From Pelomyxa schiedti (taxonomy: Eukaryota; Protista; Evosea): a stretch of 54,903 bases of DNA. This document shows, piece by piece, positions 1-54,903 of the stretch; positions within the stretch are counted from its first letter, which is position 1; the number at the start of each line of letters is the position of its first letter. The stretch covers positions 1 to 54,903 of the forward strand of contig JAHLWZ010000238.1 of the NCBI GenBank assembly GCA_020536535.1, given 5' to 3'. The notes under the pieces were generated by a model. The model was not told the DNA's origin. It worked only from the letters and a program-made list of their open reading frames with translations, and searched no databases. The translations under genes were made by a program, and so were the position numbers.

Positions 1-102
1 TTCCTCCGTCTCCTCGTGAGGAAGATCTTCAGCCGGATGTGCGACACAAGATCCGCCCCTGCCCCCTCGCCCGCCTCGTCCGCCACCTCGATGCTTCGGC
101 AT
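1..102 (-). CDS. DENR: 5' end of a DENR/TMA22-like gene copy (runs off the window start)
   Basis: Reverse complement of 48178-48279; ATG at 102-100 gives MPKHRGGGRGGRGGRGGSCVAHPAEDLPHEETEE. Confidence 0.8.
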   Translation of the reverse strand, partial: MPKHRGGGRGGRGGRGGSCVAHPAEDLPHEETEE

Positions 103-257
103 TTGTACTTGGCAATTGATTTTGCTGTCACTAATTTCTTTTTTTTCTTGCCTTTCACCCGTCAAACGCAAATTAATTTGCCGGGAGCGAAAATCAGCAA
201 CACGAAACAAAACTAGAAAAACCAAACAAATACCCAGTAAGTTCGGTGTCGGTCGGG

Positions 258-1491
258 ATGCAGGCGTCTTTCATCAAGGTTGTTAGTGCGATTGTAATCC
301 CCCTGGAGTCTATTGCTGGGGCGTCTTTGCCCATGCTTTTCCGGGTGTGTTTTTTTTTACCCCCTTGGGTCTCCGTATGAGTTGACGTGATGCAGGGAAA
401 CGACTCCATGATGGAGCTTTTTAACACTGCCGCTGTTGGAGTCTTTATGGCGGTTGGTCTGTGCCACATGCTTGTTGATTCGGGTTAGCGCTACTTCACA
501 TTCACCTTCATCTCGACCTCACCACCCTTTTCTTTTTCTTTTCTTTTCTTTTGGTAGTGCACCTTACTGGGGATTTGCAGTTCCACAACTTCCCTCTCCC
601 CTTCTTCTTGTGTCTGGTTGGCTTCACTTTAGTATTGATTCTGGACCAAGTGGCATCCCTTCTTGGAGGTGCTCACAGCCATTCACATGGGCACTCCCAT
701 GAACACACCCATGAATACACCCACGAACACACACACGAACACAACCACGAGGAACATGAGCATCTCCACGATCACCATGACCATGATCAGGATCACGACC
801 ACGATCACGACCATGACCACCACCACGATGACGAGAACCCTGACCACACAAACCTCGAGGACATAGAAGTTGAACTAGACCCAGAACCCGTGTGCACCCA
901 CTGCTGCTGTACTATATCCAAAGCGCAGTTGAGAAAACTTCTGATTCGAATAACAAAAGCAGTGGCGTACACTCTGTCACTGTCAGTGCACAGCTTTATA
1001 TCTGGTATTGCCCTGGGGCTTCCAACCAAGGCCTCAGATGTGCTAGTCGTGCTTATAGCAGTTCTTGCACATGAATGGGCTGAAACAGCAGGGCTGAGTG
1101 CAGTTTATCAGAAGATGGGCTTTGGAAAGCAGGCCAGAATTTTTATGATTGTAGCTTACTCGTTTGTTACACCTTTCGGGCTCTTCGTTGGCTCCATGAT
1201 CTCTGCATCTGGGGTATGCCTTTCACATTGCATTCAAAACTTAGCTAAGTTGCTAACAAACACAAGGAATCTGCCCAAGTAGAAATAATTGAAGGTGTTC
1301 TCTTGGCAATTTCAGCCGGCACGGTTTGTAAACTCCAAATTTACTTAAATGTCACACATCCCCAGTTTCTCTATGGAGCCGCTGTAGAGTTGCTGCCCGT
1401 ATCACTCCTTGCCAAGCACAACAAATTAGCCAAGATAGCCATCTTTGTGACAAGTTTCACCCTCATTTCTTGTGTGTCCATCATTGCCTAA
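258..1491 (+). CDS. ZIP (SLC39) family zinc/iron transporter, intron-containing
   Basis: Spliced MQASFIKVVSAIVIPLESIAGASLP / MELFNTAAVGVFMAVGLCHML / FPLPFFLCLVGFTLVLILDQ, His-rich loop, TM4 LSVHSFISGIALG, TM5 VLAHEWAE, TPFG motif, AISAGT-FLY; stop 1489-1491. Confidence 0.92.
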
Positions 1492-1701
1492 ATCCCCACA
1501 CAACAATTGCTACAACCGTAGCACCATCCCCAACATCATACCAATACCATTAGACCCCAACCACCAACCGATTCGAGCCTAATTGCCGCGTCGGTTGTTC
1601 AAACCAAACAGTCTCGCAACAATTCAAAAACGAGTCAGTGTTATAGACAATTTGTTAAATTTTGGTCACACCTCACTGCCACACACAAGCACACAACAGC
1701 C

Positions 1702-3557
1702 ATGGCGAGCACCACGTCGATAACGACGAGCACAACGCCGGCAGGAGGTGCCAGTGAGATCGAGTACATGAGGTACCGTGCCAAGAAGGTGACTGGGCGC
1801 ACGTGGGTTGTGGTGGAGGACGACGTGCCCACGAGGCAGTACCCGTTCCTGTACGTGGTTATGGGAGACGACAAGTGCATTCTGATTGACACTGGCACTG
1901 GTGCGTCGCCGCTGCCGCTGGCGTTGTGTCTGCTCGTTCGTTCGTTCGTTCGTTTGGGGTGTTACTTGCCAATTGTGAATTGTGGGAGGGATTGTCCTAG
2001 GTGTATTAAATATACATACATTATGGTTTTTGTTTCAATGCAGGAAAGGGGGATTACAGACAGTTTTTGAGCACGTGCATTAACACTACACTTTTACCTT
2101 ATCTTGTTATATGTACACATGTACACTTTGATCACACTGGTATGGCAATGTTTTTATCCTCAAACGTAACCTTGTTGGGTTTTTTTTTTCTTCTTCTGTG
2201 CCCTCAGGTGGTAACTATCAGTTTCTCCCTGGTCTGATACCCCCTCCTTTTTCTGATTTATGACACCGAAATTTACTATGTGAAGGAGATGAAGAACTTT
2301 ATCCCCCTTCGCTTGGTATATGCATGAGTGGAAATAAAAAGGCTTTTTCGAATAACGTTGAAATTAATTCTCTTGCTCTCGGACATAAGTATTGCCACTT
2401 TTTTTTGTTATTGTCTAACAATCAAACAGTACGTCCGTGCAGCCCTTTGAAGTGAGCAGATGGTTGAATGAAGGTGATCTAATTTATCTCGATGATGCAA
2501 GAGAGGACCCAAATCTGGCTTTGAGAGTTAGTAACTGAAAATTGAAGCGTCAGTTGCATATCCACTCCCTTCTCTGTAGGTAATGATTACTCCTGGGCAT
2601 ACTCCAGATTCACTTTGCCTCCATGCTCCATTTGAGAGACGACTTTTTGTTGGAGATATGATATGTATGTTTTTGCCGGTTTCTTTGCTGGTGGTTTTAT
2701 GTGTCTAGATCCCTTTACAGTGGTGCACCTTGATTGCCTTGGCTCGGATGTGAGCGCCTACCAACAGTCTTTAACCAAGATTTCTGGGTTGATCACGGGC
2801 CTGAGTGCCACTATACCCCAGACCCCCGCTCCCGTACCGCAACCATCTCCAACGAAGGTATGCCATGCCTCACGTAGCACTTTATGTTCTGATTCTCCAG
2901 TAGCATATATTTGGACGTGATGCATTTTTCACAGCCACTGGGCTCGACCCCAATTCTGCTGCTATAAGCTTCAACGTCGATACTCTTCTCGAGATATGCG
3001 ATGGGTACCGATTCAACACAATCTAAATTTTCCCTGATGAAACTCTAATAATATCAACGTAGTTCGGTGGAAGTGGCCGTAGACACTTACCTGAACAACC
3101 CAAATGAAATATCTATGATTGCCCCGCCTTTAGAAACAACGTATTCACACCCGGCCAACACAACAAGTGCTAGTGCTGCAAGCGCAGCTAGTACTACAAC
3201 ACCGGCAAGTACTACCCCAGCTAGTACTGCAACGCCTGCTACTGCCACTGCCGGTTCATCTAGCACTACGGCTTCTATTGCAACAACACCAACTCATCCA
3301 ACTGTGGAGTTTCTTTCTTGTGGTATGTTCTCTTCCCTAAACTGTTACTTCTTTTTAATGACTCAAACATAGGGCATGTCGAAAGCAATTTAGAGGCAAC
3401 ATCGGCCTTAATGGAAGTGAGCAAACTGTTGGAACTTTCCATTTCCGGACACATTCCTGGACAAGCGGAAATAGGTGAAGCCAGTGTGGCTGAATACCGG
3501 CTGGGAAACTTTTCCCTTATGATGGCTAAGTATCAGTTACAACAACTGAGGTCTTAG
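1702..3557 (+). CDS. Metallo-beta-lactamase-fold hydrolase (MBLAC2-like) with Thr/Ala-rich insert
   Basis: LIDTGTG, THVHFDHTGGN (HxHxDH), TPGHTPDS and LFVGD motifs across several short introns; 3' exon structure approximate. Confidence 0.85.
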
Positions 3558-3686
3558 AAGACTGTTTGTTTTCTTATTCGCACCATTAGAAAAAAAAATT
3601 TTTTTTATCTTCTTCTATCTTCAAAGTTGATGAAGATGAACAATAGTGTGGCATTAGACACAGTTGGGTTCTATCACTACAATCTA

Positions 3687-6600
3687 CTACCAGCCCCCAC
3701 CATAATTTGGATTTCTTGGTGTTGATGTGGGTGGTGCTCCCCAGGAATCTGTGGATGTTGTTGTACTTGAGGTTGAAGATGATCCCCAGGTATCTGAATG
3801 CCTGGTTAGTAAATGTGTGTTGACTTGTAGCATTGAGTAACCTGGAGAATGAGCAGAATTCCCGGGCGCAGACGGAGATGAGGCGTTGTTACCCCAGCCT
3901 CCTACCCACTGAAAACGGGTTAGTTGGGAACAGGGAATGCGGAGACGTACACTTGCTGAACTGCTGCTACTGCTACTTCGAGGTGACTGTGCTCCAGAAT
4001 TTGGGCAGTCTCGAGCCATGTGCCCTGGGGCATTGCACTTGTAGCAATTTCTGCTGCGGCCTCCACCCCCACCCCCGCCCCCGCCACCACCCTCACCTTT
4101 TTTGGGGCAATCGCGAGACATATGGCCCATTTCTCCACAGGCATAGCAGGCCCCTCCTCTCCCCCGGCCTCTGCCCCCACCTCTTGGTGAACCCATGAAT
4201 TCACTCCTTCCAAAGGAAGATCTGGGGGGTGCACTGGAGTCTCCTCCAAATGAGTCTGATCTTTGTGAGCCTGAATTGTCATTTGTCCAGCCACCAGAAT
4301 TGCCAGAACCACTAGACCAGGCACCACTGGAACTCCCCTGGTTCCATCCACCTTGGTCACCTGTTCTTCCACTTGAATTCCACGTGTTGTCAAATCCACG
4401 AGATGTGCTGTTTGGTGCCGAAACTGGTGCAGAGGATGGGTAATTTGGTTTTGAAGTGACACTGCCACCCCACGCATCGGAACCTGAACTAGCACTTGTC
4501 CCTCCACCCCACGCACTTCCACCTGAATCTCCCCAAGTGTTGTTCCCACTTGGAGCAATGTTTGTGGGGCTTGTCAGAGGAACTGAGGATGCTGGCGCAT
4601 TGTTCCAGGGATCAGCTGTGAAAGGATCTAACAGAACAAGCCAGTGAGGAATGAAGAATGTAAATCTGGGAGGGAAACCTGTAGGAACTTGTGCTGGTGG
4701 GGGCCGTGGTTCCTGCCAGTGTTGCTTAAACCAATTGATAAGTTGGTCCATAGATTGATACACAGTTCCACGGAAGCGATATCCCTCTGGGGTGATAGTA
4801 ATGAACTACAACCCGTTCAGAAAACGAAGAAAGGAAAAACCATGCACCTCTGTTCTGGGTCTCAAGTTTGGCATATAAGACAAGACTAACCGGCCAGGAT
4901 GTTCTGTTGAGATACTGATGTAATACGGTATTCTTTTTGGATTCTCTGTTTTATCTTTCTGAAGTAGTCCATCTGTGGACACTTTATTGTAAAAGAGGTA
5001 ATTGAAATTGTTAACTACAAACTTATACGATTTTGATCAAGGCCGCGGAACACTTTGTATTCAACTGCTTCAGTAACAAAGTTGTTCATAGGATCAATGA
5101 ATCTACTGATAATTTCATTCAGATCCCCAAATTTTCGTCCAGCAAGTGTAAGTGTATGTCCAATTGCCATCTCATAGGGCTTGTCTTCCTCCAAGATACC
5201 TATACGAGAGTTTGCAGTGTGAAGCAATGATTAAACTGCAAACTGAAATGCACGTAGACATCATCATAAAACTTCCAGGTTAACGACAGTTGGTCATTGC
5301 GGGACGCACTGGGTCGAATAATCACCTCACCATAGGGTTGCCCTTCAAGGCACTTCAATGCTGCACCTGCAGGAATATTTTTGAACTGTGGGTGCACAAC
5401 ATCTCTAACTCTAAGTATTTTTTGGGTGACAACATGTTCTACAAGAAGTTAGTTCTCACTTGGGACCACCATAAGCAAACCTCTTTTTTCTTCTGAATTT
5501 ACAACATAGCAATAGTAAGTAACAGTGGATGTAAGAATGAAAGTAGAACCTATATTCCTGGTTGCTGAGCTGAGCTCTTCAGCCACATTGGCATATTTAT
5601 CCATCTGTGCAACCTCCCGCCAGATCGTTATCTCCTCAGCTCGGTCACGCAGCTCATTTAATTTGCAGGACAACCGCACACTGAAGTTGACATAGTCAAT
5701 ATTCTCTAGTTTGCACTGAAGAACAGTATCTAGTAAAGGGTATTGAGGAAAGCTCCGGGGGAACGGGGCGGTACTTGGTGCTGCAATATCATGGAGTCGA
5801 GGTTTCCTTCCATCGACATCATCGAACTTGAGAATTTTTCACTTGCTAAAAAATACTGAATGTAGGGTACCTCCGCTTCATCTATCTCAGCAAACAAGTC
5901 TCCTTCAATTTTTCCCTGAACAGATTTACTGTCATCAAGAATTTTAATTTTCTCTGATCTGAATGTGACAATCTGTCCCCGTTGAAGGGTTTCTTCTGTG
6001 TAGCCCTGCAAAAATTTTAAGAAACATTCGGACAAGAGAAATTAAGAGGAGAAAGCGTAGTGTGGAAAGGAATCGAAGTCTATACCGTCAACAAGGTAAA
6101 CACTTGCTTTTGTCCTAGATCTGTATAAGGCTCTCGTCTGCATGCAAAGGGAGCATTTAGCTCTTCTTTGATTTGATGCAGGATCTGTAAACGTTTTCCT
6201 AAACCCATTTCTTCCAATTGGCGGGCATACTCCTCAATATCTAGGTACCTTGCCATTAATTTCAATTTTATAAAAGAATTACTTTCGTACCAATAGAGTC
6301 AAGTCTAGAGGGTGCTGCCATGATATCTAACACTGCTTGGGCAGTACTGTTGTCATCAATATCTAATGCAGCAGTGACCATCCTACGTGCAATAGGATAG
6401 TGCTCTGGGTGAATTCGTGTATCATCAAAAGCCTCTTGATAAAAAAAATTAATTCCCGTTTTTGTTGGAAGTAGAAATACCAAGCTTCTCGTTGTTTCGG
6501 AAGTACTTGTCTCGGATGCGCAGAAATCCGGCACAGTTTGTATACACACAAGGAGTAGAGGAAAGAATTTCTTTAATTTGAGCACGACTTGATATAAGTC

Positions 6601-9600
6601 CACCCTTCGTGTGTAAATATCAAAAGACACTAAGAGGAAATTACCCTATTCACCATGGCCTGCAACAAGCCTTCAGCCTTTCTGGGTCCCAAACCAGCAA
6701 CAAACTGAAGAACCGAGGTTGCATGTTTGTGTGAGGCTAATCGATTAAGGTCGACTCCTGTGGCATTAACTATGTTGATGAACGAACGGTGTAACATCCC
6801 CAGCAAGTAGTCGGCTCTCACCTTCTACAAGGAGGATAATTTTAAAATATTGTGTACTTATCAGTAGCCTGTACCTTGATGTACTCCTGTTGAGGATCCA
6901 AGTTCAAACTCAAAAGTGTGTTACTATCAGGAGACACAAGAGAAGAATAGTGTGCAACAGGATCTTGCAAACTACGCCCACATGAAACGGCTTGTCTGAT
7001 ATGATAGGTTAAATGAAGTAAACAACTCAACAACAGTAACCTGAATACTGAAGTGAACTCTGGAAATTCGGACATCCCATTTACAGACATTGAATATATC
7101 TTGGCAACAGTGGGGTCAACATAACAAACATGAGGCTTGGAGCCTATAGGCGTTTGCTCCTCGGACCAATTTGACTGACCCTCCCACATCTCATCAACAA
7201 GTGAAGACACATCCGTAAAGAGACGCCGGGATTCGAGGCCTTGTGCTGCAATTCCAATGACAATGGGATGGTGGGCTGCCACAAGACCCCTTAGTAAATC
7301 CAGTAATTAAACAAGCAAAGATAAAACTAGAATTAAAAACCTAAGGTCTTTAAAGTCGTTAAAACGTTTCTGGGAATCTAATGGCAATGCAGAAAGATTC
7401 TCCTTGGAGGTGCGGGCCTGGATAAATCAATATGAAAGATGGAATAATTGGGAACCACCATAAAAGGGTAATCTTCACTTGGATTCTCAAGCCATTTTAG
7501 AAAACGGCTATCAACAAGCTCTCCTTCAGGATCTGGTGAATGTGAAAATGGAAAAGGGGTGGAGAAATTTGTTAACCAAGTACAACGGCAACGGAAGGGG
7601 CAGTTTGCATTCCAAGACAAATAGCGACAACTGATTCCTGTGTGTTTTCTCCATTCTTTTGGAAAGGGCTCTGGGACAATTTTTTTTCTAAAGCTGTTGC
7701 AGCTTGATGGGCCACCCTAAAATTGGTTACTAGAGTGGTTTTGTTAGACCTACAACCTGTTACTTGCTTGTGTGAAGTAAAACTGTCTTGCCTCGCGTTC
7801 CAAGAATGGGAACAAGTGTGACGTAACGCATTCCCTTAAAAAAAGTGTTCATACGTATTAAATAATTGTAGGTGTACAACCTCAGGACTTGTGTTCGTTG
7901 ATCATTCCAAGCTGCTGCTTCGGCACTAAATCCAGTACTCAAATAGTTTGTTTTCATTTCTTCAAACATCCGATTAAAGTTCTCTGTTTCCATAGTAATT
8001 TTTACTTTAATAAGTCCCTTTGACATGATCAGAAGTTGAAGAATACGTCAATTGGGATTTGATGAATACCTCCTCTTCTGCCTGCTGGATAAGTAAATAA
8101 CTGGTATCTTTGAGAAGTAGCTCCATTGGTTTCTCCTGAAGATGTTTGACACTCTGAGAGATGTTAAGTACACATAAATGAAATTTCTGGACAAAAACTT
8201 TAAATGTATGGAAAGCGTCAATTTCTTTCTGGCCCTTGGGAGTTGGTGTCGTTGATATAACCAGACTCTTCCTGTAGATCAAGCGAACCCAGTTCCGAAA
8301 TTGGGGCTCATGTGCAATTTCTTTTGCCAGTATGTGCCGGGCTCCTGGCTTTTACTGAGATAATAAAGAAAGGATGTGCTGAGTGTACCTGCAAGAACTT
8401 GAACCACAGTGCTGCATACTGGTGAGACATGCCGTATAGCCAGTAGTTCAGGAATGTCAGGGGGATCTTCGGGTTCATGTTTCTTTTTTGTGTAAATACA
8501 AACAAAAAAATAAACACTTCACCATACCCTTACAGTACATATGTTTTCACTCAACTGTTCGGAGGTCAAGGAGAAGGCAACTGCCAACTGGTCAAGGTGG
8601 GCGTCTTTAAATCTTTGATAGCTGCTGCGCCTTGTAGGTCTCTTAACCCTTAGGTATGTAAATACAGGAGGGGAAACAATGAATAAAAACTTTGGAGCCG
8701 CCATGAGTTCTGGGTTGTGCAATTCTAAGTAAGCATGAACATCCAGTACTTCTTCCTGTTGGAAGTTTTAACTGGTGCACTCGTTTGGTTTTAAGAACGC
8801 CCTTATAGATAAAATACCTCTGTGCTGCACTTAAGCATTGCCGAGTAACGTGCCGTGATCTGTTCATCAGGAATCTATACATCGTTATACACGAGCTTCC
8901 CGATTTTATATTGTTACCATTTGAGCGGTGAGCATTCTTTTTACAGTTTGCTTCACATTCAACATGTGAATGTAGATTTCGTCATCGTCATATATATTCC
9001 AAAGATCATTGGCTGTGATCTCTGGGAAAATGAAATCCTTCAGAGCACAAATGAAAAAAAATGTGATCTAGAAAAAGAAGTACCTTTTTATAGTGCTGTA
9101 TGTATGGAACTTCGAAGTGCTCAGTGTGGAGGAAATTCAGAACTGAGTGTATTTTTGGTACTACTTTATCCTTGATGATTAAGACTTCGCTCTGATTCGC
9201 ATCCTCCCGACTTTTGAACAGACGTTGATAAATCCACTCCGCTTCTTTTAGTGGGTTCTCTGATGGTTGTCAGAGTATGTTTAAGTAGAATGAAACTCTT
9301 ACTCGCATGTTTAACGTGCTGCGATTTGGGGAATCTTAGTTGAAGTCGTTCGGGTTGATCGTGGTCCCTTATTGCTCTATCCTCTGGCGTTATCAGCCTT
9401 TCTTTTATAAGACTTGGTTCAAAGACTTCCTGTATGGAAGATAGACGTCGTTCATCTTCATTCTGAAAGGAAATGAGTTGATGCCAATATTCGCAAAGAG
9501 AATAAAATGAGGCCAGGTGCACAAGATACCTCTTGCTCATCACCATATGAGACATTTTCAATGTAACCAGTAACTTCATCACCAAAAATTTGAGAGGCTA

Positions 9601-10400
9601 CTTCAAGTTTGGACGATGAGGCACCCTGGTATATGCTTCCATCTGGACGAGACACTGCTCTATAGTATTTTAACGTTTAATAGGAAAGTGGGAAAAACTA
9701 CCCTGCTGTGTCAACTATAAAGTTTTTCATGTCATCTTCATCCCCTGGTGCTGGTTCCACTTGTTCATTTTCTTCAGGTGGTGTCAAGATGTATATAAAA
9801 AGAAACTAAACTATACCAAAAAGTTGTTCCTCAATAGTGGTAGCATTTGTAGGATTTGTTCCACGTTGAAGGCGCTTGAGCCGAGGTCTTTTGGGCCCCT
9901 ACGTGGAGTGAGCATGTTATTGTCATTAGTTCTGAAGTTACTCCAGCTCTTTGTGGCTGAGCTTCCTCAATGAGGGCAATGTCCTCTTCATCAAGGGCTT
10001 GGTGCTGCCTGGGCCGTTTGTGTCTGTGCTTGCGCCCTTCCCCTTCTTGCCCTGTACCACCAGCCTCTGTTTCTTGTGCATTGGCCTCTTCATTTTCGGG
10101 TGCACTGTTGCCGCCGGTTTCAGTTTCACCCACAGTGGGACCACCCTCTTTGTTGGGTTGTCTGGGCCCCTGAGGAGGTCTTCGATGATGTTGTCGCTGC
10201 GCTTCTCCTCCATCCTCCGCTTCTTCAACAACGTCGTCGTCATTTACCACAAAATCGTCTTTTTCGTAGGCGTCGTCTTGTGGGTCGTCGTCGTCTTCGT
10301 CGTCGAGGTCTTCACCACTCACAGGTTCGGCGTTATCTTGCGCTTTTCAAGTGTGAATAGAGTAAACCACTGATACGTAGATCTGCATACCGTCTCCCAT
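3687..10400 (-). CDS. SPT6: Transcription elongation factor Spt6 with GW/WG-rich, CCHC-knuckle C-terminal extension
   Basis: Acidic N-terminus ([12 protein letters not shown]), [60 protein letters not shown]1 region and tandem SH2 (HPQFKN...IIRPS...LSLTWK); many introns; ATG at 10400 inferred. Confidence 0.93.
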
Positions 10401-10735
10401 TGTTTGTGCGGCACAGTTAACTACCAACTACGCAAAGGGAAAAAAAAACAAAAAATAATTAACAAACACAAAACTTCGTTCTCCAATAAGAAAAAGACAG
10501 TAGTTGCCTGCGCGTTGTTACTTGGCCCGAGCTGGAACAAAGGGAAAATTGAATTAACTTGACAATTCGGCCATGTCTTTCTGATCAAATCCTGGAGAAC
10601 TTCATCCTCAGCACATTCATCTGGAGACAACTGGTCCACGTGGGCACACTCCTCCCTCTGAGGAACAAGTCCGAGGACCAACCCAGGGACGAATTTCCGC
10701 AAATTAAAGCAACAAAGTGCACTTGATTGTGGGAG

Positions 10736-11755
10736 ATGGCGTCAATACGGGCGGTACCCAAGCACATCGAGCGAAAGGCGGACGAGTATTGTCACAATCT
10801 TGAGGGACTGGAAGCCTCTTGGGCAAAGAGAGCCTTTCACTATGCCGAAAAACACGAAGTGCTTTTTTTTTTTTTGTTTTTCTTTTGTTTTTTTCCCCTT
10901 CGTTTGCGTGTTGTTTTGTTCTCATTACGGTTTAGGAGTTTTTGCGAGGGGTACCCGTCAATGCTTCTATTGATTTGTCTGGAGGGTATTTTTTTTGTTT
11001 TTTTTCTTTTGCTGTTATTTTGCCAATTACCCTCTTGGTTAACTTACCTTAGACATGATCAGCAAATATACGTAAAATTCAAGGCTCATTTTGCTGGCCC
11101 TGGTGCAGGTGGTGTTCTGGGTGTGTGGGGAACCGTTCCCGGTTTCATTACTGAGGACGTAATAAAATCACTTGAAAGCAAAAATCTGTGGCGACCATTT
11201 TGCATGCAATTCGAAAATGTAATTGAGGATTACAACATGGGGACACTTCTTCGACTCGACCCAACTAAGGGCTACAGCCAGGAAAATACAACAATAGGTC
11301 ATTTTCCTTCCCTTTGCTTAATATGTTTTTTTAATTTTGATATAAATTTACCTCACCAACGCAGTGCCTGTGTTGTTTGTACTGTTTTGTTTTGCGTTTG
11401 TTTAGCTCCAAGAATACAGTTTCTTGCAGTGGAGATTGCCCGTAACGTTGAAGGAATAAATGACTCTATCCGCACCCCAAGGAAAGGTAACTAAGTATGA
11501 TAATTCACAAGCAAAACAACACTAACAACCACTTAGAGGGAGCTGATGGACAAGTATATCGCCTATATATTTGCTGTGTTTGTGGTGAGCCCGCTCCATT
11601 CCGTTGTGCTCGCTGCAAGTTAGCCAGATACTGTTCCAGAGAGTGCCAAAGTATGCAAAATCCTTGTCTCAATGCCAATTATTTTCGAGTGTTCTAACCC
11701 AAACAAAACAGCTCGAGACTGGAAAAAGCACAAGGCCTCGTGTGGTGAAGTGTAA
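10736..11755 (+). CDS. PBDC1: PBDC1-like (polysaccharide biosynthesis domain) protein with C-terminal MYND zinc finger
   Basis: WRPFCMQFENVIEDYNMGTLLRLDPTKGYSQENT...PRIQFLAVEIARNVEGIND is the PBDC1 signature; followed by CCVCGEPAPFRCARCKLARYCSRECQ..DWKKHKASC. Confidence 0.85.
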
Positions 11756-11935
11756 GGGAAAAAAAAAAGAAAAAGCAACTGAACGCAGGCACAGTGAAAG
11801 AAACAAAAATTTAAACGAGTTCAATTTCATCTCGTTCCACAATTTTTTTTCGTTTAAAGGCAAAAACCTCTTGACAAGTTGTTCAAGATTTCTTTTTACA
11901 TAAAAAAAACAAAAACCCCAACAACAAAGTCAGAG

Positions 11936-13284
11936 ATGGCCACGAGCACACCAACGACAACTGCGACAACCACCGGCCCCAACATCTTCATTACGGGCGC
12001 ATTGGGTCAGATCGGCACTGAACTCATCCCCTATTTGCGCAAGTTGTACGGCACTGAGAACGTGACTGCCTCTGATGTTATCAAGCCACGCGAGCCTGGT
12101 ATGTTTTTTTTTTTTTTCGCGTCTGTGTGTTTTGGAAGCGTAGTTGAAAGTTTTCTTTTTTTTTTTTGTCTCATTCGTGTTTCCCTTCAAGGAACCATGG
12201 AGCCATTCATGTACCTCAATTGCATGGATAAGGAGTCACTGAACGCTGCAATGGTGAACAAGAGAGTCACCTGGTTGATCCACAATGCTGCACTTCTCAG
12301 TGCAAGTGGTATGGCCTTAAGGTTATCTATGACTTTTTTCCAACAGCTATCCAGGTGAGGCCAACCCCCAGAAATGCATGGATGTTAACATCGTTGGTGC
12401 TATGAATGCTCTTGAGGCCGCAAGGGTCCACGGGTTTGCTCTTTGTCCTTTGTGGAATTCCAATTCATCTATCCCATAGAGTCCGTATCCTTGCTCCCTC
12501 TAGCATTGCTGCTTTTGGCCCAGATTCTCTTCCAAAGGACCTTACACCTGATGTTTGTGTGCTCCGCCCAACCTCAATTTACGGTAGACACTTTATTGGG
12601 TATTTTTTTGTTCTTACCTGTTCAGGTATCTCCAAGGTCTACCTTGAGATGCTCGGGTCTTACTACTTCCGCAAGTTCGGGGTTGACTTCAGGTCACTGA
12701 GGTACCCTGGAATCATCTCTTGGGCTGTTTGTCCAAGCGGTGGCACAACTGACTATGCCACTGAGATGTTTTACTTTGCTCTTCAGAACAAGCCCTATGT
12801 GTGCCCACTCCAAGGTTGGCAGTCCAAAAAAAACAAACCCTAATGGTGTGTAGAGGACACACCCCTTCCATTCATGTACATGGATGATTGCATTCTTGCT
12901 ACTCACAATCTCCTTGCTGCTCCCCGCGAGAGGCTCACCCAATGTGTTTACAACGTAAATGGATTCTGCATGACACCAAAGCAGCTTGAAGTTGAAATCA
13001 AGAAGGAGATTCCCGACTTCAAGTAACCTTTACCAACCGTCCTCTCTTCCTTACCTTTCCAAAGGGTTACCTACTCTCCATGCCCCATCCGCCAAAAGAT
13101 TGCAGAGTCTTGGCCACACAGCCTTGATGATACCAATGCCCAGAGGGATTGGGACTGGCGCCCCAAGTTCGGAATCAAGGAAATGGTTGCTGGTATGCTT
13201 AGCCTGTGTTATAACTTTCTCTTATTCCCACCAGTTATGTTCGCCAACTTGCGCCCTATTCTCTGCAAAACCGGCTCTTCTTAA
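11936..13284 (+). CDS. TDH: L-threonine 3-dehydrogenase (NAD-dependent epimerase/SDR type)
   Basis: [41 protein letters not shown] (YxxxK), [27 protein letters not shown]. Confidence 0.92.
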
Positions 13285-13366
13285 AGCCAAACCATTTTGT
13301 TGTCCAGTGGGTCATTCTGAAAGTAAGGAAAAATCGAAGTTATGCAACCAAATTGGTTTTTTTCTT

Positions 13367-16300
13367 TCAATTCATGTGACCAACACAATTTCTGGCACCA
13401 CAGTGACAAGGAACCTTTGTTCCTTCCTCGATGGGGAATTTATAGTCGTAGACCACTTCTTCGCCCTCCCTTATTGTTTGTTTCGATATCAGCACTATCT
13501 TCTTTTTCCCCTCCACCGTAATGATTTGTGTGAATGCATTGGGCTGTGAAAGATACGATTAGATCAATCAGGTTTGTTATAAATGTGGGTTAACGGAAGG
13601 TTACATTACAACTGTGATTCGCGAAACGGGCCTTCCCGCCCTTCATAGTAGCATCCACGATTGTATTATCGTCCAACCTACGGGAGTGATTAGTTGCAAA
13701 CATCAGCGAAGTGTGCAACTTGAACATGTAGTCTCCAATTCCTTTTCTTCTGTATCGAGCTTCTCGAATCTCAGCGATATTTGGCCTAATCAGTTCTCCA
13801 ACATACTCCAGCAAGATTGTACCCTGAAGTACATATAAAAAAAGGGATTTGGTTTTTCTTTGGGAGTGGAGCCGATACAGGATCGATACTGGTGGAAGTA
13901 AATACGCCTGTAGAAAGTCAATACACATCGGGAAGACCTATTGTGAATTTACCCCATCCTTGAATTAAGGATTTCTTCACAGAGAGATACGGGTTGGTGG
14001 CTTGTAGTTTTTTCTTAAAGGACTTGGCGGGAATCTACGCAGAGGAAGTAAGTAGTGTTCGATTCCCTTTCCAGTTGAGTGTTTTAGAAAATGGAGTTAC
14101 ATTGGTAACATTTAATGTTCCATTGGAATGAAAAGTATACTGCGATAAGGTCGTCTCAGTACGCCGTCCTGTAGGAAGGTATCCTACAATTGTGTTGCTT
14201 GCAGTGGTGGTAAGGTTGCCTGGAATTACAGCCTGAGCGCGTGAATGTGCGTGTAGAGCAGACTTTCTCGTATAGGGAAGAATTCTAGCACAACTATTAC
14301 TATTGTGTATTTCTTCACCCTTTTGTCTCTGCACGATGGTCAGGCATTTAAAGAAATATCACGAGGTCGTACAGCTGCTACTATCCAAGGGTGTGAAAAA
14401 CCAAAAAATTGTCCACAGTGGTCCAAAGAAGATACAACTGCGGTTTCAACTTGTAAATTGGCTTTGGTTAAAATGTATTGCCTTGCTTCAACTGCACTGT
14501 GAAGTACATGGGTATCTTCACCAATTTTAATCTTTAGAATGGGTTACTTATCAAAACGATCATAAAAAGCAACTTTGTAAAGAGGGCCTTTAAGACTTGG
14601 AGCTGTGTCCACAATTTCACACTCGTAGCAAAGTTGTGTGTTGGCACGTTCTCCGTCACAGGGCCAAAAAGACCTGAATAATATTACAGATGATTGATTG
14701 GATAGAGTGGCCTACTTGACACATTTGTAACCAATGTGAGGTGGCTCATTTTTTCCCAGTTCTAATACAGTAATGCTAGTTCCTATTCTCACAGGGACTT
14801 GATTCAGTGTCTATATATGGAACAGTCACCATCATAAAAATTAGCAATGAATTTAGTACTGGTAAGCATAAATTCTCATCTAAAATATGCAGGCTTGATC
14901 TATAGGCTAGATCAAGCATTATGGCTGAATCTTTATTTTTTAAAGCCTTGACATCATGGTACTTGCAGTACATTGCCCGTTCTGATAGATCCATTAAATT
15001 ACCAGCTTTTATGGCGCAGTTCAAATGGTAGTGCCGCCAGCACCTTTCGAGGTGTGAATTGGAGAAAATTGTTCAAATAAGTGTACCCCTTCATACTGCA
15101 AGTTATGGAAGCCCCTTCTTTCCAGCATACAAAACATAACTGAAGAAGCACTGTGATTAATGCAGCTAATGGTGATGAAGTACCTTCATTCTTGCATATG
15201 AAATGGCAGGGAAAACCCCTTGCATCCCGGACGAAGTGAGAGTGACAAGAGGAGACATCCTAACGCACTCTGAGTGCACCCATACATCTGTGCCAACTGG
15301 AAGAAGCCATCCAAATTCCTGACAGTTTGCGTCAATGGAGAAGAGTGACTACAGGGTGTACCTGAGGTGATTCATGAGCCAAGCACAGTGCACAAACTCT
15401 TAAATCGGAGGTATCTGTTGCTTCCAGACACTTGGAGGAATCAACTTCACATTTTGGGGAAAAAAGAATGTTACCGAGCACGAATTGATAGAATCTCCGT
15501 TGTCAGGCATTTCTTTGGGAGAAAGTTGCTAGGATTTCGTCAGTGAGTATAGATCTTGGGCTGGGCAACCTCAAAGCAATTGCAACATATTCTTTTAGTC
15601 TGTAAATCCCGTGAACCGACTTTACTGGAGATGGAGTTCAGCTCTCGCAGTCCACACTCGCCATGAAACCTTTTATTTGTTCGAAATTGAAAGAAAAGAT
15701 GATGTTTATACAATAGACCACAATCGGAACACGCTACATAGTGCTCGTCATTAGGGTTTTCACACTGAGGTGACGCACAAGGACGGCAAGATATACACCT
15801 TTCCAAGTAGAGATGAGATTCAGAATAACAATGAAAGTAAAACCTCCAGGAAGAATGTATATAATTTGGAGGAATTTGAGTGAAATGCAAACAAAAGAAG
15901 TGATATAGCTCTCCACATTGAACGCATGCCAGAGCTTCTTGGTATCTTATAGTTATTCCACATAGACTACATAATTTGAGTTTTGAGATATCAACCTGTT
16001 GGAAGATCGTTAAACGGAATTTTCCAAGTTTAAGTGAGACATTATGATACAATATTGCTATTTTGTCTTGCTTTAAGTATCCCCCAGTCGAGTTTTTGTT
16101 CGTTGGTCGGGAAGCAAGTGGCGATAGTACTTCACCATTATCTTTCTCACTTCTGGACTCTTCGGAAAGCATTTCCTCTTCTTCATCTGGTTCACTTGAG
16201 GTATAGTCGTAGACAGTTCCTTCACTATCATCACTTTCTAGTTTAGACTCACTTAGAGATGACTCAGTGCTCGAGGAAAGATATTCTGAATCTGATGATG

Positions 16301-19300
16301 TTGCATATTCCTCACGTGAATCTGGTGAAGGTGGAACGAGCTCTGAGGGAGGGGAACTTGGTGTAGTTTCATTTGGATGACTTTGTGTTAGACTTCTTCT
16401 TTTATGTGGGTGGTGTACTCGTGTGGAATTATGTGGTGGTGCCAGCTTGTTATCTACTTCTGGAATGACCTCTGTTAGAAGTTTCTCGGCGGTATTTTCC
16501 TCTGTTGTGTTTTCCTTGATTGCCTGTGGCTCTGCTGTAGGTGTCTTTATTACATGTAACTCTGCTAACTCTGCTACACGTGCCTCTATTGTATGTTGCT
16601 CTGCTGCATGTGTATCTATTGTGCGTATATCTGTTGTGTGTTTCTCAATGGTCTTACGTGCGGACCTCTTTCGGATACGTTTCCGTGGTGCCTGGTGGGA
16701 CTGCGAGATTGTTATGAAAAGACCCAGTGTACACATTGTTACCTCCCCACAATTCGTAGCAAGAAATTTAGCTTTGAGATCTGAAAGTCTTGTCCCAGCA
16801 GAGGTTCTTACTCTACAACAGAAGGTTACCCATTTTTCAAAATTGAAAAGGTACACACGCAGGCCAGCCACTATGGGAGTTTTTCCTAATTGCCATAGAC
16901 CACGCTGTTGGTGTAAGGTAGAGTTTGCCGTCGCTTTCAATAGCTCCTCTAGTTTTAGGTTAATTATGTGGTGCCAAAACCTGTTTCAGATGTTTTACTT
17001 GGCAGTTATAACTCCTGGGTGCCCTTTTCCTAAGTACACAAAAGAAACCTTACAAAGTATTTAGTTGGGGAATAATAATAACATGAAGAGTGACACCTGT
17101 TCCCCAGGTGCGATCAGGCCAGATTGTATCAAGTCTGTTAGTGTAACCATTCTCATTTTGGGAGTAAAATGACTTGCAGGGCTTGACTCGGACAAAATCG
17201 GGAGTTGTTGCTCGGGTTTATTGGGTGATGTAATTGTAATGCTTGGGGAAGTAGGAGCAATCGAGTTTGAATTTTGAGGGTCAGACAATGGTACCTGGCT
17301 AAGAGGTTGTATTGGTTGTGGTGGGATATATATTGATGTGCGTCGGGACTGCAGGTGGAGAGTGTCCAGAGAATTGTAGTGTCTATCATGTTGCTTAAGT
17401 GGGTGCCTGGGTGGTTGTACTGGAAAGTGTTTCTTCCAGATTGATGAAGGGATGGAACCAACTGTTGTCTGTGTTCTAGTTGTTGGGAAACGGCACGGTA
17501 ATGGGAAGGGTTCTATGAGTGGCACAGGTATTTTAGGAGTGGGAATCGAACTGCTGGAACTTGCTGGTGGAGAATGAAAAAAAGTACCCCGATTTACAGG
17601 TAACATACATGAAGATGGATTACCCGAAGTTTGACACTGTGTAAGAGACTGAGAGTTTAGTAGAGCCTCACATGTTTTGCATTGTTTCTTCATTGCTGAC
17701 GTGCAACTGGTGGCAATGTTTGGAAAGTAGTTAAACAATGGAGAACATACACAATGTGAACCCATAAACTGCAGGTAGTGCAGCAAACAGATGAAGCTTT
17801 ACTTCCAATCGGTTGGCTACATATTTTACATGGAGCACCAGGAGTAAAATTGGTACACTAAAGAAGAGTCACCATGTTTCCAAAAAGGAGGGTCAAGCAC
17901 ATTGATGCACAAGGGAAGCTTTGAGGTGTCTGACTTCATGGTTTTCGATCCAATGAAAGAACAACCCTCACACCTAGTATCGGAGTAAATTAAAATTTCT
18001 TTCTTCGGAAGAGAAAGTATACTTGAAACACTTGAAGCATGTCCAGGGTTTTGGGAAAGGTCTCGGCGCACATTTGGGGTGACACAATGCGTAGCAACCT
18101 TCACACTGCATCAAAAACCTCATTCAGTTATGCAAAGAAAGTGGCATGAAGAAAGTAGTGAGTACAATAAGCATAGAATCCGATCTCAGTTGTTCGCAGA
18201 CACAGCACCACTGGTCCTCTGGTTCAGGCGGGTGCTCTTGGGTGTCAATTTCGGTTTGTTGATTGGCGCAACCATTACTGGCAACTCCATGAAGGTCATT
18301 GTTTGTAATTTTCTCTTTGCACACAGGTGCCACAAAACTGCGTCTCTCAGTGGAATTGTTTAAAGTGTTTTGTGGTGTATCTCTACCAATATAATCTTGT
18401 GGCGAATTTGGTGATGAGCGGTGCTCCGGAGTAGCATTACAGAAGCTGTTCCGTGCAGTGGTGGGTGGAAGTTTTTTCGGCATGTCAACCGAGCTCCATG
18501 CGTGTGTTGGATGGTCATCCCTGTGGTAAGAATATCCTGTCAACATTGTGGGCACTTGAGAAGGTGGCAACACGGAATTGGAAGTAGCACCCCCAAAATC
18601 CACATGACTGTCTCTCTCAACAGGTGGTGGTGGAATGTACATGTTGGTCGAGGTGTGAACAGAATTTTCAGTTCTACATTGAGAATTACTCGACTGGGGC
18701 GCTCCATACGAAGATTCAAGTGGCGGTGGCTGATAAAAAAAAGTTGTTCCTGCAGTGACTGGAAAACTGCTGGATTGCCCCTGATAGGACTGGTTGAAAT
18801 GTTGATACTGATTCCTCAAGGCAGGGCCAACAGTAGGTTCTGCCGCGTTCTCAATATTATGGGATTGGTAGTTTTGCATGGAATACTGCTGCGAATATCC
18901 GCCGACATCCTGCCGTGCAGTTGCAGGCATTGTAATTTGTATTTGACTTTGAACTGGACTTCCGGGGTGAAATGCCAAAGCGGCAGCAGGGCCGCGCCCC
19001 GGAAGTGCACCAGGACTCTGATACAAAATCTGCTGAGGCGGAGCCCCAGTCGCCCCCCCGCCTCTGGGCCAATCATAGCGGCTGACGGCGGGGCACGCGG
19101 GCGCCGGGGCGGGCGATGCCGTCAGCCACGGGGGGCGGGGCTGAGGCGGCGACTGCGGGGCGGATTGGGCGCCGCTCTGTGGCGGCGCGACATTGCCGCT
19201 GCGGGAGACAGGCGGCGAGGGCGACGCCGGAGGCGGGAGCGGGGGCGGGGGCAGAGGGGGCGGCGCGGGGGCGCGTGGAGCAGCAAGGGGCGAGGGCGAA

Positions 19301-19476
19301 GACGGTGGGGGGGAAACGACAGGGGCAGCCTGAGGAGAGGGCGGGGGCGTGGCTGCGGGAGCAGGCGGCGACTTGGAAGTGAGCCACGCGGGGAGGCTGG
19401 GCCTGGGCGGTGTGGGTGTGGGTGTGCTCGCTGGCGAGGTGGAGAGCAACCACTCGGGCACGGCCTTCTTGCTCAT
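13367..19476 (-). CDS. Trithorax/SET1-family histone H3K4 methyltransferase: Pro-rich N-terminus, PHD fingers, RAMA domain, ePHD, SET, post-SET
   Basis: EYVGELIR...[32 protein letters not shown]...YDYKFP..CHCGARNC; PHD CSLCG...CVQCGELYHFFCL; ePHD WVHSEC...YHLNCA; RAMA at about 16766-17150. Confidence 0.88.
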
Positions 19477-19638
19477 CACGGGGAAAGAAAAGAATGGGGA
19501 TGGAGATCGAAAATGATAATCCTTCACGGGGAAATCTCAATCAACTCCTCATATCCTGCAAACGCACCAACTCAGAAGCAGAGTGTGCGTATTTTGGCCA
19601 GTGTTCCTCCTTCTCTCTTGAAGGGTCAACTTCGCGGA

Positions 19639-21441
19639 ATGATCAGGAAAAGGGATGGAGCCTACTCCGGAACCGGAACTACTGCCTGGGTTGTTTGTGC
19701 CTCAAAGGTCTTGTGGAGTGTGGCACTGTTACCACACACGTGCCTCATCCCCTGGAACTCAGTGGATGAATACTTAGAAGACCAAGATGAGCAGAACCTT
19801 GGGACGCTCTTACATATTGCAGAAGCCTTTTTCCCGTGCTGTTACTTTTTCTTCCCCTTTTGTAATGAGGTTTTTTTTAGTACCTAGTTATGCGGCGGTT
19901 TTACTAACTTCCGGGTTCTTGACAATAGGTTGGTCGCCTTGGCTGGGAAAAAAGCAATGGCACTTACCAATGGCTGTGTGTTAAGGTTTTGTGCTATCTT
20001 TGGTTGCCGACGGGTGCCAGAGTGGATTCTTTCCCATTTTCCGGAAGATGAAACGCCAGTTGAATCTGGGACAGCTTCACGCTGTTTCGTGCTTCTGATC
20101 TATTCGTGCGTGAATGGTCGTATGGACTACGTCAGGTGGGTGGTCTCCAAGTTCCCAGTCTCTAGTGAAGAAATGGCTTCTGCCTTTGTTACTTCCTGCC
20201 ACCGAGGACAGATGGAGGTGTGCAAGTTTCTTGTTGAAAAATATGGGTTGATGGCAGATCATGTCATCCGGAGCGACCCAGCTATAAAGGGGACCATTGA
20301 GCGTGGTTACTTGGATATGTTTCAGTGGCTAGTATCTACTTATGGACTGACACGAAACAACTTCACCAAGTATTTTGCATCTCTTCTCAGGCAGGTTTTT
20401 GAGACAGGGAACCTTGCATTCGCTGAGTGGTTCTGCACCCAGTTTGAAGTTGATCAAAATGACACATGGGAGATTCTTTGTGGCATCATGAAGACTGGAA
20501 GCCTCCAAATGGTCAAGTGGTTTACAGCCAAGTTTGAGTATCCCTGGAGATCAGCGAGTTCGTACTTCATTCAAATTGCCAATACAAGTCATCCCGATTT
20601 CGTGGAGTGGCTATGTGATACTTTTCCTCGTAGCTGCGATGAGCTCTTGAAGCCAGCATGCAGCAATGGGCACATTGATTCAGTCAAGTTGCTATGTGAA
20701 AAAGTGTCTTTTGATTCTTCCTCCGTTTGGTTTCCCTTCGTGGCAAGCTTGCAAAACGGTTTCTTGGAAATTGCCAAATATCTGGAGACAAAATATGGTC
20801 CCTTGGACCCAACTGGCTGGGGACTAGCACATCCCCTTCATTTGATGTTCATATGGGGAAATGTTGATACTGTCAAGTGGGTAACCACAAAGTATCCCCC
20901 ACTCATGAAGGTAGAACCAAGTGTGCTCTTGCACAGCGTTACTAACTGCGCTCGGGAAAAAAATACAATACCTTTCCTTCAGTGGCTTTTTGAGGAACGC
21001 AATCTTGATCCCGTATCTAGCCTTCACGATGCTCAAAACAAAGTATTTCGCCTGTTTTGTGAGAACGGGTACCTGGATGTACTGAAATGGTTCCTTGCAA
21101 AGGGCTACATTACCCCGACCGATTTACAACTCCCCGCCGCCGCCGAAGAGCCCGGGAAAGGCCCATGCACCCCACTAGAAATTTTCACCAGCAACAGGAA
21201 CCTGGCAGCTATCCAGTGGGTATCTGTCAACTACCCCGAAATTGCCCAATCGCAAGCTGTGGCGTGCATCCGCCGAGCCTGCGCTGACGCGCACACACCC
21301 ATAGCTAGGTTTTTACTGAAACGGTACTCTCCTACTGTCCAGGAGTTATGCCGGGACCCACCCTGCGTAATGAAGCTGACTGATGACCCCGTGGTACTTG
21401 ATGTTCTCACGCGCTTCGTGGGTGCCCACACCCACGACTGA
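19639..21441 (+). CDS. Degenerate ankyrin-repeat protein (lineage-expanded family)
   Basis: 503-aa ORF with repeated AC.NG.L...KWL units (SCHRGQMEVCKFL, ACSNGHIDSVKLL, FCENGYLDVLKWF); upstream exon SKVLWSV...IAEAFFP resembles the N-terminus of the 43039-45191 protein; start inferred. Confidence 0.75.
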
Positions 21442-21644
21442 GAATGCGGGAAGAATGACGTGTCTTGTGTACCTTTAGACGGGACACCATTCGCCCCAGT
21501 TCAACTTCACCACACCATCCCTACATGTTTTTCTCAGCACTTTGTTCTCATTGCACACATGCCTACCGTGTATTTTTGGCAATGAAAATGTTGTTGTGGT
21601 AATGTTTCCTCTAGGAAAAGAAAAAAATAATGGAATCTATTGGA

Positions 21645-24600
21645 TTAGAACAGAGCGAAACGTGTTCCGACATTCTTTGAGAGTGTTGGGGACTGGTCAC
21701 CATTGGAAAGAGACTGAACCATCAGCATAGTATCATCAATAATGTCACTGAACGATGTACCTGGCACTGCCCTTTCAGCAACTGCAAAACATGTCAGTGA
21801 TGAGTGTAAGACACAGGAAGTGAGGTGGAAGGAAACCTTCAAGGAAGCACCCAGTGAAGAACCCATTATGTTTCCGGTTTGGCAATTTACATGCATCCAA
21901 CGTTGTCTTCCCTGTTTGATTGTTACTTTTGGAAACAATGATTCTGAACTGTGAAACCAGGGCTTGTTGGGTAAATCACAATGCATCCAGCAGGGAAATC
22001 CTCCTTTGTTAGATGCATTCCGGTTGATCCAAATCCACGTGTCTGTGTGATTGGTGGTCAGGTAGTCTGCCCGATTTCATTTGATAACGCTTTATCTTTT
22101 ATGAGGGGAATAGATGGGGTGCGTTGTAACATAATAAGTCAAGCGGTAGGAGAAACCCTTAATTCATCAGAGTCATCGGGGTCAGCTGAACGGCAAGCAT
22201 CCAGGATCCCAATTGTGAGGTCCGAGTGTTTCTTGATCCCATCCAGCACATCTCCCAGCATTGGTGCTTTGGATTTCATGAGATAGAAGTTGGTTTCAGT
22301 GAATGCCGAGCCATCGGCGGTCATGATGAGGAAGTTGTGACCTTTGAGTTGCCTCCCGTGTCCAGCAAAGTAAAACACACTTGCAACCTGGTGATGAAGT
22401 GAGTGCGCGCTTTCGAGAACGCAATAAATAACAAGGTACCTTGTTTCTTGCTTTCTTTTGTTCTTTCAGTGTCGATTTGAATAACTCCAGACTTATCGCG
22501 AACTCTTGGAGATTGTGGATATTTGTCTGCACAACAACTTCAAAACGGCAGGTGTTCTTCAAGAACTGACAAGGAGAAACAAGAATTAGTGTTATTAAAA
22601 GAAATGTGTGAATGTAACCTTAGCAACACAGTCCCCATCATTGATAGTATTTTTGAGAGAAAACTGCCCATAAGCTTCATTGCTAACAATGAATGCGAAA
22701 CACTTGTAGCCCATCTCACTGCAGAGGGATCTTGCTCCTCCTGGGTCCACAGTGAGTTTTGTTGCGAGGAAAACCAAAAACCTATTTGCTGTGCCAGCAA
22801 TTCTGTTGTGGGCTCTATGCATTTGCTGAGATGTGAGAGCATAATTAGCCAACAGTAAAAGAATATAAGTGAACCTGGTGTGTTGTAGCTGTTGCTGACT
22901 CTCCAAAATTGAGTGTACTTCATCAATAATGAATGAAGCATCTCCAAATGCAAACCCAAGGTCGCACAGTTGCTCTTTGGTGCAATTGGCAAGTGTTCTC
23001 CCCCGTAACTTGTTGAGTCTGATGCGCTTTAGACAGTCATCATCAGCGCCAACAGAGCCAAGCCATGAGCACACTTGTTCAATGTCAGCTGAATTAATCG
23101 GAAATGGCTGTAGTGGTTGTTGTGGTTGTGGTTTAGGTTGCTCTTGTGGTGGTTCTGGTTCTGGCTGTGTGTGGGTCTGTGGCTGTGGCTGCGGTTGCAC
23201 CTGTGTTTCTGGTAGTGTCTGAGTTTGTGTTTGTGTTTGCGGTTGCGGTTGCGTTTGCGTTTGTGGCTGTGTTTGCGGTTGCGTTTGCGGTTGCAGTTGC
23301 GGTTGCGTTTGCGGTTGTGTTTGCGGTTGCGTTTGCGGTTGCAGTTGCGGTTGCGTTTGCGGTTGCAGTTGCGGTTGCGTTTGCGGTTGCAGTTGCGGTT
23401 GCGTTTGCGGTTGCAGTTGCGGTTGCGGTTGCGTCTGTGGCTGTGTGTGCGGTTGTGTTTGCGGTTGCGGTTGCGGCTGTGGCTGTAAATGAGGCTGTGC
23501 CTGCTGGGTCGGAGTATCTGTATCAATAAGAACTGAGTGGGATTCAGAACTTGTCTCTGGGCTTTTCAAAAATGCCTCTGATTCTTGTGGTGCAACTGGA
23601 AGAGGTGTTGGGAGTGTTGTCTGCCTCACATCTGGATGTGGAGATGGTAATTTTGGTGCCGCTATGGATGGCTTTGCCGCCATTTCCTGTAGAACGGGAC
23701 TATAAGAGGAATTATTTTTCAAAGGAGTTTCTGGTTCTGGAAGAATTCTTCCTTTAAGAGCAAGCGCCAAAGTAAGGTAAAACGCCTCGGTGATGTCAAT
23801 GAACTCATTGCGGACAACCTCATAGTTGTCAAAGGTATCTTTGACAAGTATTTTCTCATTCTGAAGCTTTGGAAGCCACCTCAAGTCCAAAGAACCTAAG
23901 TTCACAGAATCTCTAGGAACGGGAATTCCATTGACTCCAGACATCACAGAAATCTGAGGGAGATAGCTGTGAGAGGTCAGAGTCATATTCAGTGGAGTAA
24001 AGTAGTGCACAAATTTCCACCCAGGAACTGCTGCTTGAATGGCTTCATAAAAAATATACACAAACCAAGGTGCCAAACCACTGTAACGCTCTCCACTTGG
24101 TGTGGGGAATGAATCCTGCTGTGCAGTCATAGCATCAGTCAAAGCCTCCGGGCGTGGCATCATTGCAGCCAAATTAGAGAATGAACTGCGGATGTTCATT
24201 GCCATGAATGTGCTGCTGATCAGGTCCGCACAAATAACACTTCTCAAGGTCACCACCAAAGAACCGTCTTCAATATCCCGGGGCTTGTATCCATCAACAA
24301 AGACAACGGCAATGCAAAGTGAAGCGGATGGCTGTATGTTGTTCACACTAGTTTGGTCCAGTCCCACCTTCTTTTTTGCTAAATCATATGTTGGCTCTTC
24401 CCCTAGATCCAGCACAGCAACTGCGAAGTCAAACTCCTTGCTTTTATTCCAGTTGTGCCCAGTTGCACTTCTCCCCTCATTTGAAGTGGTGCAACTTTTG
24501 TCAGCAGGAGAATCAATATCAGTCTCTGGCACAACAACCCTTTTGACGAATTTTATACCAGAAGCCCTAATGAACAACTCCACAAGGAGTGCATAAGGAG

Positions 24601-24866
24601 CCAGTCGCAGGGGAAAGCACACACATCCACGGTCATCAGCTATACGTCTCTTAAAGTTACTTTTTTTAGCTGCTGCACCCCGTGTTTGCTGTGTTGATAC
24701 AGTTGCTGCTGATGCTGATGCTGATGCTGATGCTGATGCTGATGCTGGTGAGGGTGTTGATATTGGTGTGGGTGTTGATATTGGTGTTGATGTTAGTTTT
24801 AGTTTTGGTGTTGGCGTTGGTGTTGGTGTTGGTGTTGGTGTTGGTGTTGGTGTTGGTGTTGGTGTT

Positions 24867-24902
<36 letters not shown>

Positions 24903-25519
24903 TTGAAGTATCGAGTTTTATTGATTAGCAACTCGCATATTGCTTTATAACCCTTTTTTGTTGCAATATCAAGGGCAGTTTGACCTCTGAGCAACTTTTT
25001 GGTCTTGATATTGACATTGATTCCAGGAGCACCGAGCAACTTCTTTACAATGTCAGTCCTGCCCAGATCACACGCCACATGAAGAGGTGTTTTACCCTCA
25101 TGATCTCTTGATGTCGACACAGCATTCACATCCACGCGCGGGCACTCCAGCATCTCAGCAACAACATCTCTTTCATCACAAAGGCAAGCCACGTGAAGTG
25201 GCCAGTCCTTATTCACGTCCACTGCACTGTTCCTCACCAGTATCCTCACGATGTTAGGAAAACCACACCTACATGCTACACTCAGTGGTGTGTGGCCCAG
25301 GCTTGTGGTTGCGTTTGGGTCTATTGGAGGCTGTCGCGGCGGCGCCCCAACTTGCAGCAGTTGACTCACCAAGGCAGCGCGGTTGCTTTCAACAGCGACG
25401 TGCAACATGGTTTTGCCGTCGCTGGTGGAAGTGTTTATGTCCCATGGCGGTGGTGGAATAGAAGGCATGCGACCGACCGTGCATGCTCCAAACATCTCGG
25501 TAGATAGTGTCGTCTTCAT
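21645..25519 (-). CDS. Ankyrin repeats + PT and PQ low-complexity linkers + SAM domain + peptidase C14 caspase-like domain
   Basis: About 5 ANK repeats (GKTMLHVAV, GHTPLSVAC, GKTPLHVAC, GQTALDIA); SAM (EQVCSWLGSVG...LRGRTLANCTKEQLCDLG); after introns AFIVSNEAY..LKNTINDG, FYFAGHG, ILDACR, IYPTSPG, NGFFT, GDQSP. Confidence 0.85.
23226..23490 (-). repeat. Tandem 6/24-nt repeat encoding (PQTQPQLQ)n
   Basis: Repeated gcggttgcagttgcggttgcgttt units. Confidence 0.9.
24807..24901 (-). repeat. Hexamer tandem repeat (ggtgtt/ggtgtc) encoding (PT)n
   Basis: Directly visible. Confidence 0.9.
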
Positions 25520-26428
25520 TCAACGCCCTCCACCTTTTTTCAGAAAAAATTGTTTTTTGCAATCGATTTTTCTGGCTCCAAGCCACACTCCTGACCTCGC
25601 CTGAGCACCATGCCTTCCCAAGGGGAGAGGGGACAAGCAGGGGACCGGCCACCCCTTCCCACCTCACTTCTCGGCACCCCTCCCGTCCAAGCCTTTTCTT
25701 TTTTTTGTTGCCCCCACACCCCCCAGCTTGTTTTTCTTCCTCCACCCACCTCATTTTTTTTCCTCCCCACCCCCAGCTGTTTTTTTTTTTTTTTTGCCCC
25801 ACAAGCAGCCCCCACTTTTTTTTTTGTTTTTTTTGTTTTGGCTACCTCACGTTGCTCCTTGTGTTTCTGTCGAGCACCTTCTAGTGATTTTCTTCTTGGT
25901 TGTGTTGTGCGCAGGTAGGTTTTTGGTGGACGGGATGACTTTAACCTTTCTCTTCCTATATCCCATTTGTTGTTGCACCGACTCGCCGCACAGCCAACGG
26001 CACCACCGGTGACATACCACCTGCCCTTCAAATTCGTTTTTTAGACTGAAAAAGCCTGGGCACGAAACCAGCATAACCGGTTTTTTTTTTCGTTGAGGAT
26101 GGAAGAAGAGACCGGATTCAGATAGTACAACCAATAGTAAGCTCCTTCGACAACACGTTGGGCCTTTGGTCCGAACAGAGGCCTCCCAGCTCTAAAACCC
26201 TGCACACAAGTTTCGGGAAAAAATTGTTTTATCAGATTCGCCCCAAATTGGCGTTCTGTCTCACCCCTTCCTCTTTTTTCCACAAAAGCGAATTTTTGGG
26301 TCATGGCGGAACCCATACCGCGGATCCTGAGCGACGATAACGAAAATGACAGCGTTCTGGTCTGTTATTTATTCGAAATAACCAAATGGAAGAAAAAAAC
26401 CGTGTGCACAACATAGTTAGCATTTTTT

Positions 26429-28124
26429 TTACACTCTTCGCAATAGACCAGGAGGGAGAGACATACGGCTCCCACGGGTGTAAGCCGCGGGTAGAGATGC
26501 AAAAGCAAGGTGAGGAGGAAGGTTGGCAATGTCAAGCTCAGAGAGTTGTGAGTTTGTGCTTGTACTTGTGCTTGGTGAGCTTGATGTTGGTGATGTGGCG
26601 AATACTGGTGCAGTTGCCTGTGAAAGTGTTGATGTGGGTGTCCCGGGACTCCGGGATGTGCTGGAGCGGGATGGTGAGGAGCCGGTGTGGTGTGAGGAAT
26701 GGCTTGATGAGTGGTGTGAAGATTCTTCGGGAAGTGGTGGTGATGGTGCGGCCTTGTCCCGGTCTTTGCTGTCTTTTTCCTTTTCCTTTTCTTTGTCTTT
26801 GTCTTTGTTTTTCTTTGATCTACTGAATAGGGAGAACTTGTGGTGTGACTTTTTGGGTGAGACCTCCGGTGCTGAGGAATGTGGAGTTAGTTGGATTGGA
26901 GTTGTAGGTGGTTGGCCTTTGGAAGATCCTGACGACAGAGACCTGTTACGGGTGTGTGATGGAGGTGAATCTGGCTCGAGCAGTGTCTGATTTTCTGGTG
27001 TTGTTGGTGTGGATGGAGTGGATGTTGTGGTCCCTGAGGTATTTGGGGATCCTGGAACCAACAGACGAGCTGTAATCGGTATTACCCCTGTTCCCGGTAT
27101 TACACCTGGCCCCGCGTGCACTGATACTGAGGCGGATCGTCTGGAATAGGAGGGTGACGCAGATGGTAAGACAATGGTTGGTGATTGTACCGCCGGTGGT
27201 ATAATCATTGGAGGTGCTGATATATTTGATGGTGTTGCGTGGGTTGGTGTGGATGGTTGTGTGGTAGGGTGTGATTGGTTCTCAGGCTTACTTCTTCTCA
27301 CTTCTTTAGTGGTACGGTTGTGGTAATATACTTTTCCAAATGCATCTTGACACTCTCTCCAGTCTGGCCCAACAGCTGGGGTTGATGTAGGTCGCTGTTG
27401 AAGTAATTAAATATGCTAAGCTGAAAGTGCAGTATGGTCACAGGGAACTTACTGTGAAACCTGGACGTCCCCATTGTGACTTGGATTTAGAGCTGTTTAC
27501 AAAATACAACTTTCCTGAAATGGGATCCACTTTTTGTTCCCAACCAGTAGGAAGTGGCGGGGGCTGAGAGAAATTAAATAAATAAAAAATGAACAAAAAA
27601 TCGCAAAGATAGCAACAAACAGTGTGGCACATACCACATCGCTGGGGCTCGGCCATATCCACTGAGTGAACCTCAGCTCCTTGTTTGCGTAGTACTTTCT
27701 CGATGTAGCAGGGTCAATTTTCTCCGCCCATCCCGAAGGCAGTGCAGCAATGACATAGCCACCAGGGCTCGGCGCCACTTCGTGCTTTGGCTGAGCATTA
27801 TCCAGCAAAGACGAAGACGAAGAGGACGAAGGAGAGCAGGCGGTTATTGCCTTGGGCCCGCCGCTGGCGGAGACATGGTCAACGGTGGGAGTCGGAGTAG
27901 TAGGCAGTGGCGGGGGTGGAATGGACGTGAAAAAAGGGTCGTCGGAAAGAACATCAGGGGGGGCGATGTCGAGACCAATATCAATGTCAATAGGAATTTG
28001 CTGTGTACCTTTGCAAAAGGGAAAAAAAAGGGGGAAAAAAAAATACACAAAAACGCCACAGTCAGTGTTGAAATACAAGTGAAAGCGAGGGAAAAAAAAA
28101 AAGAAAGAAACCTGACGCCGACAT
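26429..28124 (-). CDS. Protein with three WW domains and a long Ser/Thr/Pro-rich tail
   Basis: LPSGWAEKIDPATSRKYYANKELRFTQW; LPTGWEQKVDPISGKLYFVNSSKSKSQWGRP; GPDWRECQDAFGKVYYHNRTTK; ATG 28124 inferred. Confidence 0.8.
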
Positions 28125-28435
28125 GTCGACGAGCGGACAGCTTTACGCACTTTTTTAATTTTCTTTTCTTTTTTTTTTTTTTTGTTCTCTTTTCGTTGGA
28201 AACACCAGGGAGAAAAAAGTTGAACTCTGGGATGGATCTTCTTAATTGAAACGGGAGTTACGCGATCTGATCACTGTGTGATATTCATGAGACGCTGGGT
28301 GATGCCCCCAATTGGGCCCTCAGCTTCCCCATGACCACTAGATGTCGATGACAAGAAGTGGCAGCTCAATTCCCCGGAATCCATTCAAATTTGAAGAAAA
28401 ACCAAAGAAATTTGTTTGTGTCGGCGGAGGCTGAG

Positions 28436-28879
28436 ATGGGTCAGTCGTGTATCAAATGCGTACAGAGTTGCGGATTGTGTCTGCATGCACCTGTTGTATT
28501 GAACGATCAAGTACACCCCCGTGCTTTTTTTTTTTCTTTCCCCTATTGTTGTGTTGAGTCTAGTCGCTACTCAACCCCCTTTTTTTTTCCCCTACATAAC
28601 AAGGATGACTATTGGAAACCAAGTAAACAATTAGCTGCGGAAATGGAAGCAGTTGGCGTTGATTTAACTGAGCACCCTGCCCCTGTACCAGGTTTTTTTC
28701 GCGCCGTCCTTTTTCTTAGCTTCATAACCTATTGAAATTAATCGGGAGCAGCAAAGCCCGCTGACTCTGAGTTTGCCTCCGCCACACTCACTGTTAGTCC
28801 GGCAATACCAATAGAACATACTGAGGGTGATCCCGTTGGCTCACCAAAGAAAGTCAAAATTACATTCAGCAAGCAGTGA
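28436..28879 (+). CDS. Small hypothetical protein with possible N-myristoylation/palmitoylation start (MGQSCIKC...)
   Basis: Three in-frame exons with plausible GT-AG introns ending ...KKVKITFSKQ*. Confidence 0.5.
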
Positions 28880-29036
28880 TATACATGACTTAATACTCAC
28901 TCGCACGCACTTGTACATTTGAGGCACAACAAATTTTTGCATTTTTGCACCTCCCAGTTTCCTTTGCTACAGCTCTAGTAACGTCTTCAAACAGTGACTA
29001 TTTACTCCCGTTTTCTTATCTTTGGATTGACAAGTG

Positions 29037-29970
29037 CTACCTTCTTTTCCCACAGCTTGTTGCTGTTGTTGAAGTGCAATTGGTTTGCTGACCAGGCAAG
29101 TCCATGTGCTGTTGTGGGATCACATTGCCAGAATTGCATGATGGCACAGGGGCTGGTGGGCCAATAAGCTCATAGGAAGTTTGCCACTCTGTTTGTAGGT
29201 GTGCATTTTTCGCAATGTGGTGCTCAGACCAGCCCTCCTTGAGTGACCAAGCCCTGAAGTCCTCTGCTGTGCGGAGGTTGAGCCTCTCTGCTCCAAGAAT
29301 CCTAATGTTGACCTCTTGCACGCGAGGATTTGCACTGTTGTACAGTGTGACTATGTCCCCTGGCTCGCCGAGAGGGAAAGACCTCGTTGTTGCAAATCTC
29401 TTGCCGTATCTTATCTGTGTTATTGTTGGTCATTTATGTTGTTTGTTGTTATTGTATTGTTGAACAAGGGCCTCACACTTTCCCTGCTATTTAGCATCCA
29501 TAGTAGAACAAATATTTGAAAGGGTGAGAGCGATTACGTACCAAGTCGAGAGTGTAAACGCCGTTCGGGAAAATCAACCTCAGGTCCTCCCGTAGATCAC
29601 CGACGTTCATGAAGAAATCCATCTTCTGCCTCCTTATGGGACGACCATACGTAGACGACGATACACTCGTGGTCTTGTTCGCCGAACGGCCCCGCCCTTT
29701 CCCGCTGCGTTGCTGCTGTTGCTGTTGAGGCTGAGGCTGAGGCTGTTGTTGACTGGGACTTTGGCGGTACTGCACCTGGTACGTAACCTTTGCTGTGGGG
29801 GTTGATGTGGCTGTGACCGCACATGTGGTGTTCTGAATGGGTGTTTGTGTGGTTGGTTGTGGTTGTGGTTGTGACTGCGCCTCTTGCTGGGTGGCTAGTC
29901 TCTGTTGCTGTTGTTGTACCCGTTGCTGGTGGCTGGCGGAGCCCCAGGCGCCTTGAACTCGGTTTTGCAT
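29037..29970 (-). CDS. Gln-rich N-terminus + ASCH/PUA-like domain protein
   Basis: After removing one intron (about 29416-29541): YTLDL|IRYGKRFATTRSFPLGEPGDIVTLY...IRILGAERL...WSLKEGWS, matching the ASCH GxK/RxxTxR...GD...EG pattern. Confidence 0.65.
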
Positions 29971-30103
29971 TTCGTTTTGCGAAGGGTACTTTCCTTTGCT
30001 TTTTTGTTTCTCAGAGTTGCTTCCGGAAAACTCAAAACATCAGAAATATGTGGGTTCCTTCTCTGGAACAAGTTCACGAAAGTGATGTGTTCTATGACGA
30101 GAA

Positions 30104-31332
30104 TCAGGGTAGCACAAACCAGCGGAATATAATGAACAATGTGGCGGCAGTCCAGAAACATGCTGCCGTCGCGAAGAAGTACCCGTCGAGGTCTTCCCAC
30201 AGCTGGCCCAGGCATACTTCGGCAACAAGAATCATTTGCGTAAACAAGCCGAGCAGTATGTAGCGGTCAAAGCTGGTTACATAGCTCACCTAAAGGGATG
30301 TTAGGGTCCTTAAAAGCAGGTCGCAATTTCTAACCTTTGGGAGCTCTTGGGCAACGATTTGCTTGAATGTTACAGTTGTCAAGACAGACGTCCCCAGGAT
30401 AGCAAGTCGGGAAGAAATGTCTTCGACTGGTAAAATGGCGGCGGAAAATCCCAATAGGGTAAGTAAGAAGAGGGCAAGAACCACATTCCACATGTAATAG
30501 CCGCCTTTGCGTCTGAGAGGGATCATCACATTTATCTTTGGGTATTGCTTGCTGAGCGGCCGCAGTTCAGGTTGTTTCTGTGTGCATTTTTAGTTCAGTT
30601 GAAGGCAAACATGGCACAGTGCAATGTGTATTATCCTGAAAAGTTGAAGGTGCACTGACCTTTTCCCAAAATAGGGGTAAAACATCCCATGAAGAAAGTG
30701 TGACATATTCCTTATGAAGAGAAGGCACTTTGTGAAACTCCAGAGCCACCTTCGACAACCTGAGGTGCGAAGATACTGCTATCTTCAGGTACTGCGTGTC
30801 ACGAGGAAAGGTCTTGAAGTTCATAGGGCAACAAAGTTTTCCTTGGTATTGTACTCTGTGATAACGTAAAAAACATTTCCTGGCAGGATTTATCGCCACC
30901 TGTATTCTGCAACTCGCTTACCACGCTCAGTGGAATGCAATCCTGGGCACCACTGGGAATGTAAGAATGAAACACCGCTGAGAATAAACACTTACACGAA
31001 TGAGAGGTTCCTGAACCAGTGTGTGTTCCAACAGGTTCATTATTACAATTTTTGGGTCCATAACGGGTTGCTCTGCCAAAGATGAGGACACGTTGAAAAA
31101 AAGGCAACAGTGCCTGGCCCATCGTCTTCCAACCAAAACCCAGACAAGAAAAATACAGCACAGAACGTCTCGGAAACAGTGTCGATATCTGTCACATTGA
31201 AAACATCGCACTGTCGACGATACTGTAAGTGCACAGTACTGCCAACGCAATGCCGTTCGGCACCTTAACATACACTGTCGTCGATTCTTCGCCAGTTTCC
31301 TTGTCGTCCACTTCGTTAAACGGACCCTGCAT
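30104..31332 (-). CDS. Pentameric ligand-gated ion channel (Cys-less / Pro-loop type)
   Basis: NVTDIDTVSETFCAVFFLSGFW, DPKIVIMN, PMNFKTFPRDTQ, SSWDV, LRRKGGYYMWNVV (M1), SRLAILGTSVLTTVTF (M2), LPKVSYVTSFDRY (M2-M3), short loop, M4. Confidence 0.88.
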
Positions 31333-31433
31333 TTCCCAACGGTTTTTTTTTTTTTTGAGAAGAAGATGTGAACGACATGTGAGCTACATGTTTGAAACTA
31401 CCTGCAGGGAACTTCAGTCCCTGTGAATTCACG

Positions 31434-33711
31434 ATGGCAGGAGTTCCCTGCCCAGACACTCCAAATCACAAATCTATAAAAATGTCCTCCCCAGGGAGGG
31501 GTCTCAGCACGGCATCTGGTTGTCCGGTAGTGGTGGATGGAGAGGCTACTGCATCACGCCGTCGTTGCAGGTCAAGCGGCAAATCGGCAGATCACGTGGA
31601 TTTGAGTTGCCCGGTGACGTTTTCTTCGACGCCACCACGGCCCTTGGAGGCGGAAATCGACGCGAAAATAGAGTCCTGGAAAAGGAAAAGAGAGGAACTG
31701 TCGAGAACTGGAGAAATCACTGGTTTCAACATCATAAAGCTGTCACTTAATGACGTTTTATTTTTCAGCGTGGTATGCTGCGAGCAGGCATATTGTACGA
31801 CTTTACCTCCAAAAAAATACAGTGGAAAATGTTCTTGCAGAACTAAAAAATGCACATGATACGTTATCCATGGTACAATAAAAACAACAAAGACAAATAG
31901 GATAATGTTCATTCAATTTAAAGTTCACATTACCAGGATAAGCGGTCTCCCAATCACTTGCTGTTCAAGGCCAAGACGGCACTCGTTAAGTTCTATTACA
32001 ACATTTCCTGTGCAAAACTCAAAATGTTGAACTCTTGTACTTTAGTATGCAGAATTGTGCCCTTGCATTACTAACTGCTTGTATGGGTCAGGATGCAATT
32101 GCTCTTAGTGGGCATTTAAAGGGTACCTACCTTTCCTCATTTACCTTATCAAACAAGCTCTTTTAGTTGCAAAAACGTTGCTAACTGAAGCTCTTGCGAT
32201 TGGAAAGAAGGCTTCTGTATCTGTTATCAAACTTCAAAAGTACACTCAACTTCTTGGCTCTATCTGCCGAGACCTTGGAGAGACAACTACGGCAGTGTCT
32301 CATTTTAAAATGGGTGTGTGTTCATTCCTTCTATTCCTTTCCTTATTTAATGCGTATGTTTAGCTTTGTCAATGAGTCCTGAGCAAGCACCGCTAAGCCT
32401 CACAGTGTGTACGGCACAATGCATGCTGCAGCTAGGGCGACTTGATGAAGTAGAATCGGTTTTGTCTCATGTTGTAATGCCTTCCCCTTTCCATCTCTAA
32501 CTTTATTCCAGGCCCTCTCTGCACCTGTGATTGAGGCTTCTCTTGATTGCATTAACTTATACAAGTTAAATTGTATACTGCACTTAAAGAAACAGCAAAT
32601 CAAGCTAGCCCTTTCAGATATTCAGGTGTGTCTCCTGTACTTTTTGGCCTCTTTTCATACTTTTTTCAGTCAGCACGTGATATGGCCATTTCAATTAAAA
32701 AAAAGAAATTTGCCGATAAGAAACTTGTTACTGTTATACAAAACGTTGCTGCTTTTGCCGGTTGATCCTTAAATCATTGTACTTCGAAATTTACTCCCAA
32801 AAAAAAAAAAATAAAACTAGAGAACCTCTCAAAAATTGATACTGACAGTACAGCCCGCTCCATCTCGAAATCATTAGACTCTGTTTCACACCTCAGTAAA
32901 GATGTGGTGTGCCTTGGAATCCCTCCTCCAAAGAAAAGAAGTTAAAATAATTCAGCGACTAGCATTGAGAGAAGTACTTGCCCACTTAATGTCAGGTTCA
33001 TCTAGTTTGGCAAGTAAATTTGCTGAATCTCTAGCTGCCGATTATGAGGCACAAGGAATGACAAGAGAAGCAGAGGAAGCATATGAAAGAGTACCACTAA
33101 AACTTTAGAAAAGAATAAATATTAATTGCACACAGGCTTGGAGGGATCACGGGTCTAAGTTGACCGCCGAGAGAAAGTGGGAGTTTTGTAGTAATTGGGC
33201 ATATGTTCTCTCTCGTATCGACCGTGCACTCTCCACAAATAAATATCAAGAAGCCTATGGCTATGCAATGGAGACTGGGCATAAAAACCTCATACAGCAA
33301 GCAAAAGAGAACCTTGCTGTCCAATTGGGTCATGCTCCACCTGACCTCGAGGCTGAGTATCGTCCTTTTTTCCCTTCTTGCAATCTTATTTTTATCCCAG
33401 GACTTCCCCAGAGGACTCTCACCAAGACTCTCACCCTTCTGTGCCAACAACATTAACTACTACCACTTGTGCATCCAAACAAGCGTCATCAGAGAGGAAA
33501 CGCAAGGTAATAAACATCCACTGCTTGCCCTTGTAAGACTTACATATGTACTCAGGTGGCAGCATTGGCACAGAAGAAAAGTGCAAAGCGGTCACGGGAA
33601 AACGCTGTGGATGGCTCTATCTTCGATTGTGATGGGGAACTCCTTCCCTGCTACACCGACACATTCGTTGTAAACGACTTGGGCTCAACCGGAGATATTA
33701 ACGATCTATGA
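31434..33711 (+). CDS. Hypothetical multi-exon helical/TPR-like protein
   Basis: Chain of short same-strand ORF pieces separated by GT-AG introns; TPR-like LLGSICRDLGETTTAVSHF and LAADYEAQGMTREAEEAYER; boundaries uncertain. Confidence 0.45.
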
Positions 33712-33895
33712 GGGGAGAACCACCACTTCCAATCATGGCTATGCACTCTGTGAGGAACATTTCCGAAACACCATGTAACCAGTAACAAATTAAGATCATT
33801 GGGGAAATCTTCATTTTCACAAGGACATAAACCTCTTGACCTGTTCGTCCCCGTTTCCGGGTATTACCAAGTTGGCCCTGGAGTTCCTTGAAAAA

Positions 33896-36800
33896 ATGAA
33901 TTCGAGACTGTTGACCCCAGCAAGCACGGGTGTGTCTGTGTTGAAGCGGATGGGAAGTACAACAACAACAACAAAAAAAAATAACTTCGCCGTTGTTCCC
34001 ACACAAAAGGGCGGCCCCGCAGTCGCAGTACGTCCCCGGGCCCTCGTCACGACAACGGGGGCACGCCGCCGGGGTCCAGAGCTTCCCACTCGCAGGCTGT
34101 GCCACCTGCCTCCCCGGCGTCGCGGCCGCACCACAGAACCCCCCCTCCGTCCCGTGCAGATTCCGCCGCCACCACTGGCGGGGGTAGTAGAATCCACAGC
34201 AGTAACTCGTTCACGACAACTCCGCCTTCCTCTCCCCCTCCTCCTAGTCACACTCCCGCGGGGAGCGGACACAGGCACACGCGAAATTCACCTCCTCCAG
34301 TGAGTGGCCCACCCAATTTTGGCCTGCCGCGGCTGTCAAGTGCCACAAGTGCCGCAGCAAATGCAACTGCAACTGCAACTACAACTACAACTACAACTAC
34401 AACTACAACTACAACTGCAAATGCAACTGCGGCGACAAATGCAAATACAAATACATCGGCAGCAGCGAGGGTGGAAAATGGCGTGGATGACTCTGCTTCA
34501 GCAGCAGCTGTTTCTCCTTCTTCCCCCGTTACAACTCCTCCACCACCATCGTCATCATCCTCGCCTGCGAAGCCTGTGGAATCCAACGTGAAGGTGATGG
34601 TGCGCGCAAGGCCTGCAAACGCTCAAGAACTGGAAAACGAGGGAGTCGATTGTGTGGAATTCCTAGAAGATAAGCGCACTGTTACCATCGAGGTGTGCGC
34701 TCGCACACCTCTTTTCCTTTGCTTTCTTTAACTTAACGCACCGCAGTTCTCCACCAAGCTATACACTTTCTGTTTCTCCCAGGCATTTCCGCCTGAAACA
34801 TCGCAACAAGAAGTTTTTGATGCTGTAGGACATCCGCTTGTCACTGGTACTGAACAGTCCTCATTCAACCCACCTTCCCAAAAACATTTGCAGCTGTGAT
34901 GCAGGGTTTCAATGCTGCCATCATTTCTTATGGTGCCACTGGTTCTGGAAAAACTTATACTATGATGGTTTTTTTCTCCCTAGTTTTATTTTTTTTCCAA
35001 CCTCAGTAGGGGTATGGATTTGATGAACAATCACCAGCCGCATTCATGCTCTCAGAAGACCCTCACAATGCAGTTGAAGTGCTCACATCGACCCTGCGAG
35101 GAATGATACCGAGAATGATGGGTAAAATCTACCTTTAGCAAATAAATAAGTATGGATGTGATTTCACCTCAAGACGACATTTTCGACACTATCGCACAGC
35201 GTTCCACAGAAGATATTACCTTTGAAGTACGAGCTAGTTTTATTGAAATATATTGTGAAGAGATCATGGACTTACTGACTCGTATGCTCAATTACAAACC
35301 AGAAATCTCCTCAATTTCTTCTTTGAACAGCAGAAAGAGATGAACTGTCGTTAAGGGAGTGTCCAGACCGAGGGTATAAATCCTTCTTGGCGACAAGTTC
35401 ATTCTCATTTTTTTCCAGCCTTTGGCTACCAGGAGCCACGGAAGTTCCTGTTCGATCAGCAAGAGATTGCTTGCGGGTAATGGTACGGGGGACTAAGAAT
35501 AGATTTGTAGCAGCAACCAGTACGTGATGTAGGGTTTACTTGGTTGTTCATTCTTTAACAGAAGTCAATATTGAGAGCTCTCGGAGCCATGCAATTTTCC
35601 TTGTCACTATTACGAGTAGAGCTGCCGCAGAGAGAAGGGTTTCCCAACTTTACATGGTGGATCTTGCAGGCTCTGAGAAGGTGGGTACCTGACCACACTT
35701 ACTGCTTTAACCACGAGAATCAGGTTTCAAAAACTGAAGCCACTGGTCAAAGACTGAAGGAAGCACAAAAAATTGGACTCTCCTTACTTGCCCTTGGGCA
35801 AGTAATAAAAGCATTGTCCTCTGAAAAAGTAGTTTCTGGGTTTCCCCTTTTTCCCACATTAATTGCATCGCAGAGGGGCATGCATATACCATATCGTGAC
35901 AGCAAGCTCACTCGGCTCTTGCAAAACAGGTTTCTCATTCTCACTCTTATATTTTTTCTAACAAACTATCTTCCCTTTTCAGCTTCGGAGGAAACTCCAA
36001 GACTCATCTTATAATCAACATTTCACCCAATAGCTGGTCTGCTTCTGAAACTTTGGCTACAATGAGATTTGGAGAAAGGTTTTTCAGCTCACCTTCATTT
36101 TGTCTCACACTATAAAAGATCACAAAAAATAAAAAATCTTGCTAAACCCAATTCTGAACGAACTGTTGCTGAGCTAACCCATCTGTTGAACCTGGCAAAT
36201 GCTAAGATAAAAACTCAACAAGTGGAGCTTCAGCGGGTGTGCCACTACCTAACATTTGTGAATAACGAATTGTTATTGCCAGTATCAAGAGAATATGCGT
36301 TTTATTGAAACTCTCCTCCAAGACAATCCACAGCTTGGAGAATCTATCAAACAAATCCAGGCTCTAACTCAGAAATCCCGCTGTATGTGGTACAATCGTA
36401 TCGTTGTCAGCTTACCCCAACTCCGACAAGTATCAGAAAAGGACCAGGTGCTTGCAGAGCAATACGATGAACTTGAAGAATCAGCCCTGAGAGCTGATGC
36501 AGCCGAAAAAGAATGGGCCTCACGTGATGTGACTGCAAGTATTTTTCCTACGTTCTTATCCAATAATATGCAGCAATCGACTGAGTACCAGACTACAACA
36601 ACCAGTACCTCCCTTTCAAATGAGGTCCTACCTCTTGCTGTGGTTTCAGCCACACCCCCAGCAACATCCGCACTCCCAGATATTTTTCATTTTGTGTGCC
36701 CTCTCACTCACCGTATTATGCACAACCCTGTCATTGCGGCTGACGGGTACTCCCGATTACGCCCCTGTCAATTTTTAACCCCAGTTTAGGTACACATACG

Positions 36801-37344
36801 AGAGGAGTGCCATTGAGGCTTATTTCATGGGCCATGGACTTATAAGCCCATATACACATGAGAAACTTCATTCCAAGAACCTGACACCAAATAAGAACTT
36901 ACTCAGCCAAATACATTTGCGTGTAAGCAGCACACAAATCGATGAGGTACCGCCCCTTACGTTTGTTCTCTAAACCACCCAAATGACCCCGACCCTTCCC
37001 CCCCTTTCTTCCAGGCAATATGTTACATTCAGCTTGTGCCATACTATGTACTTGTACATATATTCGGCTACCTTACAGCCGCCGCACTTGGCAATGCCGC
37101 GCAGGTGTGTGTACAGTGGAGGGATGTGATACGGCAAGGGGGACTGTGGGCCATCATGGTCGCAAAGTACTTCCCACGTCACAGTCGCCACTGCCCAGCT
37201 GGGCACGCACAGGCCTTGGCTATGTTCAAGGCGTTGTATCTGGCTCAGAAGGGTGCACGGGGCAACCCAAGAAGACACGAACCTGTACGTGACGGTGTAA
37301 ACATGTTTTTCAACAACTCAAACCCAAGCCCCCACCACTTGTAA
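33896..37344 (+). CDS. Kinesin motor + coiled coil + U-box + F-box fusion protein
   Basis: [66 protein letters not shown]; then [19 protein letters not shown]|YTYERSAI...SPYTHE...PNKNL; then [13 protein letters not shown]...AAQVCVQWR...LW. Confidence 0.85.
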
Positions 37345-37487
37345 AAAACTGCAAATAAACGTGGCAATCGTTTTTGGTTTCTTTTAGTTTGTAGAGTGAT
37401 AGATTTCAAACATGTGTTGTTGGTGGTTTACTGGGGTTTTTCCTTTATGCAAGTCTCACACTTGCACAAAGAACCCCGATTTGGAAT

Positions 37488-38821
37488 TTAGTGTCGCATA
37501 GGTTTAGTACCTGGAAGTGGAAACTTTGTACTGTTGAAAGTGAGACCAATACAATAAAAAAACAAGACCCACCCACAAGTGGAGCAAGCCAGTGTGAACT
37601 TGCAAAAGACTGAGAAATGGTTACTTGGTTCAAAAGAGCAAGAAAACTTACTTGATAAACATACAGAACACACAAATCCTGTATCAACTGCTGTCTTATG
37701 ACAAAAACATGAAGCCCGGTAGTCCACTGAAGTGAGTTTGGGAAGTTTCAGCGATTTTCTGCTGATGCTATCTGCCAAGAAAGCTGACTGATCAGGTGTT
37801 AAAAAACTATCGAAGCCATGAAGTTGCAACCAGTAGGTATTGCAGCAGACCTTCGGTTACTGTTGGCATAATATATATTCCTCCTGTTTGGTCCGAGGCT
37901 TGTTGCAAAAACGCGGAGTGTTGATCACCCAGGATGCAAGTATCTATAAGTATTCCCTTTATCCTTCATGAAAAAAGAACAAAAAAGAGCAAAGAATTTG
38001 GGCTAAGGTGGAGAGTTTGCATAGTTATAGGAAGGAAGCAAACTTTTCTTTGTGCAGCAAATATACAGTTCATCACAGGGATATACTGCGCAGATATATC
38101 CGGCGAGGCATTTAGACAGAGAATTCGTGGTTTGAGTGTAGGAGAGACGCGAGTTATCCTATTAATATCTTGTTCCCCCAGTCTTGAGACAAAATCTCAC
38201 AGTACATAGTTACTTACAACACAGTGCCAATGATAACGCTGATGATAGAACTGAAGATTCAGAAGTAGCGCTACCTGTCCGTAAATTGGAACCAAGGTGG
38301 AATACTACCAAAGTGACACACTTGGCACGACCGAAGGTAGCAAGGATATCTGGTGCAACAAAGCACTTCTCGTCCTTACGAGTCTGTCGGGGGTCTCATC
38401 AGGTGCATCCGGCTCCTCCACGGTCGGGAATATGTATCTCCTATCGCAACACAACACAGGAATAGCACATTCAGCGCGATGAAATAGCATCAGGTTGTAC
38501 CCACGATTCCCAAGCGTGGCAGGCAATAACGGCGAGTCTGTTCTTCGCATTGAGCAACAGAAAAGCGTTGATGAACGAGCACAGCTGCGAAACTGTATCG
38601 GCAAACCCCCGCCCAACAATTCCCCTGCCACTCGGCGTCGTTGCAGGCTGAGCACTGGACGATGATGTCGCCGTGGGCGTAGCTTCCGCTGACTCTGCCA
38701 TTGGCGAGTCGGCCGCTGCCGGAGACGGAGACGGAGATCCAGTTACAGACGCAGATCCAGACCACACAATCGGGCTTGTGTCCATCAGAACCACCAACAG
38801 AGACGCGTCCTCGTTGTCCAT
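37488..38821 (-). CDS. GTF2H3: TFIIH subunit p34 / Tfb4 (GTF2H3)
   Basis: SLLVVLMDTSPIVW, FINAFLLLNAKNRLAVIA, QYIPVMNCIFAAQ, FLQQASDQTGGIY, VDYRASCFCHKTAVDTGFVCSVCLS.FC...CSTCG. Confidence 0.92.
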
Positions 38822-38890
38822 GACGAATTTATTATTTTTTTTTGGTGAGGGCAGGAGACAGGTGACAGGTTTTTTTTAAGTTTTCGTTCT

Positions 38891-41800
38891 TCAAAGCGGG
38901 AATGTTTGGGTTATGTGTCCTTTGGTGATGGACCGGTATATCTTTGTGACTTGGTAATGGGTCTTCTCCACAATCTTGATTCCAGAGATGTACAAAGACG
39001 ATGCACTGTCCGGAATCTAGTTGGTTTTTTGTTTTGTTAGTTCTGACAGAGTGGCAGTGTGTGCAACTAACTTTTTGTTTGGGGGAAAGGCAACCAACCT
39101 CATAGGTGACAGACACAAGTTGTGAAGATGGGAGTTTCCTGCCTGATGGAATAGACAGGCTCAGTGTGCACCAGTGCTTTGTATTATACATTACAGTGCC
39201 TAAATTCCACTCGATGGAATCTCGTTCAGGTAAGGCACTGATCTTACCCTTTGATACAGTGGATGTTGTGGTAATGTCAGACGTGACCCCCTGAAACACC
39301 ACGATCACATTATTGGCAATCAGATCGGGGCCTAGGAAGTTGGCTGATACAACAAGCTTCAGCTCCAGCACAGAATTAAGTGGCCCTGTGGTGTCAGAAG
39401 TGCTGCAATTCGAGTGCATAAGTGACAGTTTTAGTGGTGGAGGCATTTCGTTGAGGAAAGGTGCGTAGGCCGGTTCCAGACGATAGGTTACAAGATCACA
39501 TTCCCCATCAGGGGGGACTAATGATAAAGCCAGAGTGTCTCTATCACGCTTTGGGCTGCGAACACTGGAATGATATTTCAATGCCCTACCAAGCGGCCAA
39601 AAGAGTCCTGGTGCTCCTGCCATTATAAGGGAAAGATCAGGCATCCCGGACAAGTTGGAGTACATTTGGACCTTCCCAGATATCTAAAATTACTGGTAAC
39701 CAATCCCTAGACCCAATTTCATTTCGTACACACTTGGTGGTAGTTGCCATCATCAAAGACTTCCTCTTCTCTCACATCTATTGCGATGGAATTCTTCTTG
39801 TAACGACAACCCTCTGCTCGCCAGCTCACAGCTCCCGTAACCATAATAGATATCCTAGAATGTAAAATTTGGCACAGTCACTGTTGTAGAAGGTGTTAAT
39901 TTACCTGCCACAATCATTGCAGGCAACAGGCATGGGAATACGTTCCAATTGAAGAGTACCGGAAACCTGGCCATCGCGCTTCAGAACGCATACAAAGGAA
40001 GTGTATTTAGACGCCAGTGTGTAATTCTTGGCCATTGTCACAGCTTGCTCACGGTTCAGAACCGTCTTGAGTAAATCTCTGACAGCCAGAGTATGCACAA
40101 GTCGACCTTTTGTGCCAAACTGGTTCTCTAGTTGTCAAGAGTTAGACACTCATGTCAGTACAGATGTGGAAGAGAGCCACACCATTAAGTGTCAATGGGA
40201 AGGAGATTTCTGTGTTGGAGGCAGTTGTGGCTCGAAGTGTTACTGTTCCGCATAAAGGTTCCGAAGTCTTGAACAACGCAAAAACTAACAAGCGGGTATG
40301 GTCAAATAATAAAGGCAACTGCTTTGGAACTGTATGAACTGGCACGGCGCTAGTATTCCACACTAGAGATACGTCAAGCAAGTCCGGTTGGAGAGCCCTT
40401 GCCAATTGCCTCTGAACTGCAGGGAGGATTTCATCCGGAGCTGACACGAATTCTGCATATCCATTTCCTGCTGTAGCCAATGCATTTATAAGCATTTGTG
40501 AGACTCCAGACCCTATCCCAAGTGTGTACAAGTGTAAGTTTTGATTGTTGCTTGCAACGAAATCGGTTAGGGTGTCTGCATTCCCCACGTCACCATCTGT
40601 CAAAAGAAACACATTCCTCACCCAGTCCTTTTGAATTGGCTCCTGGAGAATTGAACTCATTGGGCCGAAAATTTCTGTTCCTCCCATATCAGCAGAAATG
40701 GTTTGAATATGCTTTAGTGCCTTGTTACGGTTCACTTCATCGGCTCTAACATTCCACTGGAATAATTTTTGAAAAGATGATCCAAACCCAACAATATTGA
40801 AGAAGCAGCTTTCTGGCATTGATCGGACGAACTGCTCCAGAGCTACTGTAACGTAAGAAATTCGATCTCCACCCATGCTTCCAGACCTATCCACTGTATT
40901 TACGTGCGAGTCGTTAATTAATATCAGACATTCAGTCAGTCCGTACCCAAAAATATGAGTTCCAGATTCCGTTCCATGGGACGGGACCCACAGTTGCTTA
41001 GTGAGGGAAAGAAAGCCAACATAGCAGCCACACTGTCGGAATTTTGAGAGTCCCTCTCCAGCCATACCCTTGGGGAGCATGCATTATCCTGACGAACTAT
41101 CATTACGAAGTCTTGGCCAGATGTACACTTCTGAGCACTCATAACTACATTGACTGTCGCATCGTGCCCTTGGAGGTCGATTTCTACGGGTGATGTTACC
41201 CCTTGGAAGGCTGGTAGTACGACGAGGTTGATCACAGTAGGCATATGAATATTGGCGTGTATAGATATTGGGTATGAAACTTCCTGTGCGGCAACTGCAT
41301 TGCTTGTCGATTCCGAGGGATTGTACCGAGGGAAATAGGTGGTGGGAATAAAGAAACGAATGTCACTGCCTTGCAATTTGAGGTCAGTCACATAAGTGAT
41401 GGTGAGAAGTGCTTCTTCCCCTGGAGCGAGGTTCCCAACACTTGCTTCAAAAAGCTCTGTGAAATTCTCAAATTAGTGGGATACATTGCAAAAGGTGTCT
41501 TACCCTCAGTTTTCTGTTCTAACAGAAAGGCAGAGTTACCTGCAGCAAGTGCGTCACTATAGGTGGCAGCGGCTTTTTCCTTTTCCTCAACTATACCAGT
41601 GATGGTTCTGTCACCAATTGTAACTGTAAACCTAGTTGTGGTCGTTGGGTCATGTTAACAAAGCAGTGAATACAAACTCACAAATGGCAGCAAATACATC
41701 AATAGGAAAAGAAAAAACTGCCTCAATGGGATATGTTCTATGATTAAGATACTTTTGCTTCATTGTGACCTAAAAATATCTCAGTGGATCAGTATTTAGT

Positions 41801-42647
41801 CCTTGATACTTTAGCCGCTAGATCAATCACATCAACGTTGATGTCAATATACAACAAAGGAATTGCTGCAAGGTCACTTGGTGACCACATTCCTGAATAG
41901 CCATCAGGTCTGCTTTGTGCAGGTGTGTGGAGAAGGTATGATGTTTCAGGAGTGTCGCCACATGCTATGGCATCCACAAGGAGTGTTAATTCCACTCTGT
42001 GATCCTTGTTGATTCCATGAGAAGGCAAATGCAAGTACTCAAAGAAAAACACAGAGACCCATACGTACTCTTATTACTGAAGCAGTCAGAGAGTAGCCGT
42101 ACTCCTTTTCAAAGGACTGTATAATACACATCACTAGCTCAGATACACCACAGCACATTCCAGGGGTATTATTAGATACAAGTGCCACCCAAATCACGTC
42201 CTCTTCGTCCCATAATGAGGACGGTGACTGCGGCGACCCTGATGCTGAAACGGGGCTGCTTGAAGAAAAAGGCCAGATACGGACTACAGCAGATGCAGTC
42301 GGGACAGCGGCTAGAATAGACTGAGCGGCTTTGTTGTTAAATTTGGAGCGGCTGTCGGGGTCCCCGAACGAGATGATGGGAGCCCTGCACTGGCCAGAAT
42401 TTGGACCGCAAGCCAGAATGAGGCAGTCGGTGGCCAATCTCCAGCCCTCTTCATCGCGCTCGAAGTCGCTTAGATTCGCGGCGGCGTCTGTTGCCACTCC
42501 GTCGGACGACTCTTCGTCGTCGTAATCGTGGGTAATTGCAGGAAAGAGGCAAGTAAATAGAGGGGTGCACGTGGACGGCAGACCAGCAACGAGGCCTTGG
42601 ATGCCCCAAAACTCTCCGCAACCGGTTAAACCGCCCATAGTGGCCAT
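38891..42647 (-). CDS. Mu-adaptin-like protein (degenerate longin + mu homology domain) with inserted VIT + vWA (VWA5A-like) cassette
   Basis: Longin end SVIR|DHRVELTLLVDAIACGDTPET; VIT (PIEAVFSFP, GIVEEKEKA, FEASVGNLAPG); vWA (FLVDRSGSM, GGTEI, LLTDG, ASKYTSFV); then in frame VTGAVSWRAEGCRYKKNSIAIDV, SNLSGMPDL, LVPPDGECDLVTYR; start codon inferred. Confidence 0.85.
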
Positions 42648-42778
42648 CAACGTGTTACACGAAAAGGTTTTATTTACCAAAAATCTCCTGCTTCCTTCTG
42701 AGTTGAGGATGAAGACTGTACCTTGCAAGAAAAAAAGAAAGACCCCGGAAAAACAGGAGGGAGAGAAAAATGGAACTG

Positions 42779-42850
42779 TGGCCCCGCTCAGAATCGAACT
42801 GAGATCAAGAGAGCCAAAATCTCCCATACTAACCATTATACTACGGAGCC
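42779..42850 (-). tRNA. trnQ-UUG: tRNA-Gln (anticodon TTG)
   Basis: Cloverleaf: acceptor GGCTCCG/CGGGGCC, D-arm GTATAATGGTTAGTAT, anticodon stem GGAGA/TCTCT with loop TT-TTG-GC, T-arm CTCAG-TTCGATT-CTGAG. Confidence 0.93.
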
Positions 42851-42937
42851 ATTTACAAGAAAAAAATGGCAAGACAGACTATCAATACAGTATCCTGCCT
42901 GTTTGATTTTTTAGCTTGAGCTTGCTGTCACGGCGAA

Positions 42938-43008
42938 GGCTCTGTTGTTTAGTGGCAGAATACTTGTTTCGGGTACAAGTGACCCCGCTTCGATTCCGGG
43001 CAGAGCCC
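42938..43008 (+). tRNA. trnP-CGG: tRNA-Pro (anticodon CGG), with C instead of conserved G53
   Basis: Acceptor GGCTCTG/CAGAGCC + C73, anticodon stem CTTGT/ACAAG with loop TT-CGG-GT, T-arm CCCGC-TTCGATT-CCGGG; T-runs downstream. Confidence 0.85.
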
Positions 43009-43038
43009 AACCTTTGTTCGTTTCGTTTTTGGGGCTTT

Positions 43039-45191
43039 TTAGTTCCCGGGTTCTTGCCAAATAGTCTGGGACAGGGATCTCATCCAACAACGTGTGGGAA
43101 GAAGAAACTCGTAGGAGGCCTTGGCCGAGCAGTAAACCAGAATATCCTCTGTTGTTAGCTCAGGGAAGTGCCTCATTGTGTACTGAGCAACGGCCGGTGA
43201 CTGGCATACAAGGTACATGAGTTTCTCTTTGATGAAAGTCGCTGTGATGTCCGGGAATTTGGCCAGAAGCATTTGCCACAAGAACAGATCACGCTTGAGG
43301 AATGTCCGGAGAGACAACTTTTCACACATAGTTGATACCTGAATATTTTACATTGGGTCAAAATCTAGAAAAATCAAACCTCATCCAATGTGATGTTGAA
43401 CTTATCTATCAACCACTCAGCACAGTTCTCCTGTCCCCACATAATCAGGTTGAACAAAATATGGTTCCCATCAAGTGTAATATGTTCACGCTCCAGTTGG
43501 AATTGAGTGATTAACCATTTGACTGTTTTGGTGGAGTCTAGACCAACGGTATTTCCAAGGCTCCGTGCGATAGACTCTTTGGAGATAGAGGACATGGAAG
43601 TAATCTTCTTGGCTTGCGAAATACTTTCACCTTGAACACATTCTGTCAAGACACCTCCAAGAATTTCGGAGAGCTTCGGTTCGGGGATTGGGAACTTCTC
43701 AATGAGGAGCAGGGGCACAGTCGAGATGTTTTTCTTGTGGACCAGGTTCTCAACGGTTTCCACAACCAAACTCTCTTCCACCCCTTTCATTTCGGCATGG
43801 TTTAGAAGCCATTTGACACCCTCCACGTTGTCTGCAAATCCGTTCAGTGCTTTGCACACTTCAACAAGTGCCAAAGTTCCTGTTATTATTCCATGACTGC
43901 CCGATGTGCTGGTGCTAAGGATTTGGAACGTTGCATTCATCCAAGACGCAATCGATGTGTTGTTGCGGGCAAGTGCACTGGAGAATGATTTGCGGAGGTC
44001 ATCGGGTGAGAGGGTCACTTTTGTTGAAAGCCACTGTGCAAGTTTCACGTCGTCTTCTGGGTTTTGACAGGCAGCAATAAACATTCCTGGATTTGGAGTC
44101 ACAGATGTAAGTGACTCCTCCACAAGCCACTTGATCAAGTCAAACCCCCTCGAATCCATACAAAGATGTTCCAAATCAGTTTGTGTTGGCGAAAAGGATG
44201 GATATGTTGAGAGTACCCATTTTAGTATCTCGACAGTATGGATGTACCGGGCTGAACTCACCTCCTGCCTTAGGATGTGCTCGCTAACATACTTGCAAAC
44301 TTCCACTTGCGTAGGTTTTTTCCCACTCAGACAATTGATGAAAACCCTGTAGAAATTATCCCTTAGATCCTGGAATGGAAACGTTTCGAAGCACCACTTT
44401 ACGACATCTATCTTTCCACTCAGGCACGCAGAAACATGAATCTTCATCCAGGTATATTGGTGGAACGGCTTAATCAGATCAAAGGCATCTACAATCCACT
44501 GTGCGAGGTCCAAAAAGCCTCCGGAAACAGCCCCACAGAATGGCTCCACAAACTCCCAGGGTTCGCTGAAGTTGAAGGTCTCCACCAACCACTTCGCCAC
44601 GTCGCCGTGGCCCTTCTCACACACTCTCCTCAGAATGCGAGATGCCCTCACATGGTCAACAAGCGCCCCACAAAATCCTCCAGAATCCCACACCAAACCG
44701 GGCCACCGTCCATCGACCAACAGCCTGGCCATTCCAAGGTGGCCCCCGGCACACGACCTGCTCAGCACATGCCAAAATTCCTTGTTCCTTCTCACTCTCT
44801 TGTTCCACCCCCTCGCCTCCTCGTGGGTCGTCCCACAATCGCCGCTGCCGCCGCGGCTTTCGTCGCGGTGCTTCAGCATCCAATCGACGCAACGTCGGCT
44901 GCCGGCCTCGGCGGCGAATTTCAGAACGGCGTCGGTTTTGCGGTAGTGCCTCAGCAGGGACCGGCACACGCGTCCCACAAGTGGGAACATCGCCTCGGCC
45001 ACGCGGCACATGACCACCGCATATTTATTCGGCATCACGTGCGACTGGGGTGCCATCGCCTCTTCTTCTTCGGTCCAAACGGCGGTGCTCAGGGGTGTCG
45101 GCATCCAGTATTTTTGTGGCTTCAACAGCCACGGCAACACGGAGTCCCACACGACACGCGAGATGACAACGGTCCTATCGTTACCCAGCAT
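43039..45191 (-). CDS. Degenerate ankyrin-repeat protein (lineage-expanded family)
   Basis: Long ORF with SCAGGHLGMARLL, VCEKGHGDVAKWL, AVSGGFLDLAQWI, ACLSGKIDVVKWC; one intron near 43339-43379 joins the last exon; ATG 45191. Confidence 0.8.
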
Positions 45192-45442
45192 GAAACGACA
45201 ATTCGATTTTATGGAAGAAAGATCAGTAGAATCTGTTTTTTTTTCTATCTTCGCTAGAGGTGCTGCGTACGCATTTGGTGGCCACCGTGTTGTATAACGA
45301 GTTTCCAGCACTTCTCTCTTTCAGGCAGGCAAATCTCTGTCTTTGGGACACCATCAAACACAGATTCCTGATTTACCTCTGTCCCATAATTGGGGCGTCG
45401 GAGATGCCGCGTACACCCGAGGGGAGGGGGAGATTGTGCTTC

Positions 45443-45655
45443 ATACCTTCTCGGCCTTTTGGCTAAGATCAAGTGTAGTATCTGTTCTTTTCAGCTTAAT
45501 ATCTGAAAGCTGCCCATTGGGTAGCATCGATATTAAACTTATTTTTTGTGGGGTTGCTGGGGGTGTCTGCTTGGTGATGGGGCTTGCTCCGTCGCCAAGT
45601 TGGGTGCTCTCCTGATTGCCCAGGCACTGTACTGCCGCCTCGTGTGGTCAGCCCC
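45443..45655 (+). ncRNA. U2: U2 spliceosomal snRNA
   Basis: ATACCTTCTCGGCCTTTTGGCTAAGATCAAGTGTAGTATCTGTTCTT is the conserved U2 5' end with the GTAGTA branch-pairing sequence; Sm site ATTTTTTG at 45541; 3' hairpins; 3' end approximate. Confidence 0.95.
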
Positions 45656-46039
45656 ACTCTAAAAACAAAACAAAAAAATCCTTCGCACCACGCAGACGAC
45701 GTCGCATCGGTGAGCCAATACCCGCAGGCGGGGAGCTAGACAGAGCTACACGCCCCCGTGGGGTTCTCGATTTCAGTGCAATTCAACGTGGTTTTCGCTT
45801 GCGCGGCTCTGGAAACGAACGCCGTTTTGGAACCATGGGAATCAGCTTGGCCTGGCTTGTGCTTTGACTTAATTGGCGTGTATGAGAGGCGTGAGAGGCC
45901 CACTGGGGTGGCTCAGTGCCTGTTGCGCTGACCCACTGTGTGTATGCCGGGTTTCGGGGAAGAACTACACCCTACCTCAGCTGACATGATTCTGTCTTCG
46001 TGTGATGAGCCACGTAGGCTGGAATTGCTAACTTGCTCC

Positions 46040-46358
46040 AAACTCTGCGTGGATCAGAACTGGTGACTGGAAATTTGTCAAGGTGCTGACAGATACGAAG
46101 TGGGGGGAGCGGATCCAAATGTCAAGTGCATCTGGGAACATGAAGAACCAACAGAAACCACTCCTATGATTCTTGATGTAATTATAAATCAAAAGGAGTT
46201 AGCGGAAACAATGGCCAAGCGTGGCGGATTACTCCCAGCCCCCACTTTTTTCATATTGTTGGTATTTCATTTCTTTTTTCACAAGCCCTGAATAACTGCA
46301 GGATATTTGGATTTGTACCCAACCGTGGAAGAAATTTCTTTATCAATGCTATCTCAAA
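46040..46358 (+). pseudogene. Possible degraded or gap-truncated ankyrin-repeat gene fragment
   Basis: GDWKFVKVL and GGADPNVK...TPMIL..INQKELAETM are ankyrin-like but lie in different frames; the region ends at the N gap. Confidence 0.3.
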
Positions 46359-46458
46359 NNNNNNNNNNNNNNNNNNNNNNNNNNNNNNNNNNNNNNNNNN
46401 NNNNNNNNNNNNNNNNNNNNNNNNNNNNNNNNNNNNNNNNNNNNNNNNNNNNNNNNNN
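46359..46458. other. Scaffold gap (100 N)
   Basis: Run of N. Confidence 1.
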
Positions 46459-46526
46459 CAATAGACTCCAGGGGGATTACAATCGCACTAACGGCCTTGA
46501 TGTAAGACGCCTGCATTGCGACCGAC

Positions 46527-47425
46527 ACTGGGGATTTGCAGTTCCACAACTTCCCTCTCCCCTTCTTCTTGTGTCTGGTTGGCTTCACTTTAGTATTGAT
46601 TTTGGACCAAGTGGCATCCCTTCTTGGAGGTGCTCACAGCCATTCACATGGGCACTCCCATGATCACACTCACGAGGAACATGAGCATCTCCACGATCAC
46701 CACCATGACGACCATGATCACGACCACGACCACCATGATCACGATCATGACCACCACCACGATGACGAGAACCCTGACCACCACACAAACCTCGAGGACA
46801 TAGAAGTTGAACTAGACCCGGAACCCGCGTGCACCCACTGCTGCTGTACTATATCCAAAGCGCAGTTGAGAAAACTTATGATTCGAATAACAAAAGCAGT
46901 GGCGTACACTCTGTCACTGTCAGTGCACAGCTTTATATCTGGCATTGCCCTGGGGCTTCCAACCAAGGCCTCAGACGTGCTAGTCGTGCTTATAGCAGTT
47001 CTTGCACATGAATGGGCTGAAACAGCTGGATTGAGTGCAGTTTATCAGAAGATGGGCTTTGGAAAGCAGGCCAGATTTTTTATGATTGTAGCTTACTCGT
47101 TTGTTACACCTTTCGGGCTCTTCGTTGGCTCCATGATCTCTGCATCTGGGGTATGCCTTACACATTGCAATGACTTTGCTAAGTTACTAACAAACACAAG
47201 GAATCTGCCCAAGTAGAAATAATTGAAGGTGTTCTCTTGGCAATTTCAGCCGGCACGGTTTGTAAACTCCAAATTTACTTAAATGTCACACATCCCCAGT
47301 TTCTCTATGGAGCCGCTGTAGAGTTGCTGCCCGTATCACTCCTTGCCAAGCACAACAAATTAGCCAAGATAGTCATCTTTGTGACAAGTTTCACCCTCAT
47401 TTCTTGTGTGTCCATCATTGCCTAA
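46527..47425 (+). CDS. Second ZIP transporter copy, 5' exons displaced and inverted (at about 47758-48027, minus strand)
   Basis: Translation nearly identical to the 258-1491 gene from GDLQFHNFP onward. Confidence 0.75.
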
Positions 47426-47763
47426 ATCCCCATGACAATTGCTACAACCGTAGCACCATCCCAACAACATCACACCAATACCATTATACCCCAACCACCA
47501 ACCGATTCGCGGCCTAATTGCCGCATCGGTTTTTCAAACCAAACAGGCTCACAACAATAGAAAACCGAGTCAGTGTTGCAGATAATTTGTTAAATTTTTG
47601 GTCTCACCTCACTACCACACACAAGCACACAACAGCCATGGCGAGCACCACGTCGATAACGACGAGCACAACGCCGGCCGGAGGAGGTGGGGGCGGGGCC
47701 AGTGAGATCGAGTACATGAGGTACCGTGCCAAGAAGGTGACTGGGCGCACGTGGGTTGTGGTG
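46527..47763 (+). repeat. Diverged direct copy of 566-1815 (3' part of ZIP gene + first codons of MBL gene)
   Basis: Near-identical sequence with substitutions and indels in the His loop and Gly run. Confidence 0.95.
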
Positions 47764-48279
47764 AGGTCGACATGAAGGCGGAGGTGAAGTGGAGCTAACC
47801 CGAATCAACAAGCATGTGGCACAAACCAACCGCCATAAAGACTCCAACAGCGGCAGTGTTAAAAAGCTCCATCATGGAGTCGTTTCCCTGCATCACGTCA
47901 ACTCATACGGAGATCTCAGCGGGTCAAAAAAAAAAACACACGCGGAAAAGCATGGGCAAAGACGCCCCAGCAATAGACTCCAGGGGGATTACAATCGCAC
48001 TAACGGCCTTGATGTAAGACGCCTGCATTGCGACCGACACTGGGGGTATTTGTTGGTTTTTCTAGTTTCGTTAATTTCGTGTGTGCTGATTTTCGCTGCC
48101 GGCAAATTAATTTGCTTCTGACAAGGCACGAAAAAAAAAAAGAAATTAGTGACAGCACAATCAATTGCCAAGTACAAATGCCGAAGCATCGAGGTGGCGG
48201 ACGAGGCGGGCGAGGGGGCAGGGGCGGATCTTGTGTCGCACATCCGGCTGAAGATCTTCCTCACGAGGAGACGGAGGAA
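47758..48279 (-). repeat. Diverged inverted copy of 1-525 (DENR 5' end, shared promoter, ZIP 5' exons)
   Basis: Reverse complement aligns from position 1 (48279) to about 525 (47758). Confidence 0.95.
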
Positions 48280-49262
48280 ACCACAGAGGCCAGTGGTACT
48301 GCATCTACGACACCGTCTCATGCTCCGGAGACGACGGAAAGTACAACAACCACGACCACTCCAACAGGCACCTCAACTACTACTGTGACTAGTGCTGCAG
48401 CTACCACGACAGCGGCGGCCGCGGAGGAGGGGGAGAGCGCGGCGGCCGAGGAAACGGCTGGTTCAAAGGCTCAGAAAGATCCACGGTTTCCGTTGACGGT
48501 CAACTACTGCACTGGTATGACTCTCACCGCTGCGTCCTTGTGATGGGTTGGATTTCACATTTGCTTTTCGAAAAAGTGTGCGGGCTGCCGTGTGAGTATT
48601 GCGACTTTGGGCCATGCCCCGCACAATGCAAAGCGGCAAACCTTCAGGCACCTTCTGATGCTGTATCAACCCCTGCACCAGAGTCTGGGGGTGGGTCAAC
48701 AACCACTACCACAGCTGCCTCTACCCCTGAAGGTGAAGATCCGGCAACTACTGGGCGCAAGAGAGGTGTGCACCAATTTTAGCTTTGGTCTATAGTAAAA
48801 CATTTAGGTGGCAAGGGCAGTCCAAAACCCCTGGAACCGGCTACTTCAAGTGAACCAAAACTAATGCCTGGTGGCAAAATTAAAAAGAAGGACCCTGGCA
48901 AAGTCACACTTATTAAGACTTCTCGGAGCAAAAGGAAGTATATCACTGCCGTTTGTGGATTGGACACATTCCCAGGTTCCTGCTCAATTTCTTTCTCACC
49001 CACCTCTTACTTAAGAACAGGCATAAAGCTGGCGGATGCTTCTAAAGTTTTTGCCAAAACCTTTGCTTGTGGTTCGGCTGTTGTGAAAACATCACCCGGT
49101 TCCACCCACGAACAAGTGATTGAAGTTCAAGGCGACGTTACCGTGGATCTGCGAGACTTGTTAGTCAAGAAATGGGCTGTATGCGGCCTCAATTTTCAGT
49201 TTCACTTTTAACATTGAGTATAGATTCCTGCCGATGCCATCTCTATACAAGAAAAGAGCTAA
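48178..49262 (+). CDS. DENR: Density-regulated protein DENR/Tma22 (SUI1 domain translation reinitiation factor)
   Basis: PLTVNYCT|VCGLPCEYCDFGP, MPGGKIKKK, RSKRKYITAVCGL, ASKVFAKTFACGSAVVK, IEVQGDV. Confidence 0.92.
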
Positions 49263-49376
49263 GCCATAAATTTCCTTCAATTTTGATGTGTACCATTTGC
49301 CCCGTTGGGGCCATTTTGGCTTATTTTCTTATTCTTTTCTTTTTTTTTCGGTTCTCTTTATTCCACACAAAGGACC

Positions 49377-52344
49377 TCAAAACAACCCCTTCTTATCTCC
49401 AGTTTTGTTGCACGCATCCGTCATTACAGCCAAGTCCCGGTCTTGGTCGTATGCCTTTTTCAAAGCCACCCATATTTGTTGCCATACATCAATTGGGATG
49501 TGCTGTAGGGCTCCTTGTGAGTTGCTGGCTGGGAATCTGCCCCAAAAGAATGCAAAGAACTTTATGAAGCGGGCCCTCTGTAAAGGAGGGGTTAGTTCAG
49601 GTGGTTATGTGAATATTATCATAATAATAAAGCAGGTACCTTGTAGGCAAGTGCAATGTCAAGTGATTTCAGTTGCGTTTTTGTCATCAGCACAACGGCT
49701 TTCATGGTGCTGGCCATTTGATTGTCATAGCCAGCAGCAATGATTGACAAGAGGAACATGAAGGCGTTATGGGGAAACTCGAGATTGCGGCTATGCAGAA
49801 CCCAGTCAATTGGGCTCATGTTGTCACTTGGGCGGCTCTCAAAGGGGTCCATACGGAACCGCACCAGCACATCTACAATCTCCACCGGGAGCCTGATGTT
49901 GCGCTCCGCGTAGTAAAAGAACAGGTTCTTGGAATCCGGTAGCCCAGGGGGAACAGGAGGCGGAGGGACTGGGGGAGGGAGGCCGACTTTTCCGGCCGCT
50001 TCCATAGTCTGTCGGTAATCATTGGCCTCAGTTGCAGTGAGAACGCGGGCCCCATAACGAAGGAGAGCGGAGCATAGACCGGGAATCTCGCTGTTTTTAC
50101 TGTTGACCAGGTACAGGAGAGGGCACTCCCGCATTTGTGGATCATTTGCTGGAGCCCCAAGCTCAAGAAGCATTCGAAGTAGAGAAGGGCTACCAATGTC
50201 AATTGCTTGAAGTGTAAGGGAAAGAGGAAGGCATTCTTGTGGAAGTCTGTTCAAGTTTAGATGATGCAACACAGACGATACAATTTCAGCAAGACGATCC
50301 TCTCTGTTGGTTTCTAGGTTTGTAATAGACAAAGACAGGATTCGAGGCAGTGGAAGGAGCGGAGCAATAATGGGAGTAAATTCAGGGTGTTGTACACATC
50401 CAGTCTTGTAGGCAGTCTCAATTTTTGAAGTCAAGGAACCGTATTTATCTGGCTGCTTCTTCGAGATTGCTAATAACTTGGACGCCAAAAGCTCAACTGC
50501 AGATGGGTGTCCCCGGGAAACAACCACCCCTAGGCAATCCCCCAGTGCTGTCAAGCTCGAGTTTGGAAGTGATCCATCAAAAAACTCCTTTTTGGTTGTT
50601 GTGTTCACTTGACCATTCTGCTCAGTTTGACTCCCATCTGAAAATAATGGAGGTGGAGGCGTTTCCTTTGGGGTTGTCTCCAGAACTGGGCTCCCAAATA
50701 CAGTGCAGCTGTTATTATCGGGAGCATCTCCCTCTTCATTGAGAAGCGGTAGACATGTATCAAGGAGTGTAGAAATATTGCTCCTGCATGCAATCCCACG
50801 TAAACAGGCACTCTGGCAACGGCTGTGCTTCATCATGGTGAGAATTAGATCCGGCCGAGCAGCGGTAATGGCCTGTATAACTTCGGGTGAAACGATCTTT
50901 GCGTTGGTCAAAACAAAGTCCAGTGCTTGAGGTGAGTCAGCACAGCCCAATACCAGCTTGTCCATGGTGCAACGTGCTGAAGAGGAAGAAATGAGCTTAA
51001 AGATGTCGTGCCTTTTTTTTAATGCAGCCTGAATCATTGCATCAGTTCCATCTACGTTGCTCCAAGTGCAGTCTTTCAGGAGTCTCATGGTGGTTAGTAT
51101 AAATCCATGCTTTGCAGCAACAGTAAGTCCTCGAGAAAGCTCCCATATAGGGGTTGGAACATGTATTATTAGTTCAGATCTCGGCTTCATGTCAGCCGCT
51201 GCCAGCTCACATACTTTATTTGCAAGCTCCTCCTTTGGGCACATACTCAAATTACTCTACAGTAATGTTGGTTAACACTAACGAAATTCATTATGATTGC
51301 ACACCTCAGTAACTTCAACTCTTCCCAACAAGTTTGTTATCATCTCGTACAGAAGGTCCCATGAAAACAGTTGGCATACCAACTCAGCTCTGCATCCAAG
51401 TGAGCGAATTTCAGCCATCAGTGGGGCCATGGGAATTTGTGTGCTGTGCATGAAGTTCGAGTCACAGAGCAGGCCAGACAATGGCGGGGTTGACGAAGCA
51501 CCAGGCAGCCCGGGTGGCACATTGCCCCTTCGGTTCATGTGATTCCATCTGTGCTCTTCAAATGAGGAATGCGAAAATTCCGGAGCTGCAGTGTATGTCT
51601 GGAGGCAGAAGTCCCCGTCAAACCAAGGGCGAAATGCGGGTGTAGATGTCGATGTGGGAGGAGTCGGCACTGTGGAAGTGGGAACTGGTGTTCCAAACAC
51701 TATGGGAGTACCACCAGAGAACAGGGGAAGTGTAGGCGGAGCCCGTTGCGGCGGGGGGAACCAGGTCGGGGGAGCTGGAGCAAAAGGCCAGGTACTGGCG
51801 CTGCTGGCTGAAGGCGCGAACAGATTTGGGGAAGCGGAAGCCTGCATAGAACTAGGTAATGTGGGTGCCGGAGCGAACGGAGGCGCGAAAGCGGTAGAAG
51901 AGGTGGAAGCCGGCACCCCGAAGCTGAGAACCGAATGCGGCGTCGAGGAAGCCGTGAACGGAGGAAGAGAAGGCGAAGAAGAAGAAGAAGACGACGACGA
52001 GGAGGGAATAAACTGGAACGTTTGCATAGGAGAAGGGGACGAAGCCGGCAATGCAGTGCTGCTGCTACCGCCGCCGCCAAAAATAGACTGAGCAGCACCA
52101 AACGGCGTCGTAGTAGCCGCTGCCGGCGCCTGCTGCGGTGCTTGGGCTTGTTGTTGTTGTTGTCACTGGTGACCCGTATTCCCACAAACTTTGTGTTGCG
52201 ATCGAGAATTTTTCCCTGTGTTACAGANNNNNNNNNNNNNNNNNNNNNNNNNNNNNNNNNNNNNNNNNNNNNNNNNNNNNNNNNNNNNNNNNNNNNNNNN
52301 NNNNNNNNNNNNNNNNNNNNNNNNNNNTGCTGCGGTGCTTGGGC

Positions 52345-52415
<71 letters not shown>

Positions 52416-53109
52416 GCTGCTGCTGCTGCTGCTGCTGTGACGGGAAAGTGGCGCCATAAGGAGGTCCAAACAGCGGGGGTTGGAGCACCGGCGCCGTCTG
52501 CGGGTGTGTGGCCAGGTACACGAGCTGCGGCGGCGGGGTGTACGCCGTGCCGGGGGTGGTGGTGGTGGTGGGGAAGGTGGGCCCGGGCGTGAGGACGGGG
52601 CTGGGCGTGGGGGTGGGAGGCGGCGGGGTGCTGGCGGCGGCGGCCGCGGTGGTGCCGGGGCCGAGGCCGAACACCACGGGGGCGGATTGCGTCGGGGAGG
52701 AGGAGGAGGAGGTGGTGGTGGCGGCGCTGGAGCCAAACACGGGGGGCTGCAGCAGGGCGGGCACGGAGAAGGGGGTGAGGTACGACGACGACGACGACGA
52801 CGAGGAGGTGAGGCCGGTGTAGGTTTGCGAGATTGGGGGCTGGGGCTGCTGCTGCGGCGGGAATGGTACGAAGTTAGCCGCCGGCGGCAGCGGCGTAGGG
52901 GCAAACAAGGGAGCGGGCACGGCACGGGGGGGAGCTGGGGCGCCAAACAGGGCGGGGGGCGGCGCGGCAGCGGCCCGGGGTGGGGCAGGAGGGGCGGCAG
53001 CGCCCAGGGACTGGTGCAAGGCCATTAGTTGGGACGAACTCATGTTGATGAGGCGGGATATGGCGTCATCACCCCGGTCGGTGTTGTGTGACCCACGGCG
53101 GTCTGCCAT
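49377..53109 (-). CDS. Pro/Gln/FG-rich N-terminus with GLEBS-like motif + degenerate ankyrin repeats + short F-box-like tail; interrupted by an assembly gap
   Basis: ATG 53109; reading frame rejoins across the gap via duplicated QAQAPQ; in-frame introns 51257-51304 and 49578-49639; ANK-like AAKHGF, VSRGHPSAVELL, AIDIGSPSLLRMLLELGA, LLRYGA. Confidence 0.7.
52158..52227 (-). repeat. 70-bp exact inverted copy of 53161-53230 at contig end
   Basis: Reverse complement identical. Confidence 0.95.
52228..52327. other. Scaffold gap (100 N)
   Basis: Run of N. Confidence 1.
52346..52437 (-). repeat. CAG/CAA trinucleotide repeat (poly-Gln)
   Basis: (ttg)n(ctg)n on the plus strand. Confidence 0.95.
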
Positions 53110-53363
53110 CAAAAACAAATTGATTTTGAATTTTTTGTTCCCGGCAGAAGGGAATCGTCTTCTGTAACACAGGGAAAAATTCTCGATCGCAACACAAAGT
53201 TTGTGGGAATACGGGTCACCAGTGACAACATCACACTCTTCGTAGTAACGACCGAATTGGCAAAAAACTGCAACGTACGTTTCCGAAGGAATGGCATAAC
53301 ACCGGGCGCGACGAAATGCCACGATGGAAAGAGATCTCCCTGTCATTTTTTGAAGCAAACACC

Positions 53364-54903
53364 ATGAGCAGTGGGTGGGTGGTGTTTACGTCGCCTCGAG
53401 ATCTCGGAAGGAAACTCTACATCCGTATGCCCCTCAGGTTCTCAGCCTCAGAAGTTGTAGCAGCATGCTCGCGTGTGGGCTTGCGCGTTTTTGCCACAGA
53501 ACCCCAGAGGTGTCCCGGCGTTGCGGCGTATTACATCACCATCGTATTTGGAACGGCCGAAGACGCACTCCACGCGCTCAATCAGGTTTGCTGGCTGTCG
53601 TTTGGTGACGGCGTGGCGGTGCGCCTGCGGCCGACGCCCGCGGCCTGCGCCCGTGGTCTGTCGCTGCAGCAGCAACAGCTGAACTCTCAGCGGCCCCCCT
53701 TGTCGGCCCTCGCCCCATCGTCGCCGTCCTCCTCCCCACGTCCCGGCCCCCGCTCCCACTGGCACCCACGAGGCGCCCCACCCCGTCAGGCTCCCCAGCA
53801 CAAGCACTCACAACCACCGCCGCCGCAGCGAGAGGGGGTTCCAGGAGCCCGACACGACTCACCGCCGCCGATGCCCCGCCCCAGGCACACCCCGCAGCAA
53901 CAGCCCCGCCCTCCGCACATCCCGCAGCCCGGTGGACACCACCACCGCCGCCCCCTGGCTCCACTTTCTCCCCGCAACACCGCTGAACGGCCTATTGGTC
54001 CTGTGAACGGGGACGCCGACCCGGACGCGGCTACTGGTTCTGCTGCCGCCCCCTCAGCACCCACAGACAACAACACTGCAGATAGTAATGGCGCTGCTAT
54101 ACAAACCGCCGACGTCGACATGCCCGGCGTCCCACCATCGCCTCCTCGCCAACATGACCAACAGCAGGAACAGGTACAACCGTATCCGCATCCTCAGCCC
54201 CAACAGCAACAACAGCACCAATTGCCACCTGATACCGCCAAAACAGAGGCAGAAATTGCACAACGTCTGTGCGCAATGGCGAAAAAAACCTACGAGAAGC
54301 ACCAAGATCCATATTACAACATATTTGGAGAATACCGTTCTTGTTTCACCCGAATATCTGGACTCTTGCGTCATTCTTCCGACGGGACTCACGGTGCGTG
54401 AGCAACTGTTGGCATTATGCTTTCTTGAGCGTTGTAGTGCACCATGGCTCGCCCCTCATATACCCTGGTTTATCCGTCGTCTGCACGAGCACCTAGTCAC
54501 CACCCAGCTCTTGGTTAAGATTATGCTGAGGCCCGAAAATTCTGCACTTACTACTAACCCCGAGGACTGCAACTGGATCTCCTTTTTAGTTTCACCACAG
54601 ACACTTGGGGTCATGGGCACACCCACGTTACAGGTTCAGCACCACGATGGAGCGTGGGCTGATCAGTGGACATACTTGTACGATAAAACGACACCAGAGG
54701 GTCAGTGGCAACTATGGGAAAATCATGCCTCTGCCTCAGAGAAGCTGATATGGCCAACAGAAGTCCATTCTAAGATGGGATCATCTTTCAGATGCCATGG
54801 CTGGTGCGTAAGTGATGCGTGGGTGGCTGGAATTGTATCCAAAGAGACGGATTACAACAAACCTCTCATGCTCCTGTTGAAGCCCATGGCTGGTTGTACT
54901 GTC
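53364..54903 (+). CDS. Hypothetical protein with RRM-like N-terminus and Pro/Gln-rich linker (3' partial)
   Basis: KLYIRMP...YITIVFGTAEDALHAL resembles RNP2/RNP1; intron at about 54398-54437 leads into a frame open to the window end (APWLAPHIPWF...). Confidence 0.55.

Follow-up and report, generated by a model that had tools for sequence, protein, structure and literature searches.

A Pelomyxa schiedti gene combining ankyrin repeats, an orphan domain, a SAM domain and a paracaspase-like C14 protease, and its family of SAM-C14 paralogues

The window analysed here is a stretch of 54,903 nucleotides from the anaerobic amoeba Pelomyxa schiedti (contig JAHLWZ010000238.1). On its minus strand, from 25519 to 21645, lies a gene of eight exons, with a coding sequence of 3465 nt (a multiple of three) that specifies 1154 amino acids plus a stop; all seven introns have GT..AG borders. 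Its features, listed here in the direction of transcription, are as follows.

21645-25519, minus strand: whole gene, 8 exons, ATG at 25519, with joints seen in RNA
22875-25519, minus strand: exon 1, 2645 nt, holding ankyrin repeats, linkers, X domain and SAM domain in a single open frame
24920-25405, minus strand: about five ankyrin repeats, aa 39-200 (Pfam Ank_2 1.1e-31; Ank 2.1e-25, five stretches; Ank_3 1.6e-24)
24704-24901, minus strand: low-complexity linker of (TP)16 and (AS)n coding repeats, where DNA and RNA contigs break
23720-24652, minus strand: X domain, about 310 aa (aa 290-600), from paralogue alignments A1 and A2
23108-23509, minus strand: low-complexity linker rich in PQ/TQ, aa ~671-804, with fragmented DNA contigs over 23288-23433
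22910-23104, minus strand: SAM (sterile alpha motif) domain, aa ~806-870, from family profile and paralogue match
22826-22874, minus strand: intron 1, 49 nt, GT..AG, predicted from frame and from a junction match to the annotated paralogue P0001
22782-22825, minus strand: exon 2, 44 nt, KCIEPTTELLAQQI, linker, matching IEATKDMQPQLM of P0001
22741-22781, minus strand: intron 2, 41 nt; RNA joint 22739/22781 (cut +1)
22619-22740, minus strand: exon 3, start of the C14 domain, KCFAFIVSNEAYG...NTINDGD
22566-22618, minus strand: intron 3, 53 nt, predicted
22440-22565, minus strand: exon 4, FLKNTCRFEVVVQ...KKARNK
22388-22439, minus strand: intron 4, 52 nt, spliced in RNA
22157-22387, minus strand: exon 5, the catalytic exon, with an RNA contig over 22157-22385
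22043-22156, minus strand: intron 5, 114 nt, spliced in RNA
21958-22042, minus strand: exon 6, TRGFGSTGMHLTKEDFPAGCIVIYPTSP
21912-21957, minus strand: intron 6, 46 nt, spliced in RNA
21837-21911, minus strand: exon 7, KTTLDACKLPNRKHNGFFTGCFLE
21782-21836, minus strand: intron 7, 55 nt, predicted
21645-21781, minus strand: exon 8, C-terminal helix and last strand, ending …SLSNGDQSPTLSKNVGTRFALF and then the stop

The locus is a genuine gene that is expressed and spliced. Contigs of the RNA run, which derives from one single-cell library and has depths of 2-10 here, show introns 2, 4, 5 and 6 as spliced joints that the DNA run lacks, and further RNA contigs lie within exon 1 at 23554-23837, 24135-24361, 24514-24694 and 24910-25153; the repeats at 24695-24909 were skipped in this comparison of DNA and RNA contigs. 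The ATG at 25519, which has an in-frame stop immediately 5' of it, opens a 974-aa frame that spans 25519-22595. Many paralogues have an N-myristoylated MG start, and an upstream exon of this kind was sought for the window gene; none was convincing, given that stop. Intron 1 is deduced from the reading frame, since loss of the 41 nt of intron 2 keeps the frame only together with an upstream loss of 3n+1 nucleotides, which a 49-nt intron supplies (41 + 49 = 90).

The linkage between exon 1 and the C14 exons is argued from this frame logic and from the paralogues. We consider it very improbable that the model is an artefact, with ANK-X-SAM and C14 being two adjacent transcription units or a mis-assembly having occurred over the coding repeats. 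Such a view could appeal to the DNA contigs, which are interrupted within the TP/AS and PQ repeats, to the RNA contigs of the single-cell library, none of which bridges exon 1 and exon 2, and to our protein searches, which returned no annotated protein of the 25519-21645 locus; yet the frame is open from the ATG through the exon-1 donor, the 41-nt splice observed in RNA needs the 49-nt splice for its frame, and 98% of the words sampled from the region are present in the DNA run. Moreover, the P0001 locus has the same exon pattern, and the same domain order recurs in paralogues, one of which reads through X-SAM-C14 as far as residue 602 in one frame with no stop codon.

The initial annotation had proposed a chain of N-terminal ankyrin repeats, an unassigned globular region of about 300 aa, a SAM domain and an intron-split C14 peptidase, and each of these elements was found. 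The ankyrin repeats, tandem units of 33 residues, pass Pfam at the E-values given above within the 974-aa frame. The SAM domain (PF00536/PF07647) of the window gene, taken alone, falls under the Pfam cut-off (SAM_2 E 0.012, 16.2 bits versus 20.5); it is nonetheless real, as a profile of the family's SAM region (A4) gives 60 matches in the PDB, of which 59 are to named SAM proteins, including Liprin-beta1 (2e-9), SHANK, DGK-delta and SARM1, the best match standing at 2.1e-9, and Pfam SAM_1 recognises the homologous region of P0013 at 1.1e-14. The SAM domains of the window gene and P0001 are 79% identical.

For the peptidase, exon 5 alone matches the PF00656 model of the caspase-haemoglobinase fold with an E-value of 6.3e-4 (19.9 bits), and a six-frame read-through of the locus, introns included, reaches 31.9 bits against a cut-off of 21.4 bits; the C14 domains of paralogues score 39-133 bits. 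The catalytic dyad is intact and in frame, with His at 22358-22360 (FYFAGHG) and Cys at 22193-22195 (ILDACR), and splicing does not disturb it: both residues sit in exon 5, whose flanking introns 4 and 5 are spliced in RNA. The suggested p10-like part survives in its motifs IVIYPTSPG, NGFFT and GDQSP, which fall in exons 6, 7 and 8 respectively; the stretch originally given as 'IVIYPTSPGFTVQ...', however, runs into an intron, and at the true junction TSPG is followed directly by KTTLDACK. Compared with P0004 and P0023, the tail in exon 8 shows 77% and 86% identity, respectively.

The exons of the window gene were handled singly, such that whole-domain searches and models were made with annotated paralogues, and profiles were needed to assign the class of the C14 domain because a single-sequence phmmer search of a paralogue C14 domain against the PDB gave no match. 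With a profile built from Pelomyxa alone, MALT1 is matched at 8.7e-5 and metacaspase-1 only at 0.14, whilst a profile combining Pelomyxa and bacterial sequences matches MALT1 over the whole domain at 9.6e-33 and caspase-1 at 3.9e-11, with no metacaspase among its best 60 matches. An AF2 model of the C14 domain of P0004 (pLDDT 88.8), a paralogue that is 67-92% identical to the window gene in exons 4-8 and 50% identical in exon 3, shows six principal strands, with strands 4 and 5 separated by a disordered loop; Foldseek places MALT1 first (E 1.8e-14, TM 0.74-0.79), then caspases 3/7/8/9 and CED-3, and metacaspases are not among the best 50-60 structural or profile matches. The protease domain is thus modelled as a six-stranded caspase/paracaspase fold, of the kind able to pair through the edge of its sheet, and the earlier judgement that it resembles paracaspases and bacterial caspases rather than metacaspases is borne out by the profiles and the paralogue model. 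With type I/II metacaspases (C14B(M)) the Pelomyxa domain has in common the peptidase family PF00656, the His-Cys dyad and a basic P1 specificity (predicted here); but its Cys motif is DACR rather than DxCH, and the P0004 model lacks the extra beta7/beta8 strands that make metacaspases monomeric (PMC4357240). It accordingly falls outside the type I/II metacaspases, which are marked by an eight-stranded sheet, the DxCH motif, a Ca-binding p10 bearing the 280-loop, and either a Pro/Zn-finger prodomain or a long linker.

In MALT1, Asp365, Asp462 and Glu500 form the acidic S1 triad that underlies Arg specificity, and activation is based on dimerisation (PMC4357240). The window gene aligns an Asp with each of the three (exon 3 codon 22637-22639 with Asp365, exon 5 codon 22199-22201 with Asp462, and exon 7 codon 21895-21897 with Glu500), and on account of this match we predict cleavage after Arg. 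MALT1 and the other paracaspases (MEROPS C14B(P)) are the closest known comparison by sequence profile and by structure, with the six-stranded caspase-type sheet, the DxCR motif and a single-chain layout in which the protease follows an oligomerisation module. Unlike MALT1 type 1 architecture, in which a death domain and Ig domains surround the protease, the window protein shows only ANK, SAM and C14 in Pfam, which makes it paracaspase-like and yet no orthologue of the metazoan MALT1-type proteins; SAM stands where assembly of the DD/CARD type would act, sequence identity to MALT1 is only ~19%, and the Pelomyxa family, which is closer to bacterial homologues, has grown to at least 26 copies whose N-termini vary.

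Outside Pelomyxa, the family is most closely related to bacterial 'caspase family' proteins, which show ~30% identity across ~96% of the domain, with E-values down to 5.7e-24 in a database of 5.8e9 sequences. These orthocaspases or metacaspase-like, p20-type proteins share the DxCR class of motif and the signatures FYFAGHGxQ, ILDACR and QxPWxSxS...F.F, and are often fused to TPR, Sel1, MORN or other modules; the bacterial members found in our searches, by contrast, are without SAM. The best NCBIfam match (caspase, EACC1-associated type) reaches 26-35 bits, far under its cut-off of 140, and is the only one in that collection. In an unrooted tree with 116 bacterial and metagenomic relatives, the C14 domains of 16 Pelomyxa paralogues form one group (SH-aLRT 100), and no bacterial donor can be named, because this group is long-stemmed and all 116 others lie on the far side of its stem. 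No SAM-C14 module occurred in other eukaryotes among proteins of 615-1956 aa; proteins of 137-437 aa gave bacterial or metagenomic matches only. A literature search found no description of a SAM-C14 family, and no paper linking Pelomyxa with caspases, or SAM with para- or metacaspases.

Inside P. schiedti the SAM-C14 end is common to at least 26 loci (about 26-30 genes), and what precedes it is swapped between members: LRR, MORN, Sel1, Ras, ANK-PARP_reg and X all occur. The window gene and its nearest paralogue, P0001, are 79-89% identical across SAM-C14 and 48% identical in X, and their N-termini are unrelated; in sequence comparison, divergence is much more rapid in the N-terminal parts than at the SAM-C14 end. 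Local gene clusters and pseudo-enzyme members are also seen. In P0002 and P0003 the catalytic Cys has been lost (LLDSFF) whilst X, SAM and the fold are kept, so non-catalytic members exist. By extension, the window protein itself might be a non-catalytic scaffold or decoy that acts through SAM and ANK, for example in regulating active paralogues, with dispensable protease activity. We regard this as very unlikely, as neither His, Cys nor any of the three S1 acids is missing from the window gene, and its C14 exons are 82-89% identical to those of P0001, in which the dyad is intact.

The unassigned region, which measures ~310 aa, is kept in at least 12 paralogues and found in about half of the family members; it is marked by the motifs CxCFxPxxAPYAL, FDFAVAV, VHYFTP, PVPRDSVxLxSLDLxWL and FIDITEAFYLTLALAL. 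Among 1.84e9 proteins it occurs only in Pelomyxa (8 representatives), with no match in Pfam, in PADLOC or, by sequence profile, in the PDB, and nothing reliable for its fold from Foldseek, VIA-wide, an ESM-atlas shape search or two language-model searches. We consider X a candidate new fold. A degenerate second caspase domain is ruled out (hhalign probability 0.3%), and a GST/metaxin-like idea for the motif 'PxVAPYALxVE..LR..GV', which no tool supported, was dropped. As for TIR, PdTIR reaches a Z of only 3.5, among many flavodoxin-like folds, and language-model scores of 0.85-0.87 lie below the 0.9 line; with Pfam and PADLOC also empty, X is not placed in the TIR family, and a TIR-like reading is a weak lead.

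Synthesising these findings, we favour, by a modest balance of probability, a model in which the gene encodes a single-chain cytosolic protease switch of 1154 aa, built from ankyrin repeats, X, SAM and a paracaspase-like C14 domain. As a monomer, the C14 protease would have no activity; the N-terminal part (ankyrin, perhaps with X) would bind a partner or ligand, or set location, and head-to-tail self-association of SAM would then raise the local concentration, such that protease domains might pair via the beta6 edge, as in MALT1 and initiator caspases, and cut targets after Arg. SAM would here take the role that CARD, DD or DED filaments play in animals. A reading of ANK-X-SAM-C14 as sensor, polymeriser and effector is plausible, and a constant SAM-C14 end behind swapped N-termini in at least 26 genes lends weight to the argument from layout; the interpretation offered in the initial annotation is in this way partly supported, its structural claims having been upheld by the tests described above. 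SAM domains are also used simply to bind partners or RNA, and polymerisation is not readable from sequence.

Two known systems offer analogies for such a switch. SARM1 (ARM-SAM-SAM-TIR) has a comparable layout, in which an N-terminal helical-repeat regulator or sensor and a SAM oligomeriser precede a C-terminal effector enzyme activated by proximity; its effector, however, is an NADase and not a protease, it has two SAM domains rather than one, and for the Pelomyxa protein, known from sequence, ring or filament formation would be by analogy. Initiator caspases and the NLR/apoptosome platforms are alike in concept, as sensor-driven assembly there brings about the induced proximity of a caspase-fold protease, but the Pelomyxa protein would unite these functions in one polypeptide with neither a death-fold domain nor a NACHT/NB-ARC NTPase, and its predicted P1 is Arg rather than the Asp of initiator caspases. 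Pfam scans of the window protein and nine paralogues gave no match to a NACHT/NB-ARC-type NTPase, and in the scan of the window gene the NACHT, NB-ARC or AAA switch of classical immune receptors is lacking.

That absence of an NTPase or other known immune switch would also suit a localised housekeeping or regulatory Arg-specific protease, whose N-termini only place the enzyme at different membranes, cytoskeletal sites or complexes, with SAM as a docking module and no role in immunity or death. MORN and Ras suggest membrane targeting, and an N-myristoylation-like MGxxxS/T opens 11 of 23 family proteins. Roles unrelated to death are common for metacaspases and for paracaspases outside metazoans, and localisation or scaffolding is just as usual a task for MORN, Ras, Sel1 and ankyrin modules. 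It is rare, however, for housekeeping proteases to expand to at least 26 copies that exchange repeat modules, lie in local clusters and include pseudo-enzymes, and this account does not sit well with N-terminal parts that evolve much faster than the SAM-C14 end, and we judge it somewhat unlikely. For the switch model, the most likely biological role would be a self/non-self or stress response, because the N-termini are diverse and sensor-like and the genes form local clusters; this could mean defence, control of prokaryotic endosymbionts or regulated death.

Proximity-activated caspase-fold proteases are known in animals, where death-fold platforms assemble them, and are inferred for bacterial conflict systems. 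Outside animals, eukaryotic 'metacaspase-like' p20 proteases have been reviewed as simple, single-domain proteins (PMC5756287), a picture that the window gene and its at least 26 paralogues contradict: an amoebozoan has multi-domain bacterial/MALT1-like proteases, each behind SAM and interchangeable repeat modules, and together these genes look like a sensor-protease repertoire. If SAM does drive activation, this would be a second, independent solution to the engineering problem solved by CARD/DD filaments, and a tractable model for it, since the SAM-C14 piece is only ~400 aa. The obligate bacterial and archaeal endosymbionts that Pelomyxa hosts (PMC10579272) give the family a concrete biological question.

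Taken further, one may speculate that P. schiedti runs an NTPase-free, innate-immune-like repertoire of ~26-30 one-protein receptors with a SAM-switched MALT1-like protease; as a whole this is a doubtful proposition, which we put forward tentatively. Cues from microbes, viruses or endosymbionts would be sensed by binders of the ANK, LRR, MORN, Sel1, Ras and X kinds, and SAM filaments in place of death-fold filaments would then switch on the Arg-specific, MALT1-like protease. X might be a novel fold that senses ligands or serves as a second effector, perhaps with a distant likeness to TIR. If true, 'signalling by cooperative assembly' would have been invented independently upstream of a caspase-fold protease, and in an amoeba with permanent prokaryotic symbionts. 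The 'NLRC3/NOD3' source names carried by some paralogues reflect LRR_6 repeats only.

The gene on the minus strand at 25519-21645 encodes a protein in which N-terminal ankyrin repeats, a region here named X, a SAM domain and a C14 (caspase-like) peptidase follow one another. It starts with a 974-residue open frame, with FYFAGHG...ILDACR lying on open frames downstream; an eight-exon model, built from three-frame translation and annotated paralogues of the same genome (numbered from P0001), gives exons totalling 3465 nt (1154 codons plus stop) and seven introns of 41-114 nt, every one GT..AG. P. schiedti, an anaerobic archamoeba, averages around 7 introns in a gene, with GT-AG ends in 98% (PMC8887013). 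The contig belongs to an assembly of 52 Mb in 5337 contigs; the exons were analysed singly, with whole-domain searches and folds done on the annotated paralogues.

Features in and beside the gene
25519-22595, minus: 974-residue open frame
24704-24901 and 23108-23509, minus: microsatellite-like coding repeats
22637-22639, minus: Asp codon aligned with MALT1 Asp365
22358-22360, minus: catalytic His
22199-22201, minus: Asp codon aligned with MALT1 Asp462
22193-22195, minus: catalytic Cys
22157-22170 and 22025-22042, minus: nearly invariant (D/E)EFRTRGFG motif, exon 5/6 junction
21895-21897, minus: Asp codon aligned with MALT1 Glu500
19930-21441, plus: convergent neighbouring frame

Expression with splicing is seen directly in contigs of one single-cell RNA library made in the same study, compared over 21500-25700: four joints, CT..AC on the plus strand and thus GT..AG on the gene strand, correspond to introns 2 (41 nt), 4 (52 nt), 5 (114 nt) and 6 (46 nt), and none of them occurs in contigs of the DNA run over that region. 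As introns 4 and 5 are among these, catalytic exon 5 is spliced in frame on both sides, and the dyad that the initial annotation had read as intact keeps its frame. Introns 1, 3 and 7 we infer from sequence; intron 1 (49 nt, GT..AG) because the 41-nt splice preserves the frame only when an upstream 3n+1 segment is removed too, and because the resulting junction (...QHT-S-KCIEPTTELLAQQIG-GARSLC...) parallels that of P0001 (...QQISTDIEATKDMQPQLMGARSLC...), and the last because its junction (...GCFLE/VAERAVPGTSF...) agrees with P0002 and P0004. Exon 1 has RNA contigs on four stretches as well, and in this library and region no contig joins it to exon 2; a putative continuous transcript from exon 1 to the C14 exons is backed by P0002, whose X-SAM-C14 is a single stop-free open frame to residue 602, and by an exon pattern that the P0001 locus shares. 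Between the domains lie in-frame repeats, (TP)16, (AS)n and (PQ/TQ)n, at which public DNA and RNA run contigs break, so the assembled repeat lengths may be unreliable or may vary. The gene is absent as an annotated protein from both word searches, and the annotated C-termini of P0001, P0005 and P0012 no longer follow the family consensus beyond ‘...GFFTGCFLE’ or an earlier point; in these deposited models the last short intron(s) were probably missed.

The intron-split C14 peptidase is borne out by Pfam PF00656, which matches the FYFAGHG...ILDACR piece alone at E 6e-4 and the six-frame read-through at 31.9 bits, over the cut-off. C14 domains of ten paralogues share about 60% identity, with GHG and D-x-C-R invariant. 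A Pelomyxa-only profile finds the metazoan paracaspase MALT1 at 8.7e-5 versus 0.14 for metacaspase-1. Among non-Pelomyxa proteins of 137-437 residues, the nearest come from bacteria or metagenomes and are ‘caspase family’ proteins, at about 30% identity over about 96% of the domain (E down to 5.7e-24, database of 5.8e9 sequences). The joint Pelomyxa and bacterial profile matches the entire paracaspase domain of MALT1 at 9.6e-33 and caspase-1 at 3.9e-11, with no metacaspase among its best 60 matches. An AF2 model of the P0004 domain (pLDDT 88.8, pTM 0.87) has six main strands, of which numbers four and five are separated by a disordered loop without inserted strands. For this model Foldseek places MALT1 chains first (E 1.8e-14, TM 0.74-0.79), ahead of caspases 3/7/8/9 and CED-3. 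The proposed affinity with paracaspases and bacterial caspase-like proteins over metacaspases thus holds. Paracaspases and caspases have this six-stranded sheet in common and become active by dimerising along beta6, an interface blocked in metacaspases by two extra strands (PMC4357240).

P1-Arg specificity in MALT1 depends on Asp365, Asp462 and Glu500 (PMC4357240). All three positions are Asp in the Pelomyxa family by HMMER alignment, from which we predict that the protease would cleave after Arg. The (D/E)EFRTRGFG motif falls in the disordered loop of the model, where caspases have their inter-subunit linker, and is a candidate self-cleavage site if the protease is Arg-specific; RG(L/F) is conserved in the bacterial relatives too.

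The SAM domain gives a weak Pfam match on its own (residues 810-856). Its segment is 79% identical to that of P0001 and aligns with equivalents in seven paralogues, and the family profile finds 60 PDB matches, 59 in named SAM proteins (Liprin-beta1 at 2.1e-9, SHANK2/3, SAMD12, DGK-delta, SARM1, CNK2, polyhomeotic, tankyrase); these, with a SAM_1 match of 1.1e-14 for the homologous segment of P0013, confirm the assignment. The N-terminal ankyrin repeats likewise stand, as a strong Pfam match at residues 39-200 of the 974-residue frame, with no Pfam domain between residues 200 and 800. In the unrelated neighbouring frame (503 residues) the only domains are divergent ankyrin-like repeats (Ank_2 1.4e-13).

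Region X, the ‘unassigned globular region’ of the initial annotation, spans about 310 residues between the TP/AS and PQ linkers and is shared in conserved form by at least 12 paralogues, with invariant positions including P19, Y217, G242, S249, W259 and D286 (segment numbering). Its HMMER profile found only eight among 1.84e9 representative proteins (all E<1e-30), half of them annotated Pelomyxa proteins, and nothing in Pfam, PADLOC or a PDB sequence-profile search. Its AF2 model is of middling quality (pLDDT 63, pTM 0.71), a low-confidence five-stranded alpha/beta N-half preceding a better C-half, and drew no specific match by Foldseek, VIA-wide (best Z 4.5) or atlas shape search (TM<0.4); X may still adopt a known fold. 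A language-model feature search with the P0002 region gave bacterial TIR clusters at 0.85-0.87, below the tool's 0.9 line, and PdTIR, at Z 3.5, was one of many flavodoxin-like folds matching the model (VIA-wide); a TIR-like reading is a lead, not a finding. Kinship of X with C14 was rejected, the two being unrelated by hhalign.

Genome searches with the paralogues as queries bring up the catalytic exon at 26 or more loci, besides several fragments, and some loci are clustered locally: three on contig C721 and pairs on C933, C762 and C448. Annotated members all end in SAM-C14, except P0016 (no SAM detected) and some truncated models, and differ in N-terminal module:

LRR_6: P0005, P0006, P0008, P0015
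MORN: P0007, P0010
Ras/Roc plus TRAPPC13-like: P0009
Sel1: P0011
ANK plus PARP_reg: P0012
second, degenerate C14: P0013
X: P0001-P0004, P0014, P0016, P0019

Of 132 C14 domains placed in one tree, the 16 from Pelomyxa cluster together (SH-aLRT 100), set apart by a long stem from 116 bacterial or metagenomic domains, which indicates that the family arose once and then expanded while its N-termini were shuffled; the root is not fixed and no bacterial donor can be named. The nearest paralogue, P0001, is 81-89% identical in exons 3-7, 79% in SAM and 48% in X, with an unrelated coiled-coil in place of the ankyrin repeats. The catalytic Cys is gone from P0002 and P0003 (LLDSFF), which keep the His and are probably pseudo-proteases; both (G000:C100:773-2962 and G000:C2001) are X-SAM-C14 proteins with an MGN... 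start. P0013 (G000:C694, ~52-57 kb) has two C14 domains, in the order degenerate C14 (SLFYFSGHG...VIVDCPRE), strong SAM, standard C-terminal C14.

The N-myristoylation consensus MG(N/A/G)xxx(S/T) begins 11 of the 23 family proteins retrieved. The N-termini concerned belong to P0002, P0003, P0005, P0006, P0008, P0009, P0011, P0012, P0014, P0017, P0019 and P0020, and X-first members have a CCxC cluster within about 30 residues of the MG start that could be a palmitoylation site; our gene begins MKTTLST, not the consensus.

This evidence agrees with an induced-proximity protease, in which the ankyrin repeats (plus X) would serve as the recognition or localisation part, SAM as a self-association module, and the paracaspase-like domain as the output, cutting after Arg. 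The architecture, the expression with splicing and, by homology, the fold class and pocket residues are established here, whereas SAM polymerisation, dimer-driven activation, substrates and biological role we infer. The family resembles immune-receptor repertoires in its swapped repeat modules on a constant effector, local clusters, pseudo-enzyme members and faster-diverging N-terminal parts, but differs in having no NTPase switch. A non-immune regulatory role, the main rival reading, fits equally well: the missing NTPase switch in our protein and localisation-type modules in the family (MORN, Ras, the N-myristoylation-like starts in 11 of 23) speak for it, whereas the repertoire-like features point the other way.

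A caspase-fold protease joined to an assembly module is an already known kind of design; the ankyrin N-terminus and orphan X are the features specific to this locus. Our literature search found no paper linking Pelomyxa with caspases, or sterile-alpha-motif with para- or metacaspases. The family contradicts the statement that varied extra domains occur only on prokaryotic orthocaspases, eukaryotic metacaspase-like proteases being single-domain (review, PMC5756287). P. schiedti harbours obligate prokaryotic endosymbionts (PMC10579272).

Other C14 genes of the genome have animal-caspase-like Cys motifs, and an amoebozoan caspase homologue of QACRG type may merit separate study:

G000:C511:41952-42630, minus: L002/L007, ‘ILVQACRGNG’ in L002
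C511:3452-4195, plus: L001, ‘FVFDCCRG’, PF00656 end to end (9e-32)

Follow-up and report, generated by a model that had tools for sequence, protein, structure and literature searches.

A predicted kinesin bearing both a U-box and an F-box in Pelomyxa schiedti and its relatives

A gene of Pelomyxa schiedti, an anaerobic amoeba, was identified on the plus strand at positions 33896-37344 of the window, that is, of the whole stretch of 54,903 nucleotides of contig JAHLWZ010000238.1 that was analysed. The reading that we favour, and hold to be reasonably probable, is that this is one gene encoding a low-complexity N-terminus, a kinesin motor, a neck and coil, a linker, a U-box, an F-box and a tail, and that its product works as a motor-borne ubiquitin ligase. 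An earlier note on this DNA had placed motor, coiled coil, U-box and F-box in one polypeptide, and this proposal was supported; the arrangement is conserved in other organisms. Judged from sequence, the protein belongs to a small, conserved family that keeps this order of parts and has members in a second pelomyxid, Mastigella, as well as in several uncultured eukaryotes. This conserved motor family is apparently undescribed, and no papers on an architecture of kinesin, U-box and F-box were found in a literature search. No earlier polypeptide uniting a U-box with an F-box was found; this would be the first.

In the splice model, the gene comprised ~17 exons and GT-AG introns of 40-68 nt, with GT..AG at each junction and a translation free of stops, and it encoded a protein of ~890 residues. 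The transcript of P. schiedti itself is presumably spliced in this way. At the DNA level, the gene region was contiguous in contigs from four runs of one sample, all of them unspliced genomic and without joints. Profile and homology searches were carried out with single exons or with database orthologues, and the exons were joined only for the translation check and the motor tree. The features of the locus were the following:

33896..34299 (+): tentative exon 1, an ATG and an Arg/Pro/Thr-rich low-complexity N-terminus; frame open to the GTGAGT donor at 34300
34300..34349 (+): tentative intron 1, 50 nt, GTGAGT...AAG; 41 nt if spliced to the acceptor at 34340 instead
34350..34692 (+): exon 2, a Thr/Ala/Asn/Ser low-complexity stretch, after which the motor begins (beta-1, RxRP)
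34747-34846, 34894-34967 (P-loop), 35010-35121, 35174-35281, 35331-35373 and 35419-35519 (+): motor exons, first part
35562-35680 (switch I and switch II), 35724-35828, 35874-35929 (L12 microtubule-binding motif) and 35983-36078 (alpha-6) (+): motor exons, second part
36119-36236 (+): exon with the neck linker and the start of the coil
36283..36746 (+): coiled-coil stalk, linker and first third of the U-box; frame open throughout
36747-36789 (+): intron that splits the U-box
36790..36946 (+): exon with the other two thirds of the U-box
36947..37014 (+): phase-0 intron of 68 nt between U-box and F-box, GTACCG...pyrimidine tract...CAG
37015..37344 (+): last exon, in which the F-box (37036-37152) is followed by one more helical region and by a C-terminal motif that is conserved; stop codon at 37342-37344
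37354..37359 (+): AATAAA, 10 nt past the stop, a possible polyadenylation signal

The start at ATG 33896, taken over from the earlier note, stood only in part: its frame is open but differs from that of the motor exon, so that an extra intron is needed and the 5' end is tentative. Most likely, this intron has its GTGAGT donor at 34300 and ends at 34349 or 34340; no other short GT-AG pair resembling the consensus occurs where the ATG frame ends, and its removal links that frame to the motor frame without a stop. The codon-usage score preferred the frame of exon 1 over the motor frame across 34010-34299 and was strongly for the motor frame from 34350 onwards. The motor frame was open from 33985, with its first ATG not before 34597. 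The introns within the motor and neck region (34747..36236) measured 40-54 nt. An additional in-frame intron is probable at 36383-36430 (GTATGT...AAG, 48 nt). Another candidate, 36532-36566 (GT..AG, 35 nt), was rejected, being frame-breaking and shorter than all other introns of the gene. A convergent Tfb4 gene on the minus strand ends near 37490. The kinesin gene was single-copy in the P. schiedti genome, where no paralogues of the F-box exon or of the second U-box exon were found, nor any U-box on the other kinesin contigs. When the F-box exon was the query of an exhaustive search, Pelomyxa itself was not among the matches.

The motifs on which the earlier note had relied, namely P-loop, SSRSH switch I, DLAGSE switch II and those of the U-box and the F-box, were all present where they had been reported. 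The P-loop, both switches and the L12 microtubule-binding motif were found in the spliced translation, the P-loop having Ala at the position that is Gln in most kinesins. The Pfam Kinesin profile (PF00225) was matched exon by exon and colinearly at profile positions 41-67, 70-93, 109-142, 195-237 and 239-272, with four of these five exons individually above 29.3 bits, and positions 291-323 were additionally matched in a genome scan. By its predicted translation, the Pelomyxa motor is an N-terminal-type kinesin with its ATPase and microtubule-binding motifs intact. The narrower label of kinesin-1-like was weakly supported: the top PDB match was indeed a kinesin-1, but the phmmer scores of the motor of the orthologue P0070 tied across families (Neurospora kinesin-1, 165.9; the kinesin-4 KIF4, 164.3; the kinesin-3 KIF14, 163.2; and the kinesin-2 OSM-3, 156.5 bits). 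In the stalk, helix was predicted over ~60 residues ahead of the U-box and the F-box; a long stalk and a light-chain/cargo-binding and autoinhibitory tail as in kinesin-1 were not found.

The three domains named previously also had profile support in the exon-wise Pfam searches: Kinesin was colinear, the U-box (PF04564) was recovered in two pieces and the F-box in the last exon. The U-box pieces scored 13.6 bits in the first exon (profile 4-21) and 22.7 bits in the second (profile 24-65; cut-off 21.4), and the U-boxes of the orthologues scored 61.5, 43.1, 36.4 and 34.6 bits. Identity to the U-box of the Mastigella protein P0001 was 77% at the start of the domain and 59% over exon 36790..36946, and the U-box was the best-conserved part of the cassette. 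In the family alignment, its CP[I/L] hydrophobic position (CG-I in P0072) and its SP loop were kept wherever the region was present. The positions that we take to contact E2, the hydrophobic residue after Cys-Pro and the Pro of the second loop, were assigned from CHIP-UbcH5 structures.

The last exon matched F-box-like (PF12937) with 40.8 bits (E 1.9e-10, cut-off 24.3) and F-box (PF00646) with 24.1 bits; in a whole-genome scan this F-box scored 42.1 bits and ranked 17th among at least 147 F-box-like loci. The core LP/VP..[IV]L..[IV]F..L was kept across the family. No in-frame ATG lies 5' of the F-box domain in this exon; hence it is no separate gene and must be spliced to the U-box exon. That the F-box follows in frame after the phase-0 intron, as had been proposed, was borne out by the ORFs of the orthologues, which read through this point, and the linker between U-box and F-box has 14 residues in Pelomyxa vs 15 in P0001. 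Likewise, as had been noted, no substrate-binding repeats follow the F-box: only ~60 residues remain, for which a single helix and a disordered end were predicted and which gave no Pfam match for a substrate-binding domain such as an SCF substrate receptor has C-terminal to its F-box. Past the F-box, conservation was confined to a short C-terminal motif with basic residues in front of it, and the motifs of the tail were conserved in P0001, L001 and P0071. No other Pfam domains were found in the Pelomyxa exons or in the orthologues.

The relatives settle the predicted three-domain architecture. P0070, a protein of 549 aa found on contigs of two runs, contained Kinesin (276.7 bits), U-box (36.4 bits) and F-box-like (43.1 bits), all above the Pfam cut-offs, and the Pelomyxa exons aligned with it colinearly over motor, U-box and F-box. 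On the metagenome contig L047, one uninterrupted ORF ran from the end of a kinesin motor through the neck coil, U-box and F-box into the tail (Kinesin 61.4, U-box 34.6 and F-box-like 40.6 bits). The same domain order was observed in P0071, the product of a gene on L084, in which the last third of the motor runs into coil, U-box and F-box, and a phase-0 intron after DLAGSEK was common to this gene and to Pelomyxa. In the transcript ORF P0001 of Mastigella eilhardi, coil, U-box (61.5 bits), F-box and tail were read straight through. The label of this ORF is 'type:complete', and its start lies two residues ahead of where the 36236/36283 exon junction falls in Pelomyxa, so that a motor-less product may exist in pelomyxids. 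Of the 80 loci retained from the metagenome scan, L047 alone had the F-box and the kinesin end; the other 79 were ordinary U-box genes. A region-limited word search for full-length relatives of P0070 returned P0070 itself and one weak U-box protein; its scope is restricted by the word index and the length window, and this result is thus not evidence of absence. A feature search of the ESM Atlas gave no usable match.

Additionally, the cassette of P0070 was modelled with AlphaFold2 (pLDDT 80.6). The U-box of the model fitted 7xed (E2-bound, 0.9 A) and 7c96, within a range of 0.8-0.9 A, and its predicted three-helix F-box aligned to the complexes Skp1-FBXO31 and Skp1-FBXO3, followed by one helix and a disordered end. 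Skp1 was encoded at at least 5 loci of the Pelomyxa genome, and cullin genes were present. With the core residues of U-box and F-box conserved, the predicted folds matching and Skp1 and cullins encoded, a motor-borne E3 appears plausible. In such a protein, the coiled coil would form a two-headed motor walking to microtubule plus ends and would pair two U-boxes in the fashion of the CHIP dimer; the U-box would recruit a charged E2, and the adjoining F-box would dock Skp1 and, via Skp1, possibly the cullin-Rbx1 core. Ubiquitin-ligase activity would thus be carried along, or concentrated on, microtubules. In this scheme we infer dimerisation, direction of movement, E2 binding, Skp1 binding and any substrate. 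The two proposals of the earlier note, that two ubiquitination routes might be combined in one microtubule-localised E3 or that the motor might serve as the substrate receptor of an SCF complex, are both hypothetical.

Other functions could be assigned to the same parts. The U-box and the F-box might be docking modules, by which the motor carries, or is regulated by, E2, Skp1 or the SCF core, or the motor might be a short-lived, auto-ubiquitinated SCF component; to this we give a minor yet real share of our confidence. Yeast Rcy1 and Ctf13 are non-SCF partners of Skp1 to which docking of this kind would be comparable. The lack of a recognisable substrate-binding domain past the F-box speaks for docking, as does the short conserved C-terminal motif with its basic residues, a possible tail for regulation or autoinhibition. 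Against it, the U-box keeps its E2-contacting residues and is better conserved than the rest of the cassette, which pure docking does not need. A hybrid ligase that bypasses the cullin, in which the F-box uses Skp1, or a partner bound to Skp1, as adaptor or substrate for the E2 on the U-box while a processive motor delivers the unit to plus ends, seems unlikely to us; if true, it would represent a new wiring of two E3 systems and a new spatial localisation of ubiquitination.

The unity of the gene and of the family was also weighed. It is scarcely credible that the locus holds two adjacent genes, a short kinesin ending just past 36236 (unspliced stop at 36306-36308) and a coil-U-box-F-box gene starting from ATG 36295. 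This ATG is in frame, and the 'type:complete' ORF P0001 starts almost exactly at this point. However, the two genes would overlap by 14 nt, where UTRs or a promoter would not fit, and the 46-nt gap keeps the frame and has GTGTGC...CAG ends like those of intron 34693-34746. Furthermore, motor and coil-U-box-F-box are continuous in L047 (motor end), P0070 (whole motor) and P0071 (last third), and in P0001 the initial two residues, Met-Gln, may stem from the end of an intron that was retained. We consider it very improbable that the layout arose repeatedly, a mobile coil-U-box-F-box cassette having been fused independently to one kinesin motor in Pelomyxa and to another in the metagenomic lineage. 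In the free motor tree the family motors were not joined, and that of Pelomyxa paired with P0123, an ordinary 550-aa kinesin without U-box or F-box that is followed by an Arf gene. In the exon-wise scores, the Pelomyxa motor was not visibly closer to the family motors than to ordinary kinesins, and P0070 was not singled out; both results favour repeated fusion. Nevertheless, the tree in which the four family motors were constrained together had a likelihood 3.3 units above that of the free search, slightly better and not rejected (p-AU 0.617). A single origin is also favoured by domain order and short spacings, identical across the family, by the intron position common to Pelomyxa and L084, and by RFG (Gly after Arg-Phe in alpha-6) together with a kinesin-1-like neck-linker pattern, which Pelomyxa shares with three of the other four members that have a motor (RFA in P0071). 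For the genes called downstream of P0077, which lies near the motor in the tree, no U-box or F-box match is on record.

The tails of kinesins determine the role of the motor, and E3 ligases usually reach microtubules through adaptors and not as parts of a motor. A conserved fusion that joins two E3-type modules to a motor would offer a natural experiment on how ubiquitination is targeted in space, and it raises the question of whether U-box and F-box cooperate, compete or control the turnover of the motor. Pelomyxa is hard to grow. The cassette has only ~200 residues and the ORFs of the orthologues are free of introns, which makes biochemical tests feasible.

For plants, the earlier note had named kinesin-7s with RING fingers; the only plant protein found that joins a RING to a kinesin motor was rice OsRFPHC-10, in which a motor and an E3 domain that recruits E2 likewise stand in a single polypeptide and for which the authors suggested that such E3s gained their own mobility (PMC3686435). 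The rice protein, likewise uncharacterised, differs in having a RING instead of a U-box, in lacking an F-box and in its plant lineage. With kinesin-1, the Pelomyxa protein has in common an N-terminal motor with complete P-loop, switch I and switch II and a similar pattern of the neck linker and neck start, but its stalk is short and the U-box/F-box cassette stands in place of the light-chain-binding and IAK tail regions. As in CHIP/STUB1 and the plant PUB proteins, the U-box is canonical in sequence and in predicted fold; it has 32% identity to the U-boxes of rice OsCIE1 and soybean PUB13, on which its predicted fold superposes at 0.8-0.9 A. As in CHIP, a helical region, putatively for dimerisation, precedes the U-box; a CHIP-like dimer is conceivable, with a poor superposition over helix and U-box (rmsd ~20 A). 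Where CHIP and the PUB proteins combine their U-box with TPR or ARM repeats, the kinesin family has a motor as partner and, directly after the U-box, an F-box. This F-box resembles those of the SCF F-box proteins FBXO31, FBXO3 and FBXL3 in scoring above the Pfam cut-offs and in a predicted fold that aligns to Skp1-bound F-boxes, whereas its C-terminal position, with ~60 residues after it and without WD40, LRR or other receptor, and the second E3-type domain before it set the Pelomyxa protein apart.

Pfam, searched with one exon at a time rather than with the joined protein, bore out the order of kinesin motor, U-box and F-box that the earlier note had claimed for the gene at 33896-37344 (+). 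Kinesin matches were colinear on five exons, the U-box was split over two (13.6 bits, profile 4-21, and 22.7 bits, profile 24-65; Pfam cut-off, 21.4 bits), and the last exon matched F-box-like (40.8 bits, E 1.9e-10) and F-box (24.1 bits). When the junctions were scripted, every one was GT..AG, and the spliced translation was stop-free with the catalytic motifs of the motor intact. The introns were mostly 40-54 nt long, the last one 68 nt; the stretch 36383-36430 (GTATGT...AAG, 48 nt), which keeps the reading frame whether spliced or not, is probably an intron.

Features of the kinesin locus and its surroundings (exons from the GT..AG splice model)
32902-33711, +, three open frames of coding-like sequence upstream of the kinesin gene
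34350-34692, +, exon
34747-34846, +, exon
34894-34967, +, exon
35010-35121, +, exon
35174-35281, +, exon
35331-35373, +, exon
35419-35519, +, exon
35562-35680, +, exon
35724-35828, +, exon
35874-35929, +, exon
35983-36078, +, exon
36119-36236, +, exon
36283-36382, +, exon
36431-36746, +, exon
36790-36946, +, exon
37015-37344, +, last exon, F-box
37342-37344, +, stop codon (sequence)
10 nt past the stop, +, AATAAA (sequence)
37491-38821, -, multi-exon Tfb4 (TFIIH p34) gene, convergent with the kinesin gene (Pfam)

The published single-cell genome of this anaerobic amoeba comprises 52.4 Mb in 5,337 scaffolds, with 7.4 introns per gene (PMC8887013). Contigs from four runs (one sample) covered 33600-37500 without a difference, and three of these contigs spanned 34432-37500 unbroken; hence, the DNA of the kinesin gene is not a mis-join. 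All four runs showed the stretch unspliced, and splicing in Pelomyxa was read from the DNA. A scan of the assembly (52,367,397 bases, 5,337 contigs) indicated that the kinesin gene with a U-box/F-box tail is single-copy, and a U-box was found on none of the approximately 18 other kinesin-bearing contigs.

The intron 36947-37014 between the U-box and F-box exons was phase-0, as described before, and its junction kept the frame. Since no in-frame ATG precedes the F-box domain in the last exon, this exon can be expressed only if it is spliced onto one further upstream, for which the U-box exon would be the obvious partner across the phase-0 junction. Among the other U-box matches of the genome scan, five lay in short open frames and had their first aligned profile position at 24-25. 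The corresponding genes seem, from their sequences, to share the intron position 36746/36790 of the kinesin gene; no paralogue of the F-box exon was present among these five loci.

Other U-box matches beginning at profile position 24-25
C479:8056-8199
C328:6034-6177
C530:200618-200758
C530:207299-207436
C3997:13-156

When the F-box exon was run exhaustively with HMMER against 1.84 billion representatives, only seven matches were obtained. The best, P0001, is a Trinity/TransDecoder ORF of the pelomyxid Mastigella eilhardi (EukProt), whose 294 residues contain in a single frame a coil, a U-box (61.5 bits), an F-box (33.1 bits) and a tail. Compared exon by exon with Pelomyxa, it was 77% identical where the U-box begins, 59% over the second U-box exon and 38% over the last one, and its U-box-F-box linker had 15 residues versus 14. 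As both domains lie in one frame, the transcript of this close relative is uninterrupted at the site of the last Pelomyxa intron. Another of the seven matches, P0006, came from Logan contig L001, where a single exon with a pyrimidine tract and a TAG acceptor in front of it carried a coil, a complete U-box and an F-box. The frame had no start codon before the U-box, which means that there must be further exons upstream.

Furthermore, when metagenomes were scanned with a profile built from two sequences, they yielded the contig L047 (Ga0105054_10259654), whose uninterrupted frame, open from the first base, encodes the last 65 motor residues (L12 motif, beta-8, alpha-6), the neck coil, U-box, F-box and tail (Pfam: Kinesin 61.4, U-box 34.6, F-box-like 40.6 bits). 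A word search with this ORF gave three further proteins: P0070 (549 aa, contigs of two runs; Kinesin 276.7 bits, profile 50-325, U-box 36.4, F-box-like 43.1), P0071 (382 aa) with Kinesin, U-box and F-box, and P0072 with a kinesin motor and the beginning of a U-box. The missing start of the P0070 motor sat upstream on contig L082, past a 124-nt intron (484-607), with an ATG in a short N-terminal extension ahead of it. The Pelomyxa exons aligned in order with P0070 across motor, U-box and F-box. In L084, the contig encoding P0071, the motor intron (region about 640-780) lay exactly after DLAGSEK in phase 0, where Pelomyxa has the intron 35681-35723. The family contigs from Logan were genomic, with one motor intron each, and the GC content of L082 and L084 was 59-61% versus 44-48% in Pelomyxa; the family thus spans quite different genomes.

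The stretch might also be read as a kinesin gene adjoining a separate U-box/F-box gene, since an ATG is present at 36295 and the Mastigella ORF, labelled 'type:complete', begins two residues ahead of where the 36236/36283 junction falls. That start may be due to an intron retained in the Trinity contig. Against two genes stand the uninterrupted ORFs with the three-domain architecture in at least three other organisms, which make this reading unlikely for Pelomyxa and agree with the single polypeptide proposed before. These results showed that the kinesin with a U-box/F-box tail is conserved.

The gene model is firm at its 3' end and weak at its 5' end. From 33985 onwards the motor frame has no stop, yet its first ATG comes only at 34597, within beta-1. 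The ATG at 33896, where the gene of the earlier note starts, proved to lie in a different frame. This one stays open as far as the GTGAGT donor at 34300, and an extra intron of 50 or 41 nt is needed to join the motor frame. A codon-usage score trained on confident exons of the gene preferred the ATG frame over 34010-34299 and clearly preferred the motor frame from 34350; with this ATG and the extra 5' intron, the predicted protein is about 893 residues long. At an ACA/ACT (Thr-coding) microsatellite in the N-terminal region (34355-34430), the short-read contigs broke in each of the four runs, and an AAC/A9 run (33950-33989) was skipped as a repeat in the read comparison, so the repeat length of the assembly may be uncertain there. 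The frames at 32902-33711 had no Pfam match and are presumably 3' exons of a neighbouring gene, from which the ATG at 33896 would be separated by about 185 nt. On the other side, the last Tfb4 exon matched Pfam Tfb4 with 63.9 bits (profile 215-273) and an upstream exon with 30.4 bits; this gene ends near 37490, with about 145 nt between its stop codon and that of the kinesin gene.

By exon-wise scores, the family motors did not stand out. A quick maximum-likelihood tree was then made from 56 kinesin motors, with the Pelomyxa motor exons concatenated. P0070, L084 and P0072 formed a clade with full support, and the Pelomyxa motor fell with them into a loosely supported cluster of 11 rows, next to the ordinary short kinesin P0123, its nearest motor in the free tree. 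Constraining the four family motors together gave a likelihood 3.3 log units above the free search and was not rejected (AU p 0.617); a single origin of the fusion was compatible with these data and slightly favoured. P0123 (L085 6001-7653, an ENA metagenome scaffold of 163 kb) is compact, with 550 aa and no tail domain, and its contig is intron-poor and eukaryotic, with adjoining Arf and cGMP-kinase-like genes.

AlphaFold2, run on the P0070 cassette (coil, U-box, F-box and tail) with the family alignment, gave a mean pLDDT of 80.6, with a long helix and a U-box and F-box region above 90, after which came another helix and then disorder up to the end; the relative domain orientation was not fixed by the model (pTM 0.37). 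Foldseek placed the U-box on the E2-bound U-boxes of OsCIE1 and PUB13 (0.8-0.9 A) and aligned the F-box to the Skp1-FBXO31 and Skp1-FBXO3 complexes. A PDB sequence search with P0001 matched the PUB and CHIP U-boxes and the FBXL3 and FBXO6 F-boxes. In the family alignment, CP[I/L] and SP were conserved in the U-box, as was the hydrophobic core in the F-box. The conserved tail consisted of an aromatic-x-A-L-Y-L-A-like helix, basic residues and a Gly-Val-x-Leu/Met-aromatic end, the last motif being absent in P0070 and L047.

In the inferred mechanism, the coil would pair two motors into a dimeric plus-end-directed kinesin and likewise two U-boxes, which would recruit E2, with the F-box predicted to dock Skp1. 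The genome has Skp1 at five or more loci, several cullins and no fewer than 147 F-box-like loci; hence, the SCF machinery is available. The F-box may link to the cullin core, use Skp1 outside SCF or make the motor self-limiting.

The designation 'kinesin-1-like' was weakly supported: there is a resemblance to kinesin-1 in the pattern of the neck linker and in the Gly that follows Arg-Phe in alpha-6, whereas stalk and tail differ. The phmmer scores of P0070 against the PDB were nearly tied (Neurospora kinesin-1 165.9, KIF4 164.3, KIF14 163.2, OSM-3 156.5 bits), and therefore the Pelomyxa protein is called an N-terminal-motor kinesin, with no class given. Full-text searches gave no account of a U-box or F-box on a kinesin, or of both modules in one protein; as most subscription journals lay outside these searches, this is no proof of novelty. 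The nearest precedent to the Pelomyxa kinesin comes from rice, a RING protein that includes a kinesin motor domain and that was noted but not characterised (PMC3686435).
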